A stretch of 64,000 nucleotides of DNA. Origin: Alphaproteobacteria bacterium (GTDB taxonomy: Bacteria; Pseudomonadota; Alphaproteobacteria; Bin95). Made by a program: the position numbers and the translations under genes. The notes beneath the pieces were generated by a model that was not told the origin of the DNA, ran no database searches, and saw only the letters and a program-made list of their open reading frames with translations. The stretch spans positions 640,001-704,000 of the forward strand of contig CBDBGH010000003.1 in the NCBI GenBank assembly GCA_965205265.1, given 5' to 3'. Numbering within the stretch: the stretch's first letter is position 1; each line of letters starts with the position of its first letter. Shown in pieces: positions 1 through 64,000 of this stretch.

Positions 1-224
1 GTTCCGGCCCGCGTCGCGAACATGTTGCCCATCTGGTCGAGGCCCATCTCGCAGCCGGCCGCCTCGCACCATTGCCGGAACAGCGCGCGGCCCGCGCCGT
101 CCTCGTCGGTCAGCGTCTGGCGGTTGTTGCCGCCGGCCACGCCGGGGCCGATCTTCGCCATTTCCATCAGGCTGTCCCAGAGCCGCTCGCCATCGATCTT
201 CAGGTTCTCACCGGGGGCGGGCAT
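1..224 (-). CDS. Zn-dependent amidohydrolase (beta-ureidopropionase / N-carbamoyl-amino acid hydrolase, M20 family), 5' part only
   Basis: Manual translation from ATG at 224: MPAPGENLKIDGERLWDSLMEMAKIGPGVAGGNNRQTLTDEDG...DQMGNMFATR, the typical N-terminus of the family; runs off the window. Confidence 0.85.
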   Translation of the reverse strand, partial: MPAPGENLKIDGERLWDSLMEMAKIGPGVAGGNNRQTLTDEDGAGRALFRQWCEAAGCEMGLDQMGNMFATRAG

Positions 225-283
225 GGGCACCTCACTCTGTGGATCGCCGGGCGAACGCGACGCTATCAAGCTCCCTGGGCCGG

Positions 284-1306
284 TCAAGCGGAAAGTCCGG
301 CCGCCGGCCGGAACGCCGGAATGATCGACCGGCCGTATTCGGCGATGATTTCCTCTTCGTCGCCGTTGTCCAGATAGATGTTGAACTGGGTGACGCCGGC
401 GGCCTGCAGCTCTTCCAGCTTGGCGACATGCTCCTCCGGCGTGCCGAGCACGCTGAAGCCGTCGATCACGTCGTCGGTGATGAAGTCCAGATAGGCGTTG
501 TCGCTCTGCCCGTGCCTGGAATAGTCGTAGCCCCTGCGGCCCTCGATATAGGCGGTCAGCGAGGGGGGAATGTCCTCGCGGTCGGTGCCGTATCTCTCGA
601 CGATGTCCGCCACATGGTTGCCGACCATGGCCGGGAACCAGCGGGTGGCCTCCCGGCATGTCGCCCTGTCGCCGAAAAAGGCGGGCGCGGCGGACATGAC
701 GCGGTAGTTCGACATGTCCCGCCCGGCTTCCCTGCCTGCGGCAATCGCCTGGTCGGCCAGCCACTTGCAGATCGACGGCTCGGCGATCTGGAGGACGAGG
801 CCGTCGCCTACGCGGCCTGCCGAGTTCAGCGCCCGGGGGCCGTAGGCGGCAACCCAGACCGGCAGTTCGTAGCCCGTCGCCCAGGGGAATTGCATCGGGT
901 TCGGCACATTGCCGTACTGGACTTCCTCGCCGCGCACGAGCGCGCGCACGACATGGATGAACTCCTCCATCCGGGCGAGCGAGGACGGCCTGTTGCCCAT
1001 CACGCGCACGGCGCTGTCGCCGCGGCCGACGCCGATGTCGAAGCGGTTGTTCGATTGGAGCGCCAGCGAGCCGAAGAGCGAGGCCGCCGCGGACCAGTCC
1101 CGCGTATTGGGGTTGGTGACGCAAGGGCCGAAGCGGAGCGTCTCGGTGTGCTCCATGCACATGGCCATCGCCGGGTAGCTCTCGCGCCAGAGGATGTGGC
1201 TGTCGTAGAACCAGCAATAGGAGAACCCCGCATCCTCGGCCTGTTTCACCAATGCGCGCGCCCGGTCGGGCTGCACGAACCCCTTGAAGGTAATGCCGAA
1301 TTCCAT
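284..1306 (-). CDS. LLM-class (luciferase-like) oxidoreductase, probably F420-dependent TIGR03842-type
   Basis: 340 aa; FYDSHILW, GPCVTNP, GVGRGDSA, AAYGPRAL motifs; upstream of the Zn-hydrolase. Confidence 0.8.
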   Translation of the reverse strand: MEFGITFKGFVQPDRARALVKQAEDAGFSYCWFYDSHILWRESYPAMAMCMEHTETLRFGPCVTNPNTRDWSAAASLFGSLALQSNNRFDIGVGRGDSAVRVMGNRPSSLARMEEFIHVVRALVRGEEVQYGNVPNPMQFPWATGYELPVWVAAYGPRALNSAGRVGDGLVLQIAEPSICKWLADQAIAAGREAGRDMSNYRVMSAAPAFFGDRATCREATRWFPAMVGNHVADIVERYGTDREDIPPSLTAYIEGRRGYDYSRHGQSDNAYLDFITDDVIDGFSVLGTPEEHVAKLEELQAAGVTQFNIYLDNGDEEEIIAEYGRSIIPAFRPAAGLSA

Positions 1307-1443
1307 GTCCGCCTCCCGGGTGGCTCGGTATCCCGGCGCCTCGGACCGGCTGCCGCCGGCCGGCTCGGCCGGAATGGTAGTGTATAGGCCGTTTGTCCGC
1401 CAAGCCGGCCTCCGGGCCGTCTGCCGCGCATGGGAGGCCGTCG

Positions 1444-2727
1444 ATGGAGAAAGCCCTCAGCACCGACCCCTTCTGGTGGGAAGCCGCGCCGCGTCCCGAT
1501 CCCGAACCGGAGGCGCCGCCGGGGCGCGCCGATGCGGTGGTCGTGGGCGCGGGCTTCACGGGGCTCAGCGCCGCGCTCACGCTGGCGCGGGCGGGGCGCC
1601 AGGTCGTGGTGCTGGAGAAGGACCGGCCGGGGGAGGGCGCCTCCAGCCGCAATGGCGGCATCGCCAGCGGCAATCTCCGCCGCAGCTTCGGGGCCATGAT
1701 CCGCGCCTGGGGGCTGGAGCGGGCGAAGGCCGTGGAGGCCGAAGGGCAGGCCGCGCGCGCCGACCTCGCGCGCTTCATCGGGGACGAGGGCATCGACTGC
1801 GACTGGAAGCAGGCCGGGCGCTTCACCGGCGCGATGCGCCCGAAGCATTACGAGGCGATGGCCGCCGAATGCGAGCTGCTGAACCGCCATCTGGACTACG
1901 GCGCCTGGATGGTGCCGAAGGCGGAGCAGCACGGGGAGATCGGCTCGGACCTCTATCACGGCGGCATGGTGCGCGAGGACATCGGCGGGCTGCATCCCGG
2001 CAAGTTCCACCAGGGGATGCTCGACCGCGCGCTGGAAGCCGGTGTCTCGGTCCATGCACGCACGACCGTCGAGGCCGTGGAGGACGACAGCAGCCTGAAG
2101 CGCGTCCGCACCGACCGGGGCAGCATCGCCGCCCCGCATGTCATCGTGGCGACCAACGGCTATACCGGCCGCGCGACGCCGTGGCTCCGCCGGCGGATCG
2201 TGCCGATCCCGAGCCAGATCGTCGCCACCGACCCGATCCCGAAGGAGGTGCTCGACCGGCTGATGCCGAAGCGCCGGATGCTGGGCGAGACGCGCAACCT
2301 CTACCACTATTTCCGCCCCGCGCCGGACGACAGCCGCATCGTCTTCGGCGGCAGGGCGGGCGCGCTCACCGACGACGAATCGCGCAAGGCCGAGCGGCTC
2401 GGCGCCGGGCTCGCGCAGATCTTCCCGGAACTCGCCGGCATCGGCATGACCCATTGCTGGTTCGGCTATACCGGCTTCACCTTCGACTTCATGCCGAAGC
2501 TGGTGGTGCGCAACGGCGTGCACTACGCCGCCGGCTTCTGCGGCTCGGGCGTGGTCTGGGCGCGGTGGCTCGGCATGAAGGCGGCGCAAAGCATCGCCGG
2601 CAACCGCCCGCCCGAGACGGCCTTCGCCGCCGGCGACTTCGCCACCCGCCCGCTCTATTACGGCCGCCCCTGGTTCCTGCCCCTCATGGTCGGCTGGTAC
2701 GAGTTGAAGGACCGAGCGGGGCTGTAG
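1444..2727 (+). CDS. FAD-dependent oxidoreductase (DAO/PuuB-like)
   Basis: VVVGAGFTGLSAA Rossmann motif, GASSRNGG, ATNGYT, GFCGSGV; GGAGG before ATG 1444. Confidence 0.85.
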   Translation: MEKALSTDPFWWEAAPRPDPEPEAPPGRADAVVVGAGFTGLSAALTLARAGRQVVVLEKDRPGEGASSRNGGIASGNLRRSFGAMIRAWGLERAKAVEAEGQAARADLARFIGDEGIDCDWKQAGRFTGAMRPKHYEAMAAECELLNRHLDYGAWMVPKAEQHGEIGSDLYHGGMVREDIGGLHPGKFHQGMLDRALEAGVSVHARTTVEAVEDDSSLKRVRTDRGSIAAPHVIVATNGYTGRATPWLRRRIVPIPSQIVATDPIPKEVLDRLMPKRRMLGETRNLYHYFRPAPDDSRIVFGGRAGALTDDESRKAERLGAGLAQIFPELAGIGMTHCWFGYTGFTFDFMPKLVVRNGVHYAAGFCGSGVVWARWLGMKAAQSIAGNRPPETAFAAGDFATRPLYYGRPWFLPLMVGWYELKDRAGL

Positions 2728-2748
2728 CGGCCCGGCGGCCGCCCGGGC

Positions 2749-3372
2749 TCAGACCTCCTGCGCCTTGAGGCCGCGCTGGACGGCGGGGCGGGCGGTCACG
2801 ATGTCGAACCAGCGCTTCACATTGGGAAAGCGGTCGAAGTCGAGGTCGATCCACTCATGGCGGCAGGCCCAGGGATAGACGGCGATATCGGCGATGGAAT
2901 AGTCGTCGCAGAGGAAGTCCCGCCCCTCCAGCCGCCGGTCCATGACGCCGTAGAGCCGGTAGGTCTCCTGGGTATAGCGCTCGATGCCGTAGGGTACCTC
3001 CACCTTGGCGGCGCGGCGGAAATGGTGCGCCTGGCCCTGCATCGGCCCGACGCCGCCCATCTGCCACATCAGCCATTGCAGCACTTCGAGGCGCCGGCGC
3101 GGCTCCGTTGGCCAGAGGGGGCTCCCGGTCTTCTCGGCGAGGTAGATCAGGATGGCGCCGCTCTCGAACAGCGAGATCGGCCCGCCGCCCGGCCCGTCGG
3201 GATCGACGATGGCCGGGATGCGGTTGTTCGGGCTGATCTTCAGGAAGTCCGGATGGAACTGCTCGTCCTTGCCGATATCGACCGGGTGCCATTGGTACTC
3301 CAGCCCCAGCTCCTCCAGCATGATCGAGATCTTGCGCCCGTTGGACGTGTTCCAGCTATGGAGATGAATCAT
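2749..3372 (-). CDS. Glutathione S-transferase (YfcG/YghU-like)
   Basis: TSNGRKISIMLEELGL, ISPNNRIPAI, LFESGAILIYLAEK, YSIADIA. Confidence 0.9.
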   Translation of the reverse strand: MIHLHSWNTSNGRKISIMLEELGLEYQWHPVDIGKDEQFHPDFLKISPNNRIPAIVDPDGPGGGPISLFESGAILIYLAEKTGSPLWPTEPRRRLEVLQWLMWQMGGVGPMQGQAHHFRRAAKVEVPYGIERYTQETYRLYGVMDRRLEGRDFLCDDYSIADIAVYPWACRHEWIDLDFDRFPNVKRWFDIVTARPAVQRGLKAQEV

Positions 3373-3393
3373 TCGGGCCGTTTTCCTCCGGCG

Positions 3394-3801
3394 TTACGTA
3401 CGTTGTCGGCGCGGCCGTCGCGGAGCGCCCGCCCGGACGCCCTTGAGCCGCACGGCGGGCAGACGTTTCAGCCTTTGGTTGAGCGGATCGACTTCGATCC
3501 CGACCGACTCCAGCGCCGTTACGCCCAAAAGGGGTTCTGCGTCGGCATCGCCATACAGAACGGTGCCGCCTACGGTCTCTCCCATGAATTCGATCTCCGC
3601 AACGGTTACGTCCATGGTGATCTCGCTGCCATCCGCGAGTTCGTAAACACGCTTACCTCTCGGCTTCAGCCCGATGGCGTCCAAATGCGGTCGCGGCACG
3701 AGCGAATCCGTCGCGCCGGTGTCCACCAGGAACAAAGCTTCCCAGAAGCGATCCGGGTCCGCCGGATTGCGGATGGCTACGGTCACATGCGTCGCACCCA
3801 T
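3394..3801 (-). CDS. Clan AA (retropepsin-like) aspartic protease, AF_0612-type
   Basis: MGATHVTV... with LVDTGA catalytic motif, ELADG, EPLLGVTALE; GGAGG before ATG 3801. Confidence 0.8.
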   Translation of the reverse strand: MGATHVTVAIRNPADPDRFWEALFLVDTGATDSLVPRPHLDAIGLKPRGKRVYELADGSEITMDVTVAEIEFMGETVGGTVLYGDADAEPLLGVTALESVGIEVDPLNQRLKRLPAVRLKGVRAGAPRRPRRQRT

Positions 3802-3842
3802 GAGCCTCCGGCCTCCCTTGCCTGCGATTCCGTTCGCGAACC

Positions 3843-4949
3843 TTACCCGCCCGCCGTGCCGTTGGCGAGCAGCGCGTCGATGCGACCGGTCGCGAGTCCC
3901 GTCGCGCGGACCGAGGCGACAATCGCATCCCAGGCGTCGTCCGTGAGCGGCAGGCCGCCCGCGCGGCGCTCGGCAGCGGTCATGCGCTCCGGGTCGCCGG
4001 GCACGAGCACCGGCCTGTCCGGGTCGGCCGGCCGGGCGGAAAGCAGCCAGTCGATATAGTCCTCCACGGCGCGCGCAAACGCCTCGCCCGGGCCGAAGGC
4101 GTCCGGGACCGCGTAAAGCGAGAACATGCCGTTGGCGAAGGGCTTGTCCGTCGGTCCGCAGACGCCGTTGCCGGTGAGCGCGCCGCCCAGCAGCTCGCAC
4201 ATCAGCGCCAGGCCCGAGCCCTTGTGCTCGCCCATCGCGCGGATGGCGCCCTTGCCGTCGCGGAACTGCGGCGGCGCGTCGGGGCCGGCGGAGCCGTAGA
4301 GCGCGGCGGGGTCGTTCGTGCGCCGGCCCTCGCCGTCGATCAGCGCGTCGTCCGGCACCGGCTTGCCGCCCTTGGCCGCGACCAGCACCTTGCCTTCCGC
4401 GACCACGGAGGTCGCGAAATCGAGCACCAGCGGCTCGCGGCCCTCACGCGGCACGGCGACGCAGAAGGGCGCGGTCGAGAAACGCCGTTCGCGCGCGCCG
4501 TAGGGGGCCACCAGGATGCTGCCGCGCGCATTGACGAAATGGACCGAGACCAGCCCTTCCTCCGCCGCCATCGCGGCCCATTCGCCGATGCGCCCGAGAT
4601 GGCCGGTATTGCGCAGCGCGACCACGCCGACGCCGCCGGCGCGCGCCTTGCCGATGCCGCAGCGCACGGCCTGTGGGCCGATGGTCTGGCCGAAGCCGAG
4701 ACGTCCGTCCAGCACGGCCATCGCGCCCGCATCCGACACCACCTCCACTTCCCGGTCCGCCACGACGCGCCCGTCGCGCAGCATGTCCAGATAACGCGGC
4801 ACGCGCACGATGCCGTGGCTGTCATGGCCGGCAAGGTTGGCCGAGACCAGCGAGGCGGCGATGCGCGCGCCCTCGGCAACGGAGCAGCCCGCCGCAGCGA
4901 AGGCTTCGCCGATCAGGGATTCGGCGGTTTCGACCGGTATGCGGGGCAC
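3843..4949 (-). CDS. Malate/lactate/ureidoglycolate dehydrogenase (Ldh_2 family)
   Basis: ANLAGHDSHG, GHLGRIG, LDFATS, HKGSGLALMCELLGGAL; GTG start with AGGAG RBS. Confidence 0.85.
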   Translation of the reverse strand: MPRIPVETAESLIGEAFAAAGCSVAEGARIAASLVSANLAGHDSHGIVRVPRYLDMLRDGRVVADREVEVVSDAGAMAVLDGRLGFGQTIGPQAVRCGIGKARAGGVGVVALRNTGHLGRIGEWAAMAAEEGLVSVHFVNARGSILVAPYGARERRFSTAPFCVAVPREGREPLVLDFATSVVAEGKVLVAAKGGKPVPDDALIDGEGRRTNDPAALYGSAGPDAPPQFRDGKGAIRAMGEHKGSGLALMCELLGGALTGNGVCGPTDKPFANGMFSLYAVPDAFGPGEAFARAVEDYIDWLLSARPADPDRPVLVPGDPERMTAAERRAGGLPLTDDAWDAIVASVRATGLATGRIDALLANGTAGG

Positions 4950-4959
4950 CGGGTTCTCC

Positions 4960-5994
4960 TCAGAGTGTCGGGAACAGCACTCCGAAGACGATACCGGAGA
5001 GGACCGCGCCCGCAAATCCGAGTCCGACATAGGCCGCGAAGACAGGGCGCCGCACCAGCGCATAGACGGCCGTCATCGCCGGGATGCAGCTCACCGCGCC
5101 CGCCACCATGAAGGCCATGCCGGCGCCGTTGCTCATGCCCTGCTCGATGAGGCCCGCGACCAGCGCCGGGGCGGCGTAGCCGTTGAGATAGGCCGGCGCG
5201 CCCACCAGCGCGGCTATGACGATCGGCAGCAGGCCCTCGCCGCCGACCGCGCCCGCGATCGCCTCGGCCGGCAGCCAGGCCAACATCAGGCTCTCCAGCA
5301 GATAGGCGAGCGTCAGCCATTTGAGCAGGAAGAGCGCGTTCTCCTTCGTTTCGTCGGCGAACAGGCGCCGGCGGTCCGCATGGCCCCAGAAGCGCCATTC
5401 CGGCGCGCCGCCGAAGGCGGAGGGCGCGCCGCAGCAGCCGCCCGAGTCGCGGGGCCTCACCGGGTTGGCGAAGAAACCGGCGCGCACCGCCGCCTGCATG
5501 GCGAACCCGCCCAGAAGGCCGACCCCGACGGCGGCGGCCGTCTTGCCGATGGCGAACGGCCAGCCGAGCGCGCCGGCGGTAATGAGGAAGGCGGCCGGGT
5601 CGATCAGCGGCGAGGACAGCCAGAACGCCATCACCGCCGAGACCGGCGTGCCGAGCGCGAGCAGCGCGGCGATGAACGGGATCACCTCGCAGGAGCAGAA
5701 GGGCGCCAGGCCCCCGACCAGCGCCGCCAGCACGATCATCCGGCTCTCGCGTCCCACGAAGGCGCGGGCCACCAGCGCATCCGCCCCCGTCGCCTTCAGC
5801 ACCGCCACGGCCAGCACGGCGAAGGCGATGAAGGGCAGGGTGTGCGCAAGCGCGTCCAGCGTGAAGGAGACGGAGGGACGGAACTGCGCCGGATCGAGCA
5901 GCGCCACCGCAGCCAGGATGGCGAGCACGGCCAGCCACACGCGGCCGATTTTCGGCAGTTCCAGGCGTCTCAGGGTGGCGGCGAGGGTTGCCAT
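4960..5994 (-). CDS. DUF318/ArsP-like permease
   Basis: Polytopic protein with PFCSCEVIP, AFWLSSPL, central GGCCG loop; downstream of ArsR. Confidence 0.8.
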   Translation of the reverse strand: MATLAATLRRLELPKIGRVWLAVLAILAAVALLDPAQFRPSVSFTLDALAHTLPFIAFAVLAVAVLKATGADALVARAFVGRESRMIVLAALVGGLAPFCSCEVIPFIAALLALGTPVSAVMAFWLSSPLIDPAAFLITAGALGWPFAIGKTAAAVGVGLLGGFAMQAAVRAGFFANPVRPRDSGGCCGAPSAFGGAPEWRFWGHADRRRLFADETKENALFLLKWLTLAYLLESLMLAWLPAEAIAGAVGGEGLLPIVIAALVGAPAYLNGYAAPALVAGLIEQGMSNGAGMAFMVAGAVSCIPAMTAVYALVRRPVFAAYVGLGFAGAVLSGIVFGVLFPTL

Positions 5995-6024
5995 CGGCGC
6001 GAGCCTCTATTTCTATATTTCTAA

Positions 6025-6348
6025 CTAAATCGAAATATGCCGATGATGGCACGAGCCGTCAAGATGGTCTGCGCAACATTCTTCCAGGAGGAACCCCAGC
6101 GTTTCGTTCATCGCCTCGGCATTGGCGCGGCAGATGAGCGTGGTGCCGCGCCGTTCCCGCTGCATCAGGCCGCAATCCGCCAGCCGGCGCAGATGATGCG
6201 AGAGCGTGGAGCGCGGCACGCCCGTGCGCTCGTGGATTTCGTTGACGGCAAGCCCCGCCTCGCCCGCCCGCACCACATGGCGGAACACGGCAAGCCGCGT
6301 CTCGTTGCCGAGCACTTCCAGCCGGACAGCAATTTCACCGAGCGTCAT
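6025..6348 (-). CDS. ArsR/SmtB family transcriptional regulator
   Basis: LGNETRLAVFR, STLSHHLRRL wHTH, C-terminal ECC and His-rich tail. Confidence 0.85.
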   Translation of the reverse strand: MTLGEIAVRLEVLGNETRLAVFRHVVRAGEAGLAVNEIHERTGVPRSTLSHHLRRLADCGLMQRERRGTTLICRANAEAMNETLGFLLEECCADHLDGSCHHRHISI

Positions 6349-6472
6349 GGGCCCGCAGTATAGAGCGGAAACGCCCCCTATGCGCCGTAAATCGAGGCGG
6401 GAGGTTGGACCTTCCGTTGTGGCTTGGAATGAACAATTTCGGATATTTTTGAATTATGTTCCCTGTATGGGC

Positions 6473-6499
6473 TTGACATCTGGCGGATTGTGGTATGAT
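6473..6499 (+). promoter_or_regulatory. Sigma70-like promoter
   Basis: TTGACA-N15-TATGAT with a TGn extended -10, in an AT-rich patch. Confidence 0.55.
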
Positions 6500-6730
6500 G
6501 GTCCCCAGGGAAGCGGACTCCGGAGCCGCCTCCCCCGGGTGCCGCGCGGCCGAGCGGCGCCATTTCTGAAAACCCGTGAGAAGCCGACGGGAGACGTGCG
6601 CCCTGTGCCTCGCGCGCGCAATCAGGCGCGCAAACCGCGCCGCCGCGAAACGCGCGCCCGCGCCGACACAGGCGCCCGCGCAGGATACGCGCGGAAAAGG
6701 GACCCGCTCCCCGTCGGAGGAGGAGAGACG

Positions 6731-7318
6731 ATGACCGCAACTGACCCCCGCCCCGCACTGGCGGCGATGCTGGCCGAAAAGCTGGCCCCGGCCGCCGCAG
6801 CCCTTGCCGAAGCTTATGCCCAGGACATGGGCGCAGCGCCGCCGCCGGAGGACAACCGTGCCTCGGCCGAACGCCATCGCGCCGGACGCGCCGCGCTCTC
6901 CCATCTGCGCCAGATCCTCAATGTCCTCGACTGGGCCGCCGCCCGCATGCCCGAGCCGGAGCCGGCAGTCATCGAGGAACCGGCGGACGACTGGGTTCCG
7001 GAGCCGGAGCCCGAGACCGGCTATGACGGCAGCGAGGACGAATACCACTATTTCGACGAGGTCTGGGTCGGCAGCCAGCAGACGCCCGAGTTCCGGGCCT
7101 GGCATGCGGAGCAGGAGCGCCGCTTCGGGCCGCTGGTGCCGGACGAGGACAGTTACGACGGCAGCGAGGACTACTACAATTTCGGCGAGCGCCAGTATGT
7201 GGGCAAGCTGACCACGCCCGCGTTCTACGACTGGCTCGCCCGCCAGGAACGCCGCGAGGCCGCAGAACTCGCCGCAAGGGAGGCCGCAGAAGGAGGCGGG
7301 GGTACCGGCGGGTGGTAG
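6731..7318 (+). CDS. Hypothetical acidic protein (195 aa) with a tandem 44-aa repeat
   Basis: Strong GGAGGAGGAG RBS; GC3-rich codons; YDGSED...VG...TP.F..W.A.QERR occurs twice. Confidence 0.75.
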   Translation: MTATDPRPALAAMLAEKLAPAAAALAEAYAQDMGAAPPPEDNRASAERHRAGRAALSHLRQILNVLDWAAARMPEPEPAVIEEPADDWVPEPEPETGYDGSEDEYHYFDEVWVGSQQTPEFRAWHAEQERRFGPLVPDEDSYDGSEDYYNFGERQYVGKLTTPAFYDWLARQERREAAELAAREAAEGGGGTGGW

Positions 7319-7365
7319 AGCATGCTCCGCTCGGGCTGAAACGAATCCCTCCACAGAGCCCCCAT

Positions 7366-7470
7366 CGTCACCCCGGCCGGAGCGAAGCGGAGAGCCGGGG
7401 TCCAGACTGCCGGGGTCTTTACCGGATTGCGCCGGTCGTGCCGGGCTCCGGCTCGGGGGTCGGAGCGACA
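7366..7470. repeat. REP-like palindromic element
   Basis: cgtcaccccggccggagcgaagcggagagccggggtcca hairpin followed by a degenerate partner arm. Confidence 0.5.
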
Positions 7471-7747
7471 ATAGGGGCCGTCGCCATAGGTTCCGATCAA
7501 CGACCGTTGGTATCAAAGAGCGGACGGCTTCATGCCCAAATCGGCTACGGCATATGAACTCCGCGCATGCAGAACATGACATCGCATGACATTCCATGAC
7601 ACATCCCTGGAGTGGGCCCCTGGGGTCGGACAGTCCGGTTGAGGAGATTTGTCGGATGCGCAGGCGTCGGAAGGACTGCGGCCGCGGGGAAGCGCCGGGC
7701 GGTTCCCGGCTCCCGGCCCGGCGGGACCTGCCGCGCGTTTGCCGGGC

Positions 7748-8992
7748 CTAATCCCGGTCCCCGAACTCCCGGCTCGCCGCGGCGAGCGCCGCCTCCCTGC
7801 CGGGGCCGGCGACCGCCTGCAGCGCGAAGGGCATGCCGTTCGCCATTCGTCCGCAGGGGAAGGCGAGCGCCGGCAGGCCGGCAAGATTGGCGAAGGCCAG
7901 CAGTTCCGCCTGGTTGGCGGGCGCCTTGCGGGAGCGGGGGAACGGGCCGCAGGGCGCGACCGGCGCGATAATGACGGCGTCGCCGATGCGCTCGGCCGCA
8001 TCCTCCCGGATGCGCCCGACTGCCTCCCGCGCCGCCGCCAGGCGTTCGGGCGCCAGCGTCGCGCCGTAATGGAGGAAGCCGCGCAATTCGTCGGAGGCGC
8101 CCTCCGGCATGCCGAGCACCGCATGGGCTTCCGCCTCTATGACCAACAGGCCCGCCTTGCGCGCCGCCGAAGGCTCGTAGCCCGGCCAGTCCAGCGCCGG
8201 CAGGTCGAGCGCCGGCATGGCGTCCTCGACTTCCGCTTCGAGGGGGTATCCGTCGAAGGCGGAGAGCCTGACCGGATGCCAGCGTCCCTCCGGCTCCGCC
8301 GGGCGCCCCGCCATGACCTCAAGCAGCGCCAGCGCGTCGTCGGCCGTGCGCGCGAGCGGTCCCACATGGTCGAAGCTCGGCGCAAGCGGCGCGACACCGT
8401 CCAGCGGCACCGCGCCCCGCGTCGGCTTCAGGCCGAAGCAGCCGCAATAGGCCGCCGGCAGGCGTATCGAGCCCATGGTGTCGGAGCCGAGCGCGGCAGC
8501 CGCAAGCCCGGCCGCAACGACCGCGCCGGAGCCGCCGCTCGACCCGCCCGCCGTCCACCCCTCGCGGTGCGGATTGTGCGTCATGCCCCAATGCGGGTTG
8601 AAGGTCGTCGTGCCGAAAGCCGCCTCATGCAGATTGGTCTTGCCGAGCAGCACCGCGCCCGCTTTCCGGAGCCGCGCGACGACGGACGCGTCCGCCTCCG
8701 CGAGCCGCCCGCCCGGCAGGCCGTTCGCGGTGACGATGCCGGCCATATCGATATTGTCCTTGATCGCAATGGGTGCGCCGTCGATGGCGGAGGCCGGCCG
8801 GCCTGCCCGCCAGCGCGCCGCAGACGCCGCCGCGGCCTCGCGCGCGGCCTCCGCCGCGACGGCGACATAGGCGTTGAGCCGGGGATTCTCCCGCGCGATC
8901 CGGTCGAGACAGGCCTCGGTGACCGCGACGGGATCGAGACGTCCGGCGGCATAGCCTTCCCGCAGTTCGGAAAGGGAAAGTCCGGTGCTCAT
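7748..8992 (-). CDS. Amidase signature family protein
   Basis: IAIKDNID, GKTNLHE, GGSSGGS, GSDTMGSIRLPAAYCG; ATGA overlap with upstream MFS. Confidence 0.9.
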   Translation of the reverse strand: MSTGLSLSELREGYAAGRLDPVAVTEACLDRIARENPRLNAYVAVAAEAAREAAAASAARWRAGRPASAIDGAPIAIKDNIDMAGIVTANGLPGGRLAEADASVVARLRKAGAVLLGKTNLHEAAFGTTTFNPHWGMTHNPHREGWTAGGSSGGSGAVVAAGLAAAALGSDTMGSIRLPAAYCGCFGLKPTRGAVPLDGVAPLAPSFDHVGPLARTADDALALLEVMAGRPAEPEGRWHPVRLSAFDGYPLEAEVEDAMPALDLPALDWPGYEPSAARKAGLLVIEAEAHAVLGMPEGASDELRGFLHYGATLAPERLAAAREAVGRIREDAAERIGDAVIIAPVAPCGPFPRSRKAPANQAELLAFANLAGLPALAFPCGRMANGMPFALQAVAGPGREAALAAASREFGDRD

Positions 8993-10239
8993 GGCGCAGA
9001 CCCGCGGCTTCGTTGGCGGTGACCGTGCCACAGGACCAGGAGGCCGGCCAGCAGGTGCAGCCCGGCGAGGCCCAGCAGCGGCCAGACATAGGCGCCGGTC
9101 GCATCGAACAGCCAGCCGGTCAGGGCGGTCGCAAGGCTTGCCATGACGAACATGCCGGCCGCGGTCAGGCCGTAGGCCGTGCCGTAGCCGTCCTGGCCGA
9201 AGCCGTCCACCAGCAGCAGGGGCGGCAGCATCACGATGCAGCCGATGACGAAGCCGGCGATGGCGGAGGCGGCGAACAGCAGGGCGGGCGGCTCCCCGGC
9301 CAGCAGCAACAGCAGCCCGAATGCCTGTATCAGGTAGCAGCCGGCGGCCAGCACCGGCAGCGGGAAGCGGGCGCTCAGCGCCCCCAGCACAAACCGGCCG
9401 CCGGCCGCGCTCAGGGCCGCAACGCTGACCGCGAAGGCCGCGCCGGAGAGCCCGAGAGCGCCTTCCAGGAGCGGGATCTGGTGCATCAGGAACCCGACCT
9501 GCGCACCGAGCGACAGGCTGCAGGCGGATGCGACGAGCCAGAACCGGAAGTCGGCCAGAAACCGCCCCGGCGGCGGCTTGCGGCGCGCTTCGGCGGCGGC
9601 GGACGCTCCGAACTCCCTTGCGGCTTCCCCCTCCCGGGGCGGCCGGACCAGCAACAGCGCAACCGGCAGCACCGACAGGATGAGCGCCGCGCCGATGCCT
9701 GTCATGGCGGCGTCGAAGCCGTATCGGGCGGAAAACCACGTCATCAGCGGCGGCATGACGGCGCCGCCGGCGCTCGCCCCGGTCAGCGCAATGCCGAGAG
9801 CAAGGCCGAGCCGGCGCCTGAACCACGGCACCAGCGCGGCGCTGACCGCCATGGCCGCCAGACCCGGATAAGCGCTGCCCATGAGCGCGAAGATCGCGAA
9901 GAGCTGCCAGCGCGCCTCGAAGAAGCCCGCCTCGAACGCCGCCAGCGCAAAGCAGCCCGCCGCCATGGCCAGGGCGCCGTACACCGCTGCCGGCCGCGCG
10001 CCGAACCTGTCCGCTACCCGCCCGAATACGAGGCTGGAGGCCACATTCGCCAGCCAGAACCCCGCCACGACGCTCGACAGGAGAGAGGCCGGCCAACCGG
10101 TCGAGCGGCCGAGCACAGCCATGTAGAACCCGTGGCCGTAGAACCCGACGCCCCAGGCATAGAACGCCATGACGAATCCGCCCGCCGCCACCCACCAGCC
10201 GCGGTAAATGCCCCCGCCCGAGTCGCTGTCCGGCGGCAA
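8989..10239 (-). CDS. MFS transporter
   Basis: About 12 TM segments; GRVADRFGAR motif A; WFRRRLGLALGIA. Confidence 0.85.
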   Translation of the reverse strand: MPPDSDSGGGIYRGWWVAAGGFVMAFYAWGVGFYGHGFYMAVLGRSTGWPASLLSSVVAGFWLANVASSLVFGRVADRFGARPAAVYGALAMAAGCFALAAFEAGFFEARWQLFAIFALMGSAYPGLAAMAVSAALVPWFRRRLGLALGIALTGASAGGAVMPPLMTWFSARYGFDAAMTGIGAALILSVLPVALLLVRPPREGEAAREFGASAAAEARRKPPPGRFLADFRFWLVASACSLSLGAQVGFLMHQIPLLEGALGLSGAAFAVSVAALSAAGGRFVLGALSARFPLPVLAAGCYLIQAFGLLLLLAGEPPALLFAASAIAGFVIGCIVMLPPLLLVDGFGQDGYGTAYGLTAAGMFVMASLATALTGWLFDATGAYVWPLLGLAGLHLLAGLLVLWHGHRQRSRGSAP

Positions 10240-10269
10240 ACCGGGAACTACGCTTCGAACCGGAACGGT

Positions 10270-11622
10270 TCAGCGCTCATCGACGAGCCTGACCGGCTTT
10301 TGCCGTTCGTTGACTTGCGTGAACGCAGCCGTTCCGCCGGGCGCGACGAGCTCGACTGCGACCTGGACGCCGAGGCCCCGTTTCAGGCGCTCGGACAGGG
10401 CCTCCGCCAGCCGGTCCCCCGGTTCGCGCGCCTCCGCCATGACCGCCATTTCCTCGCGGCCTCCGGCCCGGAATACCCGGCAGACATATTCGCCGGTGAG
10501 CGCTTCGAACTCTTCGAGAAACGCGCCGACAGCCGTTGGATAAACATTGATGCCGCGCAGCTTCACCATATTGTCCGACCGGCCCTCGAACCCCGACATG
10601 CGGCGGAAGTTGATGCCGGAATCCGGATCCGGCGCGGAAAGCGTCGTCAGATCCTTGGTGTCGAAGCGGACGATCGGGTAGATGCCGGTCTTGAACAGGA
10701 CCGTCGCGCAAAGATTGCCGGCATGGCCGTCCTCGACCGGCTTGCCCGTTTCCGGGTCGAGCGCTTCCACGAGATGCGCATCCTCGAAGATGTGCAGGCC
10801 GTTCCGGCTCGGGCTTTCGGCGGCGATGACGCCGGTGTCGCCGACCCCGTACCAGTCATAGACCGCCGCTCCGCCCCAGGCGTCCGAAACCGCCTGCCGG
10901 TCGCCGCGCCCGAAATGGCCGAGGACGAGGCGGAGCGGAATCGTCAGACCTTTCCGCGCGGCGGTTTCGGCCAGATGGCGGACATAATCGCCGAAGCCGA
11001 CCAGCACCGTCGCGCCAAGCCGCGCCATGGTTTCGACCTGCTGTTCGGACGGCATGTCGCGCCCCGTGCCGGCGGGAACCAGCAGCGCGTCGGTGAAATG
11101 CGTCACCGCCTCGCGGACATAATGGCCGCCATTGACCGTGCCGAAGCCGTAAACGGAATGGACGACATCGTCGTCCCTGAGCCCCATGAGGCGATAGGCG
11201 CGGGCGAGCAGAAGGTTCTGGATTTCGCGGTCTTCGGCTCCGTAGAACAAGGGCTGCGGGATGCCGGTCGTGCCGGAGGTCGTGTGGAATACGACGAAGG
11301 CATTGTCAGCGTCGCGCCCGTCGAAACGCCCGAACGGCGGGGCCGCGGCCACGCTCGCCATCAGGTCGTCCTTGGAGAAGGAGGGAACCCGCGCCAGGTC
11401 GTCGAGGCCCGAAATGTCGCCCGGCTCCAGGCCCGCCGCGGTCCATCGGTCCCGGTAGAACGGAACCTGCCAAGCGCGCTCCATGACACGGGCAAAGCGG
11501 CGCTCCTGGAGCGCCCGCAGCGCATCGCGGGACAGCGCCGCCGGGCCTTCGAGAAAGGCCGTGCCCATCGGGTAGTCCCTAAGCATGGCCCCCACATCGA
11601 GCCGGCCGAGCAGTCCGCTCAC
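10270..11622 (-). CDS. Phenylacetate-CoA ligase (PaaK-like) family protein
   Basis: HTTSGTTG P-loop, YDWYG, RFDTKD, GRSDNMVKLRGINVYP; GTGA overlap start. Confidence 0.85.
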   Translation of the reverse strand: MSGLLGRLDVGAMLRDYPMGTAFLEGPAALSRDALRALQERRFARVMERAWQVPFYRDRWTAAGLEPGDISGLDDLARVPSFSKDDLMASVAAAPPFGRFDGRDADNAFVVFHTTSGTTGIPQPLFYGAEDREIQNLLLARAYRLMGLRDDDVVHSVYGFGTVNGGHYVREAVTHFTDALLVPAGTGRDMPSEQQVETMARLGATVLVGFGDYVRHLAETAARKGLTIPLRLVLGHFGRGDRQAVSDAWGGAAVYDWYGVGDTGVIAAESPSRNGLHIFEDAHLVEALDPETGKPVEDGHAGNLCATVLFKTGIYPIVRFDTKDLTTLSAPDPDSGINFRRMSGFEGRSDNMVKLRGINVYPTAVGAFLEEFEALTGEYVCRVFRAGGREEMAVMAEAREPGDRLAEALSERLKRGLGVQVAVELVAPGGTAAFTQVNERQKPVRLVDER

Positions 11623-12479
11623 GGCAGGCAGTCCGCTATGTCCCGCCTGAGCGCGACCCACACGCCCTCATGCTGCCCGGCATGATCGAGGAAGCGCTCC
11701 AGCCAGCCGATGCGGCCCGGACGACCGATGATCCGCAGATGCACGCCGAGGCTCATCATCTTCGGCGCCCCTTCGACGCCCTCCCGGTAAAGCCGGTCGA
11801 ACGTCTCCCGCGCATAGTCGAACCAGTGCGCCGGCGTATAGGCGGGATCGGTCCACATCTTCATGTCGTTGGTGTCGAGCGCATAAGGCACGACCGCGAT
11901 CCGGCCCGCGGGCTCCTCGTGCCGGAAGGGCAGGTCGTCCGAATAGTCGTCCATGTGGTAGGCGAAACCTTCCTCGATCAGCAGCCGCCTCGTGTTGTCG
12001 GTCAGCAGATAGCGCGACAGCCAGCCTGCCGGCCGGGCGCCGGTCGTCCGCTCGATCGACGCCGCGGCATCGCGCACGAAGGCCCGCTCCTGCGCCTCTT
12101 CCATGCGGAACTGATGCACCCAGCGATGCCCGTGCGCGCAGACCTCGTGCCCGCCCGCCGCAATCCGCGCCGCGAGCTCCGGCGCCCGCTCCAGCGCCAT
12201 AGCCGCCGCGGTGAAGGTCGCCTTCAGCCCGCGCTCTTCCAGCAGCCGCATGACCCGGGGCGCGCCTGCCTTTATGCCGTAGGCGTAGTTGCTTTCGTTG
12301 CCGTAATTGCGGACCGCGCGCCTCGGGCTGGCGCCCAGTTCGTCCACGGGTTCGGGATAAGGGTCGCCGTCGTCGATGCGGGCCTCCGCGCCCTCCTCGA
12401 CATTCACCACCAGGGAGAGCGCGATCCGCGCCCCGCCGGGCCAGGGCGCCCGGCGCCAGTCGCTGTCGTTCGTTTCCAT
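11619..12479 (-). CDS. Polysaccharide deacetylase family (PuuE allantoinase-like)
   Basis: WPGGARIALSLVVNVEEG, HEVCAHGHRW, DDYSDDLP, MMSLGVHLRIIGRPGR. Confidence 0.85.
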   Translation of the reverse strand: METNDSDWRRAPWPGGARIALSLVVNVEEGAEARIDDGDPYPEPVDELGASPRRAVRNYGNESNYAYGIKAGAPRVMRLLEERGLKATFTAAAMALERAPELAARIAAGGHEVCAHGHRWVHQFRMEEAQERAFVRDAAASIERTTGARPAGWLSRYLLTDNTRRLLIEEGFAYHMDDYSDDLPFRHEEPAGRIAVVPYALDTNDMKMWTDPAYTPAHWFDYARETFDRLYREGVEGAPKMMSLGVHLRIIGRPGRIGWLERFLDHAGQHEGVWVALRRDIADCLP

Positions 12480-12567
12480 CGCCTCTCCGCCGCCCTCGCT
12501 TCCCGCGCCGGCCGTGCTAGGTTTCGGCGGGCGCGATACCCGCGCAGCATAGAATAAATCGTCCCCG

Positions 12568-13635
12568 ATGGCCGAAATTCCCCTCAAAAAGCGCCGCAGG
12601 GCTTACACCTATCTGCTGTTGGCCCTGCCGGTGGCGGCGATCGCCGTGGGCGTCAACGAGGCGATCCACTGGTGGCACAATGTCTATGAGCCGGACGCCC
12701 GCGTCGCGGCGGATTTCACCCTGCTCTCCTCCAGCGTCAATGCCCGCGTCGCGGCGATCCGCGTGCGCAAGGGCGATGTCGTCGAAAAGGGGGCGCCGCT
12801 CGCCGACATGGACGATGTCGTCGCCGGGCTCGACCTCCGCGCGCTCGAAGCCGAACTGGAAAAGCAGAAGGCCCAGCGCGGCCAGGTGGAAGCGGAACTC
12901 ACGCTTTTCAAGGCGGAACTCGCCGACAAGATCGCCACCGTCGAGGAGACCGTCCGGCTGCTGCGCCTCGAGCTGGCAACGCTGGAGCGCCGCAAGCAGA
13001 TCGCGGAGGACAATCTCAAGCGGAACAGGCGGCTCGGCCGCGATGTCGTGCCGCAACGGCGGATCGACGAGGCGCGCGATGAGCTGCTGGAAATGGAAAG
13101 CAAGCTGCGCGACATCCAGACCCGCATCGCCGTGAACCTCAGGGAAGCCGCAGAACTGGCCGGCACCGCCGGACGGGAACGCCTGTTCCGGACCCGGCTT
13201 GCGGTCATCGACCGGGACATCGACAAGACCGCTGTCGAAGTCGAACAGGCGCGCCGCCGGCTGGAGGACATGCATATCCGCGCGCCGGTCCGCGCCGTCA
13301 TCGACGAAGTGCATGTCAATCCGGGCGCCTATGTCGAGGACGGCGATCCGGTATTCCTGATCCACGCTCCCGACCGGGTCTGGATCGAGGCCGATATCGA
13401 CGAGTCCGACATCCGCCATATCCAGCCTGGCCAGCCGGTCGCCATCGACTTCGACGCCTGGCCGGACGAGACGCTTGAGGGCCGCGTGCGGGCGATCGGG
13501 CGCACGACCGTGGGCGGCAGCGAGGCGAACGGCCGCGGCGGCGCGCGCAAGATCCCGGTATTCATCGACATCCCGCCGGTGGAGAAGACCGTCTGGCCGG
13601 GAATGCGCGCCGCGGTCAATATCCGCATACGCTGA
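12568..13635 (+). CDS. HlyD/EmrA-like membrane fusion protein
   Basis: N-terminal TM, VRKGDVV lipoyl-like half, long coiled coil, IRAPV, WPGMRAAVNI. Confidence 0.85.
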   Translation: MAEIPLKKRRRAYTYLLLALPVAAIAVGVNEAIHWWHNVYEPDARVAADFTLLSSSVNARVAAIRVRKGDVVEKGAPLADMDDVVAGLDLRALEAELEKQKAQRGQVEAELTLFKAELADKIATVEETVRLLRLELATLERRKQIAEDNLKRNRRLGRDVVPQRRIDEARDELLEMESKLRDIQTRIAVNLREAAELAGTAGRERLFRTRLAVIDRDIDKTAVEVEQARRRLEDMHIRAPVRAVIDEVHVNPGAYVEDGDPVFLIHAPDRVWIEADIDESDIRHIQPGQPVAIDFDAWPDETLEGRVRAIGRTTVGGSEANGRGGARKIPVFIDIPPVEKTVWPGMRAAVNIRIR

Positions 13636-14996
13636 TGGACCTCGCGCGTTTCAGCCCGCGCACGATCATGGCGGCGGCGACTGTCGCCATGCTGGTGCAG
13701 CAGGCGTTCTCCTATGTCTGCCAGATCGCGCTGCCGATCCTGGCCGACCGGATCGCCGAGGACTTCGGCATCTCCCGGGCCTGGCTTGGCTTCTACCTCT
13801 TCCTCCAGAATGTGGCTGCGATCATTGCGGCAGTCGGCTGCGGCGGCTTCATCCTGCGCTACGGGCCTCTGCGGGTAAGCCAGTTCGCCCTGCTGCTGAT
13901 GGGGTCGAGCCTGCTGGTGACGGCATCGGCGCAGCTGTGGCTGTTCCCGCTGGGCGCAGTCCTGCTGGGCGCGGCCTCCGTTTCGACGCCCGCGAGTTCC
14001 CACATCCTGGCGCGGGTGACGCCGTTGCGCCTCGCACCGCTGGTCTTCTCTATCAAGCAGACCGGCGTGCCCGTCGGCGCGCTCATCGGCGGGTTGCTCG
14101 TGCCCTTCCTGCTGGCGCTTACCTTCTATTCGGAGACGCTCGGCGAGTCGGTTCGGCTCGGCCCTTACGGCGCCGCATTCGTCACCTGCCTGATCGTCTT
14201 CGCGGTGATGGTCTCGCTGGAGCCCGTGCGAACCTATTTCGACGCCGACCGCCGCCCTGACATGAAGATCGCCTTCGGCGACCTTCCGGCAACCCTGAAG
14301 ACGGTGCTCGCCATCCGCCCGCTGCGCGACCTGTCCTTCGCCGCCTTCGCCTTCGGCGGCCTGCAGGCGCTCTTCTCGGGCTTCTTCATCCTCTTCCTCA
14401 TCGACGGGCTGGACTACTCGGAAGCCGAGGCCGGCTCCGCCTTTGCCATCGCATCCTTCTCCGCCGTCTGGGCGCGCATCCTCTGGGGCGCTCTCGGTGG
14501 CGGCGCCGTGTCGCCGCGCATCATCATGGCCGGCATCGGGCTGGTGGCCGGACTTTCGGCAGTCGCGACCGCGCTCTACGGGACCGACTGGACTTTCTGG
14601 GAAATCACCGCCGTCGCCGTCGTCTTCAACATGACAGCGCTCAGCTGGCACGGCATCCTGCTGGCGGAGACCGCGCGGCTCGCGCCGGAAGGACAGGTCG
14701 GCGGCGTCACCGGCGGCGTGCTGGCCTTTACCTCCATCGCCATGATGATCTATCCGGCGCTTTACGGCGGCCTGCTCGCCTGGACGGGCTCCTACGGAAT
14801 CGGCTTCATCCTGGGCGCCATCCCGTCCTTCGCCGCGTTCGTCATATTCGTCAATCCGCCCGTGGACGGCGCGTGGACCGGCCTTGCCGCGCGGTTCGGC
14901 CGCCTGCTCCTCTCAAGGCGGGCGCTCGCACGCGCCGGGGCCGTAACCGTGCTCGGCTCCGCGCTTGGCGTCGCGCTCAACGCGGCGGGCTGGTGA
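13635..14996 (+). CDS. MFS transporter
   Basis: Polytopic; TPASSHIL, FSIKQTGVP; coupled to the HlyD gene (TGATG). Confidence 0.8.
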   Translation: MDLARFSPRTIMAAATVAMLVQQAFSYVCQIALPILADRIAEDFGISRAWLGFYLFLQNVAAIIAAVGCGGFILRYGPLRVSQFALLLMGSSLLVTASAQLWLFPLGAVLLGAASVSTPASSHILARVTPLRLAPLVFSIKQTGVPVGALIGGLLVPFLLALTFYSETLGESVRLGPYGAAFVTCLIVFAVMVSLEPVRTYFDADRRPDMKIAFGDLPATLKTVLAIRPLRDLSFAAFAFGGLQALFSGFFILFLIDGLDYSEAEAGSAFAIASFSAVWARILWGALGGGAVSPRIIMAGIGLVAGLSAVATALYGTDWTFWEITAVAVVFNMTALSWHGILLAETARLAPEGQVGGVTGGVLAFTSIAMMIYPALYGGLLAWTGSYGIGFILGAIPSFAAFVIFVNPPVDGAWTGLAARFGRLLLSRRALARAGAVTVLGSALGVALNAAGW

Positions 14997-15789
14997 CCCG
15001 GTCGAGAAAGGCCAGCAGCGGCGCGTTGAACGCCTCCGGCGCTTCGACATTCGAGAAGTGCCTGAGCCCCGGCAGCATGACAAGTTCGGCCCCGGCAATG
15101 CCGTCGCGGAGCTCCTCGGCGCGGACAGGCGGCGTCACCGGGTCGTCGCCCGCGCCCAGCACCAGGACCGGGCAGGAGATCCGGTCCAGCCGGTCCAGAT
15201 AGTCGAGTTCGGCGACGGCCGAGGTGCCCGCCAGATAGCCGGTAATGTCCGTCGCGTTGAAGATGTCGCGAATTGCCGCGTAGTCCGGCCCGGCGGCATC
15301 GGCGAAGGCGTCCGAGAACCAGAGCTTGTGGGTCATTTCCCAGACCGGCGCCATGCCCGATGCGCGGACCACCGCCTGGCGCTCGACGACCCATTGGCGG
15401 TACCAGGGCGTTGCGCGGGCCATGGTGTTGCAGAGCGCCGCGGCGCGCACGCGGTCGGGATGCCCGATGGCGACGCCTTGTGCGATCATGCCGCCGGTGG
15501 AAATGCCGACGAATGTCACCTGCCCGATGTAGAGCGCGTCCATGACGCCCACGGCGTCGGAAACGAAGCCGTCGAGCGAATAGGGCCCTTCCGGCGCATC
15601 GCTGGCGCCGTGGCCGCGCCAGTCATAGAGCAGCAGCCGGTAGCGCCCGGCGAGCGCCGGGACCTGCCGGTCCCAGATACGGTGGCTGGTGCCCATCGCA
15701 TGCGCCATCATCACCACCGGGCCGTCGGCAGGCCCTTGCCAGCGATAGAAGAAGCGGTTGCCGCCGACCTCGACATATCCCTCCGTCAT
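14977..15789 (-). CDS. Alpha/beta hydrolase (PcaD enol-lactonase-like)
   Basis: YDWRGHGAS, GISTGG nucleophile elbow, HFSNVE. Confidence 0.8.
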   Translation of the reverse strand: MTEGYVEVGGNRFFYRWQGPADGPVVMMAHAMGTSHRIWDRQVPALAGRYRLLLYDWRGHGASDAPEGPYSLDGFVSDAVGVMDALYIGQVTFVGISTGGMIAQGVAIGHPDRVRAAALCNTMARATPWYRQWVVERQAVVRASGMAPVWEMTHKLWFSDAFADAAGPDYAAIRDIFNATDITGYLAGTSAVAELDYLDRLDRISCPVLVLGAGDDPVTPPVRAEELRDGIAGAELVMLPGLRHFSNVEAPEAFNAPLLAFLDRVTSPPR

Positions 15790-16901
15790 CGGTCGATCCT
15801 GTAGGCTTCGACTTTGTCTGGATCGAGCCGGATGCCGAAGCCCGGCCGGTCCGACACATGCAGGCGGCCGTCGCGGAGTTCGGGCGGGTCGAGCCACATG
15901 CCGGGCCAGATCGGGTCGCGCTCCGGGTCCGCGAAACACTCGACCGCAAAGCTGTTCGCCGTCGCGGCCAGCAGGTGAAGCGCGATCTGCGGTTCCTCAT
16001 GGTGGGTCATCTGCACATCGTGCAGGCGGCAGACCGCGGCTGCATCCAGCCAGGCCGTTGGCCCGCCCGCCTCCGAAGCGTCGATATTGACCATATCGAC
16101 GGCCCCCGCCTCTACCAGCCGGCGCGCGCCGTGCGCGGTAATCTCGCTCTGGCCTGCATTGACGGGAATGGACGTTGCGTTGCGCAAGGCCGCCATGGCG
16201 GACACGTCGTCGAACCAGTGGCAGGGCTCCTCGAACCAGGCGATATCGAGCGGCTCCACCAGCCGCGCAAAGCGTTCGGCATCGCGCCGGTTCCAGCCCC
16301 GGTTTGCGTCCACCGCCAGCATGAAGTCTGGACCGGCGCCGTCGCGGCAGGCTGCCACCCGCTCGGCGTCTTCCTCGGGCGAAAGGCCGCCGACCTTCAC
16401 CTTGCAGCCCGCCATGCCCCATTCCTGCAACTGGTGCATTTCCCGGCCCAGATCGTCCAGCGTCTTGCCCTCTTCGTAGTAGCCGCCGATGGAGAAGGTC
16501 GGCAGCGACTCGCGCGCGCCGCCCATCAGCCGAGCCACGCTGACGCCGTAGATGCGCCCGAGGGCGTCCCAGACCGCGCTGTCCACGCAGGCTATCGCCT
16601 CCAGCAGCAGCTTCGGCGCCATGGCCGCGCCGGGCACGCGGGCGAACATTCCGTCATGGTGCCGGCGCCAGTCGCGCAGATCCTTGCCCACCGCCAGCGG
16701 CGCCAGGACGTCTTCCACCAGCCGCGCGATTTCCCGGCCCTCGGAGCGGTTGTCGCCGTTATAGACCTCCGCGGTCGGCCCGTCCCTGACCGTCAGCCGG
16801 GTGATGACCGTGCAGCGGGTCGGCACCGCATAGGTGCTGCCGCCGAAGACCCGGGACAGCGGAATTTCTATCGGTATCGCTTCGATTCGCTCGACAATCA
16901 T
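15786..16901 (-). CDS. Mandelate racemase/muconate lactonizing enzyme family
   Basis: KVKVG, VDAN, WFEEP, NAGQSE motifs. Confidence 0.85.
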   Translation of the reverse strand: MIVERIEAIPIEIPLSRVFGGSTYAVPTRCTVITRLTVRDGPTAEVYNGDNRSEGREIARLVEDVLAPLAVGKDLRDWRRHHDGMFARVPGAAMAPKLLLEAIACVDSAVWDALGRIYGVSVARLMGGARESLPTFSIGGYYEEGKTLDDLGREMHQLQEWGMAGCKVKVGGLSPEEDAERVAACRDGAGPDFMLAVDANRGWNRRDAERFARLVEPLDIAWFEEPCHWFDDVSAMAALRNATSIPVNAGQSEITAHGARRLVEAGAVDMVNIDASEAGGPTAWLDAAAVCRLHDVQMTHHEEPQIALHLLAATANSFAVECFADPERDPIWPGMWLDPPELRDGRLHVSDRPGFGIRLDPDKVEAYRIDR

Positions 16902-16972
16902 GAATGCCGCCTCCGGCAGACAGGGAACGGAGCGGAGTTTGCAAGCTCGCATCCCCCCTGTCTAATGGCCGG

Positions 16973-18268
16973 ATGAGCGGGGCGGCCAAAGCGGGGATCG
17001 ATCTGGGGACCTGCTACCGGTTTTTCGTTCCGCTCATCTTCATGACCGAACTCAACATGATCTCGAAGTCGGTTATCAACGCCTTCCTCGCGCGCATGGA
17101 CGACAGCAGCATCGTGCTCGCGGCCTTCCACAGCGCCTTCACGCTCTACTACTCCATCGCCAGCGGCACCGAGGTCTGCTCCCTTCTGACGCTCTCCTAC
17201 ATGCGCACCCGCCGCGCGCTCGGCCGCCTGTTGCGCTTCATGGTCATCATCGTCGCGATTCCCTGGGCTGTGGCGCAGCTGCTGGCTTTCACGCCGCTCG
17301 GCGATCTTGCGTTTCGCATATTGTTCGGTATCAGCGACGCCGCGGTCGCCGAGGCCAAAACGGCGACCTTCCTGCTGTCGCTGAGCGCGCCGATCCTGAT
17401 TTGCCGATCAATTGCCTTCGGCCTCCTGATGATCGGGCAGAAAACGATCTGCATCACCTGGGCGACGGTCGCGCGGCTGGGCTCGCTCGCCGGCTCGCTT
17501 GTCGTGTTGCCGCTTGTGCTGGAGGGTGCTGCCGTGGGCGCGGGGGCGCTGGTATTCGCCATGCTATGCGAGACGGTGGTGGCAGTCTTTTTCGCCCGGC
17601 GCATCTTTGCCGGCCTGCCCGAGCACGGCGAGGCGCCGCCGACCCTGAGAACCCAATGGCGGTTTTCCTGGCCGCTCATGCTGAACTCCTCGGCCGAGAT
17701 GGGCATGGTCTTCGCCATCAGCGTGTTTCTCGGGCGCCTTCCCGATCCCGACCTGGCGCTCGCCGCATTCGCAATCGTGTACGGTCTGGCGGGTCTGATG
17801 TTGAGCCCGCTGCGCAACCTGGTGCAGAGCGCGCAAACGCTTGTGCGCCGCGCGGACGACCGACCGGTGATCCTGAAATTCGCCGGACAGCAGATGCTGT
17901 TCTTCGGCGCCGTGGCAGCGCTCCTGTTCCACACGCCGCTCGACAGCCTTGTGCTTTCCGAGGCGATGGGTCTCGAACCCGTGCTCGAAGCCTATTGCGC
18001 GCCCGCTATGCAGATCGCGTTTGCCATGGCTGCTTTCTGGGGCCTGTCGGCAGTCTTTCGCGGCCTTCTGGCAGGCGCCAGGGTCACGGGCGCGCTCGCC
18101 GTATCCGGCATCGCCCGCATTGCTGCGGCCGCACTCGTCGCAGCCGCGGGGCTGTTGCTACCCGGCGGCAACGGAGCCATCATCGGCCTCGTCGCCTGGA
18201 TGGCGGGCTATGGCGCGGAAGCTGCCATTCTGGCGCTCCGGGTGCGTCGGCTCGGACCGCGCGGCTAG
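16973..18268 (+). CDS. MATE-fold membrane protein, ANKH-like
   Basis: Two internal halves starting RFFVPL...INAFLAR...LAAF and RFSWPL...ISVFLGR...LAAF; about 12 TM. Confidence 0.6.
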   Translation: MSGAAKAGIDLGTCYRFFVPLIFMTELNMISKSVINAFLARMDDSSIVLAAFHSAFTLYYSIASGTEVCSLLTLSYMRTRRALGRLLRFMVIIVAIPWAVAQLLAFTPLGDLAFRILFGISDAAVAEAKTATFLLSLSAPILICRSIAFGLLMIGQKTICITWATVARLGSLAGSLVVLPLVLEGAAVGAGALVFAMLCETVVAVFFARRIFAGLPEHGEAPPTLRTQWRFSWPLMLNSSAEMGMVFAISVFLGRLPDPDLALAAFAIVYGLAGLMLSPLRNLVQSAQTLVRRADDRPVILKFAGQQMLFFGAVAALLFHTPLDSLVLSEAMGLEPVLEAYCAPAMQIAFAMAAFWGLSAVFRGLLAGARVTGALAVSGIARIAAAALVAAAGLLLPGGNGAIIGLVAWMAGYGAEAAILALRVRRLGPRG

Positions 18269-18753
18269 TCCTCTTCAGCGGTCTCCTCCTCGGAGACTTC
18301 GCGGACGACGAGCGTCACGCCGTCGACCTCCACGACCGTTACTTCGGTATCCGCTGGCAGATCGCCCTCGGGCGATGCCAGGCGGAGCGCCCACATCGTG
18401 TCTCCGATCCGCACCCGGCCGCGGCCGCTGACGGTCGCATCCCGCAGCGTGGCGCGCGTGCCGACCATGCTGCGGCCGCGCCGGTTCAGGGTCGGGTGGT
18501 CGGTGGGGCCCTGTCTGAAGGCTACGAAGCGCCGCCCCAGGAAGATCGCCGCCACCGACAGGACGGCGAAAGAGACTAGTTGAACCTGCCAGTCCAATTC
18601 CGGAACGGCGGCAAGCAGCAGCCCGGTCAGGACCCCGGCGATCCCGAGCCAGAGGAAGACGACGCCCGGGACGAGGATTTCCACCAGCATGAGCAGGACG
18701 CCGAGCGCCAGCCAGTGCCAGTAGGAGATATCCTCGGGGGAAAACGTTTCCAT
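18265..18753 (-). CDS. NfeD family protein (YbbJ-like)
   Basis: WHWLALG..L..EILVPGVVFLWLG, TLNRRG, GRVRIGDTMW; next to SPFH gene. Confidence 0.9.
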   Translation of the reverse strand: METFSPEDISYWHWLALGVLLMLVEILVPGVVFLWLGIAGVLTGLLLAAVPELDWQVQLVSFAVLSVAAIFLGRRFVAFRQGPTDHPTLNRRGRSMVGTRATLRDATVSGRGRVRIGDTMWALRLASPEGDLPADTEVTVVEVDGVTLVVREVSEEETAEED

Positions 18754-18763
18754 GGACCGGGCC

Positions 18764-19765
18764 TCAGGCGCCGGAACCGGAAGGCGGCACCGAGCTTCCG
18801 CGGCGCGGGGCGGGCGGGCCCGAATCCCCGTCTTTGCCGAAGGCCTCCTTCGCGATCTCGGTGAGGCCTGCAAGTGCGCCGATCACGCCGGAGGCCTCAA
18901 GCGGCATCAGCACGACCTTCTGGTTGCGCGCGCTGGCGATGCCCTCGAGCGCCGTGACGTATTTCTGCGCGACGAAATAGTTGATCGCCTGGACGTTTCC
19001 CTCGCCGATGGCCTTGGAGACCATTTCGGTGGCGCGCGCTTCCGCCTCGGCCTCGCGTTCGCGCGCTTCGGCATCCCGGAAGGCGGCTTCCCGCCGGCCT
19101 TCGGCATCGAGGATCGCCGCCTGTTTCTGCCCTTCGGCGCGAAGGATTTCCGCCTGCCGCACGCCTTCCGCCTCCAGGATGACCGCGCGCTTTTCGCGCT
19201 CGGCTTTCATCTGGCGCGCCATGGCGTCCACCAATTGGGTGGGCGGGGTGATGTCCTTGATCTCGATGCGGGTGATCTTGACGCCCCAGGGCGCGGTCGC
19301 TTCGTCCACGACCTTCAGCAGTTCCGCGTTGATCTTGTCGCGCTGCGACAGCAACTCGTCGAGGTCCATGGAGCCCATGACTGTCCGGATATTGGTCATC
19401 GTCAGGTTGAGAATCGAGATTTCGAGGCGGCGCACTTCGTAGGATGCCTTCACGGCGTCGAGAATCTGGAAGAACACCACGCCGTCCACGGTCACCATCG
19501 CATTGTCGCGGGTGATGATCTCCTGCGAGGGCACGTCGGTCACCTGCTCCATCACATTCTGGCGCTGGCCGATGCGGTCCACGATGGGGACGATGAGGTG
19601 CAGTCCGGGCGCGAGCGTCCGCGTGTAGCGGCCGAAGCGTTCCACCGTGAACTCGAAGCCCTGCGGGACCGTCTTCACGCCCATGAACACGAGCGCCACG
19701 GCGAAGACCAGCACGACGACCACGAACACCGAAAACGGACTCAACACAGGTATCGCGTCCAGCAT
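18764..19765 (-). CDS. SPFH/stomatin family protein (QmcA-like)
   Basis: VERFGRY, QEIITRDNA, WGVKITRIEIKDI, RQMKAEREKRA. Confidence 0.9.
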   Translation of the reverse strand: MLDAIPVLSPFSVFVVVVLVFAVALVFMGVKTVPQGFEFTVERFGRYTRTLAPGLHLIVPIVDRIGQRQNVMEQVTDVPSQEIITRDNAMVTVDGVVFFQILDAVKASYEVRRLEISILNLTMTNIRTVMGSMDLDELLSQRDKINAELLKVVDEATAPWGVKITRIEIKDITPPTQLVDAMARQMKAEREKRAVILEAEGVRQAEILRAEGQKQAAILDAEGRREAAFRDAEAREREAEAEARATEMVSKAIGEGNVQAINYFVAQKYVTALEGIASARNQKVVLMPLEASGVIGALAGLTEIAKEAFGKDGDSGPPAPRRGSSVPPSGSGA

Positions 19766-19858
19766 TTTCCGATTTTCTCCAACGGGTTGGCGGGAGCATC
19801 GCTCGTTACTCGCAGAATAGGCGAGTCGCGGTTGGCGGAACAGGTGGAAAAGCCGGTT

Positions 19859-22045
19859 TCACGTCCGCTCCGCCGCGTCCCGGATTGCCCGCCAGATGCG
19901 GAACGGACTGGCGGCTCCCTCGAAGCGCGTGACGCCGAGCGGCGCCAGCGCATCGAGAATGGCGTTGGTGACGGCGGGGTATCCGGCGATGGTGCCGGCC
20001 TCGCCGCATCCCTTCACGCCAAGCGGGTTGGTCGTGCATCTCGTCGGCGTGAATGCGATGTCGAAGGACGGCAGGTCGTCGGCGCGCGGCATGGCGTAGT
20101 CCATGAAGGAGCCGGTAATCGGCTGGCCCGTTTCCGGCTCGAACACCGCTTCTTCCAGCAAGGCCTGCCCGACGCCCTGCGCGATGGCGCCATGCACCTG
20201 GCCGGCGACGATGGCATCGTCGATATGCTCGCCATAGTCGTCGAAGGCCGCATAGCGGACCAGGCGCACCGCCCCCGTCTCCGGGTCGATCTCGACTTCC
20301 GCCAGATGGGTGCCGTTCGGGAAGGTCATCCAGTCCCGCGCCCAGTGGTAATAGGTGTCGAGCGCGCCGTCCCCGGCAAGTTCGAACAGGCCGACGGTCC
20401 GGTCGGTGCCGGCGACGCGGAACTCACCCGCTTCGTATTCGATATCCGCCTCCGCCGCCTCCAGCCGGTCCGCCGCCAGGACCCGGCCCTTCTTCACGAC
20501 GATCTCGCTCGCGCGGAAAATCGCCGTGCCGGCCATATAGGTTGCGCGCGAGCTGCCATGACCGCCTCCCATGGGGATCTCATCCGTGTCGCCCTGGACG
20601 AGGCCGATCCGGCCGCTGGGCAGGTCAAGGCAGCGGGCCACGATTTCCGGGAAGGTGGTCTCGTGCCCCTGGCCGATATGCTGCGTGCCGGTCGCGAGGT
20701 CCACGCGGCCGTCGCCGTGGAAGCGCAGTTCGACATTCTCCTCCGGGAAACCGCCGGTCGCCTTGATGTGGCAGGCGAAGCCCAGACCGCGAAGCAGGCC
20801 CGCGGCCTCGCTCTCGCGCCGGCGTGCCGCGAAACCCCCGGCGCTCCGCTCGGCAAGCGCAAAACCCTCCCGGAAGGCGCCGCTGTCCACCGTGAAGCCA
20901 AGCGCATTCGTCATCGGCAGGCCGGATACGAGATTTCGGCGCCGCAGCTCCTCCCGGGCGATGCCCGTCTCTGCCGCCGCCTTGTCGATCAGCCGTTCGA
21001 GGATATTGACCATTTCGGCGAAACCCGGCCCGCGCGTCACGCCCTCGGGCGGCGTATTGGTCAACACCGCCCGAATATGCAGGGCAACGGCCGGAATGGC
21101 ATAAACCGAGCCGGCCAGATGGACGAATTGGCCTGTCTGGACGCCGCCCGCGACATTGCCGAACCATGCGCCTGCGTTCGCCGTGCTCGCGACCCTGAGC
21201 GCCAGAAAGCGCCCTTCGCCGTCGAGCGCGAGCTCGGCCTCTGCGCGCTGGCCCCGGCACTGGTGGTCGCTCAGGAAGACCTCGGAGCGCGTCGCCATCC
21301 AGCGCACCGGGCGTCCGAGCCGCTGCGCGGCCCAGAGCAGCAGTACATGCTCGGGATAGGCGAAGTTCTTGACGCCGAAGCCTCCGCCCACGTCCTCTGC
21401 GATAAAGCGCACCCGCTCGGGCTCCACGCCGAGGCATGCGGCCACATGGTCGCGATTGACATGCAGGTTCTGGCTGGAGAGCCGGAGTGTGTAGCGGCCT
21501 TCCTCCGGGTCGTAGAAACCGGCCGCACCGCGCGGCTCCATCGGGTTGATGACCACGCGATGGTTCAGCAGTGCGATCCCGACCCGGTGGGCGGCCCGCG
21601 AGAATGCCGCTTCGACGGCTTCGGCGTCGCCGGTCCGCCAGTCGAGGCAGACCCTTTCCGGCTCCGGGTCCAGCGCCTCATAGACGACCCGCACCCGGTC
21701 CGCCGCATCCAGGGCCTCGTCCGGCGTGGCCCCGGTAACGAAAGCGACCGGCTGGCCCGCATAATGGGCGGTATCCCGCGCCAGCAGCGGCTGCGCCTCG
21801 CAATCGAACGGCTCGCCCGTCTGCATGTTGGCGGGCTGGTAGGGTCGCAGGCCCCCGAGGCCGGCAATGTCCCCCGCGGTGAAGACCTGCACACCGCGGC
21901 CCTCGACCGCCCGGATGCGGGCATGCGCATGCGGGCTGCGCAGAAACGCTGCCCAGAGCGCGCCCGGAACACCGATGTCGTCCAGATAGCGGCCCCGTCC
22001 CATAATGAACCGGGCGTCCTCGCGCCTGCCTGCCACGTTCCCCAC
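19859..22045 (-). CDS. Xanthine dehydrogenase/CoxL family molybdopterin-binding large subunit
   Basis: RREDARF..G.GRYLDD, RSPHAHA, GGGFGVK, GQGHET, GQVHGAIAQGVGQAL, NPLGVKGCGEAG; start approximate. Confidence 0.85.
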   Translation of the reverse strand: MGNVAGRREDARFIMGRGRYLDDIGVPGALWAAFLRSPHAHARIRAVEGRGVQVFTAGDIAGLGGLRPYQPANMQTGEPFDCEAQPLLARDTAHYAGQPVAFVTGATPDEALDAADRVRVVYEALDPEPERVCLDWRTGDAEAVEAAFSRAAHRVGIALLNHRVVINPMEPRGAAGFYDPEEGRYTLRLSSQNLHVNRDHVAACLGVEPERVRFIAEDVGGGFGVKNFAYPEHVLLLWAAQRLGRPVRWMATRSEVFLSDHQCRGQRAEAELALDGEGRFLALRVASTANAGAWFGNVAGGVQTGQFVHLAGSVYAIPAVALHIRAVLTNTPPEGVTRGPGFAEMVNILERLIDKAAAETGIAREELRRRNLVSGLPMTNALGFTVDSGAFREGFALAERSAGGFAARRRESEAAGLLRGLGFACHIKATGGFPEENVELRFHGDGRVDLATGTQHIGQGHETTFPEIVARCLDLPSGRIGLVQGDTDEIPMGGGHGSSRATYMAGTAIFRASEIVVKKGRVLAADRLEAAEADIEYEAGEFRVAGTDRTVGLFELAGDGALDTYYHWARDWMTFPNGTHLAEVEIDPETGAVRLVRYAAFDDYGEHIDDAIVAGQVHGAIAQGVGQALLEEAVFEPETGQPITGSFMDYAMPRADDLPSFDIAFTPTRCTTNPLGVKGCGEAGTIAGYPAVTNAILDALAPLGVTRFEGAASPFRIWRAIRDAAERT

Positions 22046-22090
22046 TCCCGCTTTCGGGCTATAGTAGCCGCGTTGCGAGGGGAGAGTCCC

Positions 22091-23476
22091 ATGGCCGAAC
22101 TCTGGGAGCTGACTGCGGAGGAAGCGGTTCGCCGGCTGACCGCGGGCGAGGTGTCGCCGCTGGAACTGGTGGACGCTTCCATTGCCCGGATCGAGGCGGT
22201 TGACGGGGCGGTGAATGCGCTGCCGCTGCACCGGTTCGACCGCGCCCGCGATGACGCCAGGCGGCTCAGCGATGTGCCGCCCGGCGACCGGGGGCTGCTG
22301 GCCGGCCTGCCCATCGCCATCAAGGACCTGATCGACGTGGAAGGCATGCGGACGACCTACGGCTGTCCGCTCTATGCCGAGAATGTCGCGGCCAAATCCG
22401 ATCCGCTCGTGACCCGGCTGGAGGCGCGCGGCGGCATTGTGGTGGCCAAGTCGAGCTCTCCGGAAATGGGCATGATGCCGGTGACGACGAACCGGGTCTT
22501 CGGCCACACGCGCAACCCCTGGAACCTCGAGACGACTCCGGGCGGCTCGTCGGGCGGCGCCTCGGCGGCGCTGGCGGCGGGCGAGGTCTGGCTCGCGCAC
22601 GGCTCCGACATAGGCGGCAGCCTTCGCATCCCGGCGGCCTTTGCGGGCGTGTGCGGTCTGCGCCCGAGCCCCGGGCGGGTGCCGCGCACCCATTCGCACC
22701 GCTGCTTCAACCATATGTCGGTGCAGGGCCCGATGGCGCGGTCGGTGGGCGACATCGCACTCTTCCTCGACGCCATGTCGGGCCTTCTGACAAGCGACCC
22801 GCTGAGCCTGCCCGATCCCGAGGGCTCCTTCCGGGCCGAAGGCAAGCGACCGGCCCGCATCGGCTATGTCGCGGATATCGGGCTTGGCGGCGTCGAACCC
22901 GATGTCGCCGCGGTCGTCGAGGGCGCGCTCGCCAGGCTGGACATTCCCGTGGAGCCCATTGCGCTCGATTTCGGCGACATGGCCCGGCTGTTCTCGGTGA
23001 TGATCGCGCACAACACCCTGATCGAACGCGCGGACTTCATTGCGGAAAACCGGGAGAAGCTGGAGCGCGTGCTGGGCCTGCTGCTCGACTTCGCCAACAC
23101 GCTCACCGCCGAGGATTTCATCTGGGCGGAGCGGGAGCGCGCCGCCGTGTTCCAGCGCCTTTGCCAGGCGTTCGAGCAGGTCGATGTCATCGTGATGCCG
23201 ACGGTCTGCTGCACGGCCTTTTCGGTCGAGGAGCGCGGCGCCCGGGTGGACGAATGGTCCGAAGCGCCGCCGCCCTGGTTCCAGCAATGCTGGGGCACGG
23301 TGCTGACGTCCTGCCCGATCCTCGCGATCCCGGCCGGCCTCGCGCCGAACGGCATGCCGGTCGGCCTCCAGATCGTCGCGCCGGTCCGGCGGGAAGACAT
23401 GGCGATCGCCGCGGGCCGCGCCATCGAGGAGGCGGCCGGCGCGCTCCCGGCCATCGACCCGCGGCCGGCCTCCTGA
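22091..23476 (+). CDS. Amidase signature family protein
   Basis: PIAIKDL, GGSSGGAS, GSDIGGSLRIPA; GGAGAG RBS. Confidence 0.9.
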   Translation: MAELWELTAEEAVRRLTAGEVSPLELVDASIARIEAVDGAVNALPLHRFDRARDDARRLSDVPPGDRGLLAGLPIAIKDLIDVEGMRTTYGCPLYAENVAAKSDPLVTRLEARGGIVVAKSSSPEMGMMPVTTNRVFGHTRNPWNLETTPGGSSGGASAALAAGEVWLAHGSDIGGSLRIPAAFAGVCGLRPSPGRVPRTHSHRCFNHMSVQGPMARSVGDIALFLDAMSGLLTSDPLSLPDPEGSFRAEGKRPARIGYVADIGLGGVEPDVAAVVEGALARLDIPVEPIALDFGDMARLFSVMIAHNTLIERADFIAENREKLERVLGLLLDFANTLTAEDFIWAERERAAVFQRLCQAFEQVDVIVMPTVCCTAFSVEERGARVDEWSEAPPPWFQQCWGTVLTSCPILAIPAGLAPNGMPVGLQIVAPVRREDMAIAAGRAIEEAAGALPAIDPRPAS

Positions 23477-23512
23477 CTCCCGGATATCCAGCCCCCCAAC
23501 GGAGACCCCTTC

Positions 23513-23977
23513 ATGGTCGGAAAGATCGACGCCCGCCTCGCCGAACTCGGCATAGAACTGCCCGATGCACCCGCACCCGCCGCCAACTATGTGCCCTGGG
23601 TCAGGAGCGGCAATCTGCTCTTCGTGGCGGGCCAGGTTTCCGGCAACAACCAGGGTATCCACAAGGGCCGCCTCGGGGACGATCTCGGCCTCGAGCAGGG
23701 CGTCGCTGCGGCCAGGGCCTGCGCGCTCAACCTCATCGCGCAGGCGAAGGCCGGCTGCGGGGGCGACCTCGACCGCGTGGCGCGCGTCGTCAAGCTCGGC
23801 GGTTTCGTCAATTGCACGCCGGACTTCGTCCAGCATCCCCAGGTCGTGAACGGTGCCTCGGACCTCATCGTCGAGATATTCGGCGAGACGGGCCGCCATG
23901 CCCGCTTCGCTGTGGGCGCGCCATCCCTGCCGATGGGCTTCGCGGTCGAGGTCGATGCCGTGTTCGAGATCGACTGA
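23513..23977 (+). CDS. RidA/YjgF family protein
   Basis: PAANYVP, VVKLGGFVN, NGASDL, GRHARFAVG. Confidence 0.9.
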   Translation: MVGKIDARLAELGIELPDAPAPAANYVPWVRSGNLLFVAGQVSGNNQGIHKGRLGDDLGLEQGVAAARACALNLIAQAKAGCGGDLDRVARVVKLGGFVNCTPDFVQHPQVVNGASDLIVEIFGETGRHARFAVGAPSLPMGFAVEVDAVFEID

Positions 23978-23983
23978 CCCCCC

Positions 23984-25144
23984 GTGCCCGACGGCAAGGA
24001 ACCGATCTCCGTCCGGATCGCGTCGGGCATAGACGCGGTTTGCGCAGAAGACTGGGACGCCTGCGCCGGAGACGGCAATCCGTTCGTTTCGCACGCCTTC
24101 CTGAAGGCGCTGGAAGACGGCGGCGCCGTCGGGGCCGATACCGGCTGGCTGCCGCAGCATCTCGTGGTCGAGGACGAAACGGGCCGCGTGTCGGGCGTCG
24201 CCCCCTTCTACATGCGCGGCGACAGCTATGGCGAATATGTCTTCGACCACGGCTGGGCGCATGCCTTTGAGCGCGCGGGCGGACGCTATTACCCGAAGCT
24301 GCTTTCCGCTGTGCCGTTTTCGCCCGTGCCGGGCCCGCGCCTGCTCGTTCGCCCCGGCGCTTTTGCCGAACAGGCGCGCGCGGCGCTCGCTTCGGCAATG
24401 GTCGAAATCGGCAAGCGGGCCGGCGTGTCGTCGGTGCATGTCAACTTTCTGCCGAAGGAAGAGTGGGACTATCTGGGCGAATTCGGTTTCCTCAAGCGGC
24501 TCGGCCAGCAATATCACTGGCACAATGACGGCTACCGGAGCTTCGACGATTTCTTGGCCGCGCTGAACTCGCGCAAGCGCAAGACAATCCGCAAGGAACG
24601 CCGGAAGCTGGAGGAATGGGGCCTCACGTTCGAAGCGCTCAGCGGCGACGGCCTCAGGGAGGAGCATTGGGACCTGTTCCACCGCTTCTACCGCAACACG
24701 GTGGACCGGAAATGGGGCGGGGCGTACCTCACGCGGGACTTTTTCTTCCGCCTGCACGAGACCATGGCCGACAAGACGGTGCTGATTGTTGGCCGGCGCG
24801 AAGGCAGGATCGTCTGCGGCGCGCTCAACATGCTGGGCGCGGACACGCTCTACGGGCGCAATTGGGGCTGCGACACGCGCTTCCGCTTCCTGCATTTCGA
24901 AGCCTGCTACTACCAGGCCATCGACTATGCGATCCGCGAGGGCCTCCAGCGGGTCGAGGCCGGCGCCCAGGGCCAGCACAAGATCCAGCGCGGCTACGTC
25001 CCGGTCGAGACCTACAGCGTGCATTGGATCGCCGACCGCAATTTCCGCCGGGCGGTCGCGGACTATCTGGAACGCGAGCGCGATGCCGTCGGCGACGAAA
25101 TCGAGTTCCTCGCCGATTTCTCGCCGTTCCGCAGAGAGGGATAA
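23984..25144 (+). CDS. GNAT-fold FemAB-like protein (DUF482)
   Basis: SYGEYVFDHGWA, YYPKL, LYGRNWG, LHFEACYYQAI, EAGAQGQHKIQRGY. Confidence 0.9.
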   Translation: MPDGKEPISVRIASGIDAVCAEDWDACAGDGNPFVSHAFLKALEDGGAVGADTGWLPQHLVVEDETGRVSGVAPFYMRGDSYGEYVFDHGWAHAFERAGGRYYPKLLSAVPFSPVPGPRLLVRPGAFAEQARAALASAMVEIGKRAGVSSVHVNFLPKEEWDYLGEFGFLKRLGQQYHWHNDGYRSFDDFLAALNSRKRKTIRKERRKLEEWGLTFEALSGDGLREEHWDLFHRFYRNTVDRKWGGAYLTRDFFFRLHETMADKTVLIVGRREGRIVCGALNMLGADTLYGRNWGCDTRFRFLHFEACYYQAIDYAIREGLQRVEAGAQGQHKIQRGYVPVETYSVHWIADRNFRRAVADYLERERDAVGDEIEFLADFSPFRREG

Positions 25145-25166
25145 CCGCCGGCAGCGCCGACCCAGC

Positions 25167-25770
25167 GTGTCATGGGATGTCATGTTTTGTCATGTTTCCC
25201 ATGCATGCGATTTATGTTCCCATGCCAATCCCGGCATAATACCAACCGCGCCGGGCTGCGCCTCATGAGGAATGCCGCCGCCCCCGGGCCTCGTGCCGCG
25301 GGAGGGGGCCGGATCGACGCCAGGGCGCCGTCCGGAACGATGGGAGATGTTCGTCGGTTCCTACTTGCCGTTATTGGCGCGCGCCTCCGTTTCGAGTTAG
25401 GGTTCCGGGTATTCCGCCGGTGTTTGCCGTCTTCATGTTTCGGGCATGGCTCCCTGCTTCCCGCTCCATTGCCGTTCCCGTCTCCCCGCCGCTGGCCTGC
25501 CCGGGCAGCGGACCCTGATTCGCGCGTAATGTGCGCGGGCGCCCGCGCCCGCCAGCGCGCGTTTCGCGGCGGCGCGAATCGCGCGCCTGATTGCCCGCGC
25601 GCGCGAGGCCTGAATGCGGGCGCACGTCTCCCGTCCGTTCCAAAGGGGTTATTTTGCGCCGGCGCCGGCGCGGACGGCGAAGCGGTTTCCGGATGCCGCT
25701 TCTATCCTATACTATCACAGAATTTTCCATTGTCAAATCATATTGAGAAATATTACTAATTCAGTGAACA
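25167..25770 (-). repeat. Dispersed promoter-leader-cargo-CATGAC module, copy B
   Basis: TTGACA-N16-TAGTAT (25736-25709), leader 25635-25507, GGGAG+ATG at 25447, GTCATG at 25169/25179/25189. Confidence 0.75.
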
Positions 25771-25774
25771 AATC

Positions 25775-28396
25775 CTAGCCCAGCCGGGCGAGCGCTCCTT
25801 CGAGCGCTGCGCGCTGGCCGGCGAGCTCGTTGCGCTGCTCCCGCTGGTCCTCGACCACCTCGGCCGGGGCGCGGGTGAGGAACCGGTCATTGCCGAGCTT
25901 CTTGTCGATCCCCGAAATGCGGGCGTCGATCTGCGCCATTTCGCGGTCCAAACGCTCGCGTTCCTTGCCGAAGTCGATCACCTCTGCGAGTTTCAGCGCC
26001 ACCGTTGCGCCGGGCAGCGCCACCTCGACCGAGCCCTCCGGCGCGGCCCCCTCCGACAGGCTTTCCAGCCGCGCCAGCCTGAGTATCTGCGGCGCATTGC
26101 GCGCGGCGCGGTCGGCGCTCTCCCCGTCGGCGCCGACAAGCGCGGCGTCGATCCTGGCGCCCGCCGGGACATTGAGTTCCGACCGCACGCGGCGGATCTC
26201 CGAGATCAACTGGATGGTCCAGCCGATCTCGGCCGGCGGCTCGCCCGCGTCGTCATCGGGCCAGGCCGCGCCGATCAGCCCGCCTTCCACGAGGCCCAGC
26301 GCGTCGTTCAACTCCTCGGTCACGAAGGGCGTCAGCGGGTGCAGCATCCGCAGGACGCGGTCCAGCACCCAGGCGGCCGTCGCGCGGGTCTCGTCCGCCG
26401 CCCGCCCGCCCTCGGCGAAAACCGGCTTGGCGAACTCGATGAACCAGTCGCAGAACTCGCCCCAGACGAAGCGGTAAAGAACGTCCGCCACCTCGTTGAA
26501 GCGGTATGTGTCCATCGCCGCTTCCACCTGTCGGCGCGTCTCGACGGTCCGGGCGACGATCCAGCGGTTCAGCGTTTCCTCGACGGCGGCGGAATCGAAA
26601 CCCGGCCGGGGCGTGCAGCCGTTCATCTCGCAGAAGCGCGCGGCGTTCCAGAGCTTGGTGGTGAAGTTGCGGTAGCCCGCGACCCGGCTTTCGGAGAGCT
26701 TGATGTCGCGGCCGGGCGCGGCGAGCGCGGCCAGGGTGAAGCGCAGCGCGTCGGCCCCGTAGCTCGCGCACATGTCCAGCGGGTCGATGATATTGCCCTT
26801 GGACTTGGACATCTTGGCGCCGTGCTGGTCGCGCACGAGCGCATGGATATAGACGGTGCGGAAGGGCACTTCACCCATGAAATGCAGGCCCATCATCATC
26901 ATCCGGGCGACCCAGAAGAAGATGATGTCGAAGCCCGTCACCAGCACGTCGCCCGGATAGTAGCGGTCGAGCGCGGGCGTCCGCTCCGGCCAGCCGAGCG
27001 TCGAGAACGGCCAGAGCGCGGAAGAGAACCAGGTGTCGAGCACATCCGGGTCCTGCTGCAGTTCCACGCCCGGCCCGAAACGCGCTTCGGCCTCCGCCCT
27101 TGCCTCGGCCTCCGTTTCGGCGACGAAGACCGAATCCCCGGGGCCGTACCAAGCCGGAATCCGGTGCCCCCACCAGAGCTGCCGCGAGATGCACCAGGGC
27201 TGGATATTGCGCATCCACTCGAAATAGGTCTTGGCCCAGTTTTCCGGGACGAAGCGGGTGCGTCCGCTCTCGACCGCCTCGATCGCCGGTTTCGCCAGGG
27301 TCGCGGCGTCGGCATACCACTGCTCCGCCAGGTAGGGCTCGATGGGCACCCCGCCGCGGTCGCCATAGGGGACCGTGTGGCGATGGCGCTCGACGCGCTC
27401 CAGCGCTCCCGCCGCTTCAAGGTCGGCGACCACCCGCTCGCGCGCCGCGAACCGCTCCAGGCCGCGATAGGCCTCCGGCGCCGCGTCGTTCAGATGCGCC
27501 GTCCGGTCGAAGATGTTGACGACATCCAGCCCGTGCCGCCGCCCGACCTCGAAATCGTTGAAGTCGTGCGCCGGGGTGATCTTGACCGCGCCGGAGCCCT
27601 GCTTCGGGTCGGCATGGGCGTCGGCGACGATGGGGAGTCGCCGGTCCACCAGCGGCAGGATGCAATGGCGGCCGACCAGATGCCTGTAGCGCGGGTCGTC
27701 CGGATGGACCGCGACGCCCGTATCGCCCAGCATCGTCTCGGGCCGCGTCGTGGCGACGGTCAGGCTCTCGCCGTCCCCGCCTTCGACGGGATAGCGGATA
27801 TACCAGAGATGGCCGTCGGTCTCGGTCTGCTGCACCTCGAGGTCCGAGATCGCGGTCTCCAGCGCCGGGTCCCAGTTCACCAGCCGCTGGTCCTTGTAGA
27901 TCAGGCCCTCGCGGTATAGCTGCACGAAGACCCTGACGACCGCTTTCGACAGGCCCTCATCCATGGTGAAACGCTCGCGCGCCCAGTCGGCCGATGCGCC
28001 GAGCGAGCGAAGCTGGCGGGTGATCTGCCCACCCGACTCCGCCTTCCACTCCCAGACCCGGTCCAGGAACTTCTCGCGTCCGAGGTCGGTCCGCTTGAGT
28101 CCTTCCTCGTCGAGCTGGCGCTCCACCACCATCTGCGTCGCGATTCCGGCATGGTCGGTGCCGGGCTGCCAGAGCGCGTCCCTGTTCCTCATGCGGTGGT
28201 AGCGGATCAGGATGTCCTGCAGCGTGAAAGTCAGGCCGTGGCCCATATGCAGGCTGCCGGTGACATTCGGCGGCGGCATCATGATCGTGTAGGGCCGGGC
28301 GCCTTGCCTCACGCCCGCGGCAAAGGCGCCGGCGCGCTCCCAGGCGTCATAGCGCGGCGCTTCCACCGCGTCGGAACGGTAGGTCTTCTCCAGCAT
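25775..28396 (-). CDS. valS: Valine--tRNA ligase
   Basis: PPPNVTGSLHMGH, WCISRQLWWGH, KMSKS; C-terminal coiled coil. Confidence 0.98.
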   Translation of the reverse strand: MLEKTYRSDAVEAPRYDAWERAGAFAAGVRQGARPYTIMMPPPNVTGSLHMGHGLTFTLQDILIRYHRMRNRDALWQPGTDHAGIATQMVVERQLDEEGLKRTDLGREKFLDRVWEWKAESGGQITRQLRSLGASADWARERFTMDEGLSKAVVRVFVQLYREGLIYKDQRLVNWDPALETAISDLEVQQTETDGHLWYIRYPVEGGDGESLTVATTRPETMLGDTGVAVHPDDPRYRHLVGRHCILPLVDRRLPIVADAHADPKQGSGAVKITPAHDFNDFEVGRRHGLDVVNIFDRTAHLNDAAPEAYRGLERFAARERVVADLEAAGALERVERHRHTVPYGDRGGVPIEPYLAEQWYADAATLAKPAIEAVESGRTRFVPENWAKTYFEWMRNIQPWCISRQLWWGHRIPAWYGPGDSVFVAETEAEARAEAEARFGPGVELQQDPDVLDTWFSSALWPFSTLGWPERTPALDRYYPGDVLVTGFDIIFFWVARMMMMGLHFMGEVPFRTVYIHALVRDQHGAKMSKSKGNIIDPLDMCASYGADALRFTLAALAAPGRDIKLSESRVAGYRNFTTKLWNAARFCEMNGCTPRPGFDSAAVEETLNRWIVARTVETRRQVEAAMDTYRFNEVADVLYRFVWGEFCDWFIEFAKPVFAEGGRAADETRATAAWVLDRVLRMLHPLTPFVTEELNDALGLVEGGLIGAAWPDDDAGEPPAEIGWTIQLISEIRRVRSELNVPAGARIDAALVGADGESADRAARNAPQILRLARLESLSEGAAPEGSVEVALPGATVALKLAEVIDFGKERERLDREMAQIDARISGIDKKLGNDRFLTRAPAEVVEDQREQRNELAGQRAALEGALARLG

Positions 28397-28432
28397 GGGG
28401 AATCCGTTCTGTCGGATGGGGTGAAAGGCCCG

Positions 28433-28897
28433 TCAGCGTCTGCCGGCCCGCGAAAGGCGCTGAATCTCCTCTTCGACCAGACGCTCCACGATGTCCGGCA
28501 AATGCTTGTCCAGCCACTCGTTGAGCATCGGCCTCAGCATGGCGCGGACCATATCCTCTATGGTCTCGCCGCCTTCGCTGACGGGCAGCCGCCTCGCCGC
28601 CGTCTCGTCCTCCTCGACCGCCTGCGCCAGACCGGCAAACGCCTGCGCCGAGGCAGCCGCCGTAGAAGTCGATACCAACTCCTCGCCACCGGCACCCGCC
28701 TTCGCTGCACCCGCCTTCGCTTCACCCTCCGGCGGCACTTCGTCCGTGAGTTCGAGAATATCGTCGTCGTCCGGGTTCTGCTGCGCGGGGTTCGCGTTCT
28801 GCGTTTCGTCCGAGACGGCCTTGCCGATGGATGCCATGATCTCCTCCATGGTCCGCTCGTCCTCGCCGCGTCCGGCGCCGCTGACAGGTTCTCTCAT
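28433..28897 (-). CDS. popZ: Polar organizing protein PopZ (DUF2497)
   Basis: MEEIMASI N-helix, acidic linker, TIEDMVRAMLRPMLNEWLDKHLPDIVERLV; tolC-popZ-valS synteny. Confidence 0.85.
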   Translation of the reverse strand: MREPVSGAGRGEDERTMEEIMASIGKAVSDETQNANPAQQNPDDDDILELTDEVPPEGEAKAGAAKAGAGGEELVSTSTAAASAQAFAGLAQAVEEDETAARRLPVSEGGETIEDMVRAMLRPMLNEWLDKHLPDIVERLVEEEIQRLSRAGRR

Positions 28898-30291
28898 TTG
28901 CTCCGGCCTCCGCCGAATATCGCGCCCGGATCCCACCGGAGCGTGCGGGCGCGGTCGTAATTGGTCCGGAAATCGTAAAGCGGCACGGGCACCTGCTGGA
29001 CCTCCGCGGTCAGACGGCCCATCGCCGCCGCCAATCGGTAGCTGGCGACCGCTTCCGACTGCTTCGTGCGCACGACATTCACGCGGGCGTCCAGAAGGTC
29101 CTGCTCGGCATCCAGAACATCGAGCAGGGTGCGGGTGCCGACCTCGGCTTCCTGTTGCAGGCCGTCGAGTGCGATCTCCGAAGCCCGGACCTCCGTGGTC
29201 AGCGATTCCAGCCGCGCGCGAGCGGCGGCGAGGCTTTCCCAGGCCCTGACCGCCTGCTCGACGGCGATGCGGCGGCGGTCCTCGGCCACGGCGCGCAGGC
29301 GCGACGCGGTTTGTATAGCCGCGCGGCGGCGGGAGGTGACGCTTCCGGCTTCGTAGAGGGGTACCGACACCACGGCCGATATCGTGGCGTCGCTGTTCCT
29401 GTTGTCCCGCCCCCCGGCATCTCTTCGATGCATGACATTGCCGACCAGATTGACCGTCGGCAGCAATTCGCTCCGAATCGCGTCCGCATCCGCCAGCGCC
29501 GCCTGCTCGTCGAAGGAGGCAGCCGCCACATCCGGATGATGCTGCGATGCAGCCTCGACGGCTTCTTCCTTCGTCCCGGGCAGGCCGGTGAGCGGCGGGG
29601 GCGCCTCCAGCCGGCCGGGAAGCCCGCCGACCACGCGCTCATAGCCGGCCCGAGATGCTTCCAACTGGCCCTCGGCGGAGGCCCGCTCTGCAATGGCGCG
29701 CGCCAGCCGCGCTTCCGCCTGCGCGACATCGGTGCGCGTCACCTCGCCGACCTCGAACTGGTCGCGCGCCGCCTGAAGGCGGCGGCGCAGCACATTGACG
29801 TTGTTGACCGTCAACTCCACCACGGCCTGGTCGCGCACCACGTCCATAAACGCCATGCCGGTGCTGAGGAAAACGGCCTGCTCGACAGAGATGAGCCGTG
29901 CCCGCTGGGCGGAGACGCGATGCTTCGCTCCGCGCAGCCGGGCGGCGGTCTGCTGCCCCTTGTAAAGCGGCTGCCTCGCCTCGAGTTCCAGAGTGGCGGG
30001 ACTGCGTTTCTCCGACATGGAACCTTGGGGCCGGCTCGGAACCCTGGAGTCATAGTGTCCGAAACCCGCGCTGCCCCGCGCCGTCACTGTCGGCCGCCAG
30101 CCGGACAGCGCCTGCGGCACGCCCTCGTCCGTGGCGCGCAGGCGCGCGCGCTCGGCCTCGAGCTGCGGGTTCGCGGCGTAGGCCTTGGCCATCGCCTCGA
30201 GGAGTGTGTCGCCGGCCGCTGCCTGAGGCAGGGCGGCCGCCAGCGCCGCCGCAGCGCAAAGCGTCGCAAATCGGAACCGTCGAGCGCTCAA
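28894..30291 (-). CDS. tolC: TolC family outer membrane channel
   Basis: Signal peptide; FEVGEVTRTDVAQAEARL, EAEVGTRTLLDVLDAEQ; TTGA overlap with pcm. Confidence 0.9.
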   Translation of the reverse strand: MSARRFRFATLCAAAALAAALPQAAAGDTLLEAMAKAYAANPQLEAERARLRATDEGVPQALSGWRPTVTARGSAGFGHYDSRVPSRPQGSMSEKRSPATLELEARQPLYKGQQTAARLRGAKHRVSAQRARLISVEQAVFLSTGMAFMDVVRDQAVVELTVNNVNVLRRRLQAARDQFEVGEVTRTDVAQAEARLARAIAERASAEGQLEASRAGYERVVGGLPGRLEAPPPLTGLPGTKEEAVEAASQHHPDVAAASFDEQAALADADAIRSELLPTVNLVGNVMHRRDAGGRDNRNSDATISAVVSVPLYEAGSVTSRRRAAIQTASRLRAVAEDRRRIAVEQAVRAWESLAAARARLESLTTEVRASEIALDGLQQEAEVGTRTLLDVLDAEQDLLDARVNVVRTKQSEAVASYRLAAAMGRLTAEVQQVPVPLYDFRTNYDRARTLRWDPGAIFGGGRSK

Positions 30292-30941
30292 AACACGAAC
30301 TCCTGCCTGGGCTCGAAGCCGGCAACATAGGGGGTGCCGGCATCGAAGACGGTGCGCGACGACACCACGCCGCCCCGTTTCGTAAAGATCTCCGCCCGGC
30401 CGAGCCCGCCGCCGGACCGCACCACCGCGGCGAGCCGTCCGCCTTCCGCCAACTGGTCGAGCAGGGCCGGCGGAACGGACGCGACGGCGCCCTGGACGGT
30501 GATGAGATTGAACGGCGCCTCCTCGGGACAGCCGGCCTCCAGCGGCCCTTCGACCACCAGGACATTGTCGCTGCCCGCCTCGGCAAGCGCTTTGCGGGCC
30601 TTTTCCGCGAGCTCGCCGTCGCTTTCCAGCGCCACGACGGCGCTCGCAATCCGGCCTAGAACGGCGCTCGAATAGCCGAGCCCGGCGCCGATATCGAGCA
30701 CATAGTCGCCCGGTCCGGGTTCGGCGCACTGCACGAGGCGCGCAAAGACCATCGGCTCCACCAGAACGCGGCCGCGAAACGCAAGGTCCTCGTCCACATA
30801 GGCGACCGGCTTCAGCGCGGTCGGAACGAACTCCTCGCGCGCCACATCGCCCATCGCGTCCAGCAACGCCGCATTCGTCACCCGGCCGGCCCGCAACTGG
30901 CACTCCACCATATTCGCCCTCTGGACGACATATTCGCTCAT
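30288..30941 (-). CDS. pcm: Protein-L-isoaspartate O-methyltransferase family
   Basis: RANMVECQLR, REEFVP, LDIGAGLGYSSA, FEPRQEFVF. Confidence 0.9.
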   Translation of the reverse strand: MSEYVVQRANMVECQLRAGRVTNAALLDAMGDVAREEFVPTALKPVAYVDEDLAFRGRVLVEPMVFARLVQCAEPGPGDYVLDIGAGLGYSSAVLGRIASAVVALESDGELAEKARKALAEAGSDNVLVVEGPLEAGCPEEAPFNLITVQGAVASVPPALLDQLAEGGRLAAVVRSGGGLGRAEIFTKRGGVVSSRTVFDAGTPYVAGFEPRQEFVF

Positions 30942-31116
30942 CGCCGCATGCCCGCTTCCCGCTTTGAGGCGAATATAGCCCGTCTCGCGGGCATGACAAC
31001 GCCATGCGCCTTCCCGCCGGGTCCGCTTCCTGCACGCCGGCAAGAACCTTAGTTTTCCACAAATTGCGGTCTTAGATCATTGGCAATACGACATATTGTG
31101 CTGTATTGGCTAGCGC

Positions 31117-31611
31117 ATGTTCAAACAGAGAACTTTTGCCGAGGCGCTGAATCCGATCGATCTGGTCGAGGATATCGTGCGGGCGTGGGACTGGGCCTAC
31201 AGCCGGGACGATTCGCGAACGCTCACGGCCGAGCTTCAGGGCAGTTGGGGCGAGACCTCCGTGTGCGCGGCCTGGCACACGCGCCCCGCCGTCATGCAGA
31301 TTGCCGCGGCCTGCCGATTGCCGGTGCCGGCGGAGGGGCGGGACGCACTGCTGGAAATGCTCGCCCATGCCAACGATATGCTGGAAATCGGGCATTTCTG
31401 CTTCGAACGCGACGCCGGGGCGCTTTGCTTCCGCCACGCCGTTCCGCTTCGCGGCGTTTCGGCCTCCAGGGAACCGGTGGAGGATATCCTGCTCGCCGCC
31501 ACAAGCGGGCTGGACCAATTCTATCCGGCGTTCCAACATGCGCTGTGGGGCGGCAAGTCGCCGGCCAAGGCCGTGGCGGCCGCAATGATCCATCCGATGG
31601 GCGAGGCATGA
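31117..31611 (+). CDS. YbjN domain protein
   Basis: NPIDLVE..., N..L.IGHF, FYPAFQ..LWGGKSP; conserved position upstream of proC in Alphaproteobacteria. Confidence 0.8.
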   Translation: MFKQRTFAEALNPIDLVEDIVRAWDWAYSRDDSRTLTAELQGSWGETSVCAAWHTRPAVMQIAAACRLPVPAEGRDALLEMLAHANDMLEIGHFCFERDAGALCFRHAVPLRGVSASREPVEDILLAATSGLDQFYPAFQHALWGGKSPAKAVAAAMIHPMGEA

Positions 31612-32426
31612 GCACTCCTAACCTGATCCTTGTCGGCTGCGGCAAGATGGGCGGCGCGCTGTTGACCGGCTGGCTGGAACGGCGCTTCGCCGACCAGATC
31701 GTGGTCGTCGAGCCGGAAGAGGCCGCGACGCGCGAATTTCAGGGCAGTCCGGGCGTCCACATCACGACGGCGCTCGAAAATGTCACCGACCGGCTGCGCC
31801 CGGACGCGGTTATCTTCGCGGTCAAACCCCAGGTGATGGACGAGGTCGTTCCGGCCTATTGCAGATATACGGGGCATGGTGCGCCCGTGTTCCTCTCGAT
31901 AGCCGCCGGGACCCCGGTCGCGTTCTTCGAGAAAATACTGGGCCGGGGCGCCGCGGTTGTCCGCGCCATGCCGAACACGCCGGCGGCGGTCGGGCGCGGC
32001 ATTGCCGCACTCACCGCGAACCGGGGCGTCGATCCCGCGCAGATGGCGCTTTGCCAGACGATCTGCGAAGCCGTCGGCGAGGTCGTCTGGCTCGGCGATG
32101 AGACGGCCATGGACGCGGTGACGGCCGTTTCCGGCAGCGGCCCGGCCTATGTCTTCCATCTGGTGGAGGCGCTTGCTGCGGCCGGCCAGCGCGAGGGCCT
32201 GCCGGCCGACATGGCGATGCGCCTCGCCCGCGCCACCGTTTCCGGGGCCGGGGAACTGCTGAACCGGTCGCCGGAAGGCGCGGACGTGCTGAGGCGTAAT
32301 GTCACCAGTCCGGGCGGGACCACCGCCGCCGCCCTCGACGTATTGATGGCGGATGACGGCCTGGCCGCGCTGATGCGCCGCGCCGTCGCCGCCGCCGCCA
32401 ATCGTTCGCGGGAACTGGGCGGATAG
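31608..32426 (+). CDS. proC: Pyrroline-5-carboxylate reductase
   Basis: GCGKMG, AVKPQ, RAMPNTP, TAVSGSGPAY, VTSPGGTT. Confidence 0.97.
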   Translation: MSTPNLILVGCGKMGGALLTGWLERRFADQIVVVEPEEAATREFQGSPGVHITTALENVTDRLRPDAVIFAVKPQVMDEVVPAYCRYTGHGAPVFLSIAAGTPVAFFEKILGRGAAVVRAMPNTPAAVGRGIAALTANRGVDPAQMALCQTICEAVGEVVWLGDETAMDAVTAVSGSGPAYVFHLVEALAAAGQREGLPADMAMRLARATVSGAGELLNRSPEGADVLRRNVTSPGGTTAAALDVLMADDGLAALMRRAVAAAANRSRELGG

Positions 32427-32433
32427 CCGGCGC

Positions 32434-32462
32434 TTGACCGGTTGGGGCGGCGTCCCTATACA
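32434..32462 (+). promoter_or_regulatory. Sigma70 promoter of rpmB
   Basis: TTGACC-N17-TATACA, 42 nt upstream of rpmB. Confidence 0.65.
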
Positions 32463-32504
32463 GCCGCGTTCCGAACGAGACCGTTCCGGCAGGGAGAGAA
32501 GGCG

Positions 32505-32813
32505 ATGTCGCGGCGCTGCGCGATCACCGGCAAGGGCGTGATGACCGGCAACAATGTCAGCCACGCCAACAACAAGAGCCGCCGGCGTTTTCTGCCGAAT
32601 GTGCAGTCCAGGACGCTGCTGAGCGAAGTCCTGGGCGAAGCGGTGCGGCTGCGCATTTCGGGCCACGGCCTGCGCACGGTGGAGCATAATGGCGGTCTCG
32701 ACGCCTTCCTTCTCGGCCGTCCCGATTCGAGGCTGACGGTCGAGGCCCGGCGCATCAAGCGCCGTATCGAGAAGGCGAAGGCCAAGCGCGAAGCCCGCGA
32801 ACAGGCCGCCTAG
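32505..32813 (+). CDS. rpmB: 50S ribosomal protein L28
   Basis: [10 protein letters not shown]...[18 protein letters not shown]. Confidence 0.97.
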
Positions 32814-32829
32814 CCGGGACTTCGCCGCC

Positions 32830-34119
32830 CTAATCGGCGAAGGGGTCGTACATCGCTATCGTGTCTTCGCGGTCCGGTCCCGTGGACAGCATCGCGACCG
32901 GGCAGCCGATCAGTTCCTCGACACGCCGGACATATTTGACCGCCGTGGCCGGCAATTGCGCCCAGCCCGTGGCGCCTGCCGTGCTTTCGGACCAGCCTTC
33001 CAGCCGCTCATACACCGGTTCGACCGCTGCCTGGTCGGCCTGGCTGGCCGGCAGGCGCGACAGCATGCGCCCGCCGATGCGGTATCCCGTGCAGACTTTC
33101 AGGCTTTCAAGGCCGTCCAGCACATCGAGCTTGGTGAGCGCGATGCCGTCGATGCCCGAGAGCCGCACCGCCTGGCGCACCGCCGCCGCATCGAACCAGC
33201 CGCAGCGCCGCGGCCGGCCGGTGACGGTGCCGAACTCGCGGCCGCGCTCCGCAAGATGCGCGCCGATCCCGTCCGTCAATTCGGTGGGGAACGGGCCGCC
33301 GCCGACGCGCGTCGTATAGGCCTTGGCGGTGCCGAGCACATAGCCGACCGCGCCCGGCCCCATGCCGCTGCCGACCGCAGCTGCCGCGGCAACCGTGTTC
33401 GAGGAGGTCACGAAGGGATAGGTGCCGTGGTCCACATCGAGCAGAATGCCTTGCGCGCCTTCGAACAGAAGCCGCTTCCCGGACCGGCGCAGCCCGTCCA
33501 GCCGCTCCCATACGCAATCGACATAAGGCGCCAGCGGACCGCGAACCTCCTCCAGACCCGCAATGAGCTCGTCCGGCGCGATTTCCTCCGCGCTCCATCC
33601 CCGGAGCAATGCGTTGTGATGCTCCAGCAGATGGCCGACCTTCTCCCGGAGCCCGGCATCGTCATAGAGGTCGGCAACGCGGATCGCGCGCCGCCCGGCC
33701 TTGTCTTCATAGGCAACGCCGATGCCGCGCCCGGTCGTGCCGATGGCGCCCTTTCCCCGCCGCTTTTCGCGGAGCCGGTCCACGCGCCCGTAGAAGGGCA
33801 GGATCAAGGTCGCGCTTTCCGCGAGGCGCAGCGTTTCGGGAGAAACCGCAACGCCTTGCCCGCGCAGGCGGTCCATTTCCTCCAGCAGCGCCCACGGGTC
33901 CACCACGACGCCGTTGCCGATGATCGACAGCGTGCCCCGCACCACGCCGGACGGCAGCAGAGAGAGCTTGTAGGTCTCGTTGGCAACCTGCAGGGTGTGG
34001 CCGGCATTGTGTCCGCCCTGGAAGCGCACCACGACATCGGCCCGCTCGGCGAGCCAGTCCACGACCTTGCCCTTGCCTTCGTCGCCCCATTGCGCGCCGA
34101 TCACGGCCACATTGGTCAT
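32830..34119 (-). CDS. purA: Adenylosuccinate synthetase
   Basis: [36 protein letters not shown]. Confidence 0.98.
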
Positions 34120-35240
34120 TCCGGGTCTCCGTCCAGGGATTCGATGCCGCCGGCACCCAGCAGGTAGCTGCAGCCGAGACGGCGCGCTTCGGCTTCCGGA
34201 TCGCCTGCCGGCTGAAGCGCCTGCACCGTTATCCAGCCGTCCGCCTGCCAGCGCCGGCGTTCCGCGCCGCTTGTGCCGTAAGGCAAAAACAGGCGGGAAC
34301 GCGGGGCCGGCTGCGTCAGCAGGCGGTGGATGGCGTCGAGATAGAGCGTCACGCCCGTGCCCGTCTCGCCCTCGGCGCGGTAGCGGCCGCCGCGGCCCAC
34401 TTCGCCGCGACCGCCGCTTGCGAACAGGCTGAAGGCCGCTCCCGAGTAATACTGGAAGCCGCGGTGCTCCACCGGGTCGATGGTAATCCGCAGCCCGGGG
34501 GCCGCCGCCGCCACCGCCGCCGCAACTTCCAGCAGGCGGTCCCGAAGCGCGGCCGCGGCCGCCGGCAGGTCGAGCGAAGAGAGCGCCGGCGCCGCCGTTT
34601 CGTAAGGACCGGTCGCCGCCATCAGGGCCGTGAAGCGCGGTCCGCCCCGCGAAGCGACAGCTGCCGCATCCTTGCGGCCGAGCGCGTCGCCCAGCACGGT
34701 GTCGTCTTCAAGGCCGGCATCGGCGAGAAGCGCCCTCACCAGCGCCGGCGCGCCCAGGTCGATGCTCACCCCCGGCACGCCCAGCGCTTCCAGCGCCTCG
34801 AAGCCGAGCCGCGCGACCTCGGCATCGGCCGACACGCCTTCCGCGCCGATCAGTTCGACCCCGGCCTGGGCCACCTGGCGCTCGGCGTGGAGCTGGGAGA
34901 CGCCGACCCTCAGCACCTGTCCCGCATAGGCGAGGCGCAGCGGGCGCGGCTCGCCGGCAAGCCGGGTGCGTGCGATCCGCGCCACCTGGAGCGTCATGTC
35001 GGAGCGCAACGCCAGCATGTGTTGCGAAACCGGGTCCATGATGCGGAAGGTGTCGGCCGCAATCGCGGCGCCCTCGTCCGCCAGGAAGCTCGTCTCGAAC
35101 TCGGCGAGCGGCGGGTCAACGCGCTCGTAGCCGTTGAGCGCGAAGAGCTCCAGCAGGCGCGCCTCTACGGCCGCCTCGAAGGCGGCATCCGGAGGCAGGA
35201 CATCGCGCAATCCCGCCGGCAGCAGCGCCCTGTCGGTCAT
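34116..35240 (-). CDS. hisZ: ATP phosphoribosyltransferase regulatory subunit
   Basis: [36 protein letters not shown]; adjacent to purA. Confidence 0.93.
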
Positions 35241-35629
35241 ACACCCCGTCCGGCGGGGTCGTAGCGCTCCAGCGCGAGTCCGGGAAGGAAGCGGTAATGG
35301 CGGATATTACCGGTCAGCAGGCCCAAGCCGGAGACCACCGCCGAAGCTGCGACGAGCGCATCCCCGATGCGCATACCGTGCGAGAGCGCATACTCCTCGA
35401 CATAGGAGATTGCCCGGCTGCCAATCTCTTCCGTGAGCGGCAGGATGCGCCAGCCGTATGTCCGAACCGTCCATCGGAACAACTGAAGCTCCTGCCTGTT
35501 GCGCACGCCTTGCGCAACTTCCATATAAGTCACTGTCGAAATTCGGACGGGATGTTGTTTCGAGATCGCTTCCCGGGCAGGCGCCCGCCCGCGCAGAAAC
35601 CCTATCACAACGTCGGAATCAATCAGCAA
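35237..35629 (-). CDS. vapC: VapC/PIN domain toxin
   Basis: IDSDV, ISTVTYMEV, DALVAASA, LLTGNIRHY; TTG start overlapping the antitoxin. Confidence 0.85.
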   Translation of the reverse strand: MLIDSDVVIGFLRGRAPAREAISKQHPVRISTVTYMEVAQGVRNRQELQLFRWTVRTYGWRILPLTEEIGSRAISYVEEYALSHGMRIGDALVAASAVVSGLGLLTGNIRHYRFLPGLALERYDPAGRGV

Positions 35630-35873
35630 AAAGGAGCCCCTTGCGAAGGTTGCGAACCCAAGCGTCCACATCGTCCATATCCGTGCGGTCCTTCCACATG
35701 CCGAAGGCGGATGCGGGCGCAGGCTCATAGCAAGGCGCCTCCTCGGAATGTTCGATGGGCACCAGCCTCGCCCGGGGCTTGCCGCGATAGGTGACAGTCA
35801 CCTGCTCGCCCCGTTCCACCAGGGCCAGCGCCTCTCCGACACGGCTCCGCAATTCCTTGGCGGTTATCTCCAT
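35619..35873 (-). CDS. Phd/YefM family antitoxin
   Basis: ITAKELR...VERGEQVTVTYRGKPRARLVP with C-terminal AFGMWKDR tail. Confidence 0.85.
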   Translation of the reverse strand: MEITAKELRSRVGEALALVERGEQVTVTYRGKPRARLVPIEHSEEAPCYEPAPASAFGMWKDRTDMDDVDAWVRNLRKGLLFAD

Positions 35874-35944
35874 CGTTCGGTTCCCTACGTCCGAAGTGTC
35901 TCTTGGAAGGATACACTCGGCCCCCGGCAACGCAACCGCTCTGC

Positions 35945-37522
35945 TCAAAACCGCAGCACCAAGGGGCGGGCGATGGTGTCCGGCAGGGCGGCGATGCGAT
36001 CCAGCACGCGCTCCGGGCAGTCCTCGTCGATTTCGATGAGCGCGAGCGCATGTCCGCCCGCCGCCGGGCGGCCGAGATGGAAGTTGGCGATGTTGACGCC
36101 TTCCTCGCCCAGGATCGTGCCGATCTTGCCGATGACGCCCGGCCGGTCGTGGTTTCGCAGGAACAGCATGATCGGCCCGAACGCCGCCTCGAAATGGATG
36201 TCCTGCACCCGCACGAGCCGCAGCCGGTCGCCGAACAGCGTGCCGGCGACGGTGCGGCTGCGCGCGCCCATGGCGGCCCTGACCTCGATGAGGGCCCGGT
36301 AGCCGTCCGCCTCGCCGGTCGAGGATTCACGCAGATCGATGCCGCGTTCGCGGGCGATGAGCGGCGCGTTCACCATGTTGACCGAGTCGAGTTGGCTGGA
36401 CAGCACGCCCTGCAGCACCAGGCCGGAAAGCGGGCGCGTGTTCAGCCGCGCCATGTCTCCCTTCCAGGCGATGTCGATGCCGGTGATCGCATCGTCGCAG
36501 ATCTGCCCGACAAAGCGGCCGAGCGCATCCGCCAGGCCCATATAGGGCTTGAGCCTCGGCGCCTCCTCGGCGGTGACCGAAGGCGCGTTGAGGGCGTTGA
36601 CGACGGCGCCCGTATGGAGGAAGGCCGCGATCTGCTGGGCCACCTCGACCGCCACATTCTCCTGCGCTTCGGCCGTGGACGCTCCGACATGGGGGGTCGC
36701 CACCACATTGTCGCGGCCGAAAAGCGCGTTCTCCTCCGCCGGCTCGACCTCGAAAACATCGAAGGCTGCGCCCGCCACATGGCCGCTGTCGAGGGCGGCC
36801 GAGAGGTCCGCCTCGACGACGAGCCCGCCGCGCGCGCAATTGACGAGGCGCACGCCGGGCTTCATCCGGGAGATGGCGTCCGCGTCGATCATGCCGCGCG
36901 TCCGCTCTGTCAGCGGCGTGTGGAGGGTGATGAAATCGGCTTCGGCGAAAAGGGCCTCCAGATCCACCTTGGCGGCGCCGAGGTCCCGCGCCCGGTCCTC
37001 CGAGACGAAGGGATCGAAGACCAGCACCCGCATTGCGAGCCCGCGCGCCCGCGCGCAGACGGCGGCGCCGACATTGCCGCAGCCGATGACGCCGAGCGTC
37101 TTGCCGGCCACCTCGCTGCCCATGAAGCGGGATTTCTCCCACCTGCCGGCCTGGGTCGAGCGGTCCGCCGCCGGTATCTGGCGCACGAGCGCGAACAGCA
37201 GCGCAATCGCGTGCTCGGCCGTCGTGACCGTATTGCCGTAGGGCGTGTTCATCACGACCACGCCGCGCTCTGTCGCCGCCGGGATGTCGATATTGTCCAC
37301 ACCGATGCCGGCGCGGCCGACCACTTCCAGATCGGGCGCGCGGTCGAGCAGTGCTGCCGAGACCTCCGTTGCGGAGCGCACAACCAGCCCGCGGACGCCT
37401 GCCATCCGCGCAGCCAGGGCTTCCGGAGCGAGGTCCGGCACCTCTTCGACCTCCAGCCCCGCTGCGCGAAGGATTTCTCCGGCGCGGGCACTCAGGCGGT
37501 CGGCGATCAGCACCTTCTTCAT
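35945..37522 (-). CDS. serA: D-3-phosphoglycerate dehydrogenase
   Basis: GRAGIGVDNID, MNTPYGN, GVIGCGNVG, TPHVGAST.EAQ, ACT domain DRPGVIG. Confidence 0.96.
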   Translation of the reverse strand: MKKVLIADRLSARAGEILRAAGLEVEEVPDLAPEALAARMAGVRGLVVRSATEVSAALLDRAPDLEVVGRAGIGVDNIDIPAATERGVVVMNTPYGNTVTTAEHAIALLFALVRQIPAADRSTQAGRWEKSRFMGSEVAGKTLGVIGCGNVGAAVCARARGLAMRVLVFDPFVSEDRARDLGAAKVDLEALFAEADFITLHTPLTERTRGMIDADAISRMKPGVRLVNCARGGLVVEADLSAALDSGHVAGAAFDVFEVEPAEENALFGRDNVVATPHVGASTAEAQENVAVEVAQQIAAFLHTGAVVNALNAPSVTAEEAPRLKPYMGLADALGRFVGQICDDAITGIDIAWKGDMARLNTRPLSGLVLQGVLSSQLDSVNMVNAPLIARERGIDLRESSTGEADGYRALIEVRAAMGARSRTVAGTLFGDRLRLVRVQDIHFEAAFGPIMLFLRNHDRPGVIGKIGTILGEEGVNIANFHLGRPAAGGHALALIEIDEDCPERVLDRIAALPDTIARPLVLRF

Positions 37523-37530
37523 CGGCCGGC

Positions 37531-38682
37531 TCAGAGCTTCCCGACCTCGGCCTCGAAGGCCCAGTCCAGCCAAGGCATGAGCGCCTCCAGGTCGCTGCGT
37601 TCGACCGTGGGGCCGGCCCAGATGCGCAGGCTCGGCGGCGCGTCGCGATGGTTGGCGATGTCGCGGGCTGCATCCTCGGCGTCGAGCCGCGCCGCAAATG
37701 CCTGTACAAAGGCCCTCAGCCGGTCCTCCGGCAGGCCGGCGACCCGGGGATCGGCGAAGGCGAGGCAGACCGAGGTCGGCGAGCGCGCCGCCGGGTCGCG
37801 GGCGAGGAAGTCGATCCAGCGCGTCCGGGCCACCCACTCCCCGATGACGGCGGCATTGGCCCGGGTGCGCGCGACGGTCCCGGCAAGGCCGCCCACGCTC
37901 TCCACCCAGGCCAGCGCATCGAGCGCGTCCTCGACGCACAGCATGGAAGGCGTGTTCAGCGTCTCGCCGCGGAAGACGCCCTCGATCAGCGCGCCGCCCC
38001 GGGTCAGGCGGAAGACCTTCGGCAGCGGCCATGGCGGCGTCCAGGACAACAGCCGTTCCGCCGCGCGCGGGCCGAGCGCCAGCATGCCGTGCGCCCCCTC
38101 GCCGCCGATGGCCTTCTGCCAGGACCAGGTGACGACATCGAGCTTCGGCCACGGCATGTCCATGGCGAATACGGCCGAAGTGGCGTCGCAGATCGCAAGG
38201 CCGCGCCGGTCCTCGGCGATCCAGTCGCCGTCGGGCAGGCAGACGCCCGAGGTGGTGCCGTTCCACACGAACACAAGGTCGCGGTCGCAGTCCGCTTCCG
38301 ACAGGTCCGGCAGGGCGCCGTATCCGGCTTCCAGCAGGCGCACGTCCTGGATGCCGAGATGGCTCCGGACATCCAGGGCCCAGCTCGCCCCGAAGCTCTC
38401 CCACGCCAGCACATCGACGCCGCGCGCGCCGAGCAGGGACCACAGCGCGATCTCCACGGCGCCGGTGTCGGAAGCGGGCACGATCGCGAGCCGCCAGTCC
38501 TCCGGCATGCCGAGCAGCCGGCGGCTCCTGGCGATGACCTCGGCCAGCTTTTCCTTGCCGGGCGCGGAGCGGTGCGAGCGCCCCACCAGGGCATCGGCGA
38601 GGACGGCCGGCGTCCATCCCGGCCGCTTGGTGCAGGGCCCGGAGGAGAAGTTCGGATTGGCGGGGCGGACGGTCGGTTTCAT
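37531..38682 (-). CDS. serC: Phosphoserine aminotransferase (Methanosarcina type)
   Basis: FSSGPCTKRPGW, WNGTTSGV, SWQK.IGGEGAHG, LRIWAG. Confidence 0.95.
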   Translation of the reverse strand: MKPTVRPANPNFSSGPCTKRPGWTPAVLADALVGRSHRSAPGKEKLAEVIARSRRLLGMPEDWRLAIVPASDTGAVEIALWSLLGARGVDVLAWESFGASWALDVRSHLGIQDVRLLEAGYGALPDLSEADCDRDLVFVWNGTTSGVCLPDGDWIAEDRRGLAICDATSAVFAMDMPWPKLDVVTWSWQKAIGGEGAHGMLALGPRAAERLLSWTPPWPLPKVFRLTRGGALIEGVFRGETLNTPSMLCVEDALDALAWVESVGGLAGTVARTRANAAVIGEWVARTRWIDFLARDPAARSPTSVCLAFADPRVAGLPEDRLRAFVQAFAARLDAEDAARDIANHRDAPPSLRIWAGPTVERSDLEALMPWLDWAFEAEVGKL

Positions 38683-38829
38683 TGCGTCTCGCACTGTATC
38701 GTGAAAGCGGGCAACCTATTCCTTGCGCCGCCGCAATCAACGCGGCTGCGAGTCGCGGAAATGCGGGTCAGGCATTTGAGTTCCTTGCGGCGAAGACAGG
38801 GAAGGGCGGCTGGCGCAAATCCGATCCGG

Positions 38830-39807
38830 CTAAAGTTCGAGACCGGCAACCATCCTTTTGGCGAGGACGCGGGCCTCGGCGCGGTTCGTCGGGATCGTTC
38901 CGGTCGGGCCGCGGGCGGCCCAGCCGACGGCGTAAAGGCCGGGCTCTATTTCGGGACCCGTTGGCCGGACGCCGTCTGTGGCGGCCTTCTCGTAGCCGAT
39001 GCAGGTGACGGCGAGATCGGCCGGCAGGACGCCGCCGCCGGTCCGGACCGCCTCCAGCCGGCCTGCGCCCAGAAAGGCCGTTGCCTGTGTGTGGAAATGG
39101 AAGCGGATCGGAATGCCGCGCCCCGGCGGCCGCGCCGCGAAGTCCTTCAGGATGACAGAGGCTTCGCCGCTCGCGTCCCCGAATGCCTCCACCTCGGGCC
39201 ATGCGGCCGCAAGCTCGCCGATCTCCAGAAGTTCTGTCGGGCTGAAGCGCACATCCTCCGGGCCGCCCCGGATCAGCAGGTCGATGCGCTCCAGCGCGAG
39301 CGGGTTCAGGCAGTCGATCTCGCGATGCTTCGCCAGCAGGCGGACGGCGTCGAGGGCGACATTGCCGGCCCCGACGACGACCGCGCGCCGGGCGCCGGCG
39401 AGACGGGCCAGCGGGGCCGCTTCGGGATGGCCGTTGATCCAGCGGATGAAGCGGCCCGAGGGCTCGGCCAACTCTTCGCCGGGTACGTCCAGCCTGCGGT
39501 CCAGGGGCGCGCCCGTCGCCAGCGCCACGGCGTCGTAGTCGCGGCGGAGCGTATCCAACCCGATATCGCGCCCGACCTCGACGCCGAGATGCAGAGAAGC
39601 CGCGCCCCTGTCGAACGGCCGCTGCAGCACGCGGGCGATAGCGCGGGTCTGCTCGTGGTCCGGCGCCACGCCGAAACGCACCAGGCCGAACGGTTCGTCC
39701 AGCCGCTCGAACACGTCGATGACCGCGCCCGGTATGGCGCGGGCGAGCGCATCCGCCAGATAGCAGCCCGCCGGGCCGGACCCGGCGATGGCGAAACGCG
39801 CCGTCAA
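38830..39807 (-). CDS. NAD(P)H:ferredoxin/flavodoxin reductase, adrenodoxin-reductase/FprA type
   Basis: AGSGPAG, PFGLVRFGVAPDH, GAGNVALD, GWAARGPTGTI; TTGA overlap with boxB stop. Confidence 0.8.
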   Translation of the reverse strand: MTARFAIAGSGPAGCYLADALARAIPGAVIDVFERLDEPFGLVRFGVAPDHEQTRAIARVLQRPFDRGAASLHLGVEVGRDIGLDTLRRDYDAVALATGAPLDRRLDVPGEELAEPSGRFIRWINGHPEAAPLARLAGARRAVVVGAGNVALDAVRLLAKHREIDCLNPLALERIDLLIRGGPEDVRFSPTELLEIGELAAAWPEVEAFGDASGEASVILKDFAARPPGRGIPIRFHFHTQATAFLGAGRLEAVRTGGGVLPADLAVTCIGYEKAATDGVRPTGPEIEPGLYAVGWAARGPTGTIPTNRAEARVLAKRMVAGLEL

Positions 39808-41228
39808 TGCAGCTTCACATATTCGTAATCGACCGGTTTGCCATCGATGCCGCGCGCCGGCGGGGCGATCCAGCCCGCCATCTTTCCGGGCTCGGTGACG
39901 GCCCGCATCAGCGAACGGACATAGGCTTTGTCCTCCTCCGTCGGCAGCCAGCCGGGCAGGCGCCTGCGGTAGAGGTCGTCGGCCATCGGCGTGCCGTCGG
40001 GGGCGACGGGAGCCCCGGCCCAGCGGCCGATGGTGCGGCGGAAGCGCGTCGAGGGCAGGAAGAGTTCGGCGTCGAAGCCCGCGCGCTTTATCGTCCGGTT
40101 CCAGCGCGTCATGCCGATGGCGCAGTCCTTCACATAGAGGTTGCGCGTGATCTCGTTCATCGCATTGCGGGTCGGCACTTCCTCCTCGCGGATGCCGCCC
40201 GTCTCGTCGGGAACCGCGATGCGTTCGACGGTGTCGAGGCACACATGGTCCTCGAAACCCGCCTCGTCGGGCCGTCCCTTCAGGCCCGCCGCGAAATAGG
40301 CGGCGGCGTTGGAGGAGGTCTCGGAGCCGAACAGGTCGAGCGAGGAGGAGAACCAGAAATTGATGTAGCGCTGGAGCGTCGGCAGGTCGATGGCGCCCTG
40401 GGCGCGCACCGCGTCCGGGTCGTCCGTGCCGAGCGCCTGCATCACTTCGAGCGTGCGCCTGACGATCCGACCGATGCCGGTTTCGCCGACGAACATGTGG
40501 TGCGCCTCCTCGGTCAGCATGAAGGAGCAGGTGCGCGCCAGCGGGTCGAAGGCCGACTCGGCGAACGACTTCAGCTGGTACTTGCCGTCCCGGTCGGTGA
40601 AATAGGTGAACATGAAGAAGGAGAGCCAGTCGTCTATCGGCTCGTTGAAGGTAGTGAGGATGCGCGGATTGTCCGGGTCGCCCGAGTGGCGGTAGAGCAG
40701 TTCCTCGGCCTCCTCGCGCCCGTCGCGGCCGAAATGGGCGTGCAGCAGATAGACCATCGCCCAGAGGTGGCGGCCTTCCTCGACATTGACCTGGAAGAGG
40801 TTGCGCAGGTCGTAGAGCGACGGACAGCTATGGCCGAGGCGGCGCTGCTGCTCGACGGAGGCGGGCTCGGTGTCGCCCTGGGTCACGATCAGCCGGCGGA
40901 GCGCGGCGCGGTGCTCGCCCGGAACCTCCGGCCAGACCGGCTTGCCCATCTCGTCGCCGAAGCCGATCACGCGGTCCTGCTCGGGCTCGGCAAGGAAGAT
41001 GCCCCAGCGGTATTCCGGCATGCGCACATAGCCGAAGCTGGCCCAGCCCCTCGCATCCACCGCCGTTGCGGTGCGCAGATAGACATCCGCCGCCTGGAAG
41101 CCCTCGGGACCGAGCTCGCTCCACCAGTTGAGGAAGCGGGGCTGCCAGTGCTCGAGCGCGCGCTGCAGGCGCCGGTCCTCGGAGAGATCGATATTGTTGG
41201 GGATGCGCCCCGTGTAATCGACAGCCAT
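39804..41228 (-). CDS. boxB: Benzoyl-CoA 2,3-epoxidase subunit BoxB
   Basis: IPNNIDL, QGDTEPASVEQQ, VNVEEGRHLWAM, TEEAHHMFVG di-iron motifs. Confidence 0.96.
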   Translation of the reverse strand: MAVDYTGRIPNNIDLSEDRRLQRALEHWQPRFLNWWSELGPEGFQAADVYLRTATAVDARGWASFGYVRMPEYRWGIFLAEPEQDRVIGFGDEMGKPVWPEVPGEHRAALRRLIVTQGDTEPASVEQQRRLGHSCPSLYDLRNLFQVNVEEGRHLWAMVYLLHAHFGRDGREEAEELLYRHSGDPDNPRILTTFNEPIDDWLSFFMFTYFTDRDGKYQLKSFAESAFDPLARTCSFMLTEEAHHMFVGETGIGRIVRRTLEVMQALGTDDPDAVRAQGAIDLPTLQRYINFWFSSSLDLFGSETSSNAAAYFAAGLKGRPDEAGFEDHVCLDTVERIAVPDETGGIREEEVPTRNAMNEITRNLYVKDCAIGMTRWNRTIKRAGFDAELFLPSTRFRRTIGRWAGAPVAPDGTPMADDLYRRRLPGWLPTEEDKAYVRSLMRAVTEPGKMAGWIAPPARGIDGKPVDYEYVKLH

Positions 41229-42850
41229 CACACACGCCTCCAGTCGAAGCCCGGCCTTGTGCCGGAGCCGAAACGCTTGAGCGCCCCGTCCTCGCCGACG
41301 GCGTTGGGGCGGCTGAAAATCCAGTTCTGCCAGGCGGTAAGCCGGCCGAATATCTTGGTGGCGAGGGTTTCGGCGCCGCCGAAGCGCAGGCTCGCCTCCA
41401 TGCCCGTCAGCGCATCCGGCGAGAGCGCCGCGCGCTCCTCCAGCGCAATGCGCACCTCGTCCTCCCAGTCGAGTTCGTCGGGAGCGAAGGTTACGAGTCC
41501 CGCGGCGAGCGCTTCTTCCGGGCCGAAACTGTCGGTGTCGAATTCGGGAATTGCACCGGAAAAGCGGCAGTCGAGCCGGGTGCGCCCGTTCGCCGTTTCG
41601 AGGCTGCCCCGGTTCAGCGCGCCGAGTGCGATCCGGGGCGCGGCCTCCGGCTCGTCGAGCGGCTGGAACATGAAGCTGCGGTCCGCGGCGAGCGCCAGTT
41701 CCAGCAGGGGGCCGACAAAGCAGGAGCCGGGTTCGATGAGCGCGATCAGAGAGCGGGAGGTCACGTCCAGCCGGGCGAGCGCACGCCGCCACCAGGCGAC
41801 TGTCTCCCGCAGGAACCGGTCGGTTTCGGCACCTTCGCTCAGCAGGGCGTCCACGGCCAGCAGCGCTTGCCCGTCGCCCTCGGTCTTCAACACCCAGGCG
41901 CCGATCTGCTCGTGGTTCGTTCGCAACATCAGCACCGCGTCTTCGAGCTCGCGCGCGGCGGCGAGCGGCCACCAGGCGGCGGAGCGCTCCATCGCCACCG
42001 GCCCCGAGGGGCCGGAGACCGTGATCTCCGCGAGCCGCCGCGTGTCCTCGATTCGCACGCGCACATTCGGGTAGCGGTAGCCGTCCGGTTCGACGCGCCG
42101 TTCCAGCGGCGTGAGCGGCACCGGGTCGCCCGCGGGCAGGTCCGGCCGGCCGGCGAGTTCCTCGGCGCGCTCTCGCACGGCGGTTTCGAAGCGCTGCGGC
42201 GGCGCGGTGCGGTCCACAAGGCCCCATTCGAGCGCCCGGCGGCCGCGTGCGCCGTCGGGGTCGGTGCAGAACACGTCGGCGAGGTCGCGGCGGACGCGGC
42301 GCTTGTCGGTGATGCGCGTCAGGCCGCCCGTGCCCGGCAGCACGCCCAGCAGCGGCACTTCCGGCAGGCTGACGGCGCTCGACCGGTCTTCGATGAGCCA
42401 GATCTCGTCGCAAGCCAGCGCCAGCTCATAGCCGCCGCCCGCCGCCGTGCCGTTGCAGGCCGCGATGAAGGCGATGCCCGAGCGCCGGCTCGCATCCTCC
42501 ATGAAGTTGCGGGTCTCGTTGGTGAAGCGGCAGAAATTGACCTTCGCCGCATGGCTCGATCCGGCGAGCATGTAGATATTGGCCCCGGCGCAGAACATGC
42601 GGTCGAGGGCGCTGGTCACGATGACCGCGCGCACCTCAGGATGCTCGAAGCGCAGCCGGTTGAGCGCGTCGTTGAGCTCGATATCGACGCCGAGATCGTA
42701 GGAGTTGCGCTTCAGCGCGTAGCCGGGACGGAGCCCGCCATCCTCGTCCACTTCGAGCGTAAGCGTCGCGACCGCTCCGTCCACCGCCAGCGACCAGTGC
42801 CGGTAGCTCTCCGGTTCGCGGTCGTAGGTGATGAGCATATTGTCGGTCAT
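41228..42850 (-). CDS. boxC: 2,3-epoxybenzoyl-CoA dihydrolase BoxC
   Basis: NSYDLGVDIEL, FCAGANIYML, TNETRN, FGRLTAWQNWIF.RPNAVGE. Confidence 0.96.
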   Translation of the reverse strand: MTDNMLITYDREPESYRHWSLAVDGAVATLTLEVDEDGGLRPGYALKRNSYDLGVDIELNDALNRLRFEHPEVRAVIVTSALDRMFCAGANIYMLAGSSHAAKVNFCRFTNETRNFMEDASRRSGIAFIAACNGTAAGGGYELALACDEIWLIEDRSSAVSLPEVPLLGVLPGTGGLTRITDKRRVRRDLADVFCTDPDGARGRRALEWGLVDRTAPPQRFETAVRERAEELAGRPDLPAGDPVPLTPLERRVEPDGYRYPNVRVRIEDTRRLAEITVSGPSGPVAMERSAAWWPLAAARELEDAVLMLRTNHEQIGAWVLKTEGDGQALLAVDALLSEGAETDRFLRETVAWWRRALARLDVTSRSLIALIEPGSCFVGPLLELALAADRSFMFQPLDEPEAAPRIALGALNRGSLETANGRTRLDCRFSGAIPEFDTDSFGPEEALAAGLVTFAPDELDWEDEVRIALEERAALSPDALTGMEASLRFGGAETLATKIFGRLTAWQNWIFSRPNAVGEDGALKRFGSGTRPGFDWRRV

Positions 42851-42853
42851 TTA

Positions 42854-42884
42854 TGCATTATATTTCCTGTTCAGCGGGAGTCAA
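42854..42884 (-). promoter_or_regulatory. boxC promoter with putative BoxR operator
   Basis: TTGACT-N16-TATAAT; contains ACAGGAAATATAATGCA, identical to 43747-43763. Confidence 0.7.
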
Positions 42885-43748
42885 GCTGCAGCCGCCCTGC
42901 CTTGTTGCAAGCAGCCGGCGGGCAGTTCGCTCCAATTCGTCGAGGCAGTCCTCGAGTGGACGGCCCGACGTATCGAGCCGGGCGTCGGCGCGGGCATAAT
43001 CGGGGCTGCGGGCGGCAAGGATTGCGCGGAGGTCGGCCATCGCTTCCGGATTGTCGGCCATCGGCCGGCGATCGCCCTGGGCGGCAACGCGCCGCATGTG
43101 CTCCTCGGGCGAGGCCGTCACCCAGACCGTATGGGTGCGGGTCAGCAACAGATCGAGGCTGGCGGCCTCCGCGACGATGCCGCCGGGTGTGGCGATGACC
43201 CCGCGCCCGCCCTTCTCCGTAATGCGGCTGAGCGCACGGTATTCCTGCCGCCTTAGCCCCGGCTGGCCCGACAAGGCCAGGATTTCCGCAATGTTGGCGC
43301 CGTATTCCCGCTCGATCTCTCGGGTGAGTTCGACGAAGGGCCAGTCGAGACGTTCCGCCAGAAGGTGCCCGAGGGTCGTCTTGCCGGCGCCGCGCAAGCC
43401 TATAAGCGCGATCCGTTCCGCCTTGTCCGCAGCCCGTCCGAAATGGCGTTCCAGCAGCGCATGGGCGGCGGCCCGGTCTTCCGGGCCGAGCCGCTCCAGC
43501 AGGGCGGCCGCCGCGTCGTGGGCGGGGGACGAAAACAGTGTTGCGAGGTCCACGCCGATGGCTGCCGCGATGCGGGCCAGCACGCCGATTGAGGGGTTCG
43601 CCCTTCCGCTCTCCAGTTCGGCGAGATAGCGTTCCGACGCCGCGCTGTCACGGGCCAGGATGCGCCGGCTCATGCCGCGAGCGGCCCGGAGAGTCCGCAG
43701 CCTTGCGCCGAGCGGCGCAGCAATGTTTTCCTTGGCGGCGTCGGTCAC
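42858..43748 (-). CDS. boxR: BoxR/BzdR regulator (XRE HTH + shikimate-kinase-like domain)
   Basis: ASERYLAELESGRANPS HTH; LIGLRGAGKTTLG; EEHMRRVAAQGDRRPM; GTG start uncertain. Confidence 0.9.
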   Translation of the reverse strand: MTDAAKENIAAPLGARLRTLRAARGMSRRILARDSAASERYLAELESGRANPSIGVLARIAAAIGVDLATLFSSPAHDAAAALLERLGPEDRAAAHALLERHFGRAADKAERIALIGLRGAGKTTLGHLLAERLDWPFVELTREIEREYGANIAEILALSGQPGLRRQEYRALSRITEKGGRGVIATPGGIVAEAASLDLLLTRTHTVWVTASPEEHMRRVAAQGDRRPMADNPEAMADLRAILAARSPDYARADARLDTSGRPLEDCLDELERTARRLLATRQGGCSLTPAEQEI

Positions 43749-43763
43749 AGGAAATATAATGCA
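43732..43763 (+). promoter_or_regulatory. Flavodoxin/ligase operon promoter with putative BoxR operator
   Basis: TTGGCG-N17-TATAAT; same 17-bp box as before boxC. Confidence 0.65.
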
Positions 43764-43767
43764 GCAC

Positions 43768-44232
43768 ATGAGCAGCTCTGTCATCATCTATGTCGCGACG
43801 ATGACCGGCACGGCCGACCTTGTCGCCGAGGAAGTCCAGGCCGCACTGGAAGACGAGGGCGCGGAGGTGGACCTCCTGCCGATGGACGATCTGGATGCGA
43901 GCGCCTTCGCGGCGCCGGGCCTCTATGTCGTGGTCAGCTCCACCTACGGGCAGGGCGACGTGCCGGACAACGGCCAGGCCCTCGCCGATGCGCTGGAAAG
44001 CGAGCGACCCGACCTCGCCCATGTCCGTTACGGCCTGTTCGCACTCGGCGACATGACCTATGCGCGGACCTTCTGCGGCGGCGGCATGACCTTCGACCGC
44101 ATCCTGAGCGAGCTCGGCGCAAGGCGCGTGGGCGAACCCATGCGCCACAATGCGTCTTCCGGCATCCTGCCGGAGGACGAAGCGGCGGACTGGGCGCGGT
44201 CGTGGTATGAAAGCGCCATGGCGGAGGTGTGA
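43768..44232 (+). CDS. Flavodoxin (MioC/cindoxin-like)
   Basis: ATMTGTA FMN loop, SSTYGQGDVPDN, ALGD.TY..FCGGG. Confidence 0.9.
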   Translation: MSSSVIIYVATMTGTADLVAEEVQAALEDEGAEVDLLPMDDLDASAFAAPGLYVVVSSTYGQGDVPDNGQALADALESERPDLAHVRYGLFALGDMTYARTFCGGGMTFDRILSELGARRVGEPMRHNASSGILPEDEAADWARSWYESAMAEV

Positions 44233-45722
44233 GCGACATGGCCGGCTACAATGCGGCGGCGGACCTGATCGGGCGCAACCTCGCCGCCGGGCGCGGCGCG
44301 AAGACGGCGGTGATCGACAGCCGGGGCGCGCACAGCTATGCCGACATCGACGCGGCGACGAGCCGGTTCGCCCATGCGCTCGCGGCGCTCGGCGTCAGGC
44401 GCGAGGAGCGTATCCTCCTCTGCCTCAACGACACGGCGGATTTCCACACCTGCTTCCTCGGTGCCATCAAGGCCGGCGTCGTCCCGGTGCCGGTCAACAC
44501 GCGGCTAACCCGCGACGACTACGCCTTCATGCTGCACGATGCCCGCGCGCAGGCGGCCTTCGTCTCGGCGAATCTCGCCCCGGTCTTCGAGGGACTACAC
44601 GACCGCGTCATCCGGGACGGCGGCGAACTCGCGCGGCTGATCGCGCCCGAGAGCCCTGTGTTCGCGGCTGCCGAAACGGTCGAGGACGAGATGTGCTTCT
44701 GGCTCTACACCTCGGGCACGACGGGCCAGCCGAAAGGCGCGGTGCATCTGCATGGCGACCTGGCGCGCACAGCGGAGCTTTATGCCGGGCCGACGCTGGG
44801 TGTCGCCGAAGACGACGTGCTGTTCTCCGCCGCCAAGCTGTTCTTCGCCTACGGACTCGGCAACGGCCTGACCTTCCCGATGGCGGCGGGAGCGACCTCG
44901 GTGCTGCTTGAAGGACCGCCGGAGCCGGGGCCGATCTGCCGCCTGCTGCGCGAGGCCCGGCCCACAATCTTCTTCGGCGTGCCGACCCTGTTCGCCATGC
45001 TGCTCGCGAGCGGCGAGGCGCCGGAGCCGGGCGAACATGCGCTCCGGCTTGCGGTCTCCGCCGGCGAGGCACTGCCGCCCGAAATCCTGCGTCGCTGGCA
45101 GGAGGCCGTCGGCGTGGACATTCTGGACGGCCTCGGCTCCACCGAGATGCTGCATATCTTCATCACAAACCGGGTCGGCGACATCGCGCCGGGGGCTTCG
45201 GGGCGCCCGGTCGAGGGCTATGAGTTGCGCCTTGTGGACGATGACGACCGGGTGATCGAGGAGCCCGGCGCGCTGGGTGCGCTGGAGGTCAAGGGACCGA
45301 CCAGCGCGGTGTTCTACTGGAACCGGCGGGCGCGTTCGGTCGAGACCTTCCGCGGCGCCTGGACGCGCACGGGCGACAAATACACGCGCGACGGGAACGG
45401 CGTTTACGCCTTCGCCGGGCGCGCGGACGACATGCTCAAGGTCGGCGGCATCTATGTCTCGCCCTTCGAGGTGGAAGGTGCGCTGCTGAAGCATGAGGCC
45501 GTGCTGGAGGCGGCGGTGGTGGGTGCGGAGGACCCGGACGGCCTCATCAAGCCGAAGGCCTTCGTGGTGCTGCAGGAGGGCAGGGAAGCCGGTGAGGCGG
45601 AGCTGCAGGATTTCGTGCGCGGCCAGCTCGCCGCCTACAAATATCCGCGCTGGGTCGAATTCGTGGACGAGCTGCCGAAGACGGCGACCGGCAAGATCCA
45701 GCGGTACAAGCTCCGCGCATGA
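44229..45722 (+). CDS. Benzoate--CoA ligase
   Basis: FWLYTSGTTGQPKG, AAKLFFAYGLGN, DGLGSTEMLHIF, PKTATGKIQR. Confidence 0.93.
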   Translation: MSDMAGYNAAADLIGRNLAAGRGAKTAVIDSRGAHSYADIDAATSRFAHALAALGVRREERILLCLNDTADFHTCFLGAIKAGVVPVPVNTRLTRDDYAFMLHDARAQAAFVSANLAPVFEGLHDRVIRDGGELARLIAPESPVFAAAETVEDEMCFWLYTSGTTGQPKGAVHLHGDLARTAELYAGPTLGVAEDDVLFSAAKLFFAYGLGNGLTFPMAAGATSVLLEGPPEPGPICRLLREARPTIFFGVPTLFAMLLASGEAPEPGEHALRLAVSAGEALPPEILRRWQEAVGVDILDGLGSTEMLHIFITNRVGDIAPGASGRPVEGYELRLVDDDDRVIEEPGALGALEVKGPTSAVFYWNRRARSVETFRGAWTRTGDKYTRDGNGVYAFAGRADDMLKVGGIYVSPFEVEGALLKHEAVLEAAVVGAEDPDGLIKPKAFVVLQEGREAGEAELQDFVRGQLAAYKYPRWVEFVDELPKTATGKIQRYKLRA

Positions 45723-46519
45723 GCGGTCCGCCGGTCCTGGACGGCCGGCTCGCCCTCGACGACGGCGAGATCGAATACCGCTGGATCGCGGGCGATTCCA
45801 CCCGCCCGACGCTGGTGTTCCTGCATGAAGGGCTCGGATCGGCCGCCCTCTGGCGCGATTTTCCCGACCGGGCGGCGGCGCAGACGGGCGCGGGCGCGCT
45901 GGTCTATTCCCGCCCCGGCTATGGCGGCTCGTCGCTGCCGGCCGGCGGCGCATTCCCGCTCGACTACATGCATGTCGAGGCCGAACGGCGCCTGCCGGCG
46001 GTGCTGGCGGCGCTCGGCATCGAGCGGCCTCTGCTCGTCGGCCACAGCGACGGCGGCTCCATCGCCCTCATCCATGCCGGCGCCTTTCCGGACGCCGTCT
46101 CCGGGCTGGTCCTCATGGCCCCGCATGTCTTCGTCGAGGACTGTTCGATCCGCGCCATCACGGAGGCCCGGCGCGCCTTCGACGGCGGAGGCCTCGACAG
46201 GCGGCTCGCCCGCTGGCACCGCGACGCCGCCGGGACGTTCGATGCCTGGAACCTGGCCTGGCTCGACCCGCGTTTCCGCGACTGGAACATCGAAGGCTAC
46301 CTGCCGAAGGTGACCGCGCCGCTGCTCGCCTTCCAGGGCGGGGCCGACCCTTACGGCACGCGCGAACAGACCGACCGCATCGCCCGGCAGGTGTCAGGCC
46401 CGGCGGAAATCCTGCTGCTGCCCGGCTGCGGCCATACGCCCTGGCGCGAGGCCGGGGACGCCGTCTTGCCGGCCATGACGGATTTCGCCGCGCGCCTTGC
46501 CGGCGGCTACAGGTTGTAG
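45719..46519 (+). CDS. Alpha/beta hydrolase (box-cluster lactonase-like)
   Basis: FLHEGLGS, GHSDGGSIA, APHVFVE. Confidence 0.85.
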   Translation: MSGPPVLDGRLALDDGEIEYRWIAGDSTRPTLVFLHEGLGSAALWRDFPDRAAAQTGAGALVYSRPGYGGSSLPAGGAFPLDYMHVEAERRLPAVLAALGIERPLLVGHSDGGSIALIHAGAFPDAVSGLVLMAPHVFVEDCSIRAITEARRAFDGGGLDRRLARWHRDAAGTFDAWNLAWLDPRFRDWNIEGYLPKVTAPLLAFQGGADPYGTREQTDRIARQVSGPAEILLLPGCGHTPWREAGDAVLPAMTDFAARLAGGYRL

Positions 46520-47850
46520 ATGAGGCTCGCGCCGATGAAGGTGTCGCGGCGCACCCCGTAGAGGGCGTCGCCCGGCCGCTCGACGCCGTGGAACGCCGTG
46601 CCCTCGAGTTCGAACGACCAGTTGTCGTCCAGCCTTGTCTTCGCCTCGAAGCCGAATACCCGGCCGCCATGGTCCAGATCCTCCGCCACGCTCAGGGTGA
46701 ACTCGGTGCCCTCGACATCGTTGAGCGCCAGCCGGGCCCCGAGGAACAGGTCGTTCTCGAAGGCGTTGGTCGCGCGCTCCGCTCCCCGCCCGTCCCAGTG
46801 CCACTCCGCCAGCAGGGTGATCTCGGCTTCCGTGTCGAAGACGGCGTACAGCGTGTGTTCGCCGCCGACTATCCAGGCGCCGTAATCGTCTTCTTCGCCC
46901 AAAGGGTGTTGCACGCTGGGCCGGTTGCTGGCGCCGAGGCGGCGGATGGCCTCCAGCTTGAACAGCCAGGGTCCGGTGGTGAGCTGCGCGTCCAGCCCGA
47001 ACTGCCGGATTTTCTCGTAATGGGGGTGCAGGGCTGTCGGCACAGGCAGCGGCAGTCCCGGCATCGTCACAAACTTCGCAGGCCGCAGGACCGGCTCCCG
47101 GCTCTGGCCGTCGAAATAGGCAACGCCCATATCGACGGGGCCGAAACTGCCGCTGTAACGGACCGCCCAGTCCATGTGCCGTTCCTCGGCGGCGCTGTCA
47201 TAGGTTGCCCTGTCATTGTCCACGACGAGGCCGCTGCGCAGCCGGCCGGCGCGGCCCGGATAGGTGCGCTCCCGGTGCCAGGGCAGGAGGAACAGCTCCA
47301 GCACGCCCCAGTCGGCGGACCATGTGCCGTGCGCCATGGGCTGGCCGAGCTTGGTCTTTTCGTCGGGGTGCTCGACCAGGTCCGTCTGGTTGACGATATC
47401 GACGATGTTGCGCACTTCCGCCACGCCCCAGGCGACCCGGTCCACACCGAGGCGCAACTCCCACTCCCCCTCGCCGAGTTCGCCGTAGAGCAGCAGGAAG
47501 GCTTCGCGGAGATCGGCATGGGTGCGGCGCGGGTCGGCGCTGTCGTAGCGGAAGAAGGGCGAGATGGTGAGGCTGCGGCCCTCCTCGTCCTCGGCATAGA
47601 GCTCCGGCTTCGCCGTGAAGCCGCTCGCATGGGACCGCTGGCCGGGATGCTGGGCGCTGTCCAGATAGAGGCGGCTCTCGATGCTGAACCTGCCGGACAG
47701 TTCGACTTCGACATCCGCCGCTTGCGCCGCCGCGCCGAAGAGCGAAAGCAGAATCCCGGCCGCTATTCTCCGCAGACTGTCGCGGCCTCTTCGGTCCGGC
47801 CGCTCTTCCCGCCGTCTTCCTCCGCCATGCCCGCCCCCCAACAACGTCAT
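46507..47850 (-). CDS. Putative outer-membrane beta-barrel protein of the type found beside MMPL transporters
   Basis: Signal peptide ending AQA; amphipathic strands; WGV.E....VDIVNQTD.VE...EK.KLGQPM; terminal strand ASLIYNL; start uncertain. Confidence 0.65.
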   Translation of the reverse strand: MTLLGGGHGGGRRREERPDRRGRDSLRRIAAGILLSLFGAAAQAADVEVELSGRFSIESRLYLDSAQHPGQRSHASGFTAKPELYAEDEEGRSLTISPFFRYDSADPRRTHADLREAFLLLYGELGEGEWELRLGVDRVAWGVAEVRNIVDIVNQTDLVEHPDEKTKLGQPMAHGTWSADWGVLELFLLPWHRERTYPGRAGRLRSGLVVDNDRATYDSAAEERHMDWAVRYSGSFGPVDMGVAYFDGQSREPVLRPAKFVTMPGLPLPVPTALHPHYEKIRQFGLDAQLTTGPWLFKLEAIRRLGASNRPSVQHPLGEEDDYGAWIVGGEHTLYAVFDTEAEITLLAEWHWDGRGAERATNAFENDLFLGARLALNDVEGTEFTLSVAEDLDHGGRVFGFEAKTRLDDNWSFELEGTAFHGVERPGDALYGVRRDTFIGASLIYNL

Positions 47851-47861
47851 GGCCTCTTCCC

Positions 47862-48190
47862 GTCATGCCCGACCCCTGGATCGTCATACCCGGACCTGAT
47901 CCACGGCTGTCCGGTTCCATCATTGGGCCGGTCCGGTCCGGAGTTTTTGGGCGCGCGCGGTGTCTCCGGTCCGCTTCCCTCCATCGTGTCCGAACAGCCT
48001 CCCTGCGCTGTGCCCGAACGCCCTTCTCCGTCATGCCCGGACTTGTTCCGGGCATCTCCGTCGGGGCCATCGCGGCGGCTGCATGGATGCCCGGAACAAG
48101 TCCGGGCATGACGATATGAGGGCATGACGATATGAGGGCATGACGATATGAGGGCATGACGATGAAGAGGGGGGACGTTCGGGCATGACG
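47862..48190. repeat. REP-like palindrome cluster with 16-bp tandem repeat
   Basis: Perfect 28-bp inverted repeat 48029-48056/48086-48113; (GGGCATGACGATATGA)x3 plus a partial copy from 48104. Confidence 0.85.
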
Positions 48191-48237
48191 GAAGGGTCGC
48201 CCGGCGGCAACGCTCCGCAGGACTCCCGGGCGCCGGC

Positions 48238-49308
48238 TCATGCGGCCGGGCCGCCCGCTTCCCGGACGCGGGGAAGGCCGCGCCCGAGGCCGGTGAACAG
48301 AATCTTCAGCGCGGCGTCGGAGCGCGCCAGCGCGCTGGTGGTCACGACCACGGCCTTTACGGCGCGCCGCGAAATCTTGACTTCCTGGCCGCTCCCGAAG
48401 GCGGGCGTCGTGTATGTGCGACGCAGGGTGAGCACCGCCATGCCGAGCGCCCACAGGCAGAACCGGCGGATGCCCGTCTCGTGCGCCGGGATGAGCAGGA
48501 TGTAACGAAGCGCATTGGCGAGATGCTGGCCGACGATCGCGATGAGCCGGTTCAGCCCCTCGACAAAGCCGGGATCGGCCTGGCCCGGCGCAAGCGAGCG
48601 GAGGTCGAAGCCGGCCGCTAGGAAGACGCTGCGCGGCAGCCAGCAGGCGCCGCGGCTCCGGTCTTCCCAGATGTCCTTCAGGATATTGGTCATCTGGAGG
48701 CCCTGCCCGTAAGAGGCCGAGAGCGCGAAGAGCTCCTCGCGCCGCGCGTCGATTTCCTCGGAATAGTCGCAGAAGAGTTCCGTCAGCATTTCGCCGACGA
48801 CGCCGGCGACATGGTAGCAGTAGCGGTCGAGGTGCTGGAGGTCGTTCAGCCCTTCGAGGCTGGTGCCTTCCTGAAATTCCGTCATGCCGTGCGTCATGAT
48901 CCTCACGCAGCGCAACATTGCCTGCCGTTGCGCGGCGGAGAAGCCGTCCGTGATCCGCATGACGCGGGGAACGTTGGCGATCAGGTCGCGCTCGGCTTCG
49001 GTCGCCGAGCGGGTCAGCAGGACGATGAGGTCGTCCGAGAAGGCTCTTGCGTCCTCGCTGCCTTCGACGACGCCGACCCAGCGTTCGGAAAACTCGCGTT
49101 TCCGGGCTGCGGAGAGGGCGGCTTCGTCCTCGATGGTGTCCGCGATCCGGCAGAGCAGATAGGCATTGCCGACCGCGTCGCGGAGCGGGGCGGGCAGCTG
49201 GGGAATGGTAAGCGCGAATGTGCGGGAAACGCCCTGCAGGATCTCCGCCTGGTAAGCGAGGTCGCGTTCAAGGGCGGTTTCGCCAGTTGCCGTTTTCAGC
49301 TTCGACAT
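48238..49308 (-). CDS. Squalene/phytoene synthase family protein (single-enzyme SQS type)
   Basis: [46 protein letters not shown]. Confidence 0.88.
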
Positions 49309-49610
49309 CCCGCTTTCAGCCGGGCTCCGCCACAAAAGGCTGCCGGTTCCATGGTTTCCGACCGGACAGTCCAAGTCAAGCAACGGTTCGCCCGCCGCCG
49401 GACGGCGAAGGGCGGCGCCGGCCCGCCGTGAGGACTCCTCGCGGGGTGTCATGGGATGTCATGTTCTGCATGCGCATGGCGCATGTCCTGTGGCCGTTTG
49501 GGGCATGGGTCCGCTCCTCTTTCTTCCTCTCCCGCAAGCGCTACCGGATTCACACATCCCCGCGTGGTGGCGTTGCCCCGCATATCCTAACCGTCGCCCC
49601 GGTTCTCGCA

Positions 49611-49797
49611 GCACCCCCTTCGTCATACCCGGAACAAGTCCGGGTATGACGAAGGGGGTGCCCTGAACCTGTCGAAGGGGGGCGTTCGGGCATGACGGAC
49701 AGGAGGCCGACCGGGGACGCCGCGCGCTCCCGAAATCCCGTTCGGCTCCCCCTCAATGTCTGAACCGGACACCAGTGGAACAAGTCCGGGTATGGCG
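49611..49797. repeat. REP-like palindrome cluster
   Basis: Perfect 23-bp stem 49611-49633/49639-49661; CCCTGAACCTGTCGAAGGG; inverted homology to 47882-48056. Confidence 0.8.
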
Positions 49798-49886
49798 GGG
49801 AGAGGGCATGATGGGGAAGGGTCGGGCCACCGGTTACGGACCGAAACGAGATGTGTGCATGCGGTAGCCCGCAAGCGGGAGGGGAG

Positions 49887-50260
49887 AGTTCGAGCGCTCT
49901 GCCTGGCTCCTCGAAGCCGTATCCGTCAGCATCCTGCATGTCGTTCCTCCATCCTGTTTCGTTCCACTCCGTTCCGTTCCTCCCGCCGCCCGGCTTGCCC
50001 AGGTAGCGGGACCCTGATTCGCGCGTATCCTGCGCGCGCCTGTGCCGGCGCGGGCGCGTGTTTCGCCGCGGCGCGGTTCGCGCGCCTGATTGCCCGCGCG
50101 CGAGGCAAGCGCAGGACGCACTTCACATGTCGGCTGAATCGGGGTCGTTCCGCACCGGGCCGGCACGGGAGGAGAAGCGGCCTCGCGAACGCCGCCCCCA
50201 TTCTCAAGTCCTAATATATTACAGAATTCGCAGAAATCAACCTTTATTCTCGAATTAATT
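49887..50260. repeat. 374-bp direct repeat, left copy (long target duplication of IS1634)
   Basis: Identical by eye to 54974-55347 (offset 5087); abuts the left TIR. Confidence 0.92.
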
Positions 50261-51862
50261 CCTGACTTCGACGGTTGGGCTGACTTCTGACCGATCTCGC
50301 GTCTGGAGTTTTCAGTAAAGCCAATGAGTTGGCAGTTGCGGTGCGGTCAAGCTGCGTTGTAGTGCCTAGTAAATCTTTGAGACTGTCAATGCCTCCGCCA
50401 CGCGCTACACTCCCCCCATGTTCGTGCGCATCAAGACCTCCCCCAACAGCCCGCGACGCTCGGTCCAGATCGTCGAGGCCGTGCGCGACGGCGGCAAGGT
50501 CCGACAGCGCATCGTCCGCCATGTCGGCGTGGCCATGGACGAGGACGAGCTCGAGCGCCTGAGGCAGCTCGGCGAGTACGTCAAGGCGAAGCTGGAGGAC
50601 GAGCGTCAGCCGGCATTGTTTGCGCCCGAGAAGATCGCTGAGCAGGCGATCCGTGTCGGCCGCCGGGGGGACGGCAAGGAGGAACTCCCGGTCGACCTCA
50701 AGCAGCTTGAAGAGGAGCAGCGCCTGATCACAGGCATCCACGAGGTCTATGGCGAGATCTACCGGCTGCTGGGCCTCGACGCGCTGCTGCCGCGCTCGCG
50801 CTACCGGGCCTCCCATGACGCGCTGTTCCATGTGGTGATGGCGCGGGTAGCCAACCCCGACAGCAAGCGGGGCAGCGTGCGCCGGCTCGAGGAGGACTTC
50901 GGCGTGAGTCTTCCGCTCGAGAAGGTCTACCGGATGATGGATCAGCTCGACGCGACGGTGATCGAGCGACTGCGCACGCGCGTCGGCGAGGCGAGCCGGT
51001 CGCTGCTGCCGGAGCCGGTCGCGATCCTCTTCTTCGATTGCACCACGCTCTACTTCGAGACGGCCGCCGAGGACGAGCTTCGCCAGCACGGCTTCAGCAA
51101 GGACGGCAAACACAAGGACTCGCAGGTTCTGCTGGCGCTGATGGTGACGCGCGAAGGGCTGCCGATCAGCTACGAGGTCTTCCCCGGCGCCACCTACGAG
51201 GGACACAGCATGGTCCCGGTCCTGCAGGACATGCAGCGCCGCCACCAGGTGGAGCGCACGGTATGCGTGGCCGACCGGGGCATGCTGAGCGCCGACAACC
51301 TCGACGCCATGGACGCCATCGGCGGCGAGTATGTCGTCGGCGCGCGGCTGCGCAAGCTGCCGCTCGCGCTGCTGGGGCAGGTTCTCGACCCCGGGACCTA
51401 TGCCCCGCTGGAGGGCTCACAGGACCGCCGGGTCGGCGAGTGGGAGTACAAGGGCCGTCGCCTGATCGTCGTCTTCTGCCCCCAGCGCGCACGCAAGGAC
51501 GCGCACGAGCGCCGCCATCAGGTGGAACGCCTGCTCGACAGGCTGGCCCGCAGCGACAATCCCAGGGAACTGCTCTCCAATCACGGGGCGAAGCGCTTCA
51601 TTATAGCGCGACAATCTGGGTGAGAGCCGCGCGTCAATCAGGATGAGATTCCCCGGCGGCATCGGCGAGTTGATGATTGTCGCGCGGGGCGCGGATTGCA
51701 AGCGGTTTCGGATTTTGATTGTCGCGGCGCGACAAACAAGGTTTTCGGAGAGCGTTTTGATTGTCGCGGGGGGGCCGTCGGGTCGGAGAAGAGACGGCCC
51801 GCGGAGGCGATTCCCGCGGGCCGTGAGTGTTGTGGCCGCTGGGCCGATCTGGCGGCAGCGGT

Positions 51863-54210
<2,348 letters not shown>

Positions 54211-54973
54211 CTACTCGGAAAAACGTCACCGTTCGCCCAGCCGACCGACCCCGCCAGAAGGTCCAGGAAAAATTTTTTGAGGCGGCGGCCCGGAACTCCG
54301 GTCGGGCTACGCCCTCCCTCCGTTCCGGGCCGCCGCCTTCCCCCGTCTCATCCTGATTGTCGCCAGCGTCTCAAGCTGATTGTCGCGCCGCACTTCATCG
54401 CCGTCGAGGGCGACGCACGGCTCACGGTGAACCCGGAGAAGATCGCCGAGGCCGCACGATGGGACGGGCTCACCGGCGTCATCACCAATCTGCGCGACGC
54501 GCGCGTCACCGAAGTGATGGCTCACTACCAGGGGCTCTGGCAGGTCGAGGAGAGCTTCCGGATCACCAAACACGACCTGAAGATACGTCCCATCTGGCAC
54601 TGGAACCCGGACCGGATCCGCGCTCACATCGCCATCGCCTTCCTGGCCTTCGCCTGCGTTCGACACCTTGCGTACCGCGTCGCCATCCAGAAGCGGCGGA
54701 TGTCCCCGGAGGTCATCCGCTCCGCCCTCGTCCACCGCCAGTGCTCCCTGCTGCGCTGTCGGCAATCGGGCAACCGCTACGTCATCCCCTCGAAGCCGAC
54801 ACCGGCGGCGGAGCAGATTTACGCAACCATGGGGCTGCCCCTGACGATCACCCCGTATCAACTCGCCTGACCGTCGACGAAGCACGGCTCGAAGAAATGC
54901 CGGATGTAGTGCCTAGCCGAAATGAGAACCAGGCAATATCAACTACTTATGCGAATCAACCGTCGAAGTCAGG

Positions 54974-55347
54974 AGTTCGAGCGCTCTGCCTGGCTCCTCG
55001 AAGCCGTATCCGTCAGCATCCTGCATGTCGTTCCTCCATCCTGTTTCGTTCCACTCCGTTCCGTTCCTCCCGCCGCCCGGCTTGCCCAGGTAGCGGGACC
55101 CTGATTCGCGCGTATCCTGCGCGCGCCTGTGCCGGCGCGGGCGCGTGTTTCGCCGCGGCGCGGTTCGCGCGCCTGATTGCCCGCGCGCGAGGCAAGCGCA
55201 GGACGCACTTCACATGTCGGCTGAATCGGGGTCGTTCCGCACCGGGCCGGCACGGGAGGAGAAGCGGCCTCGCGAACGCCGCCCCCATTCTCAAGTCCTA
55301 ATATATTACAGAATTCGCAGAAATCAACCTTTATTCTCGAATTAATT
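54974..55347. repeat. 374-bp direct repeat, right copy
   Basis: Matches 49887-50260; abuts the right TIR. Confidence 0.92.
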
Positions 55348-55413
55348 CTGGAAATATGAACAAAAAGATTTTCCGGCGAGCCCGGCCGGGACATGCCGGG
55401 AAACGCCGATGAC

Positions 55414-57708
55414 TTAAGGCTTCCTGCGGTCGATCGCCATCAACAGGGGCGGGAGGAGCAGGAAATCGGCGAGGAGTGCGAAGCCGAGCGTGATCGCCAC
55501 CATAAGGCCGAGAGACCAGCTTACCTCAAACCCGGACGATGCAAACACCAGGAATCCGAGCGACAGGACTATCGTAGTGGTCCACAACGCCCGGCCGACA
55601 GTACGAAACGCGCTGCGAACGGCTCCAGCGGGATCGAGCCCCTCGCGGCGGGCCCTCAGATAGGCGGTCAGGAAGTGAATCGTATCGTCCACGACGATCC
55701 CGAAGGCGATAGCCGTCATCACCGACCCCGCAAGACCGACCCGCCCCACGAGATAGCCCCAGAGGCCGATAGTCATGGCAGCCGGGATGAAGTTGGGCAC
55801 CAGGCTGACAAGGCCCAGGCGGATACTCCTGAAGATTCCGATCAATATCAGGGATATCAGCGCCATGGCGACGATTGTCCCGGTCAGCATGCTCCTGATA
55901 TTTCGCTGCGAAAGATGCGCGGAAACGATGGTGAACCCCGATGCTTCCGTCAACAGTTCGGGCGCATTTGCCCGGAACCATTCCTGGGCCCGCGCATCGA
56001 GTTCGCGTTGCTGCCGCGAGGTCAGGCTTCGCGTGACGACGCTCAGCCGCGTTGCGGACTTGGCGACGTCGATGCGGTCGTTGAGGTCGCTGCCGAAGGG
56101 AAGCGAAAGCTCGTAAAGCAAGAGGTACTGGGCCGCCAGGGCCCCGTCCTCAGGCAGGCGATGGAAGGCCGGGTCGTCGCCGTGCATGTTCCTGTTGAGG
56201 CGCTTCATGATGTCCGTGAACGCTTGGACATGGATCACTTCCGGCTGCGCCCGGCCCCACTCCGCAAAGGCGTCCACGGCCCGCAGATATCCGGGGTCGG
56301 TGATGCCGTTGTCGCGCCCCGAAGCGAGCGAATATTCGAGCGTTTCCATACCCGTCAGATTTTCGATGACGAAATCCGTGTCGCGCCGGAACTCGTAGCG
56401 CTCGTCGAAATATCGCGGCCAGTTGTCTGTCAGATCGATGTGCGGGATGCCGGATACCAGTGCCGCGGCGAGGAGCGGCATGGAAATGAGCAGCGCCCTC
56501 CGGCGCTCCACGACGAAATGGCCGAACCGCTCGAAAAAACTGGGCCGCCCGCTCGGCGCGGGAGGCGCGCGCAGCGGCAGGATGGAAAGCAGGGCCGGCA
56601 GGACGGTAACCGAGTAGAGGAAGGCGCACAGCACTCCGAAAGCGACCAGGTTGCCCAGCACGTGGAAAGGGGGCGAATCCGATGCATTCAGGCTGAGGAA
56701 CCCGATTGCCGTGGTCGCGGTGGTAAGGAAAACGGGCCAGATATTGTCGCGGAGCGCCTCGGCTACGGCTTCATTCCTGCCGAGGCCGCGCCCCAATCGC
56801 TCCAGAACGCTGGCAACGATATGGATCGAATGCGCCACGGCGACGGTCATTACGATGATCGGGATGCCGGAATTGGCGGGGTTGAGCACCGTTCCGACCC
56901 AGCCGGCGAAGCCCATCGTCGTGTTGACGGTGAATATCAGCGTGATGACGAGGGCGAGGGCGCCCGACAGAGAGCGAAGCAGGAGCCCGATTGCAACCGC
57001 AATTATCGCGAACACCAGAGGCGTGAGGGTGCGCACGTCGTCCTGGGTCGTGTCGGCGAAGACCTGATGCATGACGACGTCGCCGGTCAAGTGATAGTCG
57101 AGGTTCGGATGGCCGGCGCGGGCCTGCTCCAAAAGGGTGCGGAGGAAATTGTTGATCTCGGCGACCGAAGCATCCCGGTCGTCGGACAAGGAGAAGTTTA
57201 TCGTCAGCCCCGCCACGCGCCCGTCATGGGAGACCAGGCGGCCGGCAAGGTCGATTGCGTTCAGTGCGATCTCTTCGACCCGTACAAGCCCTTCGTCGGT
57301 GAGCGCGCCTGCGTTCCTGACAAGCGGGCCGACGATCAGATCGTCCTCGGATGCCTCGCTGTGGGTATAGTTGGTCAGGGAATCGACCCGGGTTGAGAAC
57401 GGCGCCTGCCAGGCCGCCTCGGTCAGTTCCTCGACCGCAGCCAGCGTCTCGCGGGTAAACGCCGAGCCCTGACGCGGGGCGATTGCGATCAGCGCGACAT
57501 TGGATGCGGAATAAGTCTCCTCCAGCGCATCGAGCGCCGCAAGCTGCGGATTGTCCTCGTCGAAAAGGCTGCGGTAGTCGTTGGTCACGCCGATGAACGG
57601 GGCGCCTGCCGTCGCCGCCAGCATGACGAGCCCTGCAAGCGCAACGACCGCCCATCGGTGTCGAAGGACGAATTCGATAAAGCGGTCGAGAGGCGAAGGC
57701 GCCGTCAC
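55414..57708 (-). CDS. MMPL/RND-superfamily lipid transporter
   Basis: 764 aa, two repeats; TVAVAHSIH, TTAIGFLSL, PNFIP, GIVVDDTIHF. Confidence 0.9.
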   Translation of the reverse strand: MTAPSPLDRFIEFVLRHRWAVVALAGLVMLAATAGAPFIGVTNDYRSLFDEDNPQLAALDALEETYSASNVALIAIAPRQGSAFTRETLAAVEELTEAAWQAPFSTRVDSLTNYTHSEASEDDLIVGPLVRNAGALTDEGLVRVEEIALNAIDLAGRLVSHDGRVAGLTINFSLSDDRDASVAEINNFLRTLLEQARAGHPNLDYHLTGDVVMHQVFADTTQDDVRTLTPLVFAIIAVAIGLLLRSLSGALALVITLIFTVNTTMGFAGWVGTVLNPANSGIPIIVMTVAVAHSIHIVASVLERLGRGLGRNEAVAEALRDNIWPVFLTTATTAIGFLSLNASDSPPFHVLGNLVAFGVLCAFLYSVTVLPALLSILPLRAPPAPSGRPSFFERFGHFVVERRRALLISMPLLAAALVSGIPHIDLTDNWPRYFDERYEFRRDTDFVIENLTGMETLEYSLASGRDNGITDPGYLRAVDAFAEWGRAQPEVIHVQAFTDIMKRLNRNMHGDDPAFHRLPEDGALAAQYLLLYELSLPFGSDLNDRIDVAKSATRLSVVTRSLTSRQQRELDARAQEWFRANAPELLTEASGFTIVSAHLSQRNIRSMLTGTIVAMALISLILIGIFRSIRLGLVSLVPNFIPAAMTIGLWGYLVGRVGLAGSVMTAIAFGIVVDDTIHFLTAYLRARREGLDPAGAVRSAFRTVGRALWTTTIVLSLGFLVFASSGFEVSWSLGLMVAITLGFALLADFLLLPPLLMAIDRRKP

Positions 57709-57796
57709 CCGCTCTTCCCTTCGAAGCGGTTAGCCGCCGCTCCGTTTCGCCTTTCCGCTCCCGCGGACGGAGCGTTCCGAAGGAAGACTGCGCCGC

Positions 57797-58951
57797 CTAC
57801 CATGGCTGCGATTTCTCATGTTTGACGTGGTCGGGCAAATTGTATGTAAGACCACTCTCTTCATATACGGAAATCTGGAGAAGCTGGCTGAAATTGTCCG
57901 CCCGGACCACCAGCCCGCTCTTCTGCCAGCGCTGGAGACGTTGTTTCAGCCGGAAACCGAACAGGGTTCCGAAGGTCCGGGTCGGGGGATACTGGAAATC
58001 CCCGGCCAGTTCGTTCCCTATGAGCGCGCGGGACAGTTTGTAGGCAAGGGCGATGACCTGTTCTCGTTCCCGATCATCCGAGATGTCCACGATGCCGGGA
58101 ATGGCGCCGATCAATGCGTTCGCCATCGCTGCCGAATCCGAATCGGGCGGCGGCTCGCACATATTCGCAATCCGGTATATCCGGTCCGCCTCCGCGCCAT
58201 CCTCGTAAAGGATCGATTCGGGAATGCCCATCAGGTAGCCGGAATAGCGCCAGACGTCGAGGATGCTCGTCTTTTCCTGTTCCGTGAAGGACGCGCCCAC
58301 CAGCTGCGCATAATCGAGGAGCCGCTTGGAAAAAACCGAAATGGCGAAACCGAGATGGGCTGCGCTCAGCGGCGTGCCCCAGGCTTCGCCGTTCCATTCC
58401 TCGTGCCTCGCCAGCAGGCTCCTGATCCGGGCATGCACGAAGCGCACCCGGGTCGAGAGCTTCCAGCCGTCCCCATCCCGCTGCAGGCCGTCGGGGAAGA
58501 AGATTTCGAGCAATTGGCGGTTATTCTGCTGGAGGCGCCTTTTGGTGGCCGCGACGCGGCCGGTAATGCTGAACGATTTGGCTATAAGCGTCGAAAACCC
58601 TTCCACGAGCACGCCGGCGACGAACGCGACCAGCATGAGGTCCGCATTGGCATGAAAGGCGCGCACGCCCGGCCGAAAGGCGCTGTAGTGTAGCCATTCC
58701 GGCTCCCGGAAATCCTCGAAGAAACGGCGCAGCGGTTCCGGCGCGTCCCGCAATTCCGCGTCCCGCTGCTCTATGCCCGCTCCGATGAACCTGTGAAGTT
58801 CTGCGGGATGCAGCGGATAGACCTGCTCCATCACCGGATCGAGCTCCGGGTCGCCGATCGCGGTGTGCAGGATATACCTGTCGGCCAGCGCGCCGTCGTA
58901 ACGCCGGGCTTTCTCATAGCCTTCGATATAAGCCGACGGCGCTTCAGGCAT
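57797..58951 (-). CDS. MpaB/Lcp-like (DUF2236) heme oxygenase domain protein
   Basis: GDPELD, EPEWL, GDGWKLSTRVRFVHARIR, WGTPLS, WRYSGYLMGIPE. Confidence 0.75.
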   Translation of the reverse strand: MPEAPSAYIEGYEKARRYDGALADRYILHTAIGDPELDPVMEQVYPLHPAELHRFIGAGIEQRDAELRDAPEPLRRFFEDFREPEWLHYSAFRPGVRAFHANADLMLVAFVAGVLVEGFSTLIAKSFSITGRVAATKRRLQQNNRQLLEIFFPDGLQRDGDGWKLSTRVRFVHARIRSLLARHEEWNGEAWGTPLSAAHLGFAISVFSKRLLDYAQLVGASFTEQEKTSILDVWRYSGYLMGIPESILYEDGAEADRIYRIANMCEPPPDSDSAAMANALIGAIPGIVDISDDREREQVIALAYKLSRALIGNELAGDFQYPPTRTFGTLFGFRLKQRLQRWQKSGLVVRADNFSQLLQISVYEESGLTYNLPDHVKHEKSQPW

Positions 58952-59550
58952 GCCCGTTACTTCTGTTCCCTAGGGAGCTTGAAGTAGCCGGGTATCTTCT
59001 ACGGCAGAAGGGGGATCCATGCAGTGTTCCGATAATGAACCTTGCTCCTCCTAAACATTTGGTAATTTCGGTCGAATCCGACGCTAAATCAACCCTCGAT
59101 CGCCGCCGCTGCGGGCGGCCGGGAAGAGCGGAGGGATATGAGCGGGACCGAATGCCGGAACGGCGCCGACATCGGCGGCGGATGCATGTTGCGTTTTCAG
59201 GGCCCGGCCCAACGCTGCTAGGGTAGTCGCGGTTGAAGATCCGGAGGAAATCGGCGCCTTGTCCGAGCCGCAACAGCCTCACGATGGATGGTGGGCCCGT
59301 CTCGACGCCGGGGCCGATACCGTCGCGGTCTGGGCCGCGCTGCTTTGCGTCCTCGTCTTCCTCATCCATATACGCACCCACCCTCGCGGATTCCGGGACC
59401 GGCGCCTCGTCGGGGCGTGTCTCGCCGGCGCCGCCGTCTTGATCATCTACCGATGGTCCACCTGGCCCCGGCGCCCGCCGGATACCGCCCGCCCGATAGT
59501 CTGCTACAGTGCCGCCGCCGCGGGGCGGCGGCCGGGAGGGGCAGGGGGAC

Positions 59551-61608
59551 ATGAGCGAAACCGGGACCGAATACCGGATCGGCATCGACATCGGCGGCAC
59601 CTTCACGGACCTCGTGGCCGTGGACCGCGAAGGCGGGACGCGGATCGCCAAGGCGCCCTCGACGCCGGCGGACCAGTCCGTCGGCGTGCTGGACGGGCTC
59701 GGGCGCCTGGCCGGAGCGATGGGGCTGGATGTCGCGACCCTGCTGGCGCGGACGGAGCGCATCGTGCACGGCACCACGGTCGCCACCAACGCCATCCTGG
59801 AGCGCAAGGGCGCCACGGTGGGCCTGCTGACTACCGGAGGCCACCGCGACGTGCTGGAAATGCGCGAGGGCCTGAAGCCGGACCGCTACAATCTGCGCAT
59901 CCCGCCGCCGGACCCGCTGGTGCCCCGCCGCAGGCGCCTTGGCGTCCGCGAACGGCTGCGCGCCGACGGCGCCGTCGAGACGCCCCTCGATCCCGCCTCG
60001 CTGGAAGAGGCGGTGGAGACGCTGCGCGGGCAGGGCGTCGACTCGGTCGCCATCTGCTTCCTGCATGCCTGGCGGGACAATGCCCATGAGCGCGCGGCGG
60101 CGGATGCGGTGCGCCGGGCGATGCCGGACGCCTATCTGTCGCTGTCCTCGGACGTGTTCCCGCAGATCAAGGAGTTCGAGCGCGTCTCGACCACCGTGGT
60201 CAACGCCTATGTCGGGCCGGCCCTTTCCGGCTATCTCGGCCGTCTCGCCGCCCGGCTAGAGGAGAACGGCTATGCCGGGCCGCTGCTTATCATCCTGAGC
60301 CATGGCGGCGTCGCGCCGCTGGAAGAGGCGGTCCGGCTGGCGGCGGGGACGGTGCTGTCGGGGCCCGCCGGCGGGGTCGCGGGCGCGCGCTACTCGGCCC
60401 GGCTGCTCGGCTCGGGCGACCTCATCCCGTTCGACATGGGCGGCACGAGCACCGACATCTCGCTCATCTCCGGCGGCGAGGCGGCGCTGTCGTCCGACCG
60501 GGGCATTGCCGGGGAACGGATCGCGCTCTCCTCGCTCGACATCGCCAGCATCGGCGCGGGCGGCGGCTCCATCGCGCATGTGGACGCCGGCGGCGTGCTG
60601 CATGTGGGCCCCGAGAGCGCCGGCGCCGATCCGGGCCCGGCCTGCTACGGGCGCGGCGGCGCCCTGCCGACCGTGACGGATGCGAGCCTGGTGCTGGGGT
60701 TCCTCGATCCAGCGAACTTCCTCGGGGGGCGCGAGCAACTCGATACCGGGGCGGCGGAAGCGGCCCTCGACGCGCTTGCAGCCGACCTCGGAGTCGAGCG
60801 CATGACGGCGGCGGAAGGCGTCCACCGCGTGGTGCATACCAACATGGCGGAGGGTATCCGCCTGGTGTCCGTCAGGCGTGGCGTGGACCCGCGCCGCTTC
60901 GTGCTGCTTGCCTTCGGCGGGGCCGCCGGCCTCCACATCACCGATGTCGCGCGCCAGCTGGATATTTCGCGGGTGGTGGTGCCGAGGGTCGCCTCCGTGC
61001 TGTCCGCCTGGGGCATGCTCGCGACCGACCTGCGCTTCGAAGCCTCCCGCACCCATATCGGCGATGCGGCCGCGCTCGACGCCGCCGCGGTGCGCGCCGT
61101 CTATGACGAGTTGGAGAGCGCCGCCCGCGAGCGCCTTGCCGCCTGCCATTCCGGCGAGGTGGCGGTGCGCCGCGCCGCCGACATGCGCTATGGCGAGCAG
61201 ATCTTCGAGGTGGATGTCGCGCTGGACGGCCTCGACTGGCAGGCGGACGACCTGCTGGATCGGATCGCGGAGCGCTTCCACGACCGCCACGAGGCGCTGT
61301 TCACCTATGCGCTGCGCGAGGACGATGTGGTACTGGTGAACGCCCGCGCCGCAGCGGTCGGACGCCTGCCGGGCCTGCCGGAAGAGCGCGTGCCCGATGC
61401 GGGCGCGGATGCCGCGCCCCGCGCGAGGCGGCAGGTCCATATGGGCGGCTGGCTGGAAGCGCCGATCTTCGACTTCGCCGCGCTCAGGCCGGGCCAGGCG
61501 CTGGAGGGGCCCGCGGTGGTGGAGAGCGATCTCACGACCGTCGTCCTGCGCCCGGGAGACCGCGCGGCCGTCACCCCGCTCGGCTGGTTGGACATCGCCG
61601 TCGGATAG
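59551..61608 (+). CDS. Hydantoinase/oxoprolinase family, subunit A
   Basis: IGIDIGGTFTD, HGTTVATNA, SGPAGG, DMGGTSTD, GPESAGADPGPACYG. Confidence 0.92.
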   Translation: MSETGTEYRIGIDIGGTFTDLVAVDREGGTRIAKAPSTPADQSVGVLDGLGRLAGAMGLDVATLLARTERIVHGTTVATNAILERKGATVGLLTTGGHRDVLEMREGLKPDRYNLRIPPPDPLVPRRRRLGVRERLRADGAVETPLDPASLEEAVETLRGQGVDSVAICFLHAWRDNAHERAAADAVRRAMPDAYLSLSSDVFPQIKEFERVSTTVVNAYVGPALSGYLGRLAARLEENGYAGPLLIILSHGGVAPLEEAVRLAAGTVLSGPAGGVAGARYSARLLGSGDLIPFDMGGTSTDISLISGGEAALSSDRGIAGERIALSSLDIASIGAGGGSIAHVDAGGVLHVGPESAGADPGPACYGRGGALPTVTDASLVLGFLDPANFLGGREQLDTGAAEAALDALAADLGVERMTAAEGVHRVVHTNMAEGIRLVSVRRGVDPRRFVLLAFGGAAGLHITDVARQLDISRVVVPRVASVLSAWGMLATDLRFEASRTHIGDAAALDAAAVRAVYDELESAARERLAACHSGEVAVRRAADMRYGEQIFEVDVALDGLDWQADDLLDRIAERFHDRHEALFTYALREDDVVLVNARAAAVGRLPGLPEERVPDAGADAAPRARRQVHMGGWLEAPIFDFAALRPGQALEGPAVVESDLTTVVLRPGDRAAVTPLGWLDIAVG

Positions 61609-61622
61609 GCGGGACGGGACCG

Positions 61623-63239
61623 CTACCGGGCGTCTTCCAGAATCATCGCGGCCGCCTTTTCGCCGATCATGATGCTGGGGGCGTTGGTGTTGCCGGCGGG
61701 GATGGTCGGCATGATCGAGGCATCGGCGACGCGCAGGCCGGCAATCCCGTGGACGCGCAGCCTGGCGTCGGTGGCGGAGTCCGTCTCCGGCCCCATGCGG
61801 CAGGTGCCGACCGGGTGGTAGTTGGCGACGGCGCGCGCCCGCACGTCGGCCAGCAGGTCCTCGTCGCTCTCGCAGGCGGGGCCGGGCAGCACTTCCTCCA
61901 CCGTGAACGGCGCGAGCGCCGGCTGGCCGGCGATCTTCCGGCACAGGCGCATGCCGTAAAGGATCGCCTGGCGGTCGTATTCGCTGCGCAGGAACTCGTA
62001 GCGGATCGCCGGCGCGGCAAGCGGGTCCGGGCTCTTGAGGCGCACCGAGCCGTCGCAGTCCGGGCGCAGATGCACCGGGCTCAGCGTGAAGGCGGAGAAG
62101 GGGTGCGGCTCGATCCTGTCGGGCGCGCGGCGCGCCGCGCTCCAGCTCAGCATGTTGATCTGGAGGTCGGGGCCGTCGAGCCGCGGGTCGGTGCGCACGA
62201 AAGCGCCGGCGCAGATGCCCGTGCTGGCGAGCGGGCCGTCGCCGAAGAGCGCGTAGCGCGCGCCGGCCGCAAGGCGGCGCGGCAGGCTCCGCGCCAGATC
62301 GTTCGCGGTCACCGGCCGGGCGCAGCGGAAGCTGATATAGGTGTTGAAGTGATCGCGGAGATGGGCGCCGACGCCGGGCAGGTCCCGCAGCGGCCGGATG
62401 CCCATTTCGGCGAGATGCGCCGCCGGGCCGATGCCCGAAAGCTGGAGCAGGTGGGGCGAACCGAACGCGCCGCCGGACACAATGACCTCGCGCTTCGCAT
62501 GCGCCCGCTTCGGTCCGTGGGGCGTCTGGTATTCGATGCCGGTGGCGCGGCCCTCCTCGATCAGCAGCCGGCGCGCCTGGGCCAGGGTCTCGACATGCAG
62601 GTTGGGCCGCTTTCTGGCGGGAACGAGATAGGCTCTGGCCGAACTCCAGCGCCGCTTGCGCGAGGCGGTGAACTGGTAGAAGCCGGTTCCCTCCTGCTCG
62701 GGCCCGTTGAAGTCGGCGTTGGCGGGAATGCCGGCCTCGACCGCTGCGGCCACCATGGCGCGGTGCAGCGCCCATTCGGTCGGCACGTCCGAGACCCGGA
62801 GCGGGCCGCCCGCGCCGTGGAATCCGTCCGCGCCGCGCTCATTGTCCTCGGCCTTGACGAAATAGGGCAGCACCGACTCCCAGTCCCAGCCGTCCAGCCC
62901 GCGCTGGCGCCAGCCATCGTAGTCGCGCGGCTGGCCGCGAATGTAGATCGTGCCGTTGATCGAGCTGCTGCCGCCGAGCACCCGCCCGCGCGGCTGGAAG
63001 AGCCGGCGGCCGTCCAGCGCCTCGACGGGCTCGGTCTCGAACTTCCAGTTGACCCGCCCGTCGATGAACAGCTTGGGAAAGCCGAGCGGGATGTGGATCC
63101 AGGGGTCGGTGTCGCGCGGACCCGCCTCCAGCAGCAGGACGCTGTAGCGCCCGGACTCGGAGAGGCGCGCCGCCACGGCGCAGCCGGCCGAGCCTGCGCC
63201 GGACACGATGAAGTCGAACTCGGCATTGTCGGCCAGCAT
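61623..63239 (-). CDS. GMC oxidoreductase (choline dehydrogenase-like)
   Basis: GAGSAGC, GRVLGGSSSING, YHPVGTCRMG, GNTNAP. Confidence 0.92.
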   Translation of the reverse strand: MLADNAEFDFIVSGAGSAGCAVAARLSESGRYSVLLLEAGPRDTDPWIHIPLGFPKLFIDGRVNWKFETEPVEALDGRRLFQPRGRVLGGSSSINGTIYIRGQPRDYDGWRQRGLDGWDWESVLPYFVKAEDNERGADGFHGAGGPLRVSDVPTEWALHRAMVAAAVEAGIPANADFNGPEQEGTGFYQFTASRKRRWSSARAYLVPARKRPNLHVETLAQARRLLIEEGRATGIEYQTPHGPKRAHAKREVIVSGGAFGSPHLLQLSGIGPAAHLAEMGIRPLRDLPGVGAHLRDHFNTYISFRCARPVTANDLARSLPRRLAAGARYALFGDGPLASTGICAGAFVRTDPRLDGPDLQINMLSWSAARRAPDRIEPHPFSAFTLSPVHLRPDCDGSVRLKSPDPLAAPAIRYEFLRSEYDRQAILYGMRLCRKIAGQPALAPFTVEEVLPGPACESDEDLLADVRARAVANYHPVGTCRMGPETDSATDARLRVHGIAGLRVADASIMPTIPAGNTNAPSIMIGEKAAAMILEDAR

Positions 63240-63264
63240 GTCGCGCGCTCCCGCGGCCCTGCCG

Positions 63265-64000
63265 TCAGGCCACGGCGCCCGAAGCCCTGAGCGCGGCGAT
63301 CTCCTCCGGCGCGCGGCCGAGTTCGGCCAGAATCTCGTCCGTGTGCTGGCCGGTCTCCGGCGCGGGGCCGGGCTCCGTCTTCTCCGAGCCTTCGACCCAG
63401 ACCGGCGCCGCGACCGTGTGGGTGGAGAGGCCCGACGGGTCGCGGTGGGGCACGACGACCCCGGCAGCCCTCATCTGCGGGTCTTCCGGAATGTCCTCGG
63501 TCCTGCCGACCACGCCGAACGCCAGGCCCTCCGCCTCCAGCCGCTCCCGCCACACGGGCCAGGGCTCGCGGATGAACACCTCATCGAGAATGGCAATCAG
63601 CTCGCGCGCATGGCGGTGCCGGGCCGGTTTCTCGGCGAAGCGCGGGTCGGAGCCGAGGTCCGGACGGTCGAGCGCGCGCAGCAGGTTCGGCCACTGCTTG
63701 TCCTCGTTGACGAGGCTCAGAATGAACCAGCGCCCGTCCGCGCAACGGTAGTGATTGGCGACGCCGGTCGCCCAGTTCTCGCGCTTCGGCCGGGTCGGGA
63801 TGTCGAGGCCGCAAAGCGCCGCCTGGGCGTAGAAGGCATTGCACCACACGCCGTTCGCCATGAGGTTGGTGTGCACCTTGCCGCCCTTGCCGGTGACCTG
63901 GCGGCGGTAGAGCGCCGTCATGATCGCGGCGAACAGCGCCACCCCCGTCGGATGGTCGCCCATTCCGGGGAGCGAGCGCGCGGGCGATCCTTCCGGGTCG
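63265..64000 (-). CDS. CoA-transferase family III (CaiB/BaiF), 3' part
   Basis: PGMGDHPTG, ALYRR..TGKG, YRCADGRW, APETGQHTDEIL; frame continues off the window. Confidence 0.88.
   Translation of the reverse strand, partial: DPEGSPARSLPGMGDHPTGVALFAAIMTALYRRQVTGKGGKVHTNLMANGVWCNAFYAQAALCGLDIPTRPKRENWATGVANHYRCADGRWFILSLVNEDKQWPNLLRALDRPDLGSDPRFAEKPARHRHARELIAILDEVFIREPWPVWRERLEAEGLAFGVVGRTEDIPEDPQMRAAGVVVPHRDPSGLSTHTVAAPVWVEGSEKTEPGPAPETGQHTDEILAELGRAPEEIAALRASGAVA

Follow-up and report, generated by a model that had tools for sequence, protein, structure and literature searches.

In phages with a G1P small terminase, the pac boxes are short repeated boxes in or next to the gene. The cassettes described here, three of which (A, B, and C) lie in the window, meaning the whole stretch of 64,000 nucleotides that was analysed, resemble this arrangement in that their short repeated boxes, placed on one helical face, are also found in or next to a gene, and in that the full-length cargo carries an N-terminal HTH homologous to that of SF6/SPP1 G1P (PDB IDs 2cmp, 4zc3, and 3zqq; Pfam ID PF03592), followed by long helices. 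However, the cassettes stand alone without terL and outside a phage genome, in about 70 dispersed copies of which most are gene-less; furthermore, they have their own strong promoter and a conserved leader of 230 nt, and their protein has no predicted C-terminal beta-barrel.

The cassettes are also similar to MITEs, as the ends of the few longer, gene-bearing copies are also those of many short copies without a gene, and as the cassettes are intergenic, variably present among relatives, and substrates of rearrangement. They differ from MITEs by asymmetric ends without terminal inverted repeats or a consistent target duplication, by a long form that encodes no transposase, and by a conserved promoter function. 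Promoters are carried on dispersed repeats by the "putative mobile promoters" and the Correia-type elements, and the cassettes likewise place a sigma-70-type promoter on a dispersed repeat, at times aimed into a neighbouring gene, as in copy C. Unlike those elements, they are much larger and modular, with their own leader, cargo genes, and an array of protein sites, and in 35 of 60 cassettes the gene next downstream lies on the opposite strand. Compared by anatomy with integron gene cassettes, they are dispersed rather than arrayed and have their own promoter.

As in GTAs, lateral transduction, and TerS-carrying satellites, a host-resident recognition function could steer capsids made elsewhere to chromosomal DNA, and a TerL-bearing cluster of particle genes is present in this genome. 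To our knowledge, the known GTAs package without dispersed recognition cassettes. Phage satellites are several kb long and form islands that carry genes for integrase and replication, whereas the unit described here has a size of 0.6 to 1.3 kb, occurs in about 70 copies, and shows no strict co-occurrence with the particle cluster. No description of such cassettes was found in the titles and abstracts searched.

Cassette anatomy and the copies in the window

The small promoter-driven cassettes are dispersed over this chromosome, and A, B, and C are genuine members of the family. In all three, an AT-rich patch with a sigma-70-type promoter precedes two 5' hairpins and a conserved GC-rich leader of about 230 nt; after an interior that varies between the copies, a 3' block closes the cassette with two or three CATGAC units, 10 bp apart. 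The four parts that the earlier note had listed for the three loci are present on direct reading, in the same order and polarity; a conserved 45-nt block that precedes each CATGAC array in A, B, and C was absent from its description. The features of the window are the following.

6428..6499, plus strand: AT-rich patch and promoter of copy A, read directly
6506..6730, plus strand: leader of A, with hairpins at about 6510-6532 and 6537-6562 and a conserved GC-rich core at 6586-6708, from alignments
6731..7318, plus strand: cargo gene of A, 195 aa, conserved family, with the Shine-Dalgarno sequence GGAGGAGG upstream
7319..7530, plus strand: spacer of A between gene end and 3' block, with a REP-like GC-rich hairpin at about 7363-7408, read directly
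7531..7601, plus strand: 3' block of A with three CATGAC units (7575-7580, 7585-7590, 7595-7600), read directly and aligned
25775-28396: valS-like gene beside copy B
25709..25780, minus strand: upstream patch and promoter of B, starting directly after the valS stop codon
25480..25702, minus strand: leader of B, from direct reading and alignments
25238..25479, minus strand: interior of B, short "MPKT-like" type with no conserved frame, the frames differing between copies of the type
25168..25237, minus strand: 3' block of B with three CATGAC units (25194-25189, 25184-25179, 25174-25169), from direct reading and alignment
55069..55348, minus strand: second duplication arm of copy C (promoter and leader), adjoining the original upstream flank that follows an MMPL-family gene
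50262..55068, no strand: IS composite inside C, 4807 bp, with a 280-bp duplication (49982-50261 = 55069-55348) on both sides
50418-51623 and 54277-54870: DDE_Tnp_1 transposase gene of the composite, split by an IS21-type element
51863-52702: istB of the IS21-type element (IstB_IS21, E 5e-65)
52699-54198: 499-aa ORF adjoining istB, read as istA by its position
49982..50261, minus strand: promoter and leader of C, one arm of the duplication, 100% identical to 55069-55348
49508..49981, minus strand: interior of C, short "MQDA" type with long REP-like palindromes
49447..49507, minus strand: 3' block of C with two CATGAC units (49463-49458, 49453-49448), abutting a co-oriented squalene/phytoene-synthase-family gene

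The displaced upstream flank of C, placed at about 55348 by the earlier note, is accounted for by the inserted composite and its duplication, so that the window holds a fourth promoter-plus-leader copy. The DDE_Tnp_1 match in the composite has a Pfam E-value of 2e-9, and no Pfam family was matched at E<=1e-5 by 52699-54198 or 54277-54870. We take the composite to be IS1634-like, the IS1634 group making long target duplications.

The expectation of many copies per genome was borne out, with about 77 leader matches on the chromosome contig; the two small contigs hold no cassette. Genome-wide, the pattern CATGAC-N4-CATGAC occurs 136 times against about 2 expected, the reversed control pattern giving 0, and a co-oriented CATGAC pair is found 29 to 1091 bp downstream of 62 of the 70 leader motifs, which agrees with the proposal that the leader and the CATGAC end form one co-oriented unit. 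Rfam gave 0 matches at the gathering score in the 64-kb window, consistent with the view that the module belongs to no named RNA family. For replichore, position, and orientation of the neighbouring genes, no clear rule was found.

A few types of interior recur: one has a terS-like gene, one a gene of 195 to 206 aa, and two are short and gene-less. In the long forms, the encoded protein is the TerS-like one or that of 195 to 206 aa, and transposases are present only as secondary IS insertions; the interiors listed for 61 copies contain no transposase, integrase, or HUH/RT gene, extending the earlier remark that no transposase lies in or beside the module. The idea that the cassettes capture small ORFs is not supported, as the interior types are exchanged between copies and are not captured host ORFs. 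Three start sites with a Shine-Dalgarno sequence and ATG had been proposed, at 6731, 25447, and 49939; the first opens the conserved 195-aa gene of A, whereas the frames at the other two are short and not kept between copies, B and C having no conserved gene.

The cargo gene of A belongs to a family of 132 homologue clusters with identities down to about 50% and lengths of 190 to 215 aa, none of them with a Pfam domain or an informative name. Its AF2 model (pLDDT 77) has two long helices and two beta-hairpin-helix repeats, for which Foldseek-PDB gave no fold match at E<=0.001, and searches of Pfam, PHROGs, Foldseek-PDB, and the ESM Atlas returned nothing usable. A relationship to the TerS-like protein was rejected, as there is no similarity. 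Relatives of this gene run straight into the CATGAC array (with C-termini such as HDKT and HDIP), and for this reason the spacer of A looks like a later insertion.

Promoter and leader

The promoter of A has a -35 hexamer TTGACA at 6473-6478, a 15-nt spacer with TG at 6491-6492, and a -10 hexamer TATGAT at 6494-6499, and its region is 85 to 95% identical in 14 other A-type copies. In B, TTGACA (25736-25731) and TAGTAT (25714-25709) are 16 nt apart with a TG before the -10, matching the consensus at 10 of 12 positions against 0.2 expected in shuffles, and in C, TTGATT (50240-50235) and TATATT (50218-50213) are likewise separated by 16 nt. Across the family, at least 9 of 12 consensus positions are matched in 42 of 68 distinct copies, compared with 13 of 1000 random 200-nt windows. 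The hexamers are kept although the spacer and the upstream sequence diverge among copies, and the AT-rich zone extends about 50 bp upstream of the -35 (42 anchored copies). LexA control of the cassettes was considered and rejected; the GTTC-N7-GTTC box in the particle cluster is missing from the cassette promoters.

Alignments of 27, 68, and 43 copies show the conservation of the leader. The stretch of about 125 nt described earlier is indeed conserved, but it is the core of a longer conserved leader of about 230 nt. Reading the leader as coding was rejected, its frames not being kept between copies.

These two parts could indicate that the transcript itself is the product, the cassettes being multicopy leader RNAs with a regulatory or sponge role or "mobile promoters" that would drive the genes beside them, the terS-like gene one cargo, and CATGAC an RNA-level or termination element; we regard this as unlikely. 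The promoter and leader are the parts found in every copy, and the GC-rich core of about 100 nt is nearly invariant in 43 copies from several genomes. The two 5' hairpins, H1 and H2, keep pairing with different sequences: 85.9% of cells are paired compared with 32 to 52% in slid controls, and 29 double-change cells were counted against 14.7 in shuffles, a number reached by 0 of 500 shuffles. C abuts a co-oriented gene, and 25 of 60 copies have the same orientation as the gene next downstream. RNAalifold on the 43 leaders, however, found just 11 pairs in the core with a covariation term of -0.21, i.e., no covariation, and compensatory changes picked by eye in the core were rejected as register shifts or subfamily markers. 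The folding energy of the whole B unit is ordinary (z -0.93), no terminator was found in B, and the absence of an Rfam match points the same way. Moreover, 24 of the 35 copies with a next gene on the opposite strand lie between convergent genes, and the array is conserved together with the DNA-binding domain of the TerS-like protein far past the range of the leader.

Metagenomes of sponges and coral reefs contain this stretch or its relatives, as does one sponge metatranscriptome, whose contigs cover the leader and 3' block and leave out 25720-25965; contigs alone show neither transcription, a start site, nor its absence.

The TerS-like gene and the CATGAC array

The full-length form of the cassette is composed of the promoter, the 230-nt leader, a Shine-Dalgarno sequence, a gene of about 300 aa, and the phased CATGAC array. 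This genome has seven intact full-length terS-like copies without stops, none of them in the 64-kb window. The encoded protein matches Terminase_2 (Pfam ID PF03592) with an E-value of 4e-13 at residues 25 to 100, the terS families of PHROG, and, in PDB profile searches, 2cmp, 4zc3, and 3zqp (SF6 and SPP1-like G1P) with E-values of about 1e-6. The six best Foldseek matches of its model are all small terminases, although every E-value is above 0.001; those to 4zc3 and 2cmp have a TM score of 0.82 and an rmsd of 0.8 to 1.3 Å over 50 residues. The AF2 model shows a long helix at residues 52 to 90 and a further helix at 93 to 106, with the full-length SPP1-like, PaP3, and NV1 TerS structures ranking 3 to 11 (E>0.1). 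The N-terminus is a small-terminase DNA-binding domain of the SF6/SPP1 G1P type, followed by a helical oligomerisation-like region, and the earlier suggestion of a phage-derived unit gains from this gene. In G1P, TerL is bound by a C-terminal beta-barrel; the cassette protein has no predicted strands that would form one, and its C-terminal half is variable, with a pLDDT mostly below 50.

Gene and array are linked. The terS-like reading frame stops inside the CATGAC array, 14 of 24 homologues terminate in HD(x)(S/T), among them proteins of 45 to 55% identity from other marine and sponge MAGs, and the array follows the gene at 17 of the 24 homologue loci. A 15-aa frame ending at the first CATGAC was rejected as coding; it is not conserved between copies, two of which contain a stop or lack a start. 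No terL lies beside the cassette at the full-length-copy locus or in the flanks examined. A podovirus-type cluster of TerL, portal, capsid, and tail-tube genes is present in this genome, its TerL, the sole one found, being about 2 Mb from the full-length copy. A viral contig collection yielded only 4 weak HTH-only relatives of the TerS-like protein.

The reading that we favour, with a probability of roughly 0.4, is that these genus-wide cassettes derive from a phage packaging-recognition module and that the arrays are putative docking sites for a TerS-like protein supplied in trans. Each cassette would be transcribed from its own strong promoter, and the few gene-bearing copies would supply the protein. 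As an oligomer, the protein would dock in trans on every cassette, on the CATGAC repeats that share one helical face, as G1P does on pac boxes, and mark the chromosome at about 70 positions where a DNA transaction would take place. Given the array phasing and the linkage of gene and array, this transaction would most probably be the start of DNA packaging, with the terminase and the capsid coming in trans from the resident podovirus-type cluster or an infecting phage; array binding, action in trans, and the packaging outcome are all inferred. The window copies are then derivatives, A with a second, unrelated conserved cargo and B and C with promoter, leader, and docking end only. Against packaging, A, B, and C all lack the terS-like gene, and the pac model leaves unexplained the conservation of promoter and leader in gene-less copies as well as the second cargo family. 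The missing beta-barrel, the lack of a neighbouring terL, the few and weak viral relatives of the protein, the loose co-occurrence with the particle cluster, and the arrays of G008, a genome with no terS-like match, also speak against it. If the arrays are docking sites, this would be an undescribed way for phage packaging-recognition parts to persist and multiply in a bacterial chromosome, and it would be relevant to gene transfer in Alphaproteobacteria associated with sponges and reefs.

A further step, which we consider quite unlikely, is that the arrays are about 70 dedicated packaging start sites, with the TerS-like protein from a few master copies loading a terminase, either of the resident LexA-controlled podovirus-type particle cluster or of a helper phage, so that the chromosome would be packaged from defined points. 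Known GTAs package randomly; in contrast, this would be a programmed, site-initiated gene-transfer device with the gene-less copies as pac-only stations.

A highly unlikely alternative is a host-domesticated protein without packaging, acting as a nucleoid or chromosome organiser or as a decoy against phage terminases on the roughly 70 candidate sites. So many dispersed, phased sites for one HTH protein resemble the site sets of chromosome-organising proteins, cassettes are long kept at orthologous sites, and the two small contigs are free of them. Conversely, the cassettes follow no pattern of orientation or replichore and are not clearly linked to the origin or the terminus, their copy number is very variable, and the family is missing from three congeners and both sister genera, indicating that it is dispensable.

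Distribution among genomes and mobility

The cassette family is spread through one genus, and a search of two sister genera did not reveal it. Matches to the terS-like gene are present in 12 of 16 other genomes of the genus, all 12 having 145 to 379 arrays, whereas the four without the gene have 0, 1, 2, and 38; the 20 genomes of the two sister genera have 0 to 2. The particle-cluster TerL occurs in 15 of 17 genomes of the genus. Three of the 15, G003, G008, and G013, have no terS-like gene, and in G002, where cassettes are present, the TerL was not found; a strict co-occurrence of cassettes and particle cluster was therefore rejected.

Such variation might instead reflect a new selfish mobile element, a somewhat doubtful possibility that is compatible with the phage-derived docking cassettes favoured above: the TerS-like protein would bind the ends, a host or unlinked enzyme would catalyse the movement, and A, B, and C would be non-autonomous derivatives that have kept the two ends, like MITEs. 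The terS-like copies are 94 to 100% identical within one genome and 65 to 83% between species, which fits recent bursts or conversion, and array numbers range from 0 to 379 among congeners. G008, one complete contig with leader matches and no terS-like match, has the fewest arrays of the cassette-bearing genomes with its 38, and 5'-truncated copies are found in tandem behind complete ones. Orthologous sites are either filled or empty between species, as the earlier note had proposed to compare; the valS/femAB-like intergenic site, for example, is without any of B in seven related genomes. A 7-bp direct repeat at both junctions is present in one of three filled/empty pairs and in none of the others.

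Several observations do not fit such an element. Besides the lack of transposase, integrase, and HUH/RT genes in the listed interiors, no target duplication was seen at B, C, or the 4.186-Mb copy, and neither fixed termini nor a consistent target duplication were found across the filled/empty comparisons. The junctions differ between insertions, with 85 bp and 50 bp of extra DNA moving with one copy, and one "empty" site holds unrelated sequence in place of the cassette. The ends have no terminal inverted repeats and are unlike each other, one being AT-rich with the promoter and the other the CATGAC array, with a weak TGTTCA/TGACA resemblance only; the left end often starts near TTTGTTC, and CATGACA forms the right end, giving the weak TGT...ACA symmetry that would speak for an element. 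Several cassettes are orthologous across species, indicating that they are retained for long periods, and promoter function is conserved in diverged copies, unlike in decaying MITEs. The earlier proposal of a non-autonomous mobile element is therefore unproven, no catalytic protein having been identified.

Orthologous cassettes of G000 and G007 differ by a swapped interior, the exchange lying at the leader end, which indicates recombination between copies. The copies trade interiors by recombination in the leader and act as breakpoints of chromosome rearrangement. Copy A marks such a breakpoint, its two flanks mapping to different places in relatives, at each of which cassettes are found in some relatives, and C lies between the squalene/phytoene-synthase-family and MMPL-family genes. 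Regardless of docking, the family shapes both the transcription and the synteny of these genomes through about 70 strong promoters and repeats that are prone to recombination; it also contributes two conserved proteins and a GC-rich leader core of 100 nt that is nearly invariant.

Organisation of the cassettes

The finding is real: copies A, B and C are those members of a large phage-derived family of cassettes that fall in the window; no description of such cassettes was found in the literature at the level of titles and abstracts. Reading and aligning the three loci bore out the four-part order that an earlier note had proposed, on the strands that it had proposed.

Features of the three loci (promoters as read from the sequence)
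6430-7602, + strand: copy A
6473-6478 and 6494-6499, + strand: promoter of A, -35 TTGACA, 15-nt spacer, TG-extended -10 TATGAT
25770-25167, - strand: copy B
25736-25731 and 25714-25709, - strand: promoter of B, -35 TTGACA, 16-nt spacer, -10 TAGTAT
50260-49446, - strand: copy C
50240-50235 and 50218-50213, - strand: promoter of C, -35 TTGATT, 16-nt spacer, -10 TATATT
50262-55068 (4807 bp): nested IS composite inside C, a DDE_Tnp_1 transposase gene split by an IS21-type element
50418-51623 and 54277-54870: the two pieces of the DDE_Tnp_1 transposase gene
51863-52702: istB of the IS21-type element
52699-54198: 499-aa ORF adjoining istB, without a Pfam family at E<=1e-5, taken as istA from its position
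48238-49452: neighbour of C on the side of its CATGAC end, a squalene/phytoene-synthase-family gene
55414-57708: neighbour of C on the side of its promoter, an MMPL-family transporter gene (sterol-sensing-domain match)

Each unit is opened by an AT-rich patch holding a sigma-70-type promoter (that of B scores 10/12, for which shuffles are expected to give 0.2 sites), followed by two short hairpins, a GC-rich leader, the variable interior, a conserved 45-nt block and the CATGAC units, spaced at exactly 10 bp and numbering three in A, three in B and two in C. The 125-nt leader described earlier is conserved, but it is the core within a longer leader. The upstream flank of C was rightly placed at about 55348, with the 4807-bp IS composite inserted inside C. 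On either side of the composite lies one arm of a perfect 280-bp duplication (49982-50261 = 55069-55348), which is a target duplication made by the outer IS element inside the cassette, giving the window a fourth promoter-plus-leader copy. A cassette on the chromosome contig (G000:C3:2.709-2.713 Mb) also contains related IS-type ORFs, with a frame antisense over istB. The promoter of C is directed into the squalene/phytoene-synthase-family gene.

A BLAST search of the window's genome with the three leaders, promoters and ends gave about 77 leader matches; they are confined to the 5.46-Mb chromosome contig, and the two small contigs have none. With up to 4 mismatches allowed, a 21-nt motif taken at the leader 3' end marks 70 sites, and at 62 of these a same-strand tandem CATGAC pair follows 29-1091 bp downstream, so the proposed co-oriented pairing of leader and end holds genome-wide. 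At two further sites the pair lies at 3.8-4.5 kb (one of them carries IS-type ORFs), one site is the duplicated arm of C, and five have no pair within 6 kb. The spaced pair CATGAC-N4-CATGAC occurs 136 times in the genome, where about 2 are expected from the single-hexamer frequency and the reversed control pattern occurs 0 times; 33 arrays have at least three units. A further 25 array clusters have no leader; several of them belong to cassettes truncated at the 5' end, found 200-340 bp behind a complete cassette.

In 61 copies the forward ORFs lying between leader and array were listed; the interiors can be sorted into a small number of types that recur.

Interior types
Type 1: short form, first frame starting MPKT; example B
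Type 2: short form starting MQDA, with REP-like palindromes; example C
Type 3: gene of 195-206 aa; carriers are A and roughly a dozen near-identical copies
Type 4: gene of about 300-330 aa, terS-like

The frames of the short forms show no conservation among copies, and the first CATGAC supplies the TGA stop of a 15-residue frame that is broken in some of them, so the short frames were treated as non-coding. The gene in copy A (cargo A, 6731-7318) is real. It is a member of a conserved multicopy protein family (about 200 aa) that bears no informative name, with homologues in 132 clusters down to about 50% identity and of conserved length. Comparison showed no relation to the TerS-like protein, no Pfam family matched, and searches of the PDB (Foldseek) and the ESM Atlas gave nothing usable. 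In the model, a pair of long helices at the N-terminus is accompanied by two beta-hairpin-plus-helix repeats, a 45-residue unit being duplicated internally. Homologues in relatives likewise terminate inside the array; in copy A a REP-like insertion now separates gene and array. Both A (7363-7408) and C (49630-49810) have REP-like, GC-rich palindromes inserted in the interior, and many other copies show comparable hairpins in their interiors and flanks.

The terminase-like gene and the CATGAC array

Residues 25-100 of the type 4 product match Pfam Terminase_2 (E 4e-13), the product also hits small-terminase families in PHROG, and a profile of 13 homologues searched against the PDB found the SF6 G1P DNA-binding domain and an SPP1-like full-length small terminase at E about 1e-6. 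The AF2 model has a pLDDT of 66 overall and above 80 at residues 11-100, with no beta-barrel predicted. Its best six Foldseek matches are all small terminases, 4zc3 and 2cmp superposing with a TM of 0.82 and an rmsd of 0.8-1.3 A across 50 residues, although the disorder of half of the query keeps every match from reaching E 0.001. A search of a viral contig collection found only four weak relatives, restricted to the HTH. The genome carries seven full-length stop-free copies, mutually 94-100% identical, and 12 of the 16 other congeneric genomes yield matches, only 65-83% identical to these copies.

In the full-length cassettes the terS-like ORF enters the array and stops at a TGA within it, so that the protein ends in HD(x)(S/T). 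The same ending occurs in 14 of 24 homologous ORFs from related MAGs, far outside the genus, including marine and sponge 'Rhodospirillaceae' MAGs only 45-55% identical. An array lies 3' of the gene at 17 of the 24 loci (11/11 close, 6/13 distant), and a 14-nt motif of the leader core lies within 200 bp upstream at 11/11 close loci and at only one of the 13 distant ones, 517 bp upstream. All 12 other genus genomes with the gene hold 145-379 arrays each, the four without it 0, 1, 2 and 38, and the 20 genomes of two sister genera 0-2 each; as these genomes (the order as sampled, genus plus two sister genera) are relatives, this co-occurrence has the weight of a consistent pattern, not that of a statistical test. 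Two genomes, G009 and G014, have many arrays and the gene only as fragments, mostly at contig ends, most simply read as an assembly gap. The 38 arrays belong to G008, a single complete contig that has leader matches and lacks the gene.

The best-supported mechanism is that the phased array would serve as the docking site for the TerS-like protein, which would be supplied in trans by the gene-bearing copies. We infer that docking might lead to packaging initiation, element propagation or something else.

No terL was found beside the terS-like gene at the locus of a full-length copy. A podovirus-type structural cluster lies at G000:C3:3817700-3828000, with portal, major capsid, tail-tube A and B, TerL (phrog_38, E 1e-71) and a holin-like gene, and is adjoined by a LexA-like repressor with a GTTC-N7-GTTC box. 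Conservation of this TerL extends to 15 of the 17 genomes in the genus, three of them without the terS-like gene (G003, G008, G013); it was not found in G002, though G002 has cassettes. Given this mismatch, a functional tie between cassettes and cluster is possible but not indicated by co-occurrence.

Filled and empty sites in relatives, and recombination between copies

Presence and absence of cassettes among relatives is real. Site B, between valS and a convergent FemAB-like gene, is empty in seven related genomes, with flanks within 27 bp of each other; two genomes have unrelated 0.9-kb inserts there, G015 has a 2.8-kb insert with a B-like leader, and G014, the nearest relative, has a B-type cassette. 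An A-type copy at 3.309 Mb is missing from G014 and present in G007 with identical outer junctions, flanked by a 7-bp direct repeat and extending about 85 bp and 50 bp beyond the recognisable cassette; its right flank in G009 and G006 carries other cassette types with other junctions. The copy at 4.186 Mb is missing from G014 and G007, where about 75 bp of unrelated sequence occupies the site. Filled and empty sites thus compared give neither fixed termini nor a regular target duplication, and no recombinase was seen in the 61 interiors listed.

Orthologous cassettes of the window's genome and G007 share promoter and leader and differ in interior type, the switch at the leader end showing recombination between copies, which explains variable cargo between constant ends. 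Synteny breaks at copy A: in relatives, the sequences to its left and to its right map to different places or replicons. Where the left flank maps, G012 and G016 have cassettes; where the right flank maps, G005 and G014 have them. Among 60 copies, the upstream gene lies on the same and the downstream gene on the opposite strand in 24, both on the same strand in 16, both opposite in 11, and upstream opposite with downstream same in 9. No rule for replichore or position along the chromosome was found. The start of the chromosome contig is repeated 4.6-5.4 Mb away with identical cassettes (G000:C3:330-483 = 4632897-4633050; 42722-43014 = 5413714-5414006), reflecting either segmental duplication on a large scale or an artefact of assembly; contamination of the genome is rated at 7.28%, and its cumulative GC skew does not close.

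Leader and promoter sequences

An Rfam match, which the earlier note regarded as counting against its module, was not found at gathering score. A large conserved RNA fold is not supported: for 43 leaders of several genomes RNAalifold predicted no more than 11 pairs (covariation term -0.21), and the full unit of B folds no better than shuffles (z -0.93). B has no terminator-like site. In the alignment of the 43 leaders the two 5'-proximal hairpins are paired in 85.9% of cells, vs 32-52% with slid partners, and show 29 double-change cells vs 14.7 in shuffles (0/500 reached 29), for a structure drawn from one sequence of the alignment itself; the leader likely contains a stabilising pair of 5' stem-loops. 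Conservation of the core, roughly 100 nt, is at the level of primary sequence, many columns being invariant; the core consists of overlapping GC palindromes around three AATCAG-like motifs and could equally be a DNA or an RNA recognition sequence.

Among 68 distinct copies, TTGACA-N15-18-TATAAT is matched at 9/12 or better in 42 (13 of 1000 random 200-nt control windows), 27 of these having a TG-extended -10, and at 10/12 or better in 27 (2 of 1000). The hexamers are retained while spacer and upstream sequence have diverged, and the AT-rich zone (58-70% AT vs 32% for the genome) extends only about 50 bp upstream of the -35, together the signature of promoters under selection and not of decaying repeats. 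In copies other than the A type, TTTGTTC recurs about 37 bp upstream of the -35, with AATA(A/T)TTC about 14 nt later; it coincides with the sharp GC-to-AT transition and could represent an operator, or else the left edge of the cassette unit.
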